From: an uncultured Nitrososphaeraceae archaeon
GTDB lineage: Archaea > Thermoproteota > Nitrososphaeria > Nitrososphaerales > Nitrososphaeraceae
Length of the DNA stretch: 64,000 nt
Assembly (NCBI GenBank): GCA_963825865.1
Contig: CAWGVG010000026.1
Coordinates: forward strand, 1 to 64,000
Direction of reading: 5' to 3'
Part shown: positions 1 through 64,000 of the stretch, one piece after another
Layout of the letters: each line of letters opens with the position of its first letter
Position numbering within the stretch: the stretch's first letter is position 1
Made by a program: the position numbers and the translations under genes
The notes under the pieces: model-generated
The model's database searches: none
What the model was told of the DNA's origin: nothing
What the model saw: the letters and a program-made list of their open reading frames with translations, nothing else

Positions 1-22
1 TAATGAAACTTTTCAGATAATT

Positions 23-319
23 TCATTGATGATTAGACTCAGTACTAGTAGTCGTTCTTTTGTTATCTATAGAGTGATATGCTACAATAGGAACTGCATT
101 AATTGTTTCGTTTTTGTTGAATTTAGCCGGGCTGTTGACCAACTCAACAAATTTATCAAATATTTGGCTATCATTGTGCAAGTAGATGTCATCCAAAGCG
201 TTATGAGTTGTTTCTTTGATATCGTACCTATTTGCAATATTTAATATGCCATTATTAGAATATGTTTTACAGTCTGTCTGACTAAAATGTGCTGCTGATG
301 ATTCTTCCAACCATAGCAA
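23..319 (-). pseudogene. Polysaccharide deacetylase-related fragment
   Basis: PIVAYHSID matches the start of NodB-type deacetylase domains; ORF ends right after it. Confidence 0.5.
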
Positions 320-1547
320 TGTAAAAACATTACATCATTAACAAAACCCCCAATAGAAAGGTCATAGTACTTTGCAATTGTATTGATTACAGTTGCATTA
401 TTCCATCCTGCAAACACCCGTGTTTATTCAAATTAGGAAAAAGAAGACAAAATGAACAAGTCCTTATTTAGAAATAGAATTGTGGGAACGTGACGAACTT
501 TTATGTATTTTAAAATACGAACCATCCTCACTTATTTTATTTTGAAAGCTTGTATAAAACTGGCATGAACAAACTAATTACTAAAGCAATAACAACAACA
601 AGCTAATTACATCGAGTAGGCAGCTTGCATATGATATTTGTTTAATTGATTTTACAAATATTCTCTATATCAGTAGTCAAGCTACCTAGGAATTACAAAC
701 AAATCGTACCCAAAATCTGATACAACATCTCAATTATAAATTAAAGAAATCGTCATCTCTATCATTTACCAGCAGGCGTTTTAACCATCCACTTTTCTGT
801 CCTCAGTATGGATATCGATAAATCTCCTCAATCTGCAGATATATTTAATAAACTCATAGTAAGAAAGGACAAGGTCCCAATAAGACCACTGACTGAAGGA
901 AAATTAGAGTGATATGTATGTATGTAAGTTACTAATAAATGGTAACAAAGTTATGATTTTAGTCTTTGTGCTCATTTTAACCTGATGGCATAAGTGTATT
1001 GTGCCTTACAACATTTTCATTAAACTGGTGAAAATGGAAGTGAATGGGTTAGATCATATCCAACTATCCAAATAAATGATCTAAAGTATTAGACATAGCA
1101 TCTAAAGCATCAGACAGAGGATTCGAATGACCAAACTCTGAATCAATAACTCCTCCTCCATCATTACTGTTACTACTAGCGCTGCTAGTAGTAACTACAG
1201 AAAATCCTGTGCTACAAGAACTAGCAGTTAAGGAAAATAGTAAATGCACTTATAACATGGACTATCTTTCAAAAATTGTTAAAATACTTAGTTCTAGTAT
1301 GGGTAATATTACTTTAGATGTTTGCAATAATATATAGCGCATTTAATAAATGATTATCACAGAGGATATCAAAATTAGTTGGGACAACGATGGCAAATAA
1401 GATCTGTTATAGTTAGTAGGTGAAAAATGTGACTCAAAAGTTAATGCTAATTTCTAAGGCTAATTACCAGAACGTCGGATTTCAGTCTGTTGTGCTTATT
1501 ATCTAATGAAACTGTTATTAATTATTTTTTATAATATACAACAACAA

Positions 1548-2162
1548 ATGTCACTTGAACCAGATGATAATAATAGTAGTTATTCATCAGCAAATGCCAT
1601 AGCAATAGTAGGATTAAATCTTGCTCTATCGTATGAAAATGCAGCTGTTGATAGGCTGGAGAAAAGAGTGGCTGAAAGCATCATTCCAGAAGTTAAAGAA
1701 AAGATAAAACGCCATCTTGAGCATACTAAGCGACAGCAAGAAAGGCTAAAGGAGAGAATTAAGGCATTGGGAGGAGGAATGATGGAGCCTATATCTGAAA
1801 AAGGTCGATTACCCATACCTGAACCACCACAAAAGTTAAAGATCATGATTGAAAGTAATAGTTCAGACAAAGAAAGAGAAGTTTGGGAATCATTAAATGA
1901 TTTGATAATAGAAAGAGCGGAAGCTATTATGTATAAAGGTGGGATTCAAGCACTAGAGCTGCTCAAAGCAGATAAGAAGACTATCAAAGCATTAGAGAAG
2001 AATTTGAAAGAAGAAGAAGCATTTGGTGATTGGCTGGAGAAGAATAATCCAAAGATAGCAAAGAGATTAATGACTAAACAGATGCAGGAGAAAAAGCAGG
2101 GAAAGAAGAAGACAATGCAAGGAGAGAAAGAAGAGGAAGCCGTCTCAGCAACAGCTGCATAA
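1548..2162 (+). CDS. Ferritin-like domain protein (DUF892/YciE-YciF-like)
   Basis: LSYENAAVDRL, HLEHTKRQQERLKERIKALGG, IERAEAIMY and NLKEEEAF give the four-helix ferritin-like pattern; start taken at MSLEP. Confidence 0.75.
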   Translation: MSLEPDDNNSSYSSANAIAIVGLNLALSYENAAVDRLEKRVAESIIPEVKEKIKRHLEHTKRQQERLKERIKALGGGMMEPISEKGRLPIPEPPQKLKIMIESNSSDKEREVWESLNDLIIERAEAIMYKGGIQALELLKADKKTIKALEKNLKEEEAFGDWLEKNNPKIAKRLMTKQMQEKKQGKKKTMQGEKEEEAVSATAA

Positions 2163-2189
2163 AGATATCAAGGGTCAGAAAATTTCACC

Positions 2190-2294
2190 ATGCCTGATAG
2201 TATCGAGAATGTCTTAATACTTCAAGGGGGAGGTTCTTTAGGTGCCTTTGGCTGCAGAGTCTTCAAAACTGCATTCCATACAGGGCGTAATTAA
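2190..2294 (+). pseudogene. Patatin-like phospholipase N-terminal fragment
   Basis: Hand translation MPDSIENVLILQGGGSLGAFGCRVFKT, similar to the N-terminus of 23455..24642. Confidence 0.75.
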
Positions 2295-2626
2295 TAGTAA
2301 CATTACCCCCAAATCCTGCTCCTAACGCCAGTACTGGCATTGTAAGCTTAGCCATAGAATAATTCTCATTTTGAATTGCATCGTCTGGAAACGACTATTC
2401 TTCTTTGCTAAAGGATAGTCAAAAAATGGGGGGGGAAGCATAAAAAGTTCTTGTTGTCAGTCTTTATTTTGTATTTGGTTGTTGCTTGTGTTTCGTCTTT
2501 CCAGATTACTAATTTATTCTGCAAAATAAATGCACATTTTATTGTTTGATCAGGTCTTAATCCTTCCCAAAGTAAAACAAATTCGGCTTCTTCAAATTTC
2601 CTTTTTGGATTCCTAAAAGCAGTAGT

Positions 2627-2809
2627 ATTGCAGGAGATGATAACAATGCAAAAGCTATTGTATCGAAACTTATTGAGGATATAGGTTTTGCATCTGTAGA
2701 TACAGGTTCTCTTAGGCAAGGTGGTCGCAAGCAACAACCAGGTTCTCCAATCTATAACAATCCTATGACTGCTAAGGTAGCACATGAACGTGTTGCTGAA
2801 ATTGCTTAA
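2627..2809 (+). pseudogene. C-terminal fragment of an NADP oxidoreductase (F420-dependent/COG2085-like)
   Basis: Hand translation IAGDDNNAKAIVSKLIEDIGFASVDTGSLRQGGRKQQPGSPIYNNP; no N-terminus. Confidence 0.7.
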
Positions 2810-2954
2810 GAAAAAAAGAGGTCATTATATTATCCTGCATATAACAGCAGATAAGGTAACCCTTCTGGATAGTGGGTTCAAGAAAATAACAACTAGCTGT
2901 TAGAAAGCAATTCTGCATGTGTTAATTCGCCTGCAGCTGCTAACAGGTATAAGT

Positions 2955-3170
2955 TTATTTTTTCTCTTTTGATTTGATATCCCTCAACAACTTTTCAGCT
3001 TTATCCTGACCCAAGATCTCCTTTAGTTTTTCTCCTGATTTTGGTCCCTCCCAAGAATCCAGCAATTTGTTGACGTTATCTTTAGTATCTGGAGTAAAGT
3101 CCTTTATTGCATTGTCTATGACCTTTCTGTGGCCTCTATCCAGGTCCTTGGGCCTAAATACAGCAACCAT
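2955..3170 (-). CDS. Small hypothetical protein
   Basis: 71-aa ORF with ATG start and protein-like charged composition. Confidence 0.55.
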   Translation of the reverse strand: MVAVFRPKDLDRGHRKVIDNAIKDFTPDTKDNVNKLLDSWEGPKSGEKLKEILGQDKAEKLLRDIKSKEKK

Positions 3171-3672
3171 GATATATCGTATGTAGCTTGTTAATAATAA
3201 GGCATGTGGTGTTATTGTCGTATAAAATTCTGGACAATATTTTATCTAATTCTGGTAATATCTCGCCACACTTTTCAATTCCGGGCTTGCCCCATTTAAG
3301 ACATGGGCTGTAAAGTTGTTTTTGATGTTTTATTCTTTATATCATCAAATACTGCTCTAGCATCTGTTATTTCCCTGGGCTGACTTACCATACTGCTAAT
3401 CCAAAAAAGAGTAGTATCATCCATCAAATTCCATAGCCATTGCTAATGCCCAAATTCCATCTGTCCATTTCTAAAATGAATCATCATTTCTTAACTTTCT
3501 TATCTTTTTACATCTTGCAACGGTATAAGACATAATACATTTTAACCAAATTTTTTGTCATTTAAGAGAAATCAGTATTAATTTTTGATTATCATGAATA
3601 TTATGATAATGATAAATGCTATGGTGATGTTGATTAGATAAGAAAAATACCCTTGTAAATTGTGTTAAAGAT

Positions 3673-4239
3673 TTGTATAGGATGGGTTTTACATCACCAG
3701 TATCAGGTAACCATAGTATTAGAATACAAAACAAAAAATGGATGTGGATAACTCCTTCAGGAGTTCCACGTTACAATTTGCAAGAGAAAGATTTGGTCAA
3801 AGTTCATTTAGAAACCGGAAATACAGTTGGTAGACTGAAACCAAGCATAGAATGGTATATGCATGGTTCTATCTACAAAAAGTTAGGAAAAGTAAATGCA
3901 ATTGTACATACTCATAGTCCGTACACACTTGGTATTGCTATATCTGTATTAGATAAGTTCCAACAACACATAATAGAAGAAGCCAAGATAGTAGTAGGAA
4001 ATCCTATTATAATACCAAATAAACCATCAGGATCAACAGAATTGGCAAACATAGTTTCCGAAGCATTTGGACAGGGCAGCGGTAATACAAGAGCAGTTAT
4101 AATTAAAAATCACGGAGTTGTAACTGTTGGAAGCAATATTCATCAAGCACGTGCTGTTGTCGAAGCACTTGAAGAATGGGCTAAAATATTGACAATATCA
4201 AAAATTTTTGGTGGGCCAAAGTATGTACTTGATAAATAA
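3673..4239 (+). CDS. Class II aldolase/adducin family protein (FucA-like)
   Basis: SGNHS, ITPSG, KPSIEWYMH, HTHSPY and IIKNHGV metal-binding motifs; true start probably slightly upstream. Confidence 0.9.
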   Translation: MYRMGFTSPVSGNHSIRIQNKKWMWITPSGVPRYNLQEKDLVKVHLETGNTVGRLKPSIEWYMHGSIYKKLGKVNAIVHTHSPYTLGIAISVLDKFQQHIIEEAKIVVGNPIIIPNKPSGSTELANIVSEAFGQGSGNTRAVIIKNHGVVTVGSNIHQARAVVEALEEWAKILTISKIFGGPKYVLDK

Positions 4240-4531
4240 CAAAAGCTAGAAACAAGTCCAGAATTACAAAAACAAATGAACAACAATTTAGATAAGCTTA
4301 GAAGACAAAATCGCTTGATTCATTCAGATATTTTAAAACAACTTATAGACAAATTGGAATTATTAATAATTGATCAAGATATAATAAATGCATTAGGTTA
4401 TAAAATGTATATTGAACATTTGATATCTTTGGTACAACATATTTGAAGTCCTGTTGCATATACAGATTTCCAGTAAAGTGCTTGAAATGATGACTGTCTG
4501 ACTGCTGATTTAGGCTTGGCATACTTTAATT

Positions 4532-4903
4532 CTACTTAATAACAGCTCCAACGTCAACATCTTCTTCTTCTTCTGCAACAGTAAGAAATATTGGCCTTCC
4601 TTTAGGTCCATCGGCAGCAAGTAACATTCCATTTGAAACTATACCACCGATTTTTTTAGGTTCTAGATTTGTACAAACTACTACTACTTTACTAACTAAT
4701 TCTTCTGGTTTGTAGAATGGCGCAGCTCCGACAACCAAATCCCTTTGATCTGCTCCAATATCGACCCTTATCTTAAATACCTTTTTCATACCCGGTACAC
4801 CTTCTGCTTGGATAACTTTACCAATTTTCAAACGTACCTTTGAAAACTCCTCGTATGAAATGTAGTCTTCTTGTTCTCCTTGTTTTTGCTGGGATTTACT
4901 CAC
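4532..4903 (-). CDS. tRNA-binding OB-fold protein (CsaA/Trbp111/MetRS C-terminal-like)
   Basis: ISYEEFSKVRLKIGKV and VVCTNLEPKKIGGIVSNGMLLAA. Confidence 0.9.
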   Translation of the reverse strand: MSKSQQKQGEQEDYISYEEFSKVRLKIGKVIQAEGVPGMKKVFKIRVDIGADQRDLVVGAAPFYKPEELVSKVVVVCTNLEPKKIGGIVSNGMLLAADGPKGRPIFLTVAEEEEDVDVGAVIK

Positions 4904-5242
4904 AAGTTAAAGTTCATCAATAACCAGTTAAAATCATTTGTGCGTAATTTGTATGAGACTACCATTTAGTTGATAGGTCTGTAGACTTGAAGCAATAAAT
5001 TCTGGATCGACATTAACAGATGAAGCTGCTGATTTGCCCTAATAATGTCATTAGCCAATAATATGGTAATGCAACAGATTGTGTATTCATAATAATAATG
5101 ATCGTCTCCTCGCTCTTTTCAGACTAAATTGAACAAATATATAACAATCACTCATATGGGTCTGGGTCTAATCCCTTCGAATTTTCTATCAAGTTATCGA
5201 GTCCTCTTCTTCTAATAAGCAATCTATTTCATTTTTCTATAC

Positions 5243-5431
5243 CTATTTCATATTGACTCCTAACATTCCAGCATTTCGCCAATTCTCTTTTGAAACTTCA
5301 TAGGTCAAAATTCTAATCTTTTCCTCTTCAGTTTTCATAATCCTTGCTGTCTCTCTTGTCAATACTTTAACTAGTTCTGTTTTCTGTTCTACAGATCTTC
5401 CCTGGCTTATTGTAATTTGTATTACTGGCAT
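5243..5431 (-). CDS. 4-oxalocrotonate tautomerase family protein
   Basis: Catalytic Pro after Met (MPVIQI), GRSVEQK, ENW..G, 62 aa. Confidence 0.9.
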   Translation of the reverse strand: MPVIQITISQGRSVEQKTELVKVLTRETARIMKTEEEKIRILTYEVSKENWRNAGMLGVNMK

Positions 5432-5759
5432 AATAATTGTTAAGTGATCTCATATATGTTATTTATAATTTCAATACAATGAAAGGAAATCAGATATGAG
5501 ATATAAAATATTAAAAAAAGGTAATCAGTACGCCGACTAATGACGACCTCATCCTTATGAAATAGTCTTAATCGGCTCCGCTTTCAATATTTTTGCACAG
5601 ATCCAGTCATCGATACTTTCTCATTTCTTTAATAATGCTTTGTGGTTTTTCTCAGCTAAAGACGGACAAGCTGCACATAAAAAAATACGTTTAATTTTAC
5701 TCTATTTTGCAACAGGAGCTCCTTCAAATTCAAATCGCAGATGAGCTTAATAATTACAG

Positions 5760-6225
5760 ATGAATAATGATAACAATTTGTCTGAACAGAAAGTAAAGTT
5801 TTCTAAAATACTGATTGCAGCAGACGGTTCAGAAGCATCAATGGATGCAGCAGATTATGCTATTTTGACGGCTAGGAAATACAATTCTGAGCTTATTGCA
5901 TTGCATGTTATTCTATCGGATGTAACTCTATTTGGATCAGTTCCACCAAACCATATAAATGAAATAAAACAAGAAGCTCAAATGTATCTAGATAAAATAA
6001 AAGAAAAATCTTATGAAGACGGTAATAATAATAAAAAAGTTCAATTGAGAACAGAGTTAATTACGTCTACATCTGCTATCGATGGTATTGTATCCTTTGC
6101 TGAAAAGGAAAATATTGATTTAATTGTTATTGGAACAAGAGGAAGGCTTTAAGAAACTGCTGCTAGGAAGTATTGCATCTGGTGTTGTGACTTATGCTCA
6201 TTGTCCTGTAATGGTAGTAAAGTAG
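5760..6225 (+). CDS. Universal stress protein (UspA family), frameshifted near 6145
   Basis: KILIAADGSEAS...DLIVIGTRG, then in another frame GFKKLLLGSIASGVVTYAHCPVMVVK*. Confidence 0.85.
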
Positions 6226-6410
6226 CAGGACTTAAAAGCTAGCACTTGATGCAGTAAAGGGCCTTGAATTTTTGAGCTGCACGAATCGATTTTGGTGCAC
6301 TCACTGAACCTAATGTAGGTGAACCCCTTAACTACAAGGAATTAAATCCCACCCAGTCCACTAATCTAGTGTGGTAGAAGTACTCACATTTTCTGAACTC
6401 GTTTTGGAGA

Positions 6411-6550
6411 AATTGTTAACAATTTTGGGGCTGACCTGACTCAAAAATCTCAAATTGTTAACAAAAATGTTAACAAAAGTTTGTTAAATGTGAATTTTAT
6501 GTTAACAACTAGGATTTTATGTTAACAAGGAAAATTTTTTGTTAACAAAA
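6411..6550. repeat. Array of palindromic TGTTAACA sites
   Basis: Perfect copies at 6414, 6456, 6468, 6500, 6520 and 6540, plus a degenerate copy at 6482. Confidence 0.9.
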
Positions 6551-6602
6551 AACTAATTCTGAAATATTGGACTTACTTTTTATGTGTCACTAAAACTGTC
6601 AA

Positions 6603-6794
6603 TTACTTTATTTTCCAAAATAACCTATACCTCCCAATCTTCTTCCACTTGATATTTTTCTTAGTATTAACTAGCTCTAACAATGCCCCTTGAACTGTTT
6701 TTTGATTAAGATCAATTCTGTCTGCAATTTCATTTGGGGTCTCTGGTTCAGAACTTAGAGCATTGTACACCTTATCTAGAGTTTCTAAGGACAA
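6603..6794 (-). CDS. Small winged-helix DNA-binding protein
   Basis: TPNEIADRIDLNQKTVQGALLEL helix-turn-helix followed by a wing KWKKIGRYRLFW. Confidence 0.75.
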   Translation of the reverse strand: MSLETLDKVYNALSSEPETPNEIADRIDLNQKTVQGALLELVNTKKNIKWKKIGRYRLFWKIK

Positions 6795-7445
6795 TTTCTC
6801 GTGTCAGCAAACTACATAATACATCTAAGTATTAATACTTATAATCAGTACCTGATAATCCGAAATGCTTATATGGATACTTATACATAGGACTGATGGT
6901 CAGTACTATGAGTGTTAAAGAACATGGCTTGGACAAACAATCAGAGATAGTATCTTCTAAAACAAAGAGTGAATGAAAGACAATTGGTGTGAGAATCAAG
7001 TCGCAAATTGATTCAAAAGAACTGAGGGAAGAACGCCTTGCATCCCTTATTCCAGAAATGCGATAATTTAAAATTTGAATATATGCAAACTAAAGATATA
7101 GTTAATGTTCTTGAAAAAGGATCTGTATTAATAGAATTTGTTCGCTTTTCAATGTAATAAAAGTAATAATTTGTACTAAAGTATATGTGCCATATTGCAG
7201 GCTTATGCGCTTCCTTACTAACCACCAATTTGCAGGATAACTTGTGAAAAAATAATGGTCATACCTGTCTGGATCATAAACCGGAATACAGGTTCAGTTG
7301 AATTTGCATGCCATGTCCTATCAAATATACCGACTGCTTTGCTGCTTTTGGCCTGTCATTTTAACTACGATCGACTGCTGTCATTTTAAAATGTAAAATG
7401 TCAAAGAAAGAAAAAGTATAGGGAGACAATAAACAATTGACTCGT

Positions 7446-8369
7446 CTAATTAGAGTATTTCAGACCTGCCTCTAACTTGCGAATTCTATCAAGTATATTT
7501 GAATGGTCAGCTTCTACTTCTGTAGTTACATAAAGAAGAAGATCATTTCCAAACGGCATAGTAATGCGCTTGATCTTTTCATATTCTGCCAAAACGTACT
7601 TCCCTTTTCCAATCTTTGGTGCAAGTCGGCTGCGTGTTTTCCACGAATTCATAGCAAGATTAAGTGACTGTTTGCTTTCATCATCGTTGAGTAAATTCTT
7701 TATGCCTTGACGGTGGCGAGAGTACATAATTTTGCCATTTGTATCACATATAGTAACTAACCTAATATCTGGATCTATATTAATAATATCTACATAGTGT
7801 TGCTTTATTTTAAATTCTCTAATCCTTAATAGAGAGCTCATTATAAAACCGAATATTGCTCCCCATATCATATGGTATACAATTGCCATAAGTGCGATAT
7901 TCGTGGTTGAATGGCTCAAGTCCTCAGACAATATCGGCCGTTGTGATGCAATTGCTAGAACAACCACGATACGTTGATTGGAAGGTTGTATCAATAGAGT
8001 GGTTATAGGTAGAAATAAGACTAACCATATCACAATGCCTGCCCCTATACCAACCAAGATACTTTTATAGGGATTGAGCATACGAATTTTTCTCCATCTA
8101 ATCCCAACTGCACCAAGCACTGCTCCTAGTGCCGTCCCAGTAAGTAGATGAAGGCCAAATCCCAAGTATGCTGCAGTTGTAGCATTATTTAGCCCCAGGC
8201 TGATGCCTATAATAGAATAAAATGTACTTATTTGTAGGCGTAAAGCAATCTCGGATGCTGCAATAGCTGAAGATATTGACCAAGTTGCAATAAAACCAGC
8301 TAACGCTCCATATTTTGCTCCTTTGAATGTCACTATTAGTTTATTATTATTTTTGAGCTTTGAGATCAT
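7446..8369 (-). CDS. Multi-pass membrane protein with C-terminal DUF6659-like (roadblock/profilin-like) domain
   Basis: About four hydrophobic segments, then IDPDIRLVTICDTNGK...KIGKGKYVLAEYEKIKRITMP; domain shared with 11911..12417. Confidence 0.7.
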   Translation of the reverse strand: MISKLKNNNKLIVTFKGAKYGALAGFIATWSISSAIAASEIALRLQISTFYSIIGISLGLNNATTAAYLGFGLHLLTGTALGAVLGAVGIRWRKIRMLNPYKSILVGIGAGIVIWLVLFLPITTLLIQPSNQRIVVVLAIASQRPILSEDLSHSTTNIALMAIVYHMIWGAIFGFIMSSLLRIREFKIKQHYVDIINIDPDIRLVTICDTNGKIMYSRHRQGIKNLLNDDESKQSLNLAMNSWKTRSRLAPKIGKGKYVLAEYEKIKRITMPFGNDLLLYVTTEVEADHSNILDRIRKLEAGLKYSN

Positions 8370-8387
8370 GTAACTATCTTCCTTTTT

Positions 8388-8561
8388 TTACCACCTAGTG
8401 ATACTGACCACTAGAGTTTTTATTTGGTTGAACATACAACGCTTTATTTGTATATCATAGTCAATTTTACATGCTGTAAAATGCCATGCTAATTCAAACG
8501 CAAGATAGCAAATGGCTAGCCCAAGAAATGAGGATATATCTAAGTTTAATTGCTCTAACAT
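8388..8561 (-). CDS. Small membrane protein, probably co-transcribed with 7446..8369
   Basis: MLEQLNLDISSFLGLAICYLAFELAWHFTACK single TM; ends 18 bp before the downstream start. Confidence 0.45.
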   Translation of the reverse strand: MLEQLNLDISSFLGLAICYLAFELAWHFTACKIDYDIQIKRCMFNQIKTLVVSITRW

Positions 8562-8847
8562 AAGTATGAAGTAGCAATTAGACTGATATAAGATCTCTTG
8601 TTTAAAAACTAAACATCCAAAAAATAAAAAAGCTAATAATTTAATATCTGTTAAGTATAATAGATACAACAACCTATTAACATATCATGTGTAAAGTCAT
8701 TTCCCGAAATCTTATCAGGTTTCCTATTATAATATGTGTTTTACTTGGCAGTTTCAAAAAACCCATATTCTGGGACTGCTGTTTTAATCAGAAATTAATT
8801 AAAAACTATGCATTATTATATTAAATGCAAGTTAAATCCTGACTGAA

Positions 8848-9048
8848 TTTACTAGTGGAAATATTCAATCCGGCAGCTACACTGTTCAAGGCACAGAAAC
8901 AGTTGACAACCTATGTTTTGTCAGCACCACTGTTCCTGCTGCTATTACCATAAATGGACAATGTGGAACAGGAGTAACAATAAATTTCAGAGCCGCTAAT
9001 GGTCAGACAGCAACATTTGCTGGCAATGTAAATTGCGTCTCGTCTTAA
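8848..9048 (+). pseudogene. C-terminal fragment of a probable secreted beta-rich, Cys-containing protein
   Basis: FTSGNIQSGSYTVQGTETVDNLC...ITINGQCGTGVTINFRAANGQTATFAGNVNC*; no start. Confidence 0.5.
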
Positions 9049-9496
9049 TCAATACTGGAGATACACCAGTTGATGATGATAATATATGAGCACTCAGCAA
9101 ATAGATATCCAACTTTTCCTTTTCTTTTTGATATCAACATTTTAAAGTCATAATAACAATAAAAAAATTGTACTCATCTTTACAGGTTTGATATGTCTGC
9201 AGAGAATCTTGATATGTCTTTCTTGTCGTTCCCATAATCAATAACTTTTGGATATCTGTTGAACTGCCATTCAACAGGTGGAATACCCAGTTATTGTTGT
9301 TCTTTCCTCTTTGGAATAATAGTATCGAATACAGGATAAATGACATCTTACAGATAGGAGTAATGCGATTGCTTACATAACTGTTGATCTTTGTCCATAG
9401 ATACTATAGATCTATAGATACTATAGGTTTTACATGGTATTTAACACCATTAAAAGCCATTAGTTTATATTTCGACTTTGAATCAGTACCTGTGAC

Positions 9497-10045
9497 ATGT
9501 CTACAAGAAAAGAACAACGAAAAGATGAAGAGACAACTACAACAACCACATCTCCATCACAAGTCCAGCAAGAACAGCGACAATCTTTCAACAGAGCATT
9601 AGATGAAACTAAAGATAATATTAGAAGAGCAACAGATGAAGCAAGGAGAGATATTCCACGTTACACTCAAGCAGTTAATGAATATCATGAACAAACAATT
9701 CAAGCTGCAAGAGAGATAGCAGATAACTACCTAGAATCACAAAAGGAGATTATAAATTCATTGCAGTCAGCATGGCTCCCCCAGATAGAGGCGGCAAACA
9801 GAGTATTTACATCAAACTGGATGGTATCTCCAAGACATTTGGCTGACAACTATGCAAGGATAGTTAGCAGCTTTGCAGATAATACAGTAGCTGCAACTAG
9901 ACTAGTGAACAACACTATATTTGCAAACCTAGAAGCATTCAAGTCATCTGTTCAGAATGCAAAGGAGTTTTCTAGAATAAGTGTTAATGCGGCAAAAGCA
10001 TTTGGGGAAGCATCAAGAGATACCACAACACGTTTCTCTTACTAG
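9497..10045 (+). CDS. Amphipathic all-helical protein, possibly phasin-like
   Basis: Ala/Gln/Asn/Glu-rich helical sequence without TM segments or catalytic motifs; function is inference. Confidence 0.6.
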   Translation: MSTRKEQRKDEETTTTTTSPSQVQQEQRQSFNRALDETKDNIRRATDEARRDIPRYTQAVNEYHEQTIQAAREIADNYLESQKEIINSLQSAWLPQIEAANRVFTSNWMVSPRHLADNYARIVSSFADNTVAATRLVNNTIFANLEAFKSSVQNAKEFSRISVNAAKAFGEASRDTTTRFSY

Positions 10046-10397
10046 AAGTAGAAATAGAAATAATAATACAACATCCAAAAAAAGGTAGACACCCTTTCTG
10101 CTAATTAAATGAATGCAGCAAAGCACCAATATCTTTTTAATTTACTTTCACTTTAAATGTCGCTATTACAAATTACAATACTAATAGCTTTACTATAACA
10201 TAGTCAACGCCAAAAAACTAGATTGATATTGTCTTTTTCTCCATTATTGTCATTATCATATATAAGAAAGAGCTAAGAGACGACTCGCCAGTTAAATACA
10301 GCAAGTGTCCCTAACTCAATAAGCTCGTTCTTTGCAGGTTATTAATTTCGAATTACTGCTACCTTTATTACATGCCAATGATCAGATTTCGTAATGA

Positions 10398-11451
10398 ATG
10401 AAAACTGATCTTGTTATTGCAACAGGCATATTTGCTAGCTCATTAATATTATACCAAAATCAGAGTGCAATAGCACAACAACAACAACAACAGCAACAAT
10501 TACTCGGATCTAATAGTAGTAATCAAACGATATCTCCAGCTAAACAACAACAACAACTTTTTGCTTCAAAGGACATATCTTTTGATATCGATAACGTGAC
10601 CTTTTCACATCACATGGCATCTGTTAACGGTATCCAAATTCACTACGTGATAGGTGGCCAAGGAGATCCAGTAGTCTTGCTGCATGGTTGGCCACAGACA
10701 TGGTATGAATGGCGCCATATCATGCCGGCTTTGGCTAAAAATTATACTGTCATAGTGCCTGATCTAAGAGGACTTGGGGATTCTTCAAAGCCAGTTACGG
10801 GCTATGATGGCAAGACTAGATATTTACCAACTGGTATCTCAACTAGGATTCGACAAAATTTTCTTAGTGGCACATGATATAGGAGCGCAGACAGCTTATT
10901 CATATGCAGCAGCTCATCCTAACAATGTAACTAAATTAGTGATCATGGAATTTGCGTTTCCAGGATATTTGCCTCCGGGATTTGAGGGTATAACGTGGTG
11001 GTTTGGATTTCATCAAACACCCGATATACCAGAAATGCTTACTTTTGGAAAAGAGAAAGAGTATCTTTCCTGGTTTTATAAAGGCCTTGCATATAATCCC
11101 TACGCCATTACTCAGGCCGACATAGAGCAATTTGTAAGCCACTATTCTGCTCCGGGTGGTATGCGAGCTGGATTTGAGTATTATAGATCTTTTCCAATAG
11201 ATGCAAAGGAAAACAAAGAATCACTAGCCAAGGAAGGTAAGCTTCAAATGCCAGTACTTGCGTTAGGCGGTGATATCTATCCAGCTATAGGAGGTGATCT
11301 CCCTGGCAACTTTGCATTGAACTCAACACAACTATTAGCCGCAAATGTACGGGGCATCACAGTTCCACTTTCAGGACATTGGATTCCAGAAGAGCAGCCA
11401 GATTTTGTAGTAGACCAGCTATTCAAATTCTTTGGAAACAGTACTAAGTGA
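10398..11451 (+). CDS. Alpha/beta hydrolase (epoxide hydrolase-like) with N-terminal signal; frameshift near 10815
   Basis: LLHGWPQ, PDLRGLGDS, nucleophile AHDIGA and SGHWIPEE split over two ORFs. Confidence 0.9.
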
Positions 11452-11501
11452 ATGACACACAGGTATAGATATTATTATTATTTGTACAAAAGATCGCTTA
11501 C

Positions 11502-11738
<237 letters not shown>

Positions 11739-11910
11739 CTATAGCTATTATTATCTGTCTGTTATTTTGACATGCACCGACAATCTTGTGGCTATACAGA
11801 CTATCACTTCCTTGATGTGCTGTACATTCTGTTATTTATTGAATAATGTGATTATTGCGAACCAAGAGATCCATAAAACTCATTTATTGTACTTACTGCA
11901 TAATAACTTT

Positions 11911-12417
11911 ATGGACATGAGTACAACCTGTGTGCTTTGTGGACAGAAGTCACAGGATTATGCTATAGAATGTTCTTGCTGCGGAAACACTTATTGTTCT
12001 GATACATGCAAGGAACAAGATCACCAAGTAAAATTCACTCATCACGAATGGCATGATTATAAACGCATTTATGAACAAATCATGAATATAGACCCAAATA
12101 TTAGGGTAGTTACAATATGTGATATCAATGGCAAAATGATGTATTCTGACTACTGTGAGGGTGTAGAGAATTTGCTCACACCAGAAGAAAGCAAAAAGTC
12201 TCTCAATCTAGCTGTAAATTCATGGAAACTACGCAGCCAACTTGCACCAAAGATTGGAAAAGGAAAATATGTATTGGCAGAATATGAAAAAGTCAAACGC
12301 ATTACTATACCTCTTGGGAAGAATCATCTTCTGTATATAACTACAGAAGTGGAGGCTGATCACTCTAGTATAATTCGTAAGATTGGAGAATTAGCATCAC
12401 AGAAACAGGATTATTAA
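11911..12417 (+). CDS. Zinc-finger plus DUF6659-like roadblock domain protein
   Basis: CVLC-x-CSCC-x-YCSDTC-x-DH-x-H (MYND/HIT-like) followed by the domain shared with 7446..8369. Confidence 0.7.
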   Translation: MDMSTTCVLCGQKSQDYAIECSCCGNTYCSDTCKEQDHQVKFTHHEWHDYKRIYEQIMNIDPNIRVVTICDINGKMMYSDYCEGVENLLTPEESKKSLNLAVNSWKLRSQLAPKIGKGKYVLAEYEKVKRITIPLGKNHLLYITTEVEADHSSIIRKIGELASQKQDY

Positions 12418-13019
12418 AGTAGTTTTCAGCCCTTAGCTCGTGAACATGGTCAAGCTAATTGGTACAATATCTTCAGCAATAATGTTGAGATATCTCATGC
12501 TAATAGGGTTTAGCAATCCTTTTAATCTGCTTTGTCAGTAACGAATGATTATTTTCTCTATTATCTCTTCATTCTGGATTGTTGGTTTTGTAATTGTAGT
12601 AATTTCCAAAATGGCTCATTGCTTGTCATGACCTCTTATGTGGTTATTATTGATCATGAAAATAAACTGCTACTTATATGTAATATTGGTCACTCAACTT
12701 TACGAAATACTAAAAAGTATCTACTACTGCACCAAACGTATCTTCTTGGATGTAATTATTACCTTCAGCGGAAGAGTTTTCATTCTCTAAATAGCCGTGT
12801 TCTGATAGATAGGCAATGACCATACTTATTATTATTTCACTATCGTTCTCACCAAGCTTGCCCTTTATTTATATGAAAGAGCTCATCTGGAAGGCTGACA
12901 AGTGTTCTTTTCATTTTGCAACTATCTCCAAGACAACATTTTTTTCTTCTATTACAGGAACACGACATCTTTATAACCAATTATATACAAAAAAATTTTA
13001 TCAGTTTATCTGGTTTCTT

Positions 13020-13200
13020 TTATCTCATAAATTCAATCAAGGTTGTTAGGCCTTTTCGTTTTAATTTCTCTTTTAATTTAGATACGTCGACATCATGTTC
13101 AATCATCTTTTTTTATTACAATAAACTCTTTATCAAATTTATCGATTAGATCATTGTAATTACTATGAAGCCATTTGACATCTTCGTCAAATTCTTTTAA
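13020..13200 (-). pseudogene. DUF5678-like small protein, frameshifted
   Basis: Hand translation LKEFDEDVKWLHSNYNDLIDKFDKEFIVIK / MIEHDVDVSKLKEKLKRKGLTTLIEFMR. Confidence 0.55.
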
Positions 13201-13498
13201 TCACTCTGCATACAGAACAGTATTTATAACATAACATAATGTGTTAATCGTATTTATCTCTATTTTGTTCCATTTTTTTACTGGCTTTGTTGTTGCCAAC
13301 CATCATATGCTATAGATTATTGTAAATAGTGCTTGTGCACAAGATAACATGAGAGTATTTGCTAACATTCAGCCATTCGTTTATTGTTAAAAGCCCTATA
13401 GAAAGCGTTTGGAATTTTTATACGGATGTCAAGCATTTGGAAACAATAACACCAAAGGAGATAGATCTCAAGATCATTAATGCTAGTCAGATAAGATC

Positions 13499-13639
13499 AT
13501 AAATGAGAAAACAAAAAACGCCATTAAATCTTCTGGTTCTCATGTGTCTATAATAGGACCTAGAGGTTCAGGTAAAAGTCAGCTAGCATTCAAGGCAATA
13601 CATCAGTATGAAAAAGAAAGCATATTTGATGTAGTATAA
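13499..13639 (+). pseudogene. P-loop NTPase (NB-ARC/STAND-like) fragment
   Basis: Hand translation INEKTKNAIKSSGSHVSIIGPRGSGKSQLAFKAIHQYEKESIFDVV*; Walker A GPRGSGKS. Confidence 0.6.
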
Positions 13640-14529
13640 TTATTACATAAACTGTCAATAAACATATAAAAAGTTACAATATGACAATTATTTTTATAAC
13701 AGAAACCATAAGATAGCATTTCTATGATTATCATATATTTGATATATCTTTAGCAATGTAGACCCGGGCTTTTCCCGAGGCTAGTCTGAGAATTATTAAT
13801 TGCCATCTATACTCAGCCAAAGCATGATTGGAGTTAAAACAATAACTACTTACTAAATTGGATAGAGTCTGTCGCCATATATGCCTGACCCAACGTGCAA
13901 AACAGATTCATGAGTACGAACTCCGACAGGACAGTAACAGTGCTGTATCTTAACTGTGAGCAATTTGGCAATTAATTCAGTCTCCAATCAGGAACAGAAA
14001 CACCGAGAAGATATAAAGTTTTTAAATAAATTTTCTGTTGGTATACGATCACCTATGTATTTTTTCTTTAACTTTTTGGTTTCAGGATCTTTCCAGTAAG
14101 CATAGTAATAAGGCTCATGCTTGTGCTCTATTAGCACAAGCAAGCTGTCTTGATTTTATATTATTTATGAATTTAGTTGCTCTCGGTTGTCTTGTTGGCA
14201 TTTGCAAGTACTTTTTGTAGCGAAGTACGCTTATTTCCAAAAAGAGGTTTATCCCAGCTAAGTATTGAGCTCCGGTTATTGTCTTTATAGAGCGATGCTA
14301 ACTCGTTGAAAAATGATTGAGAACTAGAGTTATGATTAATGTGGTTGGTAGAATTACCGTTGCTATTGGGATTATGATATCTGCTTAAACGTTTTGTATT
14401 AGTCAAATGCTCTTCTCATTATCATATGATACGTTCCTAATACTAAATTTTCTCTTGGGTATTTTAGATGAAGTAGGTATAGCAAAGAAATTCTATTGGG
14501 AAATCTAAAGCTTTTCCAGATATTTTCAA

Positions 14530-14649
14530 GCACACCATCCTTACTGCCCTTACGATCCTTACTTGTAGATAGGCCTTCATTACTGAAGCATATCTCGCTA
14601 CACTTAGTATCTGGTAAGGATGGTAAGCATCGTAAGGATGGTATAGTGC
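14530..14649. repeat. Inverted arrays of three 9-bp units
   Basis: catccttac-tgcccttac-gatccttac facing gtaaggatg-gtaagcatc-gtaaggatg. Confidence 0.8.
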
Positions 14650-15019
14650 AAATTTTCCGGATTTATTCTGTGAACCTCGAATATACCTTAATCAGAGGAG
14701 CCCTATTAACATCTTCATTAATGATTAAAATTCCATCGCTACCATGATCAAATTCAAGGTAGGAGTATAGAGTAATTGTCATTGCACCGTCAATTCATTT
14801 TGCATGGACAGGGTTCACTCTTTCATATCTAGCGATTACTGGATTATTTGTGAAGGACCACGCAAATCAGGCTAATACTACTTTTGTCTGGATTTGAGAT
14901 CTATACCTTAAGCTAGACGGTACGGTATGACGACCATCGAAACATTGCCAGGGCCTATGAAGGTTGAATTGTAAGATGCTTTAAAGTAAAATCATGTGGG
15001 AAAAAAGAGCATTGTTTCG

Positions 15020-16057
15020 TTATGTTCTTTTGAATTGTCCTTCCATTACAATTTCTGCTAGAGGTTTTCTATCGTTTGGATGTTCCTTTTCATGAAGTTG
15101 TGGTGGAAGATTATCCTTTGGTCCCTGCTTTCCGATTGCAATCATTGCCATAACATCAAAGTTATCAGGAATTTGTAAATCTGCTCTAGCTCGTTCGTAA
15201 TCAAATCCTTGCATTGCATGTACTGCTAGTCCTCTTGATGATGCTTCTAAAGCTAAATTCTCCCATGCAGCCCCAGCATCAAATTGGTGCGTTATAGAAT
15301 ATTTTTCGTTATGTTCAAAATTCTTTCTAGCTACGACCACAATTAATACAGCGGCATTTTTTGTCCAAACTTTGTTGGGTTCTGCCTCCTTTGTAAATTT
15401 AATGGCATTTTTAAGCAGATTCGAAATAACTTCATAGATTCTTATTTTGTCTGCTTTTATGAAAACACCATTTCCTTCTTTTCGTTCTGTTTCAAATGAT
15501 AATTTTACAGCATTATTGTTGTAGCGCATATTAATTTGATTTTTTATATCATTTATTGCAGTCTTTATTTGTTCATTTAGATCGAATTGTTCTTTATTGA
15601 GGTTTAGAGAACGACTTTCGATTCTTGTAACGTCAAATATGTCATCTGTAATTTGCTTCAATCTTTTTGCGTTTCTGATAACAGCATCCAATAGTTCAAT
15701 CTGCTCAGTATCTTTTATTTTAGATCGAATAATTTGAGTAAAGCCAAGTATTGGCTGCATAGGTGTTCTTAATTCATGAGATGCTATATTGATAAATTCT
15801 ATCTGCATATTGCCATTCTGTTTTATCTGTTCATTAGCCAAGGCAAGCTCTTTATTAACTGCAAATTTTTCATTAGATTCTGCTAATTCTTTAATGACTA
15901 ATGCAAGATTATTGTCTGATTCCAACACAGCATTGTTTGATTCATTTAGCTCTTTTACCTTTAATTTAAGTGCGCCATTTGAGGCTAAAAGAGAAGTGTT
16001 TGCTTCTTTTAATTCTTCAGTTTTTGCGATTAACTCTCCACTCTTTATAGTAAGCAA
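15020..16057 (-). pseudogene. Chimeric ORF: HisKA kinase fragment fused to a nitroreductase C-terminus
   Basis: ASHELRTP H-box and NLLKNAIKF N-box, then abruptly HQFDAGAAWENLALEASSRGLAVHAMQGFD (nitroreductase). Confidence 0.8.
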
Positions 16058-16206
16058 ATCTTCTGTACTTAATTTATGCCTCTTTTCGTTGGGTATCGTT
16101 TTATTGTTCTATTTAAAATAGATGGTAAATCTTATAAAGAATATCGTAAAGTCGAAGGAAAATGAAATAGTTAGCGCAAAACAATACGAGAATAAATCGG
16201 GAAGGG

Positions 16207-16842
16207 TCAATATTGTAATGGGTCGGGTCGTTTGTGAACTGTTATCAACACAATACTTGGGCCCAAGGATATCGGTGCTTGAAATGGTTGGTGATGACCT
16301 TGTTGTTGGAATGCCAATGGCATATTGAATGCAAACGTAGCTCCTTTTTTACCATCACTATTATTTTTAGCCCAAATCTTTCCACCATGTGCTTCTACAA
16401 TGCTTTTGCATATGAACAAACCTAGCCCGGTTCCTCTATCAGATTTTGTAGCAAATTTTGTAAACAACATAGGAAATATCTCAGGATCTATTCCTGTGCC
16501 TGTATCCTTTATACTTACAGTGACCTCTCTTATACTGCCGGTATATTTTTTTTCTATAGTAACATATATTGTATCATCTTGATTTGTAAATTTCAAAGCA
16601 TTACTTAATAAATTAGAAATGACTTGGGATATTCTATCTCTATCTGCTTCTATGGGAAAGAGATCTGCATTTTGGTGGTCTTCGGTGATGGAAGGAAATA
16701 AACAAGACAATTCTATATTACGGTAGATATTGCTATCATATTTGTTCTCATTGTTATTTGGGCTTTTATAATCGTCTACTAAAACTTGTATTAACTCTTT
16801 TAAATCAAATGTATCTTTTCTTATATGAAGATACATATGCAT
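16207..16842 (-). pseudogene. Histidine kinase HATPase_c fragment
   Basis: NLLSNALKF, DTGTGI, GTGLGL and EAHGGKIW present; no H-box. Confidence 0.85.
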
Positions 16843-17027
16843 TGAATTTCCTTTTCTATTTTATCTACCAAATCCTCTTCTGATTCTTCTAATTCAGCTT
16901 CGATCTTAGCCGCTTCTTCAAGATTTGTTGTTAATACTTCTTTCACCTTTATTGCAGTCTCACCTGTCTGGTAGCTATGAGCTTCATCAATTATTACTGC
17001 AAAGTATTTTCCCTTTACTTTTCGCAC
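16840..17027 (-). pseudogene. hsdR: Type I restriction subunit HsdR internal fragment
   Basis: FAVIIDEAHSYQTGE followed by an acidic segment typical of HsdR DEAH helicases. Confidence 0.7.
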
Positions 17028-17340
17028 CTTTTCGGGGGTTACTTATTGCTTCCGGAATACCATCTAAAAGATCCAGATCTATTTTTTGTAATTTGTTAAA
17101 ATTTTTTGGTGGCGAGAAATCAGTTGGAAATATACTTGAAATAATTCCTTCCGACAAAAAATCATGTGCCTTTTTAACATCGTCAACTATTTCAGGAGTT
17201 ACATCTTCAGTTTTTTGAATAAGATCAAGAATTTCATTATTTAATATGTCCCATTGTAAGTAATGAGAATCTCGTATCTTGATCCGAAGTCCAACATATG
17301 TTTCAAAATTGGCATTTTCTTTTTTCGGCATATCAATCAC
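16987..17340 (-). CDS. Hypothetical protein (possibly truncated)
   Basis: 117-aa protein-like ORF lying between the integrase and hsdR fragments. Confidence 0.4.
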   Translation of the reverse strand: MIDMPKKENANFETYVGLRIKIRDSHYLQWDILNNEILDLIQKTEDVTPEIVDDVKKAHDFLSEGIISSIFPTDFSPPKNFNKLQKIDLDLLDGIPEAISNPRKGAKSKGKILCSNN

Positions 17341-17396
17341 CGAAACTAACTTTTAACAGTTTCTTTTTAGCCTGATCAAGTTCTCTTTCTATATTT

Positions 17397-17726
17397 TCAA
17401 TTATCTGGCAAAATAGTAAAATAGCATTTCTTATGACCTTTGAATAAGTTCATAATAATTACTGTTAATCCATTTGGTTTTTTGATAACATGTAGCTTGT
17501 TGCAGTTACAACCACTAAGGTTATTACATATATCAGTATTGTGCAGATAGATGATTTCTTCCTGTCTAAGACCAGAATAGAGACCAACCTTTACAGTTAA
17601 TCCAATCTCACCAGGAATCGCCTCTAGGTCCTTTACTTTGTTGACTACATAGTTATCATCTACAATGTATATTTTCGCGGATCTCGAAGTCTCTTCGATT
17701 TCGTTTATATAAAAATCTATGTTCAT
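17397..17726 (-). pseudogene. Tyrosine recombinase/integrase fragment
   Basis: GLYSGLRQEEII matches the box I (TGLRxxE) motif; C-terminal HxxR and Tyr missing. Confidence 0.7.
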
Positions 17727-17929
17727 ACCGAAGATCAGATCTTAGAAAAAATCAAAGAAGTAAGATATCGTTTTCCTAATATGGAACCAAATGATGCAGT
17801 AACAGTTAATAACAGATTCGAAAATTTCCAATTCTTATTTCATACAGCTACGAGCTTGAGATGGAGGTTCATATCCATTTTATCCACAATCGGTATTCTC
17901 CGATAAGAACACCATAACGGCGTAGAACA

Positions 17930-18040
17930 GCCGAAATTTGTCCAAATGCGAGCATCATAATTTCTTTTAAAGGGAGGTATTTCGAAGGTCTGATAAAATA
18001 TTGAAGTTATTGCTTCTACATCCTGGCGTATTGTGATCAA
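17930..18040 (-). pseudogene. Possible DUF262 (GmrSD-like) N-terminal fragment
   Basis: FEIPPFKRNYD resembles the IPxFQRxYxW motif. Confidence 0.4.
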
Positions 18041-18356
18041 ATAATTTACATATATGGTAATTCATCACTAAGATTAAAATTACTATTATCAAATTTTGGG
18101 AAAGAGCCATTTCTTAATACTATATAGAATCATTAATCATTCATTCTGATATACTTAATAGTTAAACTTTGACAGAAGACAAATAACAGTAGTGACGACT
18201 AGTATTTACAGCATATGACAGCTGTGTTGCGCTAATGTTCAAAAAGGTTGTGCTATTCACATCAACTTTTTTGATGATACATGCAGTGAATGTAAGAAAG
18301 AATACGCTGAATTAAAGGGTCTAAGTGAAGCACATTCGGATAACGATAACAAAAGT

Positions 18357-18563
18357 ATGACTGACAAAAATCTGGAGAAAAAGTATAAGGAATTTTCCGA
18401 AGAACGTGCTAAAAAGTTGTATGAAGATTTGCTATTGCAATTTCTTAGGAGTAATTACAATGAAATTGATGCTTCGGAGAAAGTGAGATATGTCATTAGA
18501 AAACAGTGCGAGGTATGCCATATTGGTCTTGGATTTAATCCCATCTTCCTTCAAAAAGTTTAG
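18357..18563 (+). CDS. Small hypothetical protein
   Basis: Helical, charged 68-aa ORF with ATG start. Confidence 0.45.
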   Translation: MTDKNLEKKYKEFSEERAKKLYEDLLLQFLRSNYNEIDASEKVRYVIRKQCEVCHIGLGFNPIFLQKV

Positions 18564-18879
18564 ATACATCTTGCTTAGAACACAAACACATGCTACCAGT
18601 TCATTTGCTTCTCTAATATTTCCAATATCAAAAGAAGAAGAAGTAGGATTATTCGTTACGATAGAAGATGTGCTCGTCGAATTACTAAACTTATTATGTC
18701 TAGGAAAACTCGGCAATAGGGCACTACGCAAGAAGGGTGACTTATTATCATTGTAATTGAAAAACCAACTAGCTAGTATTATTAGCAAATAGGTATATCT
18801 GTAGGAAAACAACTCTCATCTGTATATGTATTCCTGCTTAATTCTCAAGATTTTTGTGTTGTCATCTACTGTGTCTTGG

Positions 18880-19775
18880 CCTTAGCCCATCCTTTCCTAG
18901 CAGTGCATCATTCTTTGGGTCGTTAGATTGACTGACTATAGGAGGCATGATATGGTCATACCAGCCATCTGAATCATCAAAAGCTATAATGCCTGCAGTA
19001 CTATTCCATTCTGCAGTTTTTGCAAGCGGTTGATTGTATCAACTAGAAAATGCTCCTCATCAAGGGGATCAGAGTATCCAGCATGTCCATCTTGATATGC
19101 AGCAGCTTTGAGGAAGCTAACTGAAGGTAAGTTACCGGATTCAGCGGCATTCCAAAAATCAGTTAAATCATACTCGTGGTTTGCTTGATTTGTTTTTCCG
19201 ATCATAGATATTGATATCGGAGGTAAATGGTGAGGGTTTGATGTAGAGTTGTAGTATTGAAACGGTTCATGATGGGGGATATAATCTGCCAGCATTGTTC
19301 CATTAATGTTTTGGTGTTTTGAATAACAGATAGCTTGCCATCGGTAGCCTTACCGGTTGGCTTGAATTCGCCCTGGAACCATCCCCAAGTCATAGACACT
19401 CTCACACCCTTAGAACAATCATCATAAGTTGGTCTTGGATCGCCTATTACTGATCCATTTGCTACGTTATCAGAAATGTTAGTTGGTGGTGTTGCTCCAT
19501 GAGTCTGACCTGACACAAGGTGGAGTGGAAGGACCAAACGTGCTGCCGAAAAAGTTATCACTAATTGCAAAATGCTGGGCATAATTCCATAATGCGGTAA
19601 CCGTGTTACCGTCAAAGTAACCCATTGTTATATTACGGTTGCAACGATTGCCTGTTGGCGAATTAGTCTCAACGAATTTATCCATCAAACCTCCATTGGA
19701 TTATCCAGATTAGGATTATGTACGTATAGGAGATTACTTATTTAGCGAGGTGTTGTTAAGTTAAGGGACCATTGG
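18880..19775 (-). pseudogene. Phospholipase C/phosphoesterase (alkaline phosphatase superfamily), multiply disrupted
   Basis: MGYFDGNTVTALWNYAQHFAISDNFFGSTFGPSTP, DYIPHHEPFQYY, LPSVSFLKA, DGHAGYSDP and DDSDGWYDH spread over several frames. Confidence 0.9.
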
Positions 19776-19840
19776 AAAACTGTGCCTCTTTGATATATAC
19801 ATCGCTATATAGTATTCCACTTGCTTGACTTTTAGCTCTC

Positions 19841-20317
19841 TTAGTTTAATTGTGGAATTTTAGCGATATCCCTTCCATATATCTCTTTAAATTCCCTTGG
19901 TTTTGCATCTTTGAAAACATCCTTACTACAGTACCTCATAGAGTATGCTGCCATCATATCCAAAATTGGTTGCAGAGCCAGGCCTTTTTCTGTCGGATAA
20001 TATTCTATTCTTATAGGTGATTCATGTGAGTAGACTTTACGTTTTATTAGTCCTATCTTTTCCATTTCTCTTAGCCTCACAGATAGAGTTTTGGGATTGG
20101 CTCCTTCTAGAGATTTTAATAATTGATTAAATCTATTCTGTTTGCCATTTATCATATTTCTTATAATTAATACTGTAAATTTTCTGCCAATTATCTTAAA
20201 TGTGTTGTCAACGGGACAAGATTTCATTTTAATATTATTATCTGATGGATTTATTATATGTGAAATGGTGCTGTTGTTGGAAGCAGTGGTGGTATCTGCT
20301 CTAGTAGTAGTTTCCAT
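19841..20317 (-). CDS. HxlR-family winged-helix transcriptional regulator
   Basis: SCPVDNTFKIIGRKF, RFNQL, TLSVRLREME and PIRIEYYPTEKG; N-terminal Cys present. Confidence 0.9.
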   Translation of the reverse strand: METTTRADTTTASNNSTISHIINPSDNNIKMKSCPVDNTFKIIGRKFTVLIIRNMINGKQNRFNQLLKSLEGANPKTLSVRLREMEKIGLIKRKVYSHESPIRIEYYPTEKGLALQPILDMMAAYSMRYCSKDVFKDAKPREFKEIYGRDIAKIPQLN

Positions 20318-20349
20318 GGCTATTATAAAGTAACATCATTATCTTATAT

Positions 20350-20458
20350 AGTTACCTTTGGATAGTTAATAACGCACTTACCATAAGGCTACTTACTATA
20401 GAAGGGGTAACTTTCGTATTTATATATAATTACTACGATATAGTTACCTATGGTAAGT
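20350..20458. promoter_or_regulatory. Putative HxlR operators and TATA box in the divergent hxlR/tfb promoter
   Basis: AGTTACCTTTGGATAGT (20350), ACTTACCATAAGGCTACT (20376) and AGTTACCTATGGTAAGT (20442); TTTATATA at 20419. Confidence 0.6.
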
Positions 20459-21460
20459 CATGTAAATTTAGTATCTGAGTTCAATAAGGATAATTCCAAA
20501 AACAAGACAAAGTATTCAAACTCACAACTACAAACTTCTATTGCTGATTCCAATTTACAAGTAGTATGTTCTGTCTGCAAAGATAATAATCAAACAATCA
20601 CAGATGCTGAATCTGGCGAGGTTATATGTAGCAAATGTGGCCACGTTATTTCAGACAAGATTCAAGAAATACAGCCCGAATGGCGGAACTTTGGCTCATC
20701 AGATGCACTCTCAGCTGATAGAAGCAGAATAGGTATGTCAACATCCTTGGCCAGACATGATATGGGACTATCAACAATAATAGGAAGGACAGACAGGGAC
20801 GCTAGTGGACAAAAAATAGATGCAGCAATGCGCTCTACTATGGAGAGATTGAAGACATGGGATTTAAGAACACAAACTCACAGTCCTACTGACAGAAGTC
20901 TTAAGCAGGCCTTCTCTCAGCTTGATGTATTAAAAGACAAACTTGGACTGCCAGATGCAGTAGTTGAGAAAGCGGCTTATATCTACAGAAAGGCTCAGGA
21001 AAGACAATTGGTAAGAGGTAGGACAGTTTCTGGAATTTTGGCTGCTGCAATATATATTGCATGTAGAGAAATGGGAATCTCAAGGACGCTAAAGGACATG
21101 ACTGCATATAATAACATCAAGCTCAAAGAAGTTGCTAGAAGCTATAGACTACTATACCTTGAACTTGACCTTAAAATCCCCATAGTTGATCCCATGAAGT
21201 ATATTGCAAGAGTGGCAAACAAAGCTAACCTTAGTGAGAAAACTAAACGACAAGCAGCAGAGATTATGAACAATGTTACTAAAAGAGAGATATCTATTGG
21301 AAAAAATCCTATGGGGCTTGCAGCATCTGTCCTTTATGTATCGTGCTTGAAGACTGGAGAGAATACAACCCAAGGTGATATTTCAACTGCAGCTGGAGTA
21401 ACAGAAGTGACTCCCAGAAGTAGGTACAAGGATCTTGTAAATCGACTTCAGTTAAATTAA
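20450..21460 (+). CDS. tfb: Transcription initiation factor IIB (TFB) paralogue
   Basis: Zn ribbon CSVC...CSKCG, PEWR, HDMGLST, two cyclin repeats (LVRGR, GKNPMGLAA) and GVTEVT. Confidence 0.95.
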   Translation: MVSHVNLVSEFNKDNSKNKTKYSNSQLQTSIADSNLQVVCSVCKDNNQTITDAESGEVICSKCGHVISDKIQEIQPEWRNFGSSDALSADRSRIGMSTSLARHDMGLSTIIGRTDRDASGQKIDAAMRSTMERLKTWDLRTQTHSPTDRSLKQAFSQLDVLKDKLGLPDAVVEKAAYIYRKAQERQLVRGRTVSGILAAAIYIACREMGISRTLKDMTAYNNIKLKEVARSYRLLYLELDLKIPIVDPMKYIARVANKANLSEKTKRQAAEIMNNVTKREISIGKNPMGLAASVLYVSCLKTGENTTQGDISTAAGVTEVTPRSRYKDLVNRLQLN

Positions 21461-21978
21461 GATCATCATCTTTTACCACAGGCGTTTGGATATCTTGTAA
21501 ATACTTTTTTTCGTAGTAGCTGAATAAAACTTCTGATAGATGTCTTTCTTGTAGAGAAGTAATACCTTCACATGTCTCAAAGGAGGCTGGTTGGAGTATA
21601 ATTGCATTTGAGTATTCATATATGTATATTATTTGAGATTAATAATACAACATTATTATTATGCTTACACCCATGCTATAGATAATTTCAATATCTTTAT
21701 TCAAATCATCATATTGTTTTTAGAATACAGTCAATGGTGAAATTTGATATTTTCCGTATGGAGTCTTTGTAGAAATAGAGGATGAATCTCCACAGCCTGC
21801 AGACATATTCAGCAATCTCAAGATGAAAGGACCAGGTTCCAATACGACCATTGACAGAAGCAAGTGAGTAAAGTTATTTTGTATGGTGCGAAAATGAAAT
21901 ATAAGCAGCAGTTCTAAAAGAACATAAAATAACGTTACCATAATATAAGAAAGAGCCTAATTATTATCACAATATTAT

Positions 21979-22797
21979 ATGAGTAAGGAAGACTATTCAG
22001 GTCATTCTAGTGACAGCAATAAGTTAGATCGTAAAAGAAAAACTGTATATTGTCCAGGGAGAAAGTATGAACATAGAAAAGAGGAAGAGTACAAGGATGA
22101 TAATGATGACAAAGATGATTCTAAACCAATTGTAATAGAATATGAAGACGGTATTACGGTAGAAAATGTTATGGCCAGTAATACATTACCTGAATTTTAT
22201 GATCCTAAAGAGGTATCTGGACGAAAGTTTTGGGATGGAGGTCTATTGAGCAATACGCCTCTTAGAGATCTCTTACAGTCTCATAGAGAATACTGGGTAA
22301 ATGTTGAAAATAAAGACGAGGCTCCAGACTTGGACGTGTACATAGTAAATGTACATCCTTCTACAATAAGTGTTAAGCACATACCTAGGCACTATGATGA
22401 AGTAAAAGATAGAAGAGACGACATAATATATGGAGATAGAACATACAACGATCAGTATGCAGCCTCACTTACTACCGATTATATAGATTTTATCAAATGT
22501 CTAAAGGATCTCGCTATCGATTACATAAAAGAGGATGAAGATAGACATGCATTTAAGAACAAGTTTGAAAGTCTCAAAACAGAGCTAGCAAAAAGCACAT
22601 CATATACAGTCGGTGAGCACAGAAAATATGAAGATCTAATTAGAGGTAGATTCGAGCTTACCAAGGTAGAGCGTATTGAACGCAAACATCATCCTGAAAC
22701 TAGTACTTCATTTAAGGGAGGAGACATAACACCAAAGACAATAGAGAAGTTGATAGAAGAAGGTCAAGGAGATGCAGAATACGCATCAATCTATTAA
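21979..22797 (+). pseudogene. Patatin-like protein lacking its N-terminal catalytic half
   Basis: FWDGGLLSNTPLR and the C-terminal region are present, but GGGxxG and GxSxG are absent. Confidence 0.75.
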
Positions 22798-23454
22798 TTC
22801 AATACAATCTTTTACTACTTTATTGAATAGTTTTTCAGCTTCATCTATCATCAGAGCCATATTATCTTCAGTATTATAATTTGGTGATGAGTACTGTTGT
22901 TGTTGTATTTGTCCTTCAAACATTTAGGAGGAGGCGTAATCCTGGCAGCCATTGCTGTAACAATCTGTTATTGAAGGAGATATATTGTAAAAAATTAACT
23001 TCAGTTACCTTTTTGGCAACAGTATTGTTTTTGACTATTGCTGTAATAGGTTCTTTAGTAGAAGAGATTTTACTTCATTGAATATTAACAGCCCATTATT
23101 GTATTTGTGAACTTCCCGTAAGTGGATTCCAATACCTTTGAATATTCTTGACTGTGACCAATCTACCTCTTCACGTTTTAAATTGTGAGATGAATGGGAG
23201 CTTTCAGGGGTGTTTTTTACTCATTCATATTATTACTTACAAACATCAGAAAAATATTTGCGGGTATAGATTCGACAGCATTCAAGATAACTCATGCTTC
23301 ACAGTCGCAATATAGCGTAAAAAATTTTGTCTATTAACTGTACTGAAATTCATCTTAGCTGATTTTATTATTTCTGTCTCTTGAAATGAAAATACAAATT
23401 GTATGAAACAAGCTAATCGTAAATTTTTTGTCTGTCATCTGGAATTTATAAATT

Positions 23455-24642
23455 CTATGATAGAAAAATCTGTCGTTGATTATTATTTGTAACCAGAACT
23501 CTTTCTGTGTCATCTTCTCCTTGCCTTATCAATTTCCTTATGGTAGCGACTGAAAAGTCCGCATCTTCAAATAGGAAATGAGTTTTTTCTGGTCTTTCTA
23601 TACGCACGATTTCCTTTATTATTGCGCCGCGTTTACGGGCAAGTTTATTGTACTCAAGTTCCATTTTGTCAAATCTGTCTTTTAATAATTCTACGTCATC
23701 ATTGCCTTTTTCTTTGAGTTTGAGATTACTAGTGATCATCATCAGCAAATCATGCATTTCTTTTAAAAGTGATAAATGTCTTGATATAATTTTTGACAAT
23801 CTGACATTATTATCTGTCTTATCGGTGTAAATTATGTCTCTGGCTCTATGCCAGGCCTCGAACATGTCTTGTGGAAGCTCTTTTTGGTAGTGAGGGAAAA
23901 TATTAACCAAATAAACCATTTTATCTAATACAGGGGAAGCATCTATAACTTCGCGTAGTGGAGTATTGCTAAGTAGAGCACCATCCCACAGATATCTGCC
24001 ATCTTTTTGCGTCCATGCTATACCATAGAAAGGAAAACCAGCACTTGCAATAACATGATCTGCATTAATATTGGTATGCTTGCTGTCAGATATGACGGGC
24101 TCGCTTGTTTGTATGTCTGTAGAAGTTACAATCAATCTAGGTTTATTTGGGTTTCCTAATTTGGTAAAATCAACATAGCGGCTCAGAGTTCTCTTAAGAG
24201 GTGTTATATCAAATAGTGGATACGGCAATGGTCTAAATGGTTGAAGGTAGTTGAAAAAACCTGATACAATCCATCTTGGAAAGAAAGCATTAGGATTTCC
24301 ATACATGGCAGAATATATTGATGCTAAAATAGCCCTCGACTCATCTGTAAAATATAATGATGAAAATTGTTGTGGTAAAGGTATAAGAGTTTCTGCGAGT
24401 TCTAACCAAAAGGCTTCAAGTTCTTTTGCAGCATTTTTAACACTATCGCAGTTATTAGAAGCAGCAGCTATTATTGTTGCATTAAGAGCTCCAATCGATG
24501 TACCTGACACGATATCGAATTTTATGTTATGTTTTGCAAGGGTTTTGTATACTCCACATTCATATGCGCCAAGTGAACCTCCTCCTTGCAGTACAAGAAC
24601 TGTTTCTGCGGATAATTCTTCTTTATTTCTGTTGATTTCCAT
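23455..24642 (-). CDS. Patatin-like phospholipase/esterase
   Basis: LQGGGSLGAY, GTSIG (catalytic Ser) and WDGALLSNTP (catalytic Asp). Confidence 0.95.
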   Translation of the reverse strand: MEINRNKEELSAETVLVLQGGGSLGAYECGVYKTLAKHNIKFDIVSGTSIGALNATIIAAASNNCDSVKNAAKELEAFWLELAETLIPLPQQFSSLYFTDESRAILASIYSAMYGNPNAFFPRWIVSGFFNYLQPFRPLPYPLFDITPLKRTLSRYVDFTKLGNPNKPRLIVTSTDIQTSEPVISDSKHTNINADHVIASAGFPFYGIAWTQKDGRYLWDGALLSNTPLREVIDASPVLDKMVYLVNIFPHYQKELPQDMFEAWHRARDIIYTDKTDNNVRLSKIISRHLSLLKEMHDLLMMITSNLKLKEKGNDDVELLKDRFDKMELEYNKLARKRGAIIKEIVRIERPEKTHFLFEDADFSVATIRKLIRQGEDDTERVLVTNNNQRQIFLS

Positions 24643-24879
24643 ACTGTGCTATACACAGTATTATATCATCAATTCGTTTATTAACCAGTGAACAGGAACC
24701 TGTTTATTTTTAGTCTAACATATATATTGACATTGAGCACAAGAATGGACTTGTTGGTATCTTCCCGCTTCTGGAACGCATAGATATCGCATATATCTAT
24801 GCGAGCGTCCATATTAGGTGGCTTCAAACCAGGTGCATCAAAATGATCTGCCATGGTTATCTTCTCCTCCTCTTCCCCT

Positions 24880-25263
24880 TTTTTGCATTATGTCCATTAG
24901 TATCAAAGATGTTAGGCCCGTTAGTATCCATGGTTCATTTTTTATCTCTATGACTTTTTGTGTCATTATCAAGTTATGTAGTTCACAATTGATTTATATC
25001 TTGTCTGAATAGGGGTGGACGTTATACTTGCCAGGTATTAGCAATCAGATATTAGGACAAAAATGCTAGTGCAGGACTAAACTATAATTTTCAGAAGTAT
25101 TTTGGAAATGTTCTAATGCTAACAATCGATTTGTAAATGCAAAGACATTAAAGCCATATTCTTTTAATGATAGTTGAATTACTCCAACAACAATATCAAA
25201 CTCCATCAAATAAAAGAATAGACGATGATGATGTGAAGCATCATAAGTTTTTGACCTAATCAT
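24880..25263 (-). pseudogene. Response regulator receiver domain, degraded
   Basis: EFDIVVGVIQLSLKEYGFNVFAFTNRLLALEHFQ...YSLVL, then frameshifts. Confidence 0.7.
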
Positions 25264-25539
25264 TTTGAGTTAACATATCCATCTCTTTTGATGTATGTTA
25301 ACAATAATGATAATCAATTTTTTGTTTTGTCTAGCATATTAGTTGCTTTATCAGTACTATTTTGTAGGTATTGATTGTTTATATCAAACTCTTAAAAGAT
25401 ATACTGTACCTATTATGAACAATATCTTCATACAACTTTCAAAATATGCCTCAGAAGAAGTTTAGTTTTGGCATAACTACAGAAAAAGGTTAGCTAAGGT
25501 TGTGCTCAAATTTAATATATTGATAATATGAAATACCTC

Positions 25540-25630
25540 CGCCACATAGAAGAAGGTACTCTTGAAGAATACAATCTAACATGTCCTTGGCATGACGGTG
25601 TTTTCGATGTGCGGGATACAACAGTATACT
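25540..25630 (+). pseudogene. Rieske-type ferredoxin fragment
   Basis: EGTLEEYNLTCPWHDGVFDVRD contains the second Rieske motif CPWH. Confidence 0.7.
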
Positions 25631-25679
25631 GTATACTTTCAGATCAAACTCCTTGGGCTGCATTTTATTTAAGGGATTG

Positions 25680-25924
25680 CAAATGTCCTGCGAAAGTAAA
25701 GCATAGTACAGTAATTCCTGGTAATCGAAAATGGGTTTTTCTAATCCGTCTTTTGTTGGCAACCCAATAATGTGGTTAAAGCAGCACTCTCCTTTTGTCC
25801 TGATATCTTCTTGTTTGTGCTCTTCTATATTCCAAATCCAGAATGGCTTGTTCTGTAATTTGTCAAAGGACTGCGTTTGTTGTTGGTTACTGCTTATTAT
25901 CCTCTTCAGATCTTTGAATGTCAT
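25680..25924 (-). pseudogene. N-terminal fragment of a terminase large subunit-like ATPase
   Basis: KPFWIWNIEEHK...CCFNHIIGLPTKDG..KPIFDYQ (adenine-binding YQ motif); breaks before Walker A. Family call from recall. Confidence 0.6.
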
Positions 25925-26017
25925 TGTTATTATGTTTCTTATCTACAGTAACAGCGTCACCAACTTTATGCTTTTCATTTTCTCCTTTTCCAGAGGCACG
26001 TAATCATAAGCGTGTGT

Positions 26018-26275
26018 TTATTTTGCAAATATGGCAAGCTGTTTTGTTATCTCGATCATCTTCTTCATATCCTTGCCTATTGGAGAAAACTTATGACCAA
26101 ACATTATATGCTCTACGCCCATCGCTTTGATTCGATCAATGTCAGCTCCAATTTGGTCAATGGTACCGGTCATAGGCAATCTCTGTTGATCTGAGGAGGA
26201 GGAAGTTGCAGAAGAAGAAGAGGAAGAGTCTAGCACATTTGGGTACGTCAACGCAAATACACGAATCTTCCCCCC
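26018..26275 (-). pseudogene. LLM-class flavin/F420-dependent oxidoreductase C-terminal fragment
   Basis: RLPMTGTIDQIGADIDRIKAMGVEHIMFG. Confidence 0.65.
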
Positions 26276-26291
26276 GTGTGCACAACAATAA

Positions 26292-26700
26292 TCAAAAAAC
26301 TTGATTTATTGTTATTTGCCCAGTTTCCTGTTCTTGCTTTTCTTCCCCTACTTTAACACATTTTTGATCGTCATAATCAGGCTCATTAGGTTCTTTCTTG
26401 TTGTCTTCATTGCCGCTGCCATCAGTATGTATCTTCTCTCTCCTGTCTTCTGCCTGCTGCGAGGTATTCCATGCTTCCCTCAGGATTGCTGTCAATCCTA
26501 CCAGACATTTCTCGTACTCTTCTGGCAGCCTTTCGTCAATGTATTTTTTGATGTTATCTTTTGCTTGTTGTCTTAGATAAGAAATCCCTGTTAACTGTAC
26601 CAATACTTACTTGTACTATAGATGCTATCTCTGGCTGGCTATGGCCTTGGCTATCAAGTTCTGCTACTTTGCTCCTTCGCCATGCGATTTACTGCTGCAT
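26292..26700 (-). pseudogene. HTH plus helical protein (terminase small subunit-like), disrupted
   Basis: IAWRRSKVAELDSQGHSQPEIASIVQVSIGTVNRD / SYLRQQAKDNIKKYIDERLPEEYEKCLVGLTAILREAW; lies upstream of the TerL-like fragment on the same strand. Confidence 0.6.
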
Positions 26701-26723
26701 TTGCGCGTGTCATAATGATAGTT

Positions 26724-27257
26724 CTATTCTGCCTTAGTTAAAACACGATCTCTAACTTCGACACGAATATCTACAAGAGCAAAGTGAATATCTATGCAGT
26801 CTTCTAATCTTTCATCGATTTCACTGCGAGTAATGTCTCTATAATTTGTTTGTCCTCTATCATCATATGATATAAGCCTAATTCTATCCGTATAGTTCTT
26901 TGCCAGGAATCCATCTGATGTATCAAGCATCGAATGAGCTAGGAAGTTACGAAATTGCCTGATTTTGTTCAAGTCCCTTATTAGCTTAGGATATCGTTGA
27001 GTTAGATCATGATAGTGTATATCAAGAATCTTTTCTAAGATTTCGATTCCAGATGCAAAAGTATAGTCGCTGCCATTCAATATAAGAGAAATAAACTGTT
27101 TATGCTTCTCTTCATCAGAACAGAAATGATATGAAATAATGTCTTTAACTAGTTCTTCAATAGGGATTACATGAGCTAGATAAGCTCCGCGTATAACCAT
27201 ATCGTATTCAATAACTTTGGCAACTTTTTCGTTTCTGTCGTTGGTGATGTTTGACAA
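26724..27257 (-). CDS. HEPN-like domain protein
   Basis: Helical protein with IEELVKDII and the RxxxxH motif RNFLAH. Confidence 0.6.
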   Translation of the reverse strand: MSNITNDRNEKVAKVIEYDMVIRGAYLAHVIPIEELVKDIISYHFCSDEEKHKQFISLILNGSDYTFASGIEILEKILDIHYHDLTQRYPKLIRDLNKIRQFRNFLAHSMLDTSDGFLAKNYTDRIRLISYDDRGQTNYRDITRSEIDERLEDCIDIHFALVDIRVEVRDRVLTKAE

Positions 27258-27767
27258 TTTTCAATTATTTGACATGTCGTCTTTGGCTATTTAGTGTTGA
27301 TGCATCCAAAACATTTTAGACCAACACAAATACATGTAGAGTCTAATGCTATTATATTAACTGGATGATATAGTGCCACAATTGTTTATCTTCACAAGGT
27401 ATAATTGAGTAACTTGTGAACACGGATATATTTTTCCTAAAATATTGTGGGAATTAACATTATTGACTGGCACTATAAGTGCAGGGGAAAACCAGACATG
27501 CATGATTAATAACCTCAGACTCGCACCACCGGCACCTCCACCACCAGGTTAAGCTAACAAAACTCTCACTATTTTTTATATTGTGAAAAAATATTACCTA
27601 CTTCAGAACTACTGAAATAGTATTATTTGGGTTATGATTAAGAGTTGCTGATATGTTTTCTAACTCTTGATATGCTAAATTATCTGTCTGATTATTATCC
27701 TGCAAATTATTTGTCTTGATGTAATTGTTTGTTTACATTGTAATGGTTTCAACCCCAAATTCTCCAG

Positions 27768-28196
27768 ATGGCTTATTCGAAAAAAGAGACATGTATCTAC
27801 AAGCGTTTATTACTAGATTATACTTATGGTCTTGATAAGATATACACTAAAGAAATAGAAAAAGCAAAGGCTTCTCCAAGTTTTGAGCGAGAATACAACT
27901 TAAAGTATCTTGGAGGTATTGGCAATATTTTTAGTCCTTCTGATATAGATGCTGCAATCAAAGAATACGATATAGTACAATATCCTCCTGATATTCATGG
28001 CGTGATGGGATTAGATCCTGGATGGGGTACAAGTGCTTTTGGTATAGTCATAACCCATTTCGTAGATGGTCTTATCAAAGTAGTACATGCCGATGAACAT
28101 AGCAGATCTGACCATAGTGAGATGTTAGAGCTTGTCTCGGGATCTTATTCAAAAATAACTTGTCAAAAGGTATGCCCTGGTTACGAATTGCAATAA
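27768..28196 (+). pseudogene. Terminase large subunit C-terminal (RNase H-like nuclease) fragment
   Basis: FEREYNLKYLGGIGNIF hinge followed by MGLDPGWGTSAFGIV (hhGhDxG nuclease motif). Confidence 0.7.
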
Positions 28197-28728
28197 TGTC
28201 TTTTATTTTGCAACAACACAACGAGACGAAAACTAACAATAGTTGCTATTTTTATGGCAGCAACACTAGTAGTAGGAACATTCGCAGTAACAACAACCAC
28301 AATAGCAACAACAGGACAATCAGCATTTGCTTATTCACAAAAGAAGAAAGGAGTAGGAGAAGAGAGTAGAAACGGTAACACAATTACCATTCAGAAATAC
28401 AAACAAGCAGCGTCACAAAGTGGATTTGATAACAACCAAGGGCAGGAATGTGAAAACCTGATATGTACTCATCCACATGAAAATGCAACTTGTACACAAG
28501 AAGGAGCTGTTGCTGTAACACCAATACCAACACCTAAAACTTGCGAAGAATGTATCACGACTATACTTACGCCCTATACTTACGCCCCAACAGATAACTG
28601 CGCTTGTACATGCATTAAAGGATACAGAGCCGTACAAACTTTCTAACCGTATATCAGAGGATAGCCTAGCCAATCAGCTAGTGCAATGTCTACTAAATGC
28701 TGGAGTACATATAACTAATCCTACTTAG
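28196..28728 (+). CDS. Secreted Cys-rich protein, paralogue A (frameshifted)
   Basis: Signal-like MAATLVVGTFAV...AFA; GNTITIQ, QECENLICTHP, NATCTQE and TCEEC; C-terminus LVQCLLNAGV in another frame. Confidence 0.65.
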
Positions 28729-29100
28729 CTATACACAAGGGAAGTAAAACACACCTTCCCTATTTTTTATATCGCAGCAGAGAAAGGCCTGAGTAGAGTA
28801 TTAATTATTCTTTATTAACTTTAGTCATCCTTCTATTAGCTCCTGATAATCTCTTCAGTAAAAAATACTAAGGACTGAGACTACTTCCTACTGACGAGAG
28901 AAAATTTGTAAGGACTTGATTAATAGAGTTGTCTAGTAATATGGTATAATTGAACTACTATTGATAGGTAAATAAGTAATTTAGCATCATATGATATCCT
29001 TAATAGTTATACAAAATAAGTTAGCACCAAATTATATTAAATAAGTCAGCAATAACTTACTCAAGTCAAATATATCAATGACTTTGAATTGAGTACATAT

Positions 29101-29663
29101 ATGAAGAACAATACAACTTCACGATATCTAACAGTAAGCTCGCATCCTAGTGGCAGCAACACTAGTAGTAGGAATAGGAACCTTAGCAACAACTACAAGT
29201 ACTGCATTTGCCTATCAACAAAAGAAGAACAAGGGATCACAAGATAATGGCAAGCAGCAGAAATAATAGTAATAAGAATGGCAACACAGTTACCATAGAG
29301 GAATGCAAGAATAGGGGTTCTGCAAGCAGATTTGATACCGCAGTAGACCAAGAATGTGCAAACCTGATATGTACTCACCCAGCCAACAACGCAACTTGTG
29401 CACAAGAGGAAGTTGTAACACCAAAACCAAAATTAACTTGCGAACAATGTTTTACGACGACACTTAACTCAAAACAGAAAACCGACTTCGAAACTCGATT
29501 TGGAACATTTGTGGACACATGTGCATTTTTTGTGGATCCAGCCGAGGGCCCACCATCAGAAAATAATTTCAGAGCACAGCTTCAGAATTTAGGGATTCCT
29601 CTACCTACAATTAATGAGCTAATAGCGTGTCTAAAACAAGCTGGTATAGTGTTTACGACATAA
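29101..29663 (+). CDS. Secreted Cys-rich protein, paralogue B (frameshifted signal region)
   Basis: GNTVTIEEC, QECANLICTHP, NATCAQE, TCEQC and LIACLKQAGI. Confidence 0.65.
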
Positions 29664-29824
29664 CAGTACACTACATGCTGAAAGAGCTATGAGAGATTAA
29701 TTAATAAAATATATGTATTGAGCGCATATATATCCAATAACTTTTATTTTTTGAAGTCACAATAAAAAAGTGTAATAATAGGTTGTAGGAAGTAAGTCTA
29801 TACAAGCACCTACCTACTAGCGCT

Positions 29825-30016
29825 TTATCTACTACTCATCTCTTCAGTTTTTAACCTGTGTTCAGGATCGTATATCTCATAACACCTTTTGCATAAATGC
29901 AGGATATTACCAAAGTCTGTGTATACTTTTAGTTCAGCTTTGCGATTACAGAGCCAGTAACAAAAAAGAGGATGATGATGAGGAGCAGAAGCAGTATCAA
30001 CACCATCATTGGCCAT
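29825..30016 (-). CDS. Small zinc-finger protein
   Basis: CYWLC...HLCKRC pair; start taken at MAND. Confidence 0.45.
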   Translation of the reverse strand: MANDGVDTASAPHHHPLFCYWLCNRKAELKVYTDFGNILHLCKRCYEIYDPEHRLKTEEMSSR

Positions 30017-30173
30017 TTTTATTATTATAGATAGATATAGATCATTATTAGAATAACTTTTCTCTATCCATGTCAATCTCATCGCCATCGATCTCCAAAA
30101 CGTCAAAGTAATTTATGAAAAGTTTGTAAATGTAGCAAGTATATTAGGTGTATATTTTTATCAAATATTTTTA

Positions 30174-30904
30174 GTGCCTTTGTGGCTTCAGTTCATAGTA
30201 TCATTCTTCATAGGTCTGTTAGTAGGTGTTAAAATTCACAATTCAATCAACGATAGCAAGGTATTCCAACGAATAGCCGGTTTCATCGTGGGAAAATTCT
30301 TTACACATCAATATGATTTTGAACCCATACTTGTATTTCTAGAAGGCTCGGAGATCACAAAAATTGCAATCTCAGGAAGGGGGAACTAGATTCTGAACCA
30401 CACAGAAATGATATTTTTGTAAAACAAAATTATCACAACGAAGGCGAGTCAGTGTTTTCTTTGCAAGAACCAGTATATGTAAAAGGCAAGAGAGTACCAG
30501 AAACACCTCCACAAAGGGTAATTTTTAAAGAATTTGAAGATACCGAATTAGAGTATGGCCATGATGATAATAATAATCACTATAGTCCAAAGTTTGCGAT
30601 AGTAACATGTTATCATGCATTTACTGGTGAAGAAATATACTATGATGAGCCTGTATTTAAAGAAAAAAATATACTGAATTTTACTTTGAAGAAACTAACA
30701 GATAATATCTTGGATGATTGGTACAACCAGAGGGGTTTTGGACATGAAGTTAGTGATCCATTCACTTTCCCATACATAAGATTTGCTGGCGAAGTAAATA
30801 AGGGTAGGCCAGCTATTCTTGCTTTGCTTGAGGCTTTGTCTATGATAATGAAAGGTCTTATTGCATTAAAAAATTTTCTAGCTTCATTCAGAAAAAAACA
30901 GTAA
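30174..30904 (+). CDS. Membrane-anchored hypothetical protein, split into two ORFs
   Basis: N-terminal TM ORF plus a same-strand 150-aa ORF; probable frameshift near 30380. Confidence 0.45.
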
Positions 30905-31285
30905 GAAAAAGTGACGAATTGATAACGCATAAAAGAAAATTTCGAAATCTTTCACATAATAGTAAAGTCTAGGTCTAGGAGGTAGGATTATTTCCTGTTC
31001 TGCTATGCCTATAGTTTACCTCCTCATCTTCAGGTCAAAGTGTTATCAGAGCGAGCGGTTCATTCGCAAAATAAGGCTGATAAATTTAAGGAGGATAATA
31101 AAACAGTTGACATTGTTAACATCTACTATCTTAAAACGCAGCATAAATACCCAAACTTTACAAATTAGCGTTGTTCTTTAATGATTTTATAATATGCTGA
31201 TCTGTATAAAGTTAGTTAAAACGAAGTTTGGATTATCAGTTAAGGTAGATATGCCTACGGATTGGAGCATTGATGTCAATTCTTG

Positions 31286-31708
31286 TCAAATCTTTGGCTC
31301 TTTTGCTACTACTATTTCTCCTATTGGCTCTTTGATGTGTTCATGAAACGCCTGCTGATGTTTTCTATGAGTAATTTTACTATCAAATAGCACCTCCCAG
31401 TCAGGGCATTTGTATTTAATTATACCCAACTCCTCAACCCTATTTTCTGCTGCTAATGATGATGATGATGGTTTTGATTCAGCTATCGTAATTATACCAG
31501 ATAATGAGAATTCCTTATTTACAATTGCCTGTTTGCTATCCAAAGTATACAGCTCTGCTGCTTCTGACAACACTTTATTAAATGTTAGAGAATCAACCTC
31601 GATTTTAGTTGGAGGATTATACCCAGCTTCTTTGAAATTATTTGCCAATGCAATGATTGAGTCAGTTAGAATACTTTTACGTTTATCAACAACAGTGTCT
31701 GCTGACAT
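31286..31708 (-). CDS. Hypothetical protein with a degenerate C2H2 finger
   Basis: YKCPDWEVLFDSKITHRKHQQAFH (second Cys replaced by Trp). Confidence 0.55.
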   Translation of the reverse strand: MSADTVVDKRKSILTDSIIALANNFKEAGYNPPTKIEVDSLTFNKVLSEAAELYTLDSKQAIVNKEFSLSGIITIAESKPSSSSLAAENRVEELGIIKYKCPDWEVLFDSKITHRKHQQAFHEHIKEPIGEIVVAKEPKI

Positions 31709-32033
31709 TTTTTATTTCCTCTCTAAATGGTATCCCTAATAGCAAGTAATAAATTTTAACAATTTGATGAAATGGTATGAAAGATATCTATTTCATTTTC
31801 AGAGTTGTCTAGTGTTTAAACCTTTCTAGTTTATTACAGACTGTCTTAACCTAATTCGGTTATCATTCTTAACACTGAATTCTGAATTTAAAAGGTACTC
31901 TTGATTAGCAGATCTAATATCGGTACTTTTCTGTTTATGTCATAGCTAGACTATATGCAATAAGGCTCACGCAATTAACCCTAAAGTGCATTATATTTAT
32001 TCATGGTTAATTATCACATAACTAAAAAATATA

Positions 32034-32480
32034 CTATACTGCTTTCTCTTTAGCAACTACTTTTTTAATTTCATCAACAACTCTTTTTATGCTATCTGGC
32101 ATTCCTTTAGATGCATTTGTCCATGCTGTTGTATGTGTTTTATCACCACCCATTGTAATTGCTAAACTATATGCAACGAGAGTTGGGTCATCTTCTTTTT
32201 CTGGAGGATAGTCAGTTTTAGTTTTAAAGAATTCAGTTTCTGTTATTGTATTTTTTAAGTCCATTTTATCTGTATCAGAGAGAGGTCTTTGGGATATATT
32301 GGAACCTGAAATATCGCTAGATGTGGTAAGATTATTTGTCTTTGAATCAAATGATATCAATAAATAGCGTGCAGTTAATCCACCCGATTCTGTATATTTG
32401 AATGAAAAATCATCATCTGTATTGATGGATGATACTTCTTCTTTCTCTCTTCTTTGGCTGGCAGACGCGTTATTATACAT
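32034..32480 (-). CDS. Emfourin-like (M4 protease inhibitor family) protein
   Basis: KYTESGGL, LSDTDKMDLK, YSLAIT and HTTAWT...PDSIKRVV pattern recalled for this family. Confidence 0.55.
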   Translation of the reverse strand: MYNNASASQRREKEEVSSINTDDDFSFKYTESGGLTARYLLISFDSKTNNLTTSSDISGSNISQRPLSDTDKMDLKNTITETEFFKTKTDYPPEKEDDPTLVAYSLAITMGGDKTHTTAWTNASKGMPDSIKRVVDEIKKVVAKEKAV

Positions 32481-33059
32481 AAAAACAAAATGGGTAATGA
32501 TTAGTTTTATACCTTGTCCTTATGCAAATTTCTATAGTGTGTATCTCACTAAACCAGAAGAGGACCTTATAACTTACTTAAAAGTACGTTGTCAATATTT
32601 GTTACAATATGAGCCAAAATCCAAAGAAAAAGGGATAAAGATTCTTCTTTTAGGTCAGTTTGTTAGTTTAAACGACCGTGTCGGGTTCACAGTAGACTGT
32701 GCATCATGTATATTGGTCTATTTTCTAAATACACTAAATCCAAACATTCGAAGTGAAGGAGTCGATGATAAATTTAGATTTAAAAATATGCTGCAATGAA
32801 TATTGGATGATACTACTCCAATTAGATACCACGCTTCAGTTCTCTTTATAAAAAGAATAAGAAAAATAAGACTAAGGAAAGAAGACTTGCTTCATAATTA
32901 TTATTATTGTTGTTGATTTTGAAAATAATCTTGCAAGAGCGTCGCTCATTTGACCGCCTGCAGAATCACTGTTATATTGAAATCACAGTATTTGTGCAAC
33001 ACCGATAATCAGAGATCATTGAGCTAGGTTCGGTTTGGTTATGGTAATCCCTGGAGGTG

Positions 33060-33470
33060 TCGCTGGCGGTGAATTTTCTTAAGGTGGTATTATTGGTCGT
33101 TGTGATAAGGATGATATTGATCTTGGTAGTGAAGTTGTTGTTGTTGGCGGAGTACCTCTGATGCTTTTATTGATTTTGGAAGACCGCAAACATTTGACTC
33201 TTGTATTAACAAACTTGAGTTTTGGGTTATCAGGATCACACATTTGTAATTTTTCTTCTGGTGATACAGCAGTAGTAATAGGAGAAGCAGGCGATGGTGA
33301 TGGCGAAGTAGGTAAGGGCAATGCAGGAGGGGCAGAAGAAGAAGAATGAGATGTCTATTGTCCTTGTTCTTCCTCTTGTGCTTGAGTCACATTAAATACG
33401 CCAGTTACAAATACAATACTTATAGCGGTAACAAAAACAATAATAACAGCTTTAGAAAATGCCATTCTTA
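33060..33470 (-). pseudogene. Pro/Ser/Thr-rich secreted protein, frameshifted
   Basis: Signal-like start and CDPDNPKLKFVN..SNVCGLPK motif; paralogous DNA at 52130-52330. Confidence 0.5.
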
Positions 33471-33647
33471 TTGTAAGTATATTTTTTGTAATCATTATTT
33501 TTTTCATAGTTTTAGTTATGTATACAAAATTTTGAATTTAATAGAGGATAGTTACTAGTTGTTGGTTGTTTTGTCACTATTCTTTAGTGCAATTCTAGTT
33601 CTTCTTGACTATATTTTTTGCCGTTTCTCTGACTTTTTCTTTCTTTC

Positions 33648-34082
33648 TTATGTTCTTGCTGTTGCCTCTCTCTTTCCGATGGTGATAAATCCTCCGTTTA
33701 ACTTTTCTCTTAGTATGTCTAACCTGGCTACTACACCAATAAGCTTATTGTTATTAGTGTCATTTTCTACTACAGGTACCAATACAATTTCCTTTTGAAT
33801 CATGATATCAATTATATCTTCTAATCGCGTATCTTTCTTTACCACTGATGGATTGGGAGTCATTATGTCTTTTGCTACCATGGTATTGAGCTTCCTATTG
33901 CCATTATCACGTACAGCTTTAAGATATCAATTGCAGTAACTATACCTACAACACCCCCACTATCATCAACTACTGGTACTCTGTTAAACTCTCCTGCTAT
34001 TAGCCTTGCACTAATCCCTTCTGCGCTAGTATTTTCTTTTGCAACTACAACCTGTGTGAAACATTAGATCACTAGCGTTCAT
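33648..34082 (-). CDS. CBS domain pair protein, frameshifted
   Basis: VPVVDDSGGVVGIVTAIDIL and AKDIMTPNP...VPVVEND..LIGVVARLDIL. Confidence 0.8.
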
Positions 34083-34389
34083 TTATTAATAATCGCTCTA
34101 CAATACCTATACCGATATCATTTATTACCATTTTAAATTTTGTTAATAAACTGTCTTAATGAGGAGGCAATTCTTTATTAGGGCAATCTTTAACGGAACT
34201 GAGTACAAAATTAGGTATAGACATATGGCACAAAAACCCTGACAAAGTTGGTTCTGATTCTAAGTTAGATTTAAGAAATGATATTGTACATAATTGAGAC
34301 TGGGGCATAATTCCCTGTTTATATTTTTGCCAATTTCTATTGATGATTTGGTATAAAGCTAGCCTCAGGGTGTCTGATGTTTTATGGTG

Positions 34390-34590
34390 ACAAACCTTCA
34401 AACAGTCACAAAGGCCAACTGCAACAAATAACATTACATCAGAATCCATCTTAATTGGCATTCTATATTTGATAGGGCTGATACATTGGCTAGAATCACA
34501 CAGGAAAAGAAGAGGAAGACCAAATGTCTACCATCCAACTGTGATATTGAGATGTTTTGTAGTCAGGATATGGCGGAGATTGGCATTAGG
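34390..34590 (+). mobile_element. Transposase N-terminal remnant (IS4/IS5-like)
   Basis: Hand translation ESILIGILYLIGLIHW...KRRGRPNVYHPTVILRCFVVRIW; GRP..Y motif of DDE transposase N-termini. Confidence 0.55.
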
Positions 34591-34803
34591 AAGCTACCTT
34601 TCAAAATAATATGAAGAAGATTGGCAAAACCAAATTATGCCCCAGGTCTCACATAATTATTAACTAATATAGTTATATAGTAAAGTAGACCTAGAGTAAG
34701 TTTTGATCAGCATTGAGTAAAGAAGCAGTGTATTTCATATTGAAAATAAAAGCAAAGATAAAGAGGTGTTGGTAAGAGCATTATATCTCAACTTCACGCT
34801 AGT

Positions 34804-35043
34804 TTGGATAGTAATGATGAGAAAAAGAAGGTTTTAAAATACAGACAAATACATTTCCTGCTTTGTGAATCATGCTTCTGGTGCACTTCATATATTAATT
34901 CTAGTAGCATATCCATTTCTAAATGTCCATGCTGTCACAATAACAAAATAAAGTGGATGCCAATACCTATAGTTGACCTTTGCAAATTAGATCATAAACT
35001 CACAGACCTTTTATCATCATTATTCTATCTACACTTCCAATAG
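34804..35043 (+). CDS. Small zinc-ribbon protein
   Basis: FLLCESCFWCTS...KCPCC...WMPI. Confidence 0.6.
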   Translation: MDSNDEKKKVLKYRQIHFLLCESCFWCTSYINSSSISISKCPCCHNNKIKWMPIPIVDLCKLDHKLTDLLSSLFYLHFQ

Positions 35044-35817
35044 TAATTAAAAACGCATAACTACTTATGCTAGGACAATTTTAAACCTCTAGTTATTATA
35101 TTAAGTTAAAGGAAAAGTGAAGCAAAATACAAACACAATGCTATCTCCTTTTAAGAATATTTTATCTATGATGATTATGACGTCAGATAATATATTAATA
35201 CAAAAATACATAGACCACAATACTGGCCAGAATTCATGTAACTTTACCACTTTAAGTGAATTACAATCAAATTATTAAATTTATTTAGAAGGGGAATGTG
35301 ATGGGAGTCTCAAAGTTCGTATAACATTCCGGCACCCCTGAAAGGACTAAATTGTCAAGATTTATTTGCAACCTTTATTCTTTGCTCTTCATAAAAAAAA
35401 CAGTAAGTCAGATGCCAGTCTCGAAACTTAATAATTTCTTTACAATACCTGGGCTAAGAATATGTCAGGTATAATGGTGGACTTTAACTTATTCTGGCTA
35501 TACTTTTGAGCGTGTTAGTTTCTGCCAGCACTCCAAACAGTAATCACCATCATCTTTGAATATCTCTGCTAATTTGTTTTTACAATGTTTGCAGAAATGG
35601 GGGACTGTTGTTGTTGATGATGATGCTCTTGCTGCACGTATTATTATTATTAATTAATCTCTTAGCTCTTTCTTTAGACCTCCACACCCTCAAAGCTGAT
35701 CTACAAGATACAGCAAAAATAATGAATAGTGGAACTACAAACTGAACGGGACGGTCGGTCGGTCGGTCTCAGAACTGCGAAGTCTATAACTGCAGACTTT
35801 TTTATTTAGCCAATATG

Positions 35818-36078
35818 TTAAGGCTTAATTACATTATTATTCCTATTCACAGATACTTCTTCTACTTTGGTTGAAATCTTATACCATTTCTCATTGTGCT
35901 TGAATACATGCACAGAGGCCTTTTTGTTACTCATAGAACCGAAACCATTTATCCTTTCACTCAACCTAGATCTTAGTTTGTCAACTTGATATTGCGCAAT
36001 CATAAGATTGCCAACAATATTTTCAAGTTCCAGATCCCTTTGCTCTTCAATGTTTGGAGCCTGATTTTTGTTATTCAA
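35818..36078 (-). CDS. Hypothetical protein
   Basis: 86-aa protein-like ORF with ATG start. Confidence 0.5.
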   Translation of the reverse strand: MNNKNQAPNIEEQRDLELENIVGNLMIAQYQVDKLRSRLSERINGFGSMSNKKASVHVFKHNEKWYKISTKVEEVSVNRNNNVIKP

Positions 36079-36500
36079 TCTTTTTCTGTTATTTGTTAAT
36101 CTGCATTTTCAATATATAGTCTGTTTCCTATTCTATAACGATTTTCTTCAATGTAGGATGCTTGGTCGACAACAGGCGATGATAAATTCGCTGCACATAC
36201 AGGTATTCCTTGTTCTAGTTGTAATTCTTGTTCTCCTTCTAACAGAATACTGCAACTCATATGTGTGTCTGTATACATCTTCACAACATAGGATAATAAT
36301 AGAATCAGGAGAAAGATATTGAGCTTTGACAGCACAATTGAATTCAGAAAGAAGCTTTCACTATTAACAGTTAAGTTTTCTTATCATTGAGTAATCAATA
36401 TTACATATAAGAAGTAATTTATTTTCATTATCAATAATAATAATAAACTATAGATATATTTGATTAGTGCTGACATAGAAATCATGATAATTTGCTAATA

Positions 36501-36953
36501 CTAAAGAGTAAGGAAATGAGGATGGCTGTTTGCAAAGGTTAATTCACCATTATCAGTATAAGTACTACAATCTGTATGGGGATGATTTTCATATCCATCA
36601 CAATGTAAAAATGTAACAGTCTGATTACCTGTTCTTGCTAAATCATAGTATTTAGAAACAATATTAACTATAGTTGGATCATTCCAATCTATATCAAAAG
36701 GATATGCAAATATTGTAGCATTTATTTCATGATCTGCTAGACATTGTTTTGACTGACCTATTTCATAAGTTAACACATCAGGTGTCATTTGATTCATATG
36801 GTTGTGGTTCATACTATGGGACTCTACATCATACCCTTCGTTATGTAGTGTCTTTATTTCTTGCCAACTCATCCGATCTCCTCTTCCAGCGTAATTGCAG
36901 ACAACAAAGAAGCTAGCTTTAAAACCATATTGTCTAATATTGGCTTGGTACAT
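36501..36953 (-). pseudogene. Polysaccharide deacetylase (NodB) fragment
   Basis: YGFKASFFVV, MSWQEIKTL, ESHSMNH and FAYPF present; TFDDG motif missing. Confidence 0.85.
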
Positions 36954-37067
36954 GTTATAGGATCTCTAATGTACCGCCCTGCTATAATAAGCTCGACTGA
37001 TCCAATAGACTTCAAACTTTTATATGTAAAGCAAAATCATAAGCATTTTAATTCACATGGAATTAAA

Positions 37068-38355
37068 ATGGGCGCCAAAGTAATTATTCCATTTGGTTGG
37101 CTGTCTAAAGACGGTAAATTACTTTTAGCTGCAAGAACAATAAGGACATTTGCATATGGTTTTCTAAGTGTGGTTCTTGCAATCTATTTAAAGCTAATTG
37201 GATTCGACGACCTTTACATTGGCTTAATACTTACTGCTACCCTAATCAATAGTGTTATCTTTACTCTAATAGCTAGCTTTTATGCAGATAGGATAGGTAG
37301 AAGAAAAATCCTAATTGTATATGCAGGTTTAATGTCCTTATCTGGATCAATATTCTTTGTAACAACTAACTACATAGCATTAATTGCATCTGCTTTCATT
37401 GGAACAATTAATGTAACTGGAACAGAAACTGGTGCTTTTCTTTCAATAGAACAGGCAATATTACCTCAGACAGTTAGTGAGCCTAAGAAAAGAAATACAG
37501 TCTATGCTCTTTATAATATGGTTGGAACGTTTGCAATGTCTGCAGGAGTTCTTCTTACTGGTTTTCCAAGTGTTCTTGAACATCAATATGGATTACATCA
37601 GGTTGAGTCCATAAAACCACTTTTCTTGTTCTATAGCATACTTGGATTAGGAGTATTAGGAATTTACTTTTTACTTTCGAAGAAGATAGAGATAGAGACA
37701 TTAGAAGGAGAAGAAAAAGATGAAAACAATAATAAAAAGAAGATACCACAATCAAGGAAGCAAACTTTATCACCAAAGTCAAAGGAAATAGTTGGTAAAT
37801 TATCTGGGCTTTTTGCTATTGATTCTTTTGCTGGTGGCTTTGTTATTCAAAGTATTGTATCTTTTTGGTTCTATACAAAGTTTGGAGTGGATTTGACAAC
37901 ACTATCATACATTTTCTCTGTTGCGGGGGTTCTTACTGCATTCTCATTTCTTGTAGCCACAAAAATTGCAGATAAAATTGGTTTGATGAACACAATGGTA
38001 TTTACACACATTCCATCCAATATTTTGATCATACTTGTTGCATTTGCTCCTACACTTCCACTAGCCATTGCACTATATCTTGCTAGAATGGCTCTATCAC
38101 AAATGGATGTACCTACAAGGCAATCATACATAGTTGCTGTAGTTAAGGAAGATGAAAGAACTGCGAGCAGCGGGAATAACTAATATTTCAAGAAATGTTG
38201 CTCAATCAGTATCTCCATCCTTGGCTGGCTATATATTGCAATCCTTGTCTTTTTTGTCTGCGCCGTTTATCGTAGGAGGAGTGCTAAAAATTGCTTATGA
38301 CATAGTCTTGTATTTTAACTTCAAAAATATCAAACCATCAGATGAGAAGCAATAG
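37068..38355 (+). CDS. MFS transporter, frameshift near 38165
   Basis: ADRIGRRK motif A and about 12 TM segments; C-terminus continues in ORF 38152..38355. Confidence 0.9.
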
Positions 38356-38556
38356 TATTAGTATTTGTTTACAATTACTAGTAACAGAGCATCAAGATTT
38401 TCTAAAGAAAGTATGTTGGTTTGATTATTTCAAAAAATATCATAAACAAGTTTAATTCATTTGTGTTTTGTAGTTGACTGCTGTTTCTCTTCTCTTCTGC
38501 CATTGTGTTGTTAATACTAGCTAAATAATACTGATGCATATGAGCTAAAAGATTCT

Positions 38557-39522
38557 CTATTTAACTTCAGCATGGGTCATACTATTACTGCTATTATTAT
38601 TGCTATCTGTAGCATTGGTACTACCAGTTGGACTAGCTGTTTGAAGCATCTCTTCTTCTTCTATTTGATCTTCTACCTCCGTAGCTAATTGCTGAATGTT
38701 CTGCGCTGTACTTCCTTTTGCTAGTTCTTTGTTTACATGAATTACAAAACTATTTATCTTTTCGTATGGGGTTCCAATTCTAGATGGTAATTTGTCTGCC
38801 TGTTGTTGAGTTGTTATAATGCTTCCTGGTGGTACGAATTTGTCATCTGGTATTGAAACGCCGTTAGTCACAGTACTTGACACCCCAACGGCGACTCTCT
38901 TACCGACTTTTGCGTTGAATATGAAACTCTTCATGCCTAGGAATGTATCATTTCCAATATAAGCAGGGCCGTGAACCCCCACTCCATGGGCAACGCTTAC
39001 TTTGTCACCGATAAATACAGAGAACCCATCTTTAAAGCTAGTATCGTTTGCTTTTAAAAGAGTTCCTTCCGTAGAATAACGTCTGTCATCTATATTTGTA
39101 CCATTTACTGTTGTTTCAAGTCCATGCAAACTGGCTCCATCTTGCAAGTTAGAATAATCTCCAACATGAATGGGAGTACCCTCATCTCCTCGGCATACGG
39201 CAGTTGGTGCAACTAACACTAGTTTTCCTATCCTACAATCTCCAATGATTACTGCGAAAGGATCAATGTATGCGCTATTTGATATTTGCGGATTTGTTAC
39301 AGTGGGATTGAAATCTGTTTTTATGTTTGGACGTAAGTTAGTACTCTTATTTGTCATAGTGTCAGTTGTTGTAGTAGTATTGTTTAGTTGGTACTGTTGT
39401 TGTGGTACTGCATATGCTGATATTTTTAAAGTAAAAATTCCTTTCAGATTATATGATGTTGATATAACGAGAATAGCTGCTACTAATGTCAATGATGATA
39501 ATAATATAAGTATCTTATTCAT
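38557..39522 (-). CDS. cam: Gamma-class carbonic anhydrase (Cam-type) with signal peptide
   Basis: CRGDEG, SNLQDG, His ligands in SLHGLET and VAHGVGVHGP, hexapeptide repeats, hydrophobic N-terminus. Confidence 0.9.
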   Translation of the reverse strand: MNKILILLSSLTLVAAILVISTSYNLKGIFTLKISAYAVPQQQYQLNNTTTTTDTMTNKSTNLRPNIKTDFNPTVTNPQISNSAYIDPFAVIIGDCRIGKLVLVAPTAVCRGDEGTPIHVGDYSNLQDGASLHGLETTVNGTNIDDRRYSTEGTLLKANDTSFKDGFSVFIGDKVSVAHGVGVHGPAYIGNDTFLGMKSFIFNAKVGKRVAVGVSSTVTNGVSIPDDKFVPPGSIITTQQQADKLPSRIGTPYEKINSFVIHVNKELAKGSTAQNIQQLATEVEDQIEEEEMLQTASPTGSTNATDSNNNSSNSMTHAEVK

Positions 39523-40230
39523 TTTTACTAACCTGTGATTTGCATATATTATGAGTACTATGTAAGGTTTTTGCCACCTTGTCATCAGTTTTGATTTGCG
39601 CTTAAATGTAATAATGTACTTATTGTGGATTGGGTTAATTTTCTGATCTTCGTTCATATGCTATAATGCTCTGAAAATTTATTACAGCAACAAAACTTAG
39701 TAATATAATTTAGAAGACAGCGAATAAATAAGAATGCAACAGTTAGCCATATATACGATAATGATAAGTTATTTTTCTCAACTATCTATTCTGTATCTTA
39801 GTCTACTTTTGACATATACAACTTTTGTTAACTTACCACAATCTTCTTTCGCACAAACAACAAATACAAATCAAACATCCACAGAAATAAAATCACAACC
39901 AAAAGCATTAACGACACCCTGTAAAATAAGAGCCTACAGCACAAGGCCCAGAATATAAAGCAGGGCCACCATAGCCCATAGATAAAGCAGTAATTTCGCT
40001 CGCATAGTACTTAGGAATTTGGAACGGTGTTATAGAGATTATTGTCTATAGAAAAAACATAGCGACAATATTTATCTTTATATAAATATAAAGTTCTAGT
40101 ACTTACATAGGCATAAAACCTGTCATGAAAAGATCTAATTGCATTTTTTCTATTTGCACCAATTATGTCTTTGACAAATGTTCAGATGGTTTGAATTCGT
40201 TGACCTTTACGAGTCTACGATCTTTTAGAA

Positions 40231-41109
40231 TCATTCTCTTATAGCACCCATGGTTAACCCCTTAATCATTTGCTTTTGGAGAGATAACATTAAAACTAAC
40301 ACCGGAATAATAGCAAGAGTTATGCCAGCGGTAAGGTAACCCCATTGAATTCTGTATATTGAAATAAACTGGTATAGTGCAACTTGAAATACCACAGAGT
40401 CTGGTCGGTTTGCTAAGACTATTGGAAGTATAAACTCATTCCACGAAAATCTAAACGACAAAACCGCGGCTATGGCAAAACCAGGTATTGATAAGGGTAT
40501 GGTAATTCGCTTTAATACTCCCAATCTTGAACATCCATCTATTAACGCAGCCTCTTCAAGTTCTTTTGGTATGGTTTCGAAGTAATTTTTGAACAAAAGT
40601 ATGTTTAATGGTATAATCAAGATTTGGAATGTAAGTATCAGGGAAATAGGTGAATTGAGCATACCAATATTAGATAACATAGTGTACAAAGGTATTATGT
40701 TTATAACAACTGGTATCATGAAAAGCCCCAAGATGATGCTCATAATCAAGTTCTTCCCCTTAAACTCAAATCTTGCAAATGAGTATCCGCCTAGAGCACT
40801 CACCACAACACTTAAAGCTGTACTGCCCATGCTAACTACAAAACTATTGATTAGACTACGTACTAGACCAGGATCAGTTAGTACAAAAACATAGTTGCTG
40901 AATGTTATTTTCTCCGGCAGAAACTTAGGTGGGAAGTTTATAGCTTCTTCATTTGGCTTAAATGATGTTGAAAGCACCCATACAAGTGGAAACAATGTTA
41001 TGAACAAGAAGATTGCAATTAATGCATAGATCAAAGTTCGTTCTGTAAAGAACCGAATATTATTGATGGCAGTATTGTTGTTAAAAATTATTCTCTTCTT
41101 TTTTTGCAT
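40231..41109 (-). CDS. Carbohydrate ABC transporter permease (MalG-like)
   Basis: IPKELEEAALIDGCS EAA loop and FSWNEF. Confidence 0.95.
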   Translation of the reverse strand: MQKKKRIIFNNNTAINNIRFFTERTLIYALIAIFLFITLFPLVWVLSTSFKPNEEAINFPPKFLPEKITFSNYVFVLTDPGLVRSLINSFVVSMGSTALSVVVSALGGYSFARFEFKGKNLIMSIILGLFMIPVVINIIPLYTMLSNIGMLNSPISLILTFQILIIPLNILLFKNYFETIPKELEEAALIDGCSRLGVLKRITIPLSIPGFAIAAVLSFRFSWNEFILPIVLANRPDSVVFQVALYQFISIYRIQWGYLTAGITLAIIPVLVLMLSLQKQMIKGLTMGAIRE

Positions 41110-41114
41110 ATTTT

Positions 41115-41973
41115 CTACCTTCGGAGAAGTTTAATGTAAATAAAAGCTACAACTAGATTTATAGCAACAAGGATTAACCCTGCAGTCGCGCCTTTAGAAA
41201 GTAGTCCGAATTCAAATGCTTGTCTGTACATATAAAGAGATGCGGTTGTACCTAGAGAATAATGGACCACCTCCAGTCATCACTAACTGCAAATCAAACA
41301 AATTCACAGACCACATAGTAATTAGTATAAGATTAATTACTATGAAGGGTTTAAGCAAAGGGACAGTTATGTGAAAAAAAGTCTTGATTTTCGTTGCTCC
41401 ATCTATTATCGCAGCCTCGTATATAGTTGGATTAATTGAGAATGTACCTGCAGTCAAAAATAACATAGTGAACGGTGTACCATACCACATATTCGCAATT
41501 ACCATTGACCATACCACCATATTTGGATCTGAAAGCCAATCAACTGGTTGCAAACCAATCCTGTCAAATAGATAATTTAATATGCCGAAATTATAATCAA
41601 AAATGAACTTGAATGAAAAAGCGGCTATGACCGCAGAAATAGTCCAGGGTACAATAAGCACTGCGCGTAGTACACCAGGCGCTCTTACTTTCTGATTTAA
41701 TAATGTAGACATAAGCAAGCCTGCACCAAATTGCAGAACAACTGATCCTGCAACAAATAGAAGGGTGACTTTAAGTGAGGTGTGGAAATTAGGATCCTTA
41801 ATTAGATCAAAGAAATTCTCCCAACCCACATATTTCCATCCCTTGATAATTGTAATGAGAGACACATCATGTAATGAAATGTATATATTCCAAAAAAGTG
41901 GAAATACTAGAAAAACAAGAAGTATCACAAATGCAGGAGTAAGAAATAGATATGGTTCTGCTCTTTCAAACAT
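41115..41973 (-). CDS. Carbohydrate ABC transporter permease (MalF-like), +1 frameshift near 41252
   Basis: IYEAAIIDGA and MTGGGP; tail TTASLYMYRQAFEFG continues in another frame. Confidence 0.9.
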
Positions 41974-42033
41974 ATTCCTAGACCACTTCTTGCACGAACG
42001 TTCAAACTTGTTATTGCAGTTTATATTAATTTA

Positions 42034-43358
42034 TTACCATCCCAAAACCTTTGCTGACTTTGCAGCAGCTTCATCCAATGCTTGTTTAGGATCCTTCATA
42101 CCATAATATACCTCGTCGATAGCCTGTTTTATATTGTCAGATATCTGTGGATATTCAGGTATATTAGGTCTGCTATGTCCTATTGGGATCATGGATATCA
42201 TTTCCCTATAATATGGTATAGATGCGTTCAAAATAGCTGCATAATGACCTTCACCAATGGGTTTCTGAGTTGGAAGGTATCCTTCTTTCTGCAGCATTGG
42301 TGTCAACACTTGTGGGTCAACCAAAGTTGTAAGTAACTCCCATGCCAGATCTTTATTTTGAGAAGTTTCCGGGATGCCAAGAATCCATCCACCTATCATT
42401 GTAGCACTCTTATCACCTATTTTTGGTACTGGAAACATAGGCAACATTCCTATTTTCTGATTAAGAGTAGCCCACTGCTCATGTGGAAATACGCCAAGCA
42501 GCCATGATCCTTCCAACATAACAGCGAACTTTTTATCAGCAAACTCTTGTCCCCAAAAATGATTTATTTGAGGTCTTATACCTGAGCCAACTTGTTGTTT
42601 AAGAAATTCTAATGCTTTAATTCCTGCAGCGCTATTGTACTCTGGAAACCAATATGTTCCCTTGGTTGGATGACCATTCTTCTGTTTAAGTATTTCGCCT
42701 CCCAGCATCCATAGATAAGGATACCACATATCAGGTGAATGGCTTGCGCCAACTAGGTGCATACCTTGGATCCCTTGGCCCCTCAGTGCATTGTTAAGTT
42801 GCTTTGCACCTGCAATATATCCATTCCATGTCTTTAAGGAGTCTGGGTTTATTCCCGCTTTATCTAAAAGGTCCTTCCAATACCATATAGCCCTTATATC
42901 AGTCCAAGCCCAGACACCATACAATTTACCGTTGTATTTGCCGCCATCCCAGTTTGTTTGATACCAATCCTTTTCTCTTCCCCATGTTTTGGCACGATCT
43001 GTTAGATCACTCAGAAATCCTCCTTGAGCAAATTCTCCAAGCCATGTTTGATCTACCGATACAAGAATCGATAGGAGTTCGACCCGCCATTGCTGTTAAA
43101 ATCTGTGTCCTCGTAGCATCATATGGCAAAACTCTATAGTCTACTTTAATATCTATATCAGGATGTTTTTCTCTCAATTTTTGCTGTGCACTGTTAAAGA
43201 GAATATCCCATCTCTCCTTCGGTTCTGCCACAATTGCAGTAAGAGTAACTTGTTTCTTCTGAGCTGAGATTGGAGTTATAAAACCATGTGCGATTGAAAG
43301 GATTAAAGATACAACAAGAATAATGCTCGCTAAAAGTAATGGTCTTTTTTACATTCAT
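42034..43358 (-). CDS. Carbohydrate ABC transporter substrate-binding protein, frameshifted
   Basis: Signal-like N-terminus, AMAGRTPID / VSVDQTWLGEFA, FAVMLEGSW, GGWILGI and PKQALDEAA. Confidence 0.9.
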
Positions 43359-43624
43359 AACACAACTTGTATGATATCATAATTTTTAAGAGTTATTAGT
43401 ACACATATAAGAAAAGTATTAGCATCTCCTACAATTGTGTAAACGCACATATGGATAGATTCATACGATGTGCAAACAACCATACAAGCTACTTTTTAGA
43501 GACATAGTAATGGATTCGGCCTTTTGTATGCATTATAACATGTTATTATTTTAGAAAACAAGAACTGTTGTGAGAAGATTAATATTTTCTATTGAAAAAT
43601 CCCACTAAGCAGCAAAAGTTTGTT

Positions 43625-44754
43625 ATGAGTCTTAGTCTTAAGGTTGAAAAGTTGACAAGGAAGTATGGTAATGTAAAGGCACTTGATAATTTTTCTCTAG
43701 AGGTCAATTCTGGCGAGTTTATGGTGCTGTTAGGTCCTTCCGGGATGTGGAAAGACTACTGTTGTAAGATGTATTGCAGGTTTAGTTAAGCCTACTACTG
43801 GTCAAATATATATCGGGAGATCAATTAGTTAACCAGTTGCCTCCAAAGGATCGTGATGTAGCAATGGTATTCCAGAACTATGCTCTTTATCCGCATATGA
43901 ATGTGTATGATAATATCGCATTTCCATTAAAGATGAGAAAAATTCCAAAGCAGGAAATAAAAGATAAAGTTAGAAATATATCACAACTACTAGAGATAGA
44001 AAACTTTGTTAACAGAAAACCTAAGGAACTTAGCGGAGGTCAAATGCAAAGGGTAGCATTGGGTAGGGCATTGGTGAGAGAACCAAAAATCTTCCTCATG
44101 GACGAACCGCTAAGCAACTTAGATGCAAAGTTACGTACATATATGAGAGCTGAAATTAAAAAGTTGCAAAAGAAGATAGGTATAACTACGCTCTATATTA
44201 CACATGATCAAATAGAAGCGATGAGTATGGCAGACAAGGTTGCAGTGATGAATAGCGGTTTGGTTCAGCAGATTGGGACTGCAGAGGAGATATATAGGAA
44301 GCCTGCAAACACATTTGTAGCTGATTTCGTAGGAAGTCCATCAATGAATTTCCTCAAATGTAATATATTTGAAAACGATTATTGTAATATTATTGTACTT
44401 GATTCAAATGGTGCTCGTTTGCAATTCCCAATTAACAAATTTCCTTTTAAATTGTCTGCTGAGAAAAATATTATAATTGGGATAAGACCAAGAAATATTT
44501 TATTTTTAGATAATGGAGATTTTAATGGTATCAAATTAAAAGGTAAAATATCATTCAATGAGTTATTAGGTGATGATTCTTTAGTAGAAATTAAAATAAG
44601 TTTTGATGATTCGATAAAAGTTGCAAATACTGATCCTAACTTTGATTTTACTGTTGGAAAAGATGTCACAGTTGGAATCCCTTATGACAAGATTCATTTT
44701 TTTGACCCAAAAACTGGGAATAGGTTAGTGTTGGAAAGTACAGGTAATCTTTAG
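43625..44754 (+). CDS. Carbohydrate ABC ATP-binding protein (MalK/MsmX-like), +1 frameshift in Walker A
   Basis: LLGPSG / CGKTT, VFQNYALYPH, LSGGQMQR, DEPLSNLDAKLR and a TOBE tail. Confidence 0.95.
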
Positions 44755-45014
44755 AAGGATTTTTTGGCTGATGACAGAAAATAAAAGTTGTTGAGTAATA
44801 AGAGGAATTAGAAACAGCAATTAACGATCTGATAGTCGGCGATCATGACGTTGAAGTCAAGAACCAGGATTATTTATATATAGATATATATATTTAATAA
44901 CATACATAACATTACTGTTAGTTCCTGGGTATCAAAAATTATTTGCAAAGTATAAAACTTCTTTGTGAAATGTCAAGACTGCATTTTTCAATATTCTTTT
45001 CTTCATTATTATCA

Positions 45015-45890
45015 TCACGCTCCCGAAAGTGCAATCATCAAGTCTGTAATAAACCCTGCAAACAATCCCACAAAAATTCCTATCATCAGAACACTGTTAG
45101 TAGTCTGCTTTCTTCCTGAACTGTACATGAGCAGTGAAACATATATCAAAGCTCCTCCAGCAACAGACAGAAATAGTATAGAGGCTATACCAGAAGTCCC
45201 TAGACTACCTATTAAAGTGCCTATGAATGTTGGTCCACCGCCTATTAATCCTAGTAATATTAGGAAACGAACTTTAGGTTTCTTTACAAGTCCTGTGAGT
45301 GGACCAGCTATTCCAAATCCTTCTGTCGCATTATGAGCACCAAATCCAATTATCAGCAACACTGCAAGTGAAATTGCACCTGACACATATGACTGGCCTA
45401 TAGCTAATCCTTCGCTAAAGTTATGCGCACCAATTCCTATTGCAATCATCATAGCAAGTTTGTATGCATTTACTTCTTGCAATAGATGTTGTTGACTTTC
45501 ATGATAATGATCTCCAGATGATGATGCTGTGACAACACCTTCATCTGTTCCAAACATCTTGTGTGATTGGACGGGCCTCTTCATGTATCTGCTTTCATAC
45601 CATGTTAGTCCTAAAAGTCCTATTCCAAGTCCTCCAAACATAGCCAGGAGACTAACAATAGCATTTGATAATGATGATTTACCCGCAATAGCATCATTTG
45701 CAGCTTCTTCAGCTGACTCCCATGCATGACTAAAGACATCAATTATCAAAAATACCAAAATCCCAATTGCAAACGCATTAAGGAATCCTTTTTTCTTTGG
45801 GCTTAACTTCTGGAGTGCAGCTAAAGGTAAACCCAAGAATATAGTAAAGCCTGCTATTGAACCTAATAGCAAAAGTTGCCAGTAATCCAT
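45015..45890 (-). CDS. ZIP-family divalent metal transporter
   Basis: HNFSEGLAIG and HNATEGFGIA metal-binding TM motifs. Confidence 0.9.
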   Translation of the reverse strand: MDYWQLLLLGSIAGFTIFLGLPLAALQKLSPKKKGFLNAFAIGILVFLIIDVFSHAWESAEEAANDAIAGKSSLSNAIVSLLAMFGGLGIGLLGLTWYESRYMKRPVQSHKMFGTDEGVVTASSSGDHYHESQQHLLQEVNAYKLAMMIAIGIGAHNFSEGLAIGQSYVSGAISLAVLLIIGFGAHNATEGFGIAGPLTGLVKKPKVRFLILLGLIGGGPTFIGTLIGSLGTSGIASILFLSVAGGALIYVSLLMYSSGRKQTTNSVLMIGIFVGLFAGFITDLMIALSGA

Positions 45891-45978
45891 TGGATTTCAC
45901 TCACCTCTTGATACAAGGCCTCTATTTATAACACGGTTCAGATGATTTGGACACTCTGACGCTTGGATAATAATCATA

Positions 45979-46338
45979 TTAGGTTTACCTAATTAGGTTG
46001 GCCTATTATATAAACCAATACATAATTCTCTATAATGATAACTGTCAATATACTTTAAGTTCCACGATATCAAAAATTATGTATCATTAATGAGCGATTA
46101 GAGATTTTACGTAGAGAGAATTGAAGATAACAATACATATTAGGTTTACCTAACTATTATAACAAAAACACCTCTAGCATCATGAATTGGCATCTGTCAA
46201 CAAAATATCCACCTTACAAACCATGAAGAATTGAAAGAAATTATTCCTACTTGACTCCCATTACTAATTCTGTTTATATTTCAAGTATACTAATTATTTG
46301 TACATAGCACGAGAAAATAATGTTTTAGGTTGGCCTAA
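45979..46338. promoter_or_regulatory. Four DtxR/MntR-type operator boxes
   Basis: TTAGGTTTACCTAA (45979, 46140), TTAGGTTGGCCTAT (45993) and TTAGGTTGGCCTAA (46325). Confidence 0.85.
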
Positions 46339-46437
46339 TTAGAGGAGAAAAACGTGTTATAGTCTTACGTTTTACTAGAAAGAGAAAAAGTAAATAACTG
46401 ATTACTGTTAACTACTAGCCGTCTAGAGGATATTACT

Positions 46438-46929
46438 GTGTTGGAGAGTATAGGAACGTCGAAGAGTAAACATATACAAAATAAGAATGAAGAAGAAGAA
46501 CAGCTTTACATTGGGACTGCTGAATCAGAACATATAGAAATGTACCTAAAAGCCATATGGTATATTCGTGAAAGGGGCAAAGAAGTCAAAGTGAGCTCCA
46601 TCGCTAACCTTCTCAAGATAAAACAACCCTCTGTAGTACAGATGCTTCACAAGCTAAACGATGCCAATCTATTGGATTACAAGAAAGGCAATATAGTAGA
46701 AATGACAGCAAAAGGCGAAAGAATCGGAAAGCAGATGATTAGAAATACACGATTGCTTGAAGCTTTGATGGAAAATGCATTAAAAATAGAAGTTGATGAA
46801 GAAATGGTTTGTGGAATTGAGCACCATATGAAGAACATATTTACAGATGCTCTATGCACCTTGTTAAAACATCCAAGAAATTGTCCTCATGGTCACCCTA
46901 TCCCGGTAGGGAAATGTTGCAAAAAGTGA
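46438..46929 (+). CDS. DtxR/MntR-family metal-dependent regulator
   Basis: EMYLKAIW, PSVVQML, RNTRLLE, CGIEHH and CPHGHPIP. Confidence 0.95.
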   Translation: MLESIGTSKSKHIQNKNEEEEQLYIGTAESEHIEMYLKAIWYIRERGKEVKVSSIANLLKIKQPSVVQMLHKLNDANLLDYKKGNIVEMTAKGERIGKQMIRNTRLLEALMENALKIEVDEEMVCGIEHHMKNIFTDALCTLLKHPRNCPHGHPIPVGKCCKK

Positions 46930-47405
46930 TATGATAATTTTTGGAGAAAAGAGATCGGGTTGCTTAATGTACATAACAGAAATAACGGGATGACAGCAAC
47001 AGTAATAGTTTCAGCAGCTTCCGCGATTGCTATCATAAAACTTAATTAGACTTGGAAATATTCTTCTTTTCCTTTAGTTTTTACGAGTACAAGTTCATTA
47101 TTGGCTTAACTTAGAAAACATAGCATACAACAACTTGGAAAAAGAACAATATACATGCTCTTTTAGAAATGCCTATCAAAAGATTGTTTACTAATTATAA
47201 CCCTATTACCCCTAAGAAATACTACAGGGGCTCAGATTTTACCACTTGCTAGTATGCTAAAGTAGCCGTGAAATACCCTATGCATACACTGTCTGTTTTG
47301 TGTAATCAAGGAACTAAAACTAGACAAATAATGCAAAAAATATACAAAAGCAGAAGCATGGCTTGCACCATACCTATATCAATCGACAACTATAACACTT
47401 CTATT

Positions 47406-47837
47406 ATGACGCCAAAAATATTAGAAATCAAAACAGTCTTTAAAGGGCTACAGACACTATATGACATACATCTTCCAAAAGCAGATCCTGCCCTAGTTCA
47501 TGATTTACTTATACGAGAGGAAGAAAAATCCATACCTGCACCATTTTATATGGTTGAAATATTTACAAAAGAAGGGACAGATTCTGAATTAATGAGGAAT
47601 TGGATAATTGAAAAGACACAGATGGTACCTGCCATATATGATAAAGGTACCCATTATGTAACTAATCAGAGACTAACATTAGAGATGGTAAAGGAGATAT
47701 CTGATGATGAGAATGTTTTAGAAGTTACTGGAGAATATACTGGCGGCATTGGAGGCTGGGGCGCCTCACACGAACACAGAGAACACAGACATATAGTACA
47801 TAATCCACTAACATCAGCAACAACACTAACCATGTGA
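47406..47837 (+). CDS. Hypothetical protein with His-rich tail
   Basis: Protein-like ORF from MTPKILEIK ending in GASHEHREHRH. Confidence 0.65.
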   Translation: MTPKILEIKTVFKGLQTLYDIHLPKADPALVHDLLIREEEKSIPAPFYMVEIFTKEGTDSELMRNWIIEKTQMVPAIYDKGTHYVTNQRLTLEMVKEISDDENVLEVTGEYTGGIGGWGASHEHREHRHIVHNPLTSATTLTM

Positions 47838-47914
47838 GCTTGAGAAATAAAGCTCAATTAATAAAAATATAAAAGAAGAATAGGGAAAGATATATATCAA
47901 AGCCTGCAATTCTA

Positions 47915-48088
47915 TCTAAAAAAATAACCCGACCGAGAATAAATTTAACTTTTCGAACGATAGTGTACTAAGGCATAATTTTAACTGGAATGCATTCGAT
48001 GACGTAAGACACCAAAGTCTGTCTAAGGCATGACAGGTCCCTCTTGACGGTGCAACCTGATACCTTCAGGATCTGCTATTTCTCTCTG
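47915..48088 (-). repeat. Repeat copy A: truncated TerS-like HTH fragment plus conserved tail
   Basis: Reverse complement of 54683-54857; encodes LSQREIA / ILKVSGCTVKRDLSCLRQTLVSYVIECIPVKIMP*. Confidence 0.85.
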
Positions 48089-48273
48089 CGACAATAGCAA
48101 GAACAACACCACTACTAGAAGCAGGTGATCAAGGATCCAATTCCAATGGTGACGGCCTAAAATAGAACATATACACCACAGATAACATCAAGTAATCAAC
48201 CAAAAAAACCAACAACAACTGACATTGAATTGAAACATTTTATAAAACAGCCAGTAATATATAGCAGTAAAAG

Positions 48274-48456
48274 ATGAAAAAAATATTAGCGTGTTCTGAC
48301 GTTGGGTTAAACTGTGGATACATAATAGAAGGCAAGACAGATGAAGAGGTTATGGAAAATGCTGTAAAGCATGTATGGGAACTACATGCTATAAAACCAC
48401 AAGAGATGACTTCGGAAATGAAAGTTAAAATTAGAGAAAATATTAGAAGTTCGTAA
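48274..48456 (+). CDS. DUF1059 small metal-binding protein
   Basis: LACSDVGLNCGYIIEGKTDEEVM...HVWELH. Confidence 0.9.
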   Translation: MKKILACSDVGLNCGYIIEGKTDEEVMENAVKHVWELHAIKPQEMTSEMKVKIRENIRSS

Positions 48457-48779
48457 AGATAATACGGTTTCATTAGGTGATTATCCATTGTGGCAATTAT
48501 GCCTTAGATAGTGCGATAAAGATCATATTCTAAGGTACAATATAGAAAAGAGAGACAAATGAAACCTATAGTTTTATCTTATTTACTTTCTTATTAGTCA
48601 ATTTTTCAAATCCAATATACAAACCCTTCCATCCTTCTTCTATTAGGTCAACTCAAATTTGGAGCATGCATGATGTGGTCTATGATTCCACTCCATTCCC
48701 TGACTCCTTTACCCGTACATCCATCTTTCCGCGTATTTTTTCTTAACCACAAAAGAAAACGTAATTATCAATGCGAGCA

Positions 48780-49190
48780 TCTTTGTCAAAATTTATAATA
48801 TTCTTTTCCTGCCAAAGAAGTACCGCCTATATCTTTCAAGTACTTCATTTTGATTAATTTCTTGAGTTTGCTGGCGGAATAACCATAAAGATTAATCCTC
48901 CTACCCTTGATACGGCAAAGTCTGATCCGATAGAAATAGCAAAAGTGGAGCCAGGTTTATCAGGCTTATATTGCTGTAACTTTTTTTCGTCTCTCCTCCT
49001 CTCATTATAGCATAGATATTTTGTGCCGCAACTCTCCCATGTTGTTCAGCAAAGTATGCATTTGTTGGTAGGGGATGACCTTTATCGTCAAGTATTAGAG
49101 CGGAATCTCCAAGCACAAAAACACTATCCTCTTGTCTTTCTGCCTGCAGATATTTATTGACAATAACTCTTCCTTTTTCAGGGAACCATC
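48780..49190 (-). pseudogene. NAD(P)/FAD-dependent oxidoreductase (NDH-2/SQR-like) C-terminal fragment
   Basis: VIVNKYLQ, VFVLGDSA and LPTNAYFAEQHGRVAAQNI. Confidence 0.75.
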
Positions 49191-49509
49191 GGAAATAGAT
49201 AGTAGAGAAGAAAAGGTTTTTGATTGAATGAATCCTTTTAGCTGAATAGTATCACATCCTTGGGTTTTGCAATATACTGTTCACAATTTACCTAACAATA
49301 TTAACACTTACTTATTTTTCAAGTCGGCGAAGCTAATCGAAACTCATCAAAAGGTATTGAATCCTTATCATTTTAAAGCCAACTACCGATTTGGTGTTGT
49401 GTTATAATTGTAGTTGAAGAATAATTTCAGGAGAAAAATATAGGCAATAGAAAAGACCTGATTGTAGCTCTCGACGACCCTATAGGGATCAGAAGGAAGA
49501 CAAATTCCA

Positions 49510-51437
49510 TTAATCAGTATATAATGCTTTTTGCTCGATATCTTTAGGGATCACAGGAAGACTGAATCCAAATGTAGATCCTATTCCATCATTATTGTTT
49601 TCTGCCCATATCGCACCTCCATGAGCTTCAATTATTTTTCGTGATAAATATAATCCCAAGCCAGTACCCTTTTCTGATTTGCTTGCAAATTTCTGAAATA
49701 ACCTCTCTTTAATTGACTTGTCAATGCCCTTACCAGTGTCTATAACTCTTACTATGATAATGTTTTGGCTATCAATTAAAGAGATACATACTGAAACTAT
49801 GATTTTTCCTTTTTCCGTAAATCGCATTGCATTATCCAAAAGATTGAATAAAACTTGGTTAATTTTATCAGGATCACATTGCACAGATATAGTCAATGAT
49901 GATGACGATTTTGCACTATGGTCATCCTGTTTTAGATCAAATAATATCGGAATTTTTTTTCCAAAAACCTCATATTTTCTCGATATGTCATCTATTACAT
50001 TCAAAATCAAAGAATAAAGATCAGTTTCCTTGACATAGAGTCTAAAGTTACCGCTTTCAATAGAACTTACTTCCAAAACGTCATTAGATAGCTTAAGTAG
50101 TCTTTCCGCATTACGAGTAACCATCGAGATCTCTTCTTTTACCTCATTTCTCCTTGCTCCTCAGCTTATCTTGTAACAATTCTATTCCACCCATTATTGG
50201 CATGATAGGAGTTCTCAATTCATGAGCAGCTATATTGACAAACTCTTTTTGCAATGTACTATGAACTTTGAGCTGTTCATTAACTTCTCCAAGCTGCTTA
50301 TTTGATTCTGATAGCGATTGATTTGCGCTTTTTAATTCAGCTGTCCTTGTATTGACAGTATTTTGTAATTTATTATTCCATGAGAGAAATAAGATTGCAA
50401 TTCCTATGGATACTATTCCTATTATCAATAAGGAAATTATATTAAAATCCTTTTGTTCATTTATCATAACACTTATCTTTGCATCAAGCCCATGTGGAGC
50501 TAGAATATACAATGACAAGAAATACCTGTCGTTAAGCAATACAGGTTGATAGGCTATTGTATTTATTTTACCTCTGATAGCGATATCCGCTGATCCTTTA
50601 TTGCCACTCAGCGCATCCTTCAAAAGATTGTTAAATGTATTCCTTCCTTCAGGGGAAAAGAATTCAGTTTGGTATTCCTCACTAAATGCATTTTTATTTG
50701 TGAGGGAATGCGAATCGCTATAAAGTACTATGCCGTTTTTATCCGTGAGAGATATGGTGCCTTGGAATTCTTCCGAGGCTAGTTCGTTTTGCAATAAGTT
50801 TCCTAGTCTATCAAGTCCAATAGATGTAAATACTAGTCCTTTAATTGGTCGTGTATCATTATTATTACTGTCACTGCCGTTTGGGCTATTTGTTATCGGA
50901 TAGCCAATATACAGTTTGGGAATACCATCTAATTCATATTCATGTATAATGCTTGCTGTAGTATGTATTATTTGTAGCAGTAGGTGCAACTTTTGATACG
51001 TCAAAGTACTGCTTTAGCTGAGTCAGTAACCCTTTGAGGTTCTGATATTTTAGTGGCTCGTAATCTCTATTATTTACAAAGATTTTTCCATTGAGGTCAG
51101 TTATCCCGTAGTCGTATGTAAGTTCATTTGTATTATCTTGTGATACTTTTAGAAGTTGTTTTGCTTTTTCATATTCGCCATTTTGTAATGATGGAGATGT
51201 AGCAATTAACTCTAAATTATTCAGAATATCATTTAACTTGAAGTTTAAGGAATGTGCAATATTATGAGACTCTATTATTGCTTTTGATCTCACATGTTGT
51301 GAAGAGACTTCAGCAATTTCGTTAGAAGTAGTAATAGAATATACATATGAAATAATAGACAGCATTATTGCAACTGCTGCAATCGAAATTAATGGAAGAA
51401 TTCTTTCTTTTGTAGTGAATATATTAAAGAAAGTCAA
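49510..51437 (-). CDS. Cache-domain sensor histidine kinase split by two frameshifts
   Basis: TM, extracellular Cache-like region, TM, AAHELRTP, NLLDNA, DTGKGI and GTGLGL over three consecutive ORFs. Confidence 0.9.
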
Positions 51438-52129
51438 TAATTGTTTTTTGTTAAAACTATAAATAATTAAGTATTGTTAAGGAAGGTCATTGAATAATTA
51501 CTCAAAATACTTGCACTATGATTTAGGACTCATACAACGTTCGCTAGATCTTTTAAAATAAATTATTGATATATATCTTATAGACAGATATTTCAGAATT
51601 TAATTCAGTTTCTGATAGACACGTCGAATATTCGTGAAAATCATCAGGAAATTATTTGTTGTCATGCATAAGGCGTGTTTTAGTTTTTATGCACTATTCT
51701 ATTGATATTATTGGTTTACCTTACCATAGCTAGACTGTCCTACAATACGACAGCAGACAAGACTCGTTACCTTGTAGAGGCCGGAGCTCTGAAAGCAACA
51801 AGTCATCTCTGCTTTTTTTAAATTGCACGTAATAAGTAGGCAGCATACTTATTATAGAAATATTTGATCAACATCTGCCTCTCTTAGCTGTATTAGAAGC
51901 GTCATAAGATAAGAACAGGTGTCAAGCAATCTCATCAATACAGAGAATGGTCGATATGTTGCACTTTCAGTAAGATTAGCCTTAGTATTCTAGAAGAGAT
52001 CAGCATTAAAATAAAATAGGGATTAATGACCCATAGCGCATAGTGACAGAAGATTATGTTAAATTCAATACATACAGATGCAGTGGCAAAAGCTAAGGTG
52101 GGATAGATAACAGTGGTATTATTGTTGTT

Positions 52130-52330
52130 TCGTTTTTTATTGATTTTGGAAGACCGCAAACCTCTGACTCAGTTAAATTGACAAACTCGAGTTTTGGGTT
52201 AGTAGGATTGCATACTGATCTGGTGATATGGTAGTACTAGTTCCAGGCTAACTATGTGGTGATAGTGATAGCGGAGCAGAAGGTGTTTGTTTTTCCTCCT
52301 GGGCTTGGGTTATACTCAAAACGCGACCCA
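52130..52330 (-). pseudogene. Fragment paralogous to the 33060-33470 secreted protein
   Basis: Shared DNA ttgattttggaagaccgcaaac...gagttttgggtt (NPKLEFVN.TESEVCGLPKS). Confidence 0.55.
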
Positions 52331-52675
52331 TATTTATATCCAAAATTATATTTACTGTAAATCATCTAACATGATAGATACCAAGCATGTCAGGACATGC
52401 TTGGACAATAATCATAGTAAAACATAATTAGTTAGGCAGGGCCCTAATTCGCTGTAGAAAAAGATAGATTAATACATATCTAGGATACAATTGTAATGCA
52501 GGAGCGCCTTAATAATAATTGGATCTATTTTTGAGAATTAGCAAGTTTAATAACAATTGTGAGTTTAATTTTATTATTATAGTTGCTTTTCTTTTTACTT
52601 TATCGTTATATACTGCTGCCGCTCTAAATACAACAAAGGCTCCATTCTCTATCCATAAACAGGAAACGAGAAATC

Positions 52676-53950
52676 GTGAAAATTAAGGAAATCGTCACAT
52701 TAGCTTCTGATGCACTTAAAGAGAGAAAGGCAAGATCTGCTTTAACAATAATGATGGTAGTAGTAGGAAGTAGTTTGATGGTAGCACTCAATGGTATTAG
52801 CGCAGGTCAAAGCAACTTTATTCAACATCAATTAAATACATTGGCACCTAACGTACTCTTTGTCAGTTCAGGTCAAAGGTCGTTTCGTGGCGGAGGAGGT
52901 GGACCTGCTCCATTAGCATCGATTACTATAAATGCAGCAGTAGTAACTAGAATGAGTTCGCTTCCATTTGTTCAACAAGTCGTACCTTCATATCAAGGCC
53001 AAGCCTCTCTCGAGTCACAAGGAAATTTTGTGAATTCACAAATAAGTGCAATGGATCCACAGAAAGTTTACTTAATTACCCCAAACCTTCAACTAACAGA
53101 TGGTTCTGTTATAAAATCAAATGACCCTTCTGCGATGCTAGTCGGTGACAGTATCGCTAACCCTCCAGGTATGACTACTCGATTCCTAAGTCTTGGTCAG
53201 ATTGTAAAGGTAACATCTTCATACATAGATCCTAATACATCAGAGCCAAAAACACAATCCAAAAGTTTCATAGTAAAGGGTATTATGCAACCTACGGGAA
53301 ACAATCGGTTAGACAATACCGTTCTAATTGATAGAAATACTGGTAACACTTTATTTCATAAATCAGGTAAATATGATAATTTGGTTGTATTGGCTCAGTC
53401 ACCCGATTATGTTGGTTTAGTACAACAGGAAATTACAAGCTTGTACGGAAGCACGATAGGCATCATCACACCCAAGGCTATTCTACAATCGAGACAGCAA
53501 TTTGTAAGTGGAAATAACGCATTTATTCAAAGTGTTGCATTTATTGCATTACTTGTTGGTGCTATCGGAATTATAACCACTCTTTACACGTCAGTTAATG
53601 AAAGGGTACATGAAATTGGAACTATGAAAGCTATTGGTGCACAGAAAACTTTCATTCTTTCTCTTTTTTTGATGGAAGCTGTAATCATTGGTATTTTCGG
53701 ATCAACGTTAGGGGTAATAACAGGAATTGGTGGAGCTTTTATTATGTCTGATTTTACTGGAGGAGTACCAATCTGGGGGTGGCGGTGGTGGTGGTGGCAG
53801 TGCTCGCTGAGCCGCCATATCACTCCTGCGTTTCAGGCATCAGACCTGTTTACCGTCTGGATGCTTTCATTTATTATCAGTTTAATAGCTGGTTTGTATC
53901 CTGCATGGAAGGCATCACGATTGTCACCTATACTAGCGCTGAGAAGATAA
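52676..53950 (+). CDS. ABC transporter permease (MacB/FtsX family)
   Basis: ERKARSALT, SVNERVHEIGTMKAIGA and GLYPAWKASRLSPILALR. Confidence 0.95.
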   Translation: MKIKEIVTLASDALKERKARSALTIMMVVVGSSLMVALNGISAGQSNFIQHQLNTLAPNVLFVSSGQRSFRGGGGGPAPLASITINAAVVTRMSSLPFVQQVVPSYQGQASLESQGNFVNSQISAMDPQKVYLITPNLQLTDGSVIKSNDPSAMLVGDSIANPPGMTTRFLSLGQIVKVTSSYIDPNTSEPKTQSKSFIVKGIMQPTGNNRLDNTVLIDRNTGNTLFHKSGKYDNLVVLAQSPDYVGLVQQEITSLYGSTIGIITPKAILQSRQQFVSGNNAFIQSVAFIALLVGAIGIITTLYTSVNERVHEIGTMKAIGAQKTFILSLFLMEAVIIGIFGSTLGVITGIGGAFIMSDFTGGVPIWGWRWWWWQCSLSRHITPAFQASDLFTVWMLSFIISLIAGLYPAWKASRLSPILALRR

Positions 53951-54603
53951 TAATCAAGATAGAACTGAATGATATATCGTCAGTGGAAAGAAGATCACAT
54001 CAACGCTGAATCTGGCTCTACCATAGATGTATACACGGAGAAAGCCCGGTCCAGAGCAGCTAACACATGTGTGTGAAAATACGCTAAGAGATTATCTTAA
54101 AAATAACGAACTGGCAATACAATACCACCACTATTTTTTTAGCTTCTTTGAACACTTGATATAGGTTTTCAATGACTCTGTCATAATTGATAGTAACTAT
54201 GTGAGCAAATAATAGAGGATGTGTTGCGTTGCCAGAGATCTAGTAATGACGTTCCCAATTGTCTTTCTGATTTCGCTTAAATCTTCTGTGCTGATTCGTT
54301 GTAAAGCTAATTTTCTTGTATCTGCAAAAGTGCTTAAATAAATCGCAAATGGACCTACATCCTTTAGTGCATCCTTGTAGTCTATGTTGCGTTTAATATT
54401 GAAAGAATGACCTCTAGATCTATTTCACTTTCATTAAAAAATTGATAGTTCTGATATGCCAGATTCATTTATTTACGCCTATCACAAAACGCATAAAGAT
54501 AAGTTCATCCCATTAAAAATGAATAACAAAAACTGGACTTGCATTATCTTTCAAGCGCAGAAATTGAACGCCATTAGAAGATAAGCACGGTTAGATTGAA
54601 CAT

Positions 54604-54857
54604 TTGGGCTTGCAAATTGAACATAAACAAGAAAGAGACAGAATTGATTGGCACAGAAGTAAAGTCCAGGAGCTAAGCAGCCAGAGACAAATAGCACAGA
54701 TATTACAGGTATCTAATGGTACCGTTAACAGACACTTGTCGTACCCTAGAGAGGCTTTGGTGTCTTGTGTCATCCAATGCATTCCAGTTAAAATTACGCC
54801 TTAGCATACTATCGTTCGAAAAGTTAAATTTATTCTCAGTCGGGTTATTTTTTTAGA
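54604..54857 (+). repeat. Repeat copy B: truncated TerS-like HTH fragment plus conserved tail
   Basis: IDWHRSKVQELSSQRQIAQILQVSNGTVNRHLSY is homologous to 26292..26700; 3' part is inverted relative to 47915-48088. Confidence 0.85.
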
Positions 54858-55020
54858 CTTGGGTAAGCTATGTAGCCAATTCGTTTGTGTAGCATCTTTT
54901 ATAATAAGCAAACTGCCATGTTCAAGTACAAGTGATATCATTTGTTTAGTTTGCTGCCCAAATTTTCATCTGACCTATGTATCCGTCATTTCATTTTGTT
55001 TCAATAACCCCGTTGTACAT

Positions 55021-55407
55021 TTATTGTTTGTTCTTCGCTATGGCTTTATAAGCTTCAATAAGCTCAGGATCGACAATTCCTTGTACTACAATAGATTCAC
55101 CTTTTGAGAGCTTGATATCCATTGCAACAGCACTATATGGAATATTGAATAATTCGACCTTCTCACGTTCGGAGGCTTCATAATACTTTACACATATCCC
55201 ATCCTTGCAAGAGAAGCCTACAACACGATCAATTCTTCTGCTACCAGAACCTCCTGCTCTTCCACCAGCAGAACCTTGAGATTCCTCAACCATTAAAATA
55301 AAGATATCGTTTCTCATATTAGTATCAAGATCAATATCATTCTCCGCTACTATGAGTTTTCTCTGTGGTGATTGCAATACCAAATCAATAGTTTCTTTTA
55401 AATCCAA
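55021..55407 (-). CDS. Hypothetical protein
   Basis: 128-aa globular ORF with a GSAGGRAGGSG loop. Confidence 0.7.
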   Translation of the reverse strand: MDLKETIDLVLQSPQRKLIVAENDIDLDTNMRNDIFILMVEESQGSAGGRAGGSGSRRIDRVVGFSCKDGICVKYYEASEREKVELFNIPYSAVAMDIKLSKGESIVVQGIVDPELIEAYKAIAKNKQ

Positions 55408-55649
55408 CTATTACCTACTTTGAGATCTTATACTTTAAATTATTTGTTTCTTGTTCTTCTTCCTCGGAACTCAAGAACTAAGTAACAGATGTCAATAGCA
55501 ATATCATACAAGCTGGGTTTCGAGGAGTTATTCAGTCGGTATTCATGCTATATAACATTTACGACAAATTGGCCAGGTTATGGTTTAACTTGCATGATAT
55601 ATAACAACATAGATAGCGGCCAAGGTATGCCTTTAGTTATCATAGTTTT

Positions 55650-56035
55650 TCAAACTGTGTATGCGTAGAGTTTAGGCGCTGGGGTATGAGTTCTCCTCCC
55701 TTAGGAAACAATTCTCTCTTTATTACATCCCCACTCAATAGATACTCTACCAGGTCCTGTTAACAGAAGACTAAAGGATGGAACCAAACATTTCCATAAT
55801 AAAAAGAATGGCAGACACTCTAGTCAAAATTCCAACAAGAACAGCAATTCCACCTATTACTTCTAGCAACCCAATTGGAATGGCCATCGCAGCCAGAAGT
55901 CCTATCATGTTTGCAAAGAAATGTTCCGTACCTGCAATATTGGAAACTTTGGGTAAACCATTCCTATAAAGGATATTCCAGCTACAATCCTTATAGGAAT
56001 AGGACCATATGCAGAAAGCTTTTTTGGTAATTCAT
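55650..56035 (-). pseudogene. DoxX family membrane protein, disrupted
   Basis: IRIVAGISF, GLPKVSNIAGT, IGLLEVIGGIAVLVGILTRVSA and LLLTGPGRVSIEW. Confidence 0.75.
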
Positions 56036-56180
56036 CCTATCAAACTGTTTGAGAAGAAATAAGCAGTTGTTTTTAACTCAGTTGATAAGTATTTTCTTAC
56101 TATCCTTGGCAAGATACGTTAATTTATTAGTGCTAACGTTGATGTACTCAAATAGCAATAATGATTGTTGGTGATCCTAA

Positions 56181-56651
56181 CTAACCAGGTGTTGCTGCTG
56201 TTGCTGCTGCTACTCCAGTAACATTTACGTTATAAAAGGATCTTAAATTAGGATTATCACTGCAAGTATACTTTGCTGTGATTTTGTTTGGTCCTTCTTT
56301 GATTGTAGTGTATTTATAAGTAAGGAAAAAATTCCATGTTGAATAGTCAGTTGCTCCATGATGACCGGTCGCAGTAGCTTGTTGGTATGGCTTCACAGCA
56401 TCTACAATAACTGACACTTCGCAATTGGAAGTTTCATTATCCGAGGAAGCACCTATAATCATAAGGTCTTTACCAATTGGTACATGTTCATCTTTAGTAG
56501 GTGATGTAATTTTTACTGCATGCAATTTTGGCGATGATAACTGATTATTTGGTGACAGTTGCTTTGTTATTTGTGCATATGAAGTATTAATGTAAACAGC
56601 TGAAAGAAGTATCCCAAAGATAAGCGTTACTATAACAATGCCACGATTCAT
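56181..56651 (-). CDS. Secreted beta-rich (Ig-like) protein
   Basis: Signal peptide, VKITSP...CEVSVIV..KPYQ...DYSTW...GPNKITAKYTC. Confidence 0.7.
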   Translation of the reverse strand: MNRGIVIVTLIFGILLSAVYINTSYAQITKQLSPNNQLSSPKLHAVKITSPTKDEHVPIGKDLMIIGASSDNETSNCEVSVIVDAVKPYQQATATGHHGATDYSTWNFFLTYKYTTIKEGPNKITAKYTCSDNPNLRSFYNVNVTGVAAATAATPG

Positions 56652-56929
56652 GTTTAAGAATATAATGGCTCTATTAATATATTAGACTTTAAAATATCTT
56701 ATCAAATCTATTACTATAATAGCATTTATCTTGGATATTATATGAACACACACCTCTAACTTAAGCAGAATTTTAGTCAGATTGTATCATTAATAAATCA
56801 AAATCCCCAATTAGGTATGGGTGTACAGAAGCCCGTGACGGTATCGGTTCTTAAAACGGATTCTAAATAGACATATAATCAAGAGGAAGAAATAAGTGAT
56901 ATCTTCTTATTTCTTACTTACTTACTGAT

Positions 56930-57335
56930 TTACATGTAAAAAAGCTTATCTTTAGACATTCGACGACGGCACAGACGATTCGACTTTGTAAGTTGTAATT
57001 GTCCTACAGCTGTGAATGTTTCTTGTTGTTGTTGCCCTTGAGTAGCAATTACCTCACGTAAGTATTTATTTTGACTTTGTAACTCTTCTATTCTTTGTTT
57101 TAATTTTTCTTTCTCCTCCTCTTCTTTGTGTGTCTGCTGTGGCATTTCTGCCAGCTTGTTATCAAAAGTTGTTATCTTTGTAGCTTTTTCGTTCGATGGC
57201 TGCTGTTGCTGTTGCTGTTGTTCTAATACTGGTTGCCTCGAGGATGGCATTTCAACCACTTCCTGATGTTGCTGTTGCGGCTGTAATAATGGCTGTTGAT
57301 CGCGCTGTTGCTTTCGTTCGGGATAGATTTATGCA
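56930..57335 (-). pseudogene. Gln-rich coiled-coil protein fragment, paralogue of 61552-62120
   Basis: ERKQQRDQQPLLQPQQQHQE matches ERKQQ / RDQQPLIQPQHLHQE. Confidence 0.5.
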
Positions 57336-58060
57336 TTTGAATCTATGGCGATACTGCGCGAGCTATTCACGTTTATAGACGCTCAAATGAGAGTTCAAGA
57401 AAATAAGCTACAAATATCCTTTAGTCTCTAAAAAGCCCTGATCCTTCCAACAAATCGTTAATTACAGTCATGAATCCAACTAGCGCTAACCCTCCTATTG
57501 CAACTTTGCCTAAAGTTTGTATTAATTCCTGAGTATTTTTATTCTGTATTGATAACCTAAAACTACGCATAACTAAACAAAGAATTTCTCTTAAGTTAAA
57601 AAGGTTTGATGCGTCAAATACTAATCTAATTGAGGATCTGATATTGTCAGATAAGATGGTAGACCACCTATGTTAATGCGATTATCCTTAAATATCAGCA
57701 GTGGTTTGTCTACTCCATAGATGTTTGTGTTATTTCACTTATGGAGTCGTCGGTCAAATAATGCTATATTTTATCAAAAAGTATTGGTTTTATGTGTGTC
57801 ACATTTGATAATAGAAAATTGCCTGTTTTAAGCAGTTGTTTTTATTTCCATTATCCATTCGCATTTGGCATCATATTTTTCTAGTCAAGTTGATAAATGA
57901 TGGTTAAGCATACGTTAACGTTCATACACAACCAAATCCCAAGGGAGAAATACGTGGTCAATTATCTAAATAGCCCTGCTACAATCAAAATAAAAATCTC
58001 CTTATTTTTCTTTGAACGGATTGAAGATGGAGAAAGAAAGAACGGATCGGAACTTAAACG

Positions 58061-59393
58061 ATGAATCGAGATAATATTAGTGCATTAATAATGGCAATGA
58101 CAATAGTAGTAGTTTCTGTTATCGTTGGTTTTACAATATATTTCAACAATCCTAGCCTTAATCAGGCTTGGTCAGAACAACAACAAAAAGACAAAGGCTT
58201 GGTCGTAGGCGATGTTCATTCACCGGAATTTGAATTCGAAAAAAACTATGCCACTGTGAAGAGCGCTGCCCAAACTGGAATAACTCGTCCGGTAAGAGCA
58301 GCTGAAATGGTAGAAAATCATACCATAACTACTATCAAAATCAATAAGACTCAGTTCCAACAAATTAACGAGTCACAATTCATAAAAGCGCCTGAGTTTG
58401 CTCAAATCAGTGGCTACATAAATACACCTAATAATAATAGTCCAATTACACTTTCATCTCTTAAAGGAAAAGTAGTTTTAGTATACATTTGGACATATAC
58501 ATGCATTAACTCGATTCGCCCGATGCCGTACATCGACGATTGGAATCAAAAATATGCTGATAAGGGTTTAGTTACAGTTGGTGTCCATTCACCAGAATTT
58601 ACGTTTGAAAAAAACTATACCAATGTGAAGGCTGCTGTCCAAAGATTTGGAATAACTTATCCTGTAATACTGGATAGTGACCATGGAACTTGGAATGCTT
58701 ATGGAAACCAGTACTGGCCTAGGTATTACTTGATTGATACTCAAGGATACATAAGGTACGATCACATAGGTGAAGGTAATTATGATCAAATAGAAAAAGC
58801 AATTCAGTCATTAGTGGCTGAACGTGCTCCTCTAATGGGTGCAAAAGAAATAAGCTTCAATACAAAACCTACTACAGTAATTAAACCAGGAAGTTTGCAG
58901 TATGTAGATTTAAGACAGAGCACAACACCAGAAATATACATAGGATATGATACTGCGAGAGCACCACTTGGAAATCCTGAAGGCTTCAAACCAGATCAGA
59001 CAGTTTCATATTCAATCCCATCAACTACAAATTTCAAACCTGATATTGGGTACCTCCAAGGCAATTGGAAAAACAATCCCGATAATATGGAATTACAAAG
59101 TGATACTGGGCGCATTGTTTTGACATATTATGCAAAGTCTGTAAATATAATAGCAGGAGGAAAGGGTGGAGGAGTTGTTTTTAATGATGAAGGAGTAGGA
59201 GGAGGAGCATGCAGCATCAACAGCGAAGATACCGAACAAATCTTTAGGAGAAGATTTATCACAAGATGGTAGTTTTAGAATTGACGGGCAAAGGTTGTAT
59301 AATTTAGCTATACATAACAACTACACTGCTCATAACATTGTAATTGACGTTAAAGGCAAAGGATTTCAATTCTATACTTTTACTTTCGGTTAG
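58061..59393 (+). CDS. Membrane-anchored DipZ-like thioredoxin/redoxin protein, frameshift near 59210
   Basis: N-terminal TM, WTYTCINS, VGVHSPEF, NQYWPRYYLID, TPEIYIGY and C-terminal YTFTFG. Confidence 0.9.
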
Positions 59394-59579
59394 TTAGCGG
59401 GGATGGCCTACATGTATATAGATTATTACTATGGTTAAGATTCTAAACAATATACCAGACGCACAATACCTGCTTATCCATCAACAGGTATTTTGTACAT
59501 TACCCGAAACAATCCAGAATTCATGTATGGATTGTTATTTGTGAATTTTGCGACATCACATTGTTAAGCCTAAATAGTC

Positions 59580-59790
59580 GTCTTAGCTTTTACAATCCAT
59601 TCGAATTGATTCCAAGTTTATCATAATGTTTTTGAACAGAATCTTTGCTTGGATCTTCAATAATGCAAAGACTATTTCTGCTTCTGGATTGAAGAGAATA
59701 TTTGCATGACTACATGACCAAACTCATATTTGGTGATGCTTGGAGTTGCCTTAAAATCTCCTCGCTTGTTCCTCTTATCTAGTGCATATC
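59580..59790 (-). pseudogene. DUF4242-like small protein, degraded
   Basis: EEILRQLQASP / EFG / SHANILFNPEAE / EDPSKDSVQKHYDKLGI across frames. Confidence 0.5.
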
Positions 59791-60006
59791 AACTAGTATG
59801 TGTACTAATGTCGTCAATGTTAGAACTTTTATTAGATAATATTCCATAAATGCAATTGAACTTTTAAGGAAGAGATTGTAAATTTAGATAACACCCATTA
59901 CTTAGCCTCTAACATAAGGTTATCATTCAGAAACTCATTCTTTGCATGTTATCAATCCAAAATTATTACTATTGCCCTTATTACAAACCAATGTGTAAAC
60001 TCTCTA

Positions 60007-60310
60007 GTGGATGGGAGAGACAACTCCATATTGCATATTCCATTTCATCTGAAAACAATAACCTTTCTCATGATTGCTATTGTTATTATAACCGGCATAT
60101 CTGTTAGCTCATTAATATCTAACCAAAATTATACTGCTATAGCACAACAACAAGAACAAGCTCTTGCTTCAAAAGGTGTATCTTATGATAATGCGACGTT
60201 TTCGCATCATATGGCATCAGTAAACGGTATTCAACTTCATATGTAATAGGTGGTCATGGTAATCCTGTGGTTTTATTACACGGGTGGCCTGAAACATGAT
60301 ATGAATGGCA
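60007..60310 (+). pseudogene. Alpha/beta hydrolase N-terminal fragment, paralogue of 10398..11451
   Basis: DNATFSHHMASVNGIQLH / VIGGHGNPVVLLHGWPET*. Confidence 0.85.
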
Positions 60311-60544
60311 GGTTAATGGCAAAGAAGGCGTTATACTGGTATCACAATAGCTAGGCAGCGGCATCAACAAGCCCCAAGATATTTACATGGAACAGCCGAC
60401 TATATAGCTTATGTCGATCAGCCGATGCTTTGACTTGTCAGTTGAGGCGTCATTTAATATTAGTCATTAAACAGAACAAATTATTGCTTGACAATGATTT
60501 GTAGTATCTTCTAAAGTAGTTGCTCTTGCTCGAACAGTATTGTT

Positions 60545-61435
60545 CTACTTATGTAATGATGACGGTAATAGCATTGGTGGCTGAATCTCTCTTACACTTA
60601 AGTCAGAAAAATCCCACATCATGTTATCTGACCTAAATGTTACCAGCGGACCAGAATTTGTTATTACGTAGTCTTTGGCTCTTCCACAGTCAGCACTATA
60701 AAACTCTATATCTGAACTCTTAGCGAACCATCCGCCATTGTCGACTATTTCAGATACTTTCTTCCAAATATTGTTATCATTATCGTCAATATATGACTCC
60801 ATCTTTACAGCTTTATTATTATTGATATTATACATTACAACCTTCCAGCCTATCCATCTATTTACAATGGACCCAGTAACTTTGTGTGTATCTCTTGCTT
60901 TAGTATACCCTCCTGTATGCCATATCTCCTTTATCCATGATACTGTACCTTCAGTCGATATCCAACCTTTCAAAGCCGAACCCTCACATGGTACACTACT
61001 ACTATGTTTTCCACCCCTTGCGTACCAGTCAATATGGTCACTAGGAGAATCTGCCCATAACACCTTTGCGTATCCAGTTATCTCTACATTTTTCCACTCA
61101 GGTTCATCTTCTGATGTTCCAATTTTCATTCTCACTTGATCTTCTTCATTCTTGCTACCATCTTTTCCACCAATTTGCCACGAACCATCTGGTTGTTTAT
61201 ATATTGGAGAACCAGGATCAAATAGCTTGTCGGCTTTTGGATTAGCCATATCGATAAACCATTCTCTTCCTCCTGACTTTGTAGGGTAAATCTCTTTTAT
61301 TTTGAATATGTGTTTTACAAGACGTGGAGAGACAGGAGGAGGTATTTGAATAAGTTGAATATAAGAGTAAATTACGATGGATATAGCTAGAGATGCAGTG
61401 AGTATACCTACTATAATCCAGCGGCTCTTATTCAT
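60545..61435 (-). CDS. Membrane-anchored extracellular Trp-rich beta protein (possibly carbohydrate-active or carbohydrate-binding)
   Basis: N-terminal TM, then EIYPTKSGGREW, WKNVEITGY, WYARGGKH, KEIWH, WIGWKVVMYN and TFRSD; function is inference. Confidence 0.6.
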   Translation of the reverse strand: MNKSRWIIVGILTASLAISIVIYSYIQLIQIPPPVSPRLVKHIFKIKEIYPTKSGGREWFIDMANPKADKLFDPGSPIYKQPDGSWQIGGKDGSKNEEDQVRMKIGTSEDEPEWKNVEITGYAKVLWADSPSDHIDWYARGGKHSSSVPCEGSALKGWISTEGTVSWIKEIWHTGGYTKARDTHKVTGSIVNRWIGWKVVMYNINNNKAVKMESYIDDNDNNIWKKVSEIVDNGGWFAKSSDIEFYSADCGRAKDYVITNSGPLVTFRSDNMMWDFSDLSVREIQPPMLLPSSLHK

Positions 61436-61551
61436 TATTTATGTGAATGCTGTGGTATTAGATTAAGAATGCTATGTTTTATTTGAATAGTGTTTTATTA
61501 CGAGTAAAGAATACTTAGTACATCAAGTATCTAAGTTAACCATATTGAATT

Positions 61552-62120
61552 TCATGGCTTCCATAACAAACATTCGCATAAGATGAAGTACAAATGTATT
61601 GGTGGTGGTGGGTTGAGGGGCTTTGTTATCCAATTCCAACAAGTACTATTCAATGACACTCTTGAATTTTTGTATCGATATGGGTTTTTGTATAAACTTC
61701 TTCTTCTTCCTCCCGATTTTGATAAATCTGCAAATTCCTGATGTAGATGTTGCGGCTGTATCAATGGTTGTTGATCTCTGCCTGCTGCTTTCGTTCGAGA
61801 TAATCCTTTCTTGTATGTTTTGTGAATTTTAGTGAGTCGGGTAACAGCTTCCTTAACCATGATTCGGATACACCTGCCTTAGCAAAAGACTGAGAAATCA
61901 TCTTTCTAAGTTGTATCTCATCTACATTCAGATTCTAAAGCCAGTTGCCTTGCTTCTCTGACCTGTTTCATAATTGCCTCCTTTTTACTTTCATAGAAGT
62001 TGTGTATTGTACATAGTTCAGCAGCTGGCGTTAGCTGAATTCATCTAGTTTTTGCTCTAATGTCTCAATTGTTGGTGTGGGTTGCTGCTCCTGCTGGTCT
62101 TCTTCGTCGATAACAGTCAT
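61552..62120 (-). pseudogene. Helical/Gln-rich hypothetical protein, multiply frameshifted
   Basis: MTVIDEEDQQEQQ...KEAIMKQVREARQLA / IQLRKMISQSFAKAGVSESWLRKLLPDSLK. Confidence 0.5.
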
Positions 62121-63642
62121 AAAAAATTTTATAATTTCTACAATAAAAAAGAATTAAGTTTTATCTAGCTGTACATATGGTAAGGTAAGCAGTTAGCTTT
62201 AATAGCAGTTAGCTTTAATGGCATTTAAAGTTCCTCCCTTTTTGTAATATCTTTTTGTTTCAATATTTGAACCCATCTAGTTAATGTGGCCAGTGGTTTG
62301 TGAACCATTTTTGACATAATTTTTGGTCTTGATTTAGAGGTTTACAGAAAACTGAGGAAGACCTCAGACTCAGCTTAACTTGTAAATCTACACAGGATAA
62401 CATTACTCTATGACTTTGAAAAATAATACATAGTAGCAACTGTAGTTATTAGAGTAGTTCTTGTAGTCGTGTTGTTCATATTCTGAGTATAATGTCATCT
62501 GTATATTTGAAGTGAGTAAGTTTATGCTGATTTATCTAATATGATTTATTGCTAACTTGTTTCCTATAACAAATGAGTATATCAAATGAAGGATTCTTTC
62601 TAATTTAGCAATTGACAATATCAATCGCTATGTGATTTTGAATCTCTGGTCGCTTCTGGTGGCTCCGTAGAAACCCGAACATTACGGAGCGGACAATGAC
62701 AATACCAGCCTAAAAGAATGACACTATATTTTTTCTTTGCAAGCAGCAGAATTAGACGAACCAACAATAACCCGAGATATGCTGTAACTTCTATCATTGA
62801 GGTGTTTTCGACGAGCTTGTGACGATGATAACGTGCCTTACAGCAGAATATAATAAATCTAATAGTTTCTTTTTGAACTTAATTAATCGCACCTGAATGA
62901 CGATATTCTGATCAAGCTACAAACTACTGTTTTCCATATATTTAAATGCAAATCATTTCACTTCATCCGTGATTGAAACAATTCTATATACATGTAATAT
63001 ATAACAGGAAATAAAATTACCATCTTTTGCAGTTTTAAGATCAGAGCTAAACCAGAACAGACAAGGGGATATGAATCAATAAGGACCCCATGCCTGCCCT
63101 CATTTCGCAGTGGAACCCAAATTATATCTTGTATGATAGCCATGAGCTAAACGTTGCCTTTTCTCTTTTAGTAAATAGAATTTCCTATAAATGTAATTAT
63201 CTTGTATCTTGGCAGTTCACCTTGTTGTTATGATTATTGTCTTTCCCTCATCATGTCTGCTTGAATATCTTTTGTTCTTTCTTCCTGCAATTCATCATAT
63301 CATTCCTTTTTCTTTCTATTCTTCCTAGGATTTTTATAAACAGTCCTATTAAAGCCAAAATAACTTAGACCAGTTTCTACAGTATCAACTATCATTTCCC
63401 TGTACTTATCCTTACTATATAGAATGAGCTTCTACTGTGGTAATTTAATTTCATGATATACTTGAATCTAGTCATCTCGATTCGTACCTGTAGATACAAC
63501 ATAATGAACAGTGCAATCTTGGATATTGCATAAAAGATCAAACATTATATTCTATTTTTTAATTTGTTTGGCATACATCATATATGTAGTATATGCAAGT
63601 CCATAGTTTTTGTATTCATTTCTTAATGGGATAAACTTATCT

Positions 63643-64000
63643 CTATTCATTTTTGTAATACCTGTGTTTAAGAGAAGCAATTGTTGCTATTCTACCTACT
63701 GGATTCCAATAATTTTCTTTTATCATTGCTTCGATATGAGAACTAGTGATATCTTCAAAGATTAATTCTTCTGATTCTGCTTTATCTTTTGCATTGTTCC
63801 ATGCTTGGTTAAATTCCTTTTCAGTAATACCTGAAAGTTGAACTTCACCATACAATTCAGGTTTTAGATTTGATAGATTTCGACCAAGACCATAAAAGAT
63901 GATATTGCTGTTAAAATCCTCTAAATCCAATGATAGCTCTTCTTTTGCTTCTCTGATAACTGTTTTAAAAGGATCTGGATAGCCAGCAGGATCTATATCT
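63643..64000 (-). CDS. NUDIX-like protein C-terminal part (runs off the window)
   Basis: Open frame to the window edge: DPFKTVIREAKEELSL (RExxEE Nudix-like box), then FYGLGRNLSNLKPELYG. Confidence 0.55.
   Translation of the reverse strand, partial: DIDPAGYPDPFKTVIREAKEELSLDLEDFNSNIIFYGLGRNLSNLKPELYGEVQLSGITEKEFNQAWNNAKDKAESEELIFEDITSSHIEAMIKENYWNPVGRIATIASLKHRYYKNE

Follow-up and report, generated by a model that had tools for sequence, protein, structure and literature searches.

The window, the whole 64,000-nucleotide stretch of contig C26 of an uncultured Nitrososphaeraceae archaeon that we analysed, carries scattered pieces of a large terminase (TerL)-like gene and of an HTH (TerS-like) partner gene. 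Intact copies were searched against the window by tblastn. Results showed that all pieces named in the original prediction exist where they had been placed, or within a few bases of it, and that none is a chance match. The neighbours also agreed with the earlier description, namely a HEPN gene, secreted proteins and a gene fragment. The features are:

25667-25924, minus strand: TerL-like N-terminal fragment, residues 1-89 of a 507-aa family protein
25925-25983, minus strand: junction/leader between the HTH and TerL genes, in which the 3' end of the HTH gene survives in decayed form
26018-26270, minus strand: captured 3' fragment of a host-type gene, with a 77-aa ORF (26018-26251) between the HTH and TerL genes
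26292-26715, minus strand: frameshifted pseudogene of the HTH (TerS-like) partner, from tblastn and six-frame reading
26724-27257, minus strand: HEPN/Abi-like gene, 177 aa, a neighbour outside the module
27733-28136, plus strand: TerL-like middle fragment, residues 224-367 of the 507-aa protein
28212-29663, plus strand: two tandem genes for secreted Cys-rich small proteins (ORFs 28254-28646 and 29208-29663)
47986-48108, minus strand: third HTH fragment, residues 29-73 (tblastn, E 5e-5)
54454-54795, plus strand: 5' end of a second HTH copy, with a leader of ~150 bp, then residues 1-72, then truncation

The N-terminal TerL fragment shared 89% identity with P0001, an intact 507-aa TerL copy elsewhere in the same genome (E 3e-45, tblastn against the window), and gave a weak phrog_38 TerL match; its ORF (25490-25924) continues past residues 1-89 as unrelated sequence. 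The middle fragment covers the end of the ATPase domain and the start of the nuclease domain, first catalytic Asp included, and matched P0001 at 61% identity (E 2e-41, tblastn against the window) and phrog_2 TerL at E 0.0013. The FDYQ ('YQ') and 'FEREY...GLDPG' motifs are both present in the window ORFs and align with conserved columns of the family, among them the invariant first nuclease Asp. A second copy or an inversion had been proposed for these two pieces, and the second copy held. One inversion-split gene was rejected because the pieces differ both in identity to the intact copy (89% versus 61%) and in closest relative, which is contig C12 for the N-terminal fragment and contig C8 for the middle fragment (71% aa, 86.5% nt). 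The middle fragment comes from a second, more divergent copy.

Members of the HTH family are 160-200 aa long, and intact relatives of 165-200 aa lie on contigs C17, C59 and C62. In the window, HTH residues 18-200 matched 26688-26295 on the minus strand (E 1e-43, tblastn of intact copies). The gene at 26292-26715 is frameshifted because its match spans two frames, residues 18-53 lying in one and residues 53-200 in the other. Two more HTH fragments had been predicted at ~48.0 and 54.6 kb, and both were recovered (E 5e-5 and 5e-18). In the 54.6-kb copy, residues 1-72 matched 54604-54795 on the plus strand (tblastn), upstream homology to C59, C56, C10 and C46 began at 54454-54479, and the leader carried AATTGAAC direct repeats. 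The 48.0-kb fragment breaks off at the very residue where the 54.6-kb copy ends and continues into the same foreign sequence, and window positions 54682-54857 corresponded to 48088-47915 at 83.5%. Because homologous copies share the triple AATTGAAC repeat at their HTH 5' ends, its frequency does not count as independent enrichment, and the repeat array is only a candidate binding site. These results indicate that no fewer than two TerL and three HTH copies have left decayed remains in the window. These remains are dead debris that at present cannot drive anything.

The homology of the pieces to TerL was confirmed through the intact ~500-aa protein, which profile search, catalytic residues and predicted fold agree in identifying as a genuine large terminase. 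The phrog_2 TerL profile matched residues 65-498 of the intact copy at E 1.5e-19; Pfam Terminase_6C matched only at E 0.029, and searches against NCBIfam and PDB sequences gave nothing useful. The AlphaFold model (pLDDT 89) adopts a terminase fold. In a Foldseek search of the PDB all top matches were terminases, led by the large terminases of T4 (gp17), HK97, Sf6 and D6E (E 3e-17, for T4 gp17, to 1e-13), and among viral predicted structures the model matched TerLs including that of Halogranum tailed virus 1 (E 1.7e-21). Its ATPase domain aligned with those of T4 gp17 and P74-26 (Foldseek), and its nuclease domain matched the G20c, SPP1 and RB49 TerL nucleases with a target TM of 0.65-0.73. In an alignment of 30 diverse members, K101, D197/E198 and S229-T230-P231 were invariant or near-invariant, so that the ATPase motifs are kept (a deviant Walker A lysine, the Walker B Asp-Glu and the Ser-Thr-Pro coupling motif). 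In the nuclease acidic triad D327 and D383 were invariant and D482/D485 near-invariant. Judged by these conserved residues, the family is predicted to be catalytically intact. The same alignment revealed an extra conserved N-terminal segment of ~60 residues with a His...Cys-Cys...His pattern.

The HTH gene had been proposed as the upstream partner of TerL, and in intact loci of other Nitrososphaeraceae it adjoins or overlaps TerL. Across nine loci from other genomes, it lies upstream on the same strand and within 1.6 kb of 8 of the 10 full-length TerL genes; of the other two, one has it 3 kb away and the second adjoins a contig end. In L027, L028, L032 and L034 the two ORFs either overlap or are separated by 8-33 bp. 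HTH and TerL form an operon in which HTH comes first, the usual TerS-TerL order. The modelled HTH protein has its HTH at the N-terminus, followed by two long helices and a disordered acidic tail, and its C-terminus bears a conserved N-x-V-F. The seven best Foldseek PDB matches were all to the G20c/P74-26 small terminase (weak, E 0.15-0.3), while a wide VIA-align search returned only generic helical hairpins (Z ~8). No TerS profile matched in Pfam or PHROGs, Pfam giving just weak HTH_7, HTH_38 and HTH_23 matches, and the ESM Atlas held only unnamed or HTH-type Nitrososphaerota clusters. No TerS profile matched and the structural matches to TerS were weak, and 'TerS-like' is used here as a putative label drawn from gene order and architecture.

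The stretch between the two genes proved to be a site of cargo. In the window's genome HTH 3'-end remnants precede most TerL 5' ends, and the junction/leader segment is the place where other module copies carry insertions. By blastn, window positions 25974-25667 matched C4 29379-29695 and positions 25983-25938 matched C4 26513-26561; the 2.8-kb cargo of C4 is flanked by an imperfect ~48 bp direct repeat, whose score was reached in 0 of 500 shuffles. Cargo between the HTH and TerL genes also occurs in the window and C12 (the gene fragment), C62, L026, L030, C10 and L031. The captured fragment at 26018-26270, found at 7 loci in the window's genome, had no Pfam family at E <= 1; a motif in it suggests what we take to be the C-terminus of a luciferase-like monooxygenase. 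Fragment, leader and TerL N-terminus recur jointly, window 25674-26270 corresponding to C12 51223-50620 at 85%. The secreted Cys-rich pair was identified with the family member on C62 (tblastn, E 1e-33 and 1e-28). This family has 49 loci in the genome, one of them between HTH and TerL on C62, and members elsewhere often lie beside or within the module.

The module is multi-copy, as predicted. In the window's genome there are 46 TerL and 56 HTH loci. Almost all of these are broken, six TerL and six HTH loci spanning 90% or more of the query, and HTH-only and TerL-only pieces are as frequent as pairs. Module matches were found in 47 of 61 Nitrososphaeraceae genomes (a count that includes the window's genome and the unpublished G034) and in 17 of 18 genera, and soil members of the family carry from tens to over 100 pieces in each genome where the pair occurs. 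A single-protein TerL search of GTDB genomes gave 7 loci, all in Nitrososphaeraceae or Thermoproteota MAGs, and Nitrosopumilaceae genomes gave only weak TerL matches (E 1e-38 or worse). At E <= 1e-3, 3898 protein cluster representatives matched. In a soil metagenome the summed contig depth was 105-536 over TerL versus 0 upstream and 14-86 downstream. One 164-nt contig from one soil metatranscriptome run covers part of TerL and is too small for a claim of transcription.

Between intact paralogues inside one genome, dN/dS was 0.067 and 0.073, and intact TerL paralogues are under strong purifying selection. These paralogues are old (dS ~1 or more), and in the TerL tree they group by genome, with three copies in G013 (98/98), two in G045 (100/100) and two in G000 (99/97). 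Outside large segmental repeats the best copy pairs were 84-86% identical; no near-identical module copies were seen, although MAG assemblies may collapse identical repeats. Old paralogues held under purifying selection within one genome would suit a domesticated host family, for example an antiviral one that cuts or mis-packages the DNA of invading tailed viruses and sits in defence islands. Some neighbours point the same way. The HEPN/Abi-like gene of the window, which has only weak Pfam matches (Abi_2, HEPN_AbiU2 and HEPN_Apea, E 5e-4 to 0.02), has a single paralogue, on contig C3, and that too lies ~3 kb from a TerL copy; L026 carries a DUF262-type HEC-05 candidate defence gene (PADLOC, E 4e-47). 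However, no PADLOC family matched TerL or HTH, 40 of the 46 TerL loci in the window's genome are broken, which is the pattern of a selfish element and not of a maintained host function, and several complete genomes of the family lack the module, among them those of genus g2 (0 of 5). We therefore regard domestication as improbable.

The prediction that the module is capsid-less was borne out in the six genomes searched. The HK97 capsid/portal models PF05065, PF04860 and PF05133 had no match in the window's 5-Mb assembly (82% complete), and PF05065 and PF04860 had none in five other copy-rich genomes (90-99% complete), with the proviso that the Pfam capsid/portal models may fail to recognise virus proteins of archaea that have diverged. 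No portal-sized gene followed TerL in any of the ~17 intact copies with flanks read, the next genes encoding 120-310 aa or being unrelated, and the scanned neighbours of intact pairs gave no Pfam or PHROGs match to virion proteins. A gene-transfer-agent packaging module, one of the forms first suggested, is unsupported because no capsid cluster was found, the genome being without a capsid or portal match.

Ordinary provirus decay would explain the pieces as leftovers of tailed proviruses whose structural genes were lost or are too divergent to recognise, a divergence to which the possible blindness of the Pfam models lends some weight. No gene of tailed viruses is better conserved than that of TerL, and fragments of it would remain detectable longest. 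A tailed provirus, Nvie-Pro1, is described from Nitrososphaera (Krupovic et al. 2019, PMC6563490). The searches of downstream genes, scanned neighbours and the six genomes all speak against this account, as do the purifying selection on intact paralogues and the lack of any match to P0001 in IMG/VR viral contigs. The original prediction would have yielded to decay had intact homologues always lain within complete proviruses, and no complete provirus surrounded any of the intact copies with flanks read. Decay is in our judgement very unlikely.

The module had been described as a stand-alone pair, which is true of part of the copies. Some intact pairs sit in ~10-kb elements that also encode a tyrosine integrase together with a primase of the PriX type and an AAA ATPase, and because several lie inside such integrase-bearing elements the pair is not always stand-alone. 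In G079, L049 and L051 are two homologous ~10-kb elements with an ATPase, a PriX primase (Pfam, E 1.8e-13), an HTH-like gene, TerL and an integrase (Pfam Phage_integrase, only E 0.0016), and an integrase also lies downstream of TerL in L033, L034 and L009. No integrase was found beside the module pieces in the window. The window's genome has 9 primase, 5 ATPase and 18 integrase-like loci versus its 46 TerL and 56 HTH loci, counts in which distant queries may miss diverged primase, ATPase or integrase fragments, and none of its near-intact TerL genes is near such a gene. Most copies thus show no visible sign of belonging to a 10-kb element. Other pairs, which bear out the stand-alone description, are compact, sharply bounded units of 1.6-3 kb in which the cargo between HTH and TerL varies.

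We favour, at a little short of an even chance, the reading that the HTH-TerL operon is the core of a capsid-less, satellite-like mobile-element family spread across Nitrososphaeraceae, of which the window holds the remains. In this proposal the HTH protein, acting as small terminase, would bind the short direct-repeat array found at its gene's 5' end and bring in the TerL-like enzyme, which would cut the element DNA and pump it into procapsids of a putative helper tailed virus. The element would live as a satellite because its DNA would enter the helper's procapsids. Long versions would integrate by means of their integrase, and the compact 1.6-3 kb versions without one may be derivatives that persist, or are copied, within a host lineage. 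Repeated cutting or recombination at the HTH-TerL junction could place cargo exactly there, often separate the two genes and litter the genomes with fragments. The age of the within-genome paralogues (dS ~1 or more) is unexpected for an actively cycling satellite and counts against this reading.

The compact units may instead be elements in their own right. The HTH-TerL pair could be an autonomous IS-like transposable unit of 1.6-3 kb, of which the 10-kb elements merely carry copies; in this view the terminase-derived RNase H-fold nuclease and ATPase would be the transposase, with the HTH protein as the subunit that binds the ends. Copy-to-copy homology stops sharply at the unit edges in different contexts, which a small autonomous unit explains at least as well as the satellite view, and the unit is present many times in unrelated contexts with copies 14-25% diverged. 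One 2.96-kb unit (HTH, a small ORF and TerL) is common to two loci at 84% with unrelated flanks, and L027 contains a 3-kb tandem repeat of the HTH-TerL unit. A 14-kb query against five genomes of one genus gave 243 matches; almost all of those listed were HTH (~4556-5122) and TerL (~6037-7578) blocks, and the flanks did not recur. The copy number (from tens to over 100 pieces in a genome, far above that of other element genes), the co-amplified gene fragment of the window and C12 (85%) and the clustering of paralogues by genome fit the same picture. Many intact copies also lie less than 500 bp from contig ends, as is seen with assembly-breaking repeats.

A transposon-like element had been among the predicted forms, and the unit ends did not bear it out because neither inverted repeats nor target-site duplications were found: the aligned left and right homology edges of two subfamilies had no terminal inverted repeats, and two copies inspected had no target-site duplication. 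Among IS families, IS110, IS200/605 and IS91 are likewise not known to carry either. No empty site was found for two 14-kb loci in their genera, because the flanks, where not unique, are themselves variable or repetitive. The autonomous unit also has to contend with the absence of near-identical copies (best pairs 84-86%, dS ~1 or more) and with HTH-only and TerL-only pieces being as frequent as pairs, and strand transfer is not known from any terminase nuclease. We consider this reading possible but doubtful. In its strongest form, a virus terminase would have been turned into the engine of a self-propagating, capsid-free two-gene element, in which the TerS-like protein marks the element, the TerL-like enzyme cuts at the HTH-TerL junction, and the unit is copied to new chromosomal sites and captures host genes and gene fragments where it is cut, a proposal that we likewise hold to be rather unlikely. 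If this is true, a packaging motor would have given rise to a new class of prokaryotic transposable elements. The satellite-like element family stays our favoured reading of how the module spreads.

A terminase counts as a hallmark of tailed viruses and of herpesviruses. The module resembles the Caudoviricetes terminases in the two-domain ATPase-nuclease fold and catalytic motifs of its TerL (T4 gp17, HK97, Sf6 and D6E TerL) and in having a DNA-binding small-subunit gene upstream (G20c/P74-26 TerS). It differs in being multi-copy, with no portal, capsid or tail genes found nearby or in the genome, in the extra ~60-residue N-terminal segment of TerL and in an HTH partner that matches no TerS profile. 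Satellites of the SaPI/PICI type are integrated, lack some or all capsid genes and use a terminase subunit of their own to direct their DNA into helper capsids; they are bacterial, occur in one or a few copies and usually encode TerS only, relying on the helper's TerL. In contrast, the module described here is archaeal and multi-copy and encodes both subunits.

The closest described case is NitKor-E1, a cryptic integrated element of Ca. Nitrosopumilus koreensis AR1, in which TerS lies immediately upstream of TerL together with a tyrosine integrase and no other virion gene (Krupovic et al. 2019, PMC6563490). In the article text its function is called 'enigmatic' and the element is read as a probable virus relic; the survey reports only five TerL hits in 21 thaumarchaeal genomes, states that a terminase had not previously been identified in a non-viral element and leaves the single case unexplained (PMC6563490). 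Going by that description, the 10-kb versions (G079, L033, L034) share its logic. NitKor-E1 is, however, a single element in a marine genome, whereas soil Nitrososphaeraceae genomes hold tens to more than 100 pieces each, and the module here is often 1.6-3 kb long, integrase-free and with cargo between its two genes. A multi-copy TerS/TerL module was found described neither in literature listings and abstracts nor in PMC6563490, whose supplementary tables might list such genes. The present analysis adds that the two-gene core has been amplified throughout the genome and the family and that the space between its genes is a hot spot for cargo.

These findings make a terminase pair free of capsid genes a major repeat family of soil ammonia oxidisers, with thousands of metagenome protein clusters. 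TerL-based virus detection in soil metagenomes will accordingly over-call Nitrososphaeraceae viruses. With this module, the role of a packaging motor outside a virus can be studied in a concrete case, whether that role lies in satellite packaging, in transposition or in defence. The module also explains some of the mosaicism and abundance of fragments in these large archaeal genomes, and its cargo-capture site may move secreted and membrane proteins between strains.

The original prediction was a capsid-less terminase-like module, in which a small-terminase-like (TerS-like) helix-turn-helix (HTH) gene is paired with a gene for a large-terminase-like (TerL-like) protein. ORF listing and local searches defined the following pieces in the window, four of them linked at 25.6-28.2 kb.

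Module pieces and neighbouring genes in the window.
26292-26715, minus strand: HTH gene, frameshifted (E 1e-43)
26018-26251, minus strand: fragment of a gene (77 aa) between the HTH gene and the leader; homology extends to 26270
25925-25983, minus strand: short leader between the gene fragment and the TerL start
25924-25667, minus strand: first 89 codons of the TerL-like gene (E 3e-45)
Between this minus-strand group and the next TerL piece: 177-aa gene with weak HEPN/Abi profile matches
27733-28136, plus strand, 1.8 kb off: codons 224-367 of the TerL-like gene (E 2e-41)
28212-29663: two secreted Cys-rich proteins, behind the second TerL piece
48108-47986, minus strand: HTH fragment (E 5e-5)
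54604-54795, plus strand: HTH fragment (E 5e-18)

Every predicted module piece was borne out, because all five E-values lie far under chance level, and the identity of these pieces as dead fragments of the module is settled. The N-terminal TerL piece was 89% identical to P0001, which is an intact copy of 507 aa from contig C4 of the same genome (4.98 Mb, 62 contigs, 82% complete), and contig C12 matched this piece together with the gene fragment and leader (613 bp, 85%). The middle piece was only 61% identical to P0001; its nearest relative lies on contig C8 (71% aa, 86.5% nt). Contig C3 mirrors the order of HEPN gene and TerL piece, and the sole other HEPN paralogue in the genome lies there, with a nearly full-length TerL gene 3 kb away. 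By sequence comparison, the two TerL pieces are remains of different copies. Since the relatives differ and the order is C3-like, remains of no fewer than two TerL-bearing units and of three HTH copies lie in the window. At 54682-54857 and 47915-48088, the HTH fragments are cut at the same residue (~72) and followed by common foreign sequence, as also at C47:9729-10195 and C27:177487-177953 (83-86% identity), which suggests insertion of, or recombination with, another repeat at a fixed position of the HTH gene. An intact patatin-like phospholipase gene (23455-24642, minus strand; Pfam E 8e-26) adjoins the debris field.

P0001 was barely detected by Pfam (Terminase_6C, E 0.029; DEAD, E 3e-4) and was assigned by PHROGs to phrog_2, large terminase (E 1.5e-19). 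Its AlphaFold model (pLDDT 89) gave only large terminases as top PDB matches (T4 gp17, E 3e-17, then HK97, Sf6 and D6E) and matched viral TerLs, including one from a haloarchaeal tailed virus, in a viral structure library. Across 30 diverse relatives (32-64% identity), the lysine of a K-K-A-x-G-x-G loop, the Walker B Asp-Glu, a Ser-Thr-Pro motif and three nuclease aspartates were invariant or nearly so. Unlike the matched viral terminases, the family carries an extra conserved N-terminal segment of ~60 residues with a His...Cys-Cys...His pattern (F-W-I-W...His...Cys-Cys-F-N-His at P0001 residues 30-60 in the alignment of its relatives), which might bind a metal or a partner. In another Nitrososphaeraceae genome, G079, a TerL-like N-terminal region lies inside an open frame of 831 aa (C10:479960-481033), perhaps a fused version of the protein.

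The HTH protein is 150-200 aa long where its gene is intact. At nine loci of other family genomes, 8 of 10 full-length TerL genes were preceded by a co-oriented HTH gene no more than 1.6 kb away; for the other two it was at 3 kb or the contig ended. At four loci the two ORFs either overlap or are separated by 8-33 bp, and in the window's genome a remnant of the HTH 3' end directly precedes most TerL start codons. The predicted HTH-protein structure has the small-terminase layout: a helix-turn-helix lies at the N-terminus, two long helices follow, and the acidic tail is disordered and closes with a conserved N-x-V-F. The best seven Foldseek rows were G20c/P74-26 small terminase, with weak scores (E 0.15-0.3), and TerS sequence families in Pfam and PHROGs gave no match, so that the protein is TerS-like by position and architecture, not by family membership. 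Around the HTH start codon, two to four copies of an octamer (AATTGAAC in one subfamily, AATGGAAC in another) stood at fixed positions in 10 of 15 inspected 5' ends; it is a candidate binding array for the HTH protein, its repetition reflecting conservation rather than independent enrichment because the HTH copies are homologous. Directly upstream of an intact HTH gene on C62 lies a 126-aa ORF (198728-199108) with an HNH-like Cys/His pattern, recalling the HNH-terminase arrangement of some cos phages.

The capsid-less TerS-like/TerL module is a major repeat family of Nitrososphaeraceae. In the window's genome, tblastn found 46 TerL and 56 HTH loci, only six of each covering at least 90% of the query. 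Matches occurred in 47 of 61 family genomes (including the window's own and the unpublished G034) and 17 of 18 genera, with up to 132 first-look candidates per genome, many with internal stops; genus g2 had none in five genomes, all single-contig or near-complete. Elsewhere in the phylum, one to three weak matches each were present in 12 of 200 genomes. Protein databases held at least 3215 relatives, labelled 'hypothetical' or 'Terminase RNaseH-like domain', and 3898 cluster representatives at E <= 1e-3. Over TerL, small contigs of a soil metagenome stacked up (summed depth 105-536; upstream 0, downstream 14-86). No description of such an amplified module was found in the literature covered, which excluded papers' supplements. 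Within-genome TerL paralogues had dN/dS of 0.067 and 0.073 (dS 1.1 and 2.2), and a tree of 18 intact proteins grouped by genome (three copies in G013, 98/98; two in G045, 100/100; two in the window's genome, 99/97, which also has a second, distant lineage). Diversification of the TerL family therefore takes place inside host lineages, and function is preserved even as most copies decay.

The Pfam HK97 capsid model and two portal-family models found no match in the window's genome. Five further copy-rich genomes (90-99% complete), searched with the capsid model and one of the portal models, likewise gave none; these searches do match in control bacteria. No portal-sized gene followed TerL at intact copies whose surroundings were read, scanned neighbour genes gave no virion match, and a pattern search of IMG/VR with P0001 gave no relative. 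Divergent archaeal capsid proteins could escape the Pfam models. Ordinary provirus decay fits less well and is very improbable. Our tentative preference is for satellite-like integrative elements that form a family and would use their terminase to package element DNA into helper-virus capsids.

Long elements do occur. In G079 (ten contigs), a stretch of ~10 kb is shared by two loci 30 kb apart. Its genes encode an AAA ATPase, a primase of the PriX type (Pfam E 1.8e-13), an HTH-like protein of 151 aa, TerL, two small proteins and, by a weak Pfam match, a tyrosine integrase. The right arm, from TerL through the two small genes to the integrase, is also present at locus L034. At L033 the module is preceded by a helicase-like gene and followed by an integrase; at the C62 locus of the window's genome, the HNH-like gene is on the upstream side and an integrase follows after 2.3 kb. 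These integrase-bearing elements match NitKor-E1 (Krupovic et al. 2019, PMC6563490). In compact units, read between copies 76-86% identical, homology starts either at the pre-TerL leader or 45-150 bp before the HTH gene begins, and it stops within the last TerL codons, with unrelated flanks. A 14-kb query gave 243 matches in five genomes of one genus, with an HTH or TerL block in almost all matches listed. TerL and HTH loci in the window's genome outnumber those of primase (9), ATPase (5) and integrase-like genes (18), which near-intact TerL genes do not adjoin. The main rival, an autonomous transposable unit driven by the terminase, is possible at a clearly lower probability; the module ends examined had neither terminal inverted repeats nor a target-site duplication. 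A 1053-bp repeat (C59:15448-16500 and C61:19930-20979; 99.4% identity) near two TerL copies and an IS630-like ORF just downstream of the C59 TerL (L007:216-779) are probably ordinary insertion sequences. Large segments of 92-98% identity (C20:780-8810 and C22:1-8000; C4:29402-33707 and both C21 ends) include a TerL copy with flanks and stop where contigs end; segmental duplication or assembled strain heterogeneity could account for them.

The HTH-TerL junction is a hot spot for foreign DNA: 2.8 kb with two membrane proteins on C4, the gene fragment in the window and C12, a secreted protein on C62, a 165-aa ORF at L026 (in G013), a 425-aa secreted protein at L030, and foreign DNA on C10 and at L031. 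The C4 insert is bordered by an imperfect ~48-bp direct repeat built from the junction segment, whose score was reached by none of 500 shuffles. As the window and C12 have the same captured fragment, this variant was copied after capture. The small secreted Cys-rich proteins form a multi-copy family (49 loci genome-wide, 8 near-complete) whose members (window 28212-29663; C62:200054-200650) recur beside or between HTH and TerL genes; in other genomes, secreted or membrane proteins that are not homologous to them take these positions. Directly downstream of the intact L026 unit lies a 753-aa DUF262-type protein (7647-9905) with a match to HEC-05, a candidate system in PADLOC (E 4e-47); with the HEPN neighbour in the window, it hints at co-location with defence genes. 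A domesticated or defence role of the module fits less well and is improbable. For satellite-like elements packaged by their own terminase, cutting or recombination at the HTH-TerL junction would lead to cargo capture, gene separation and debris.
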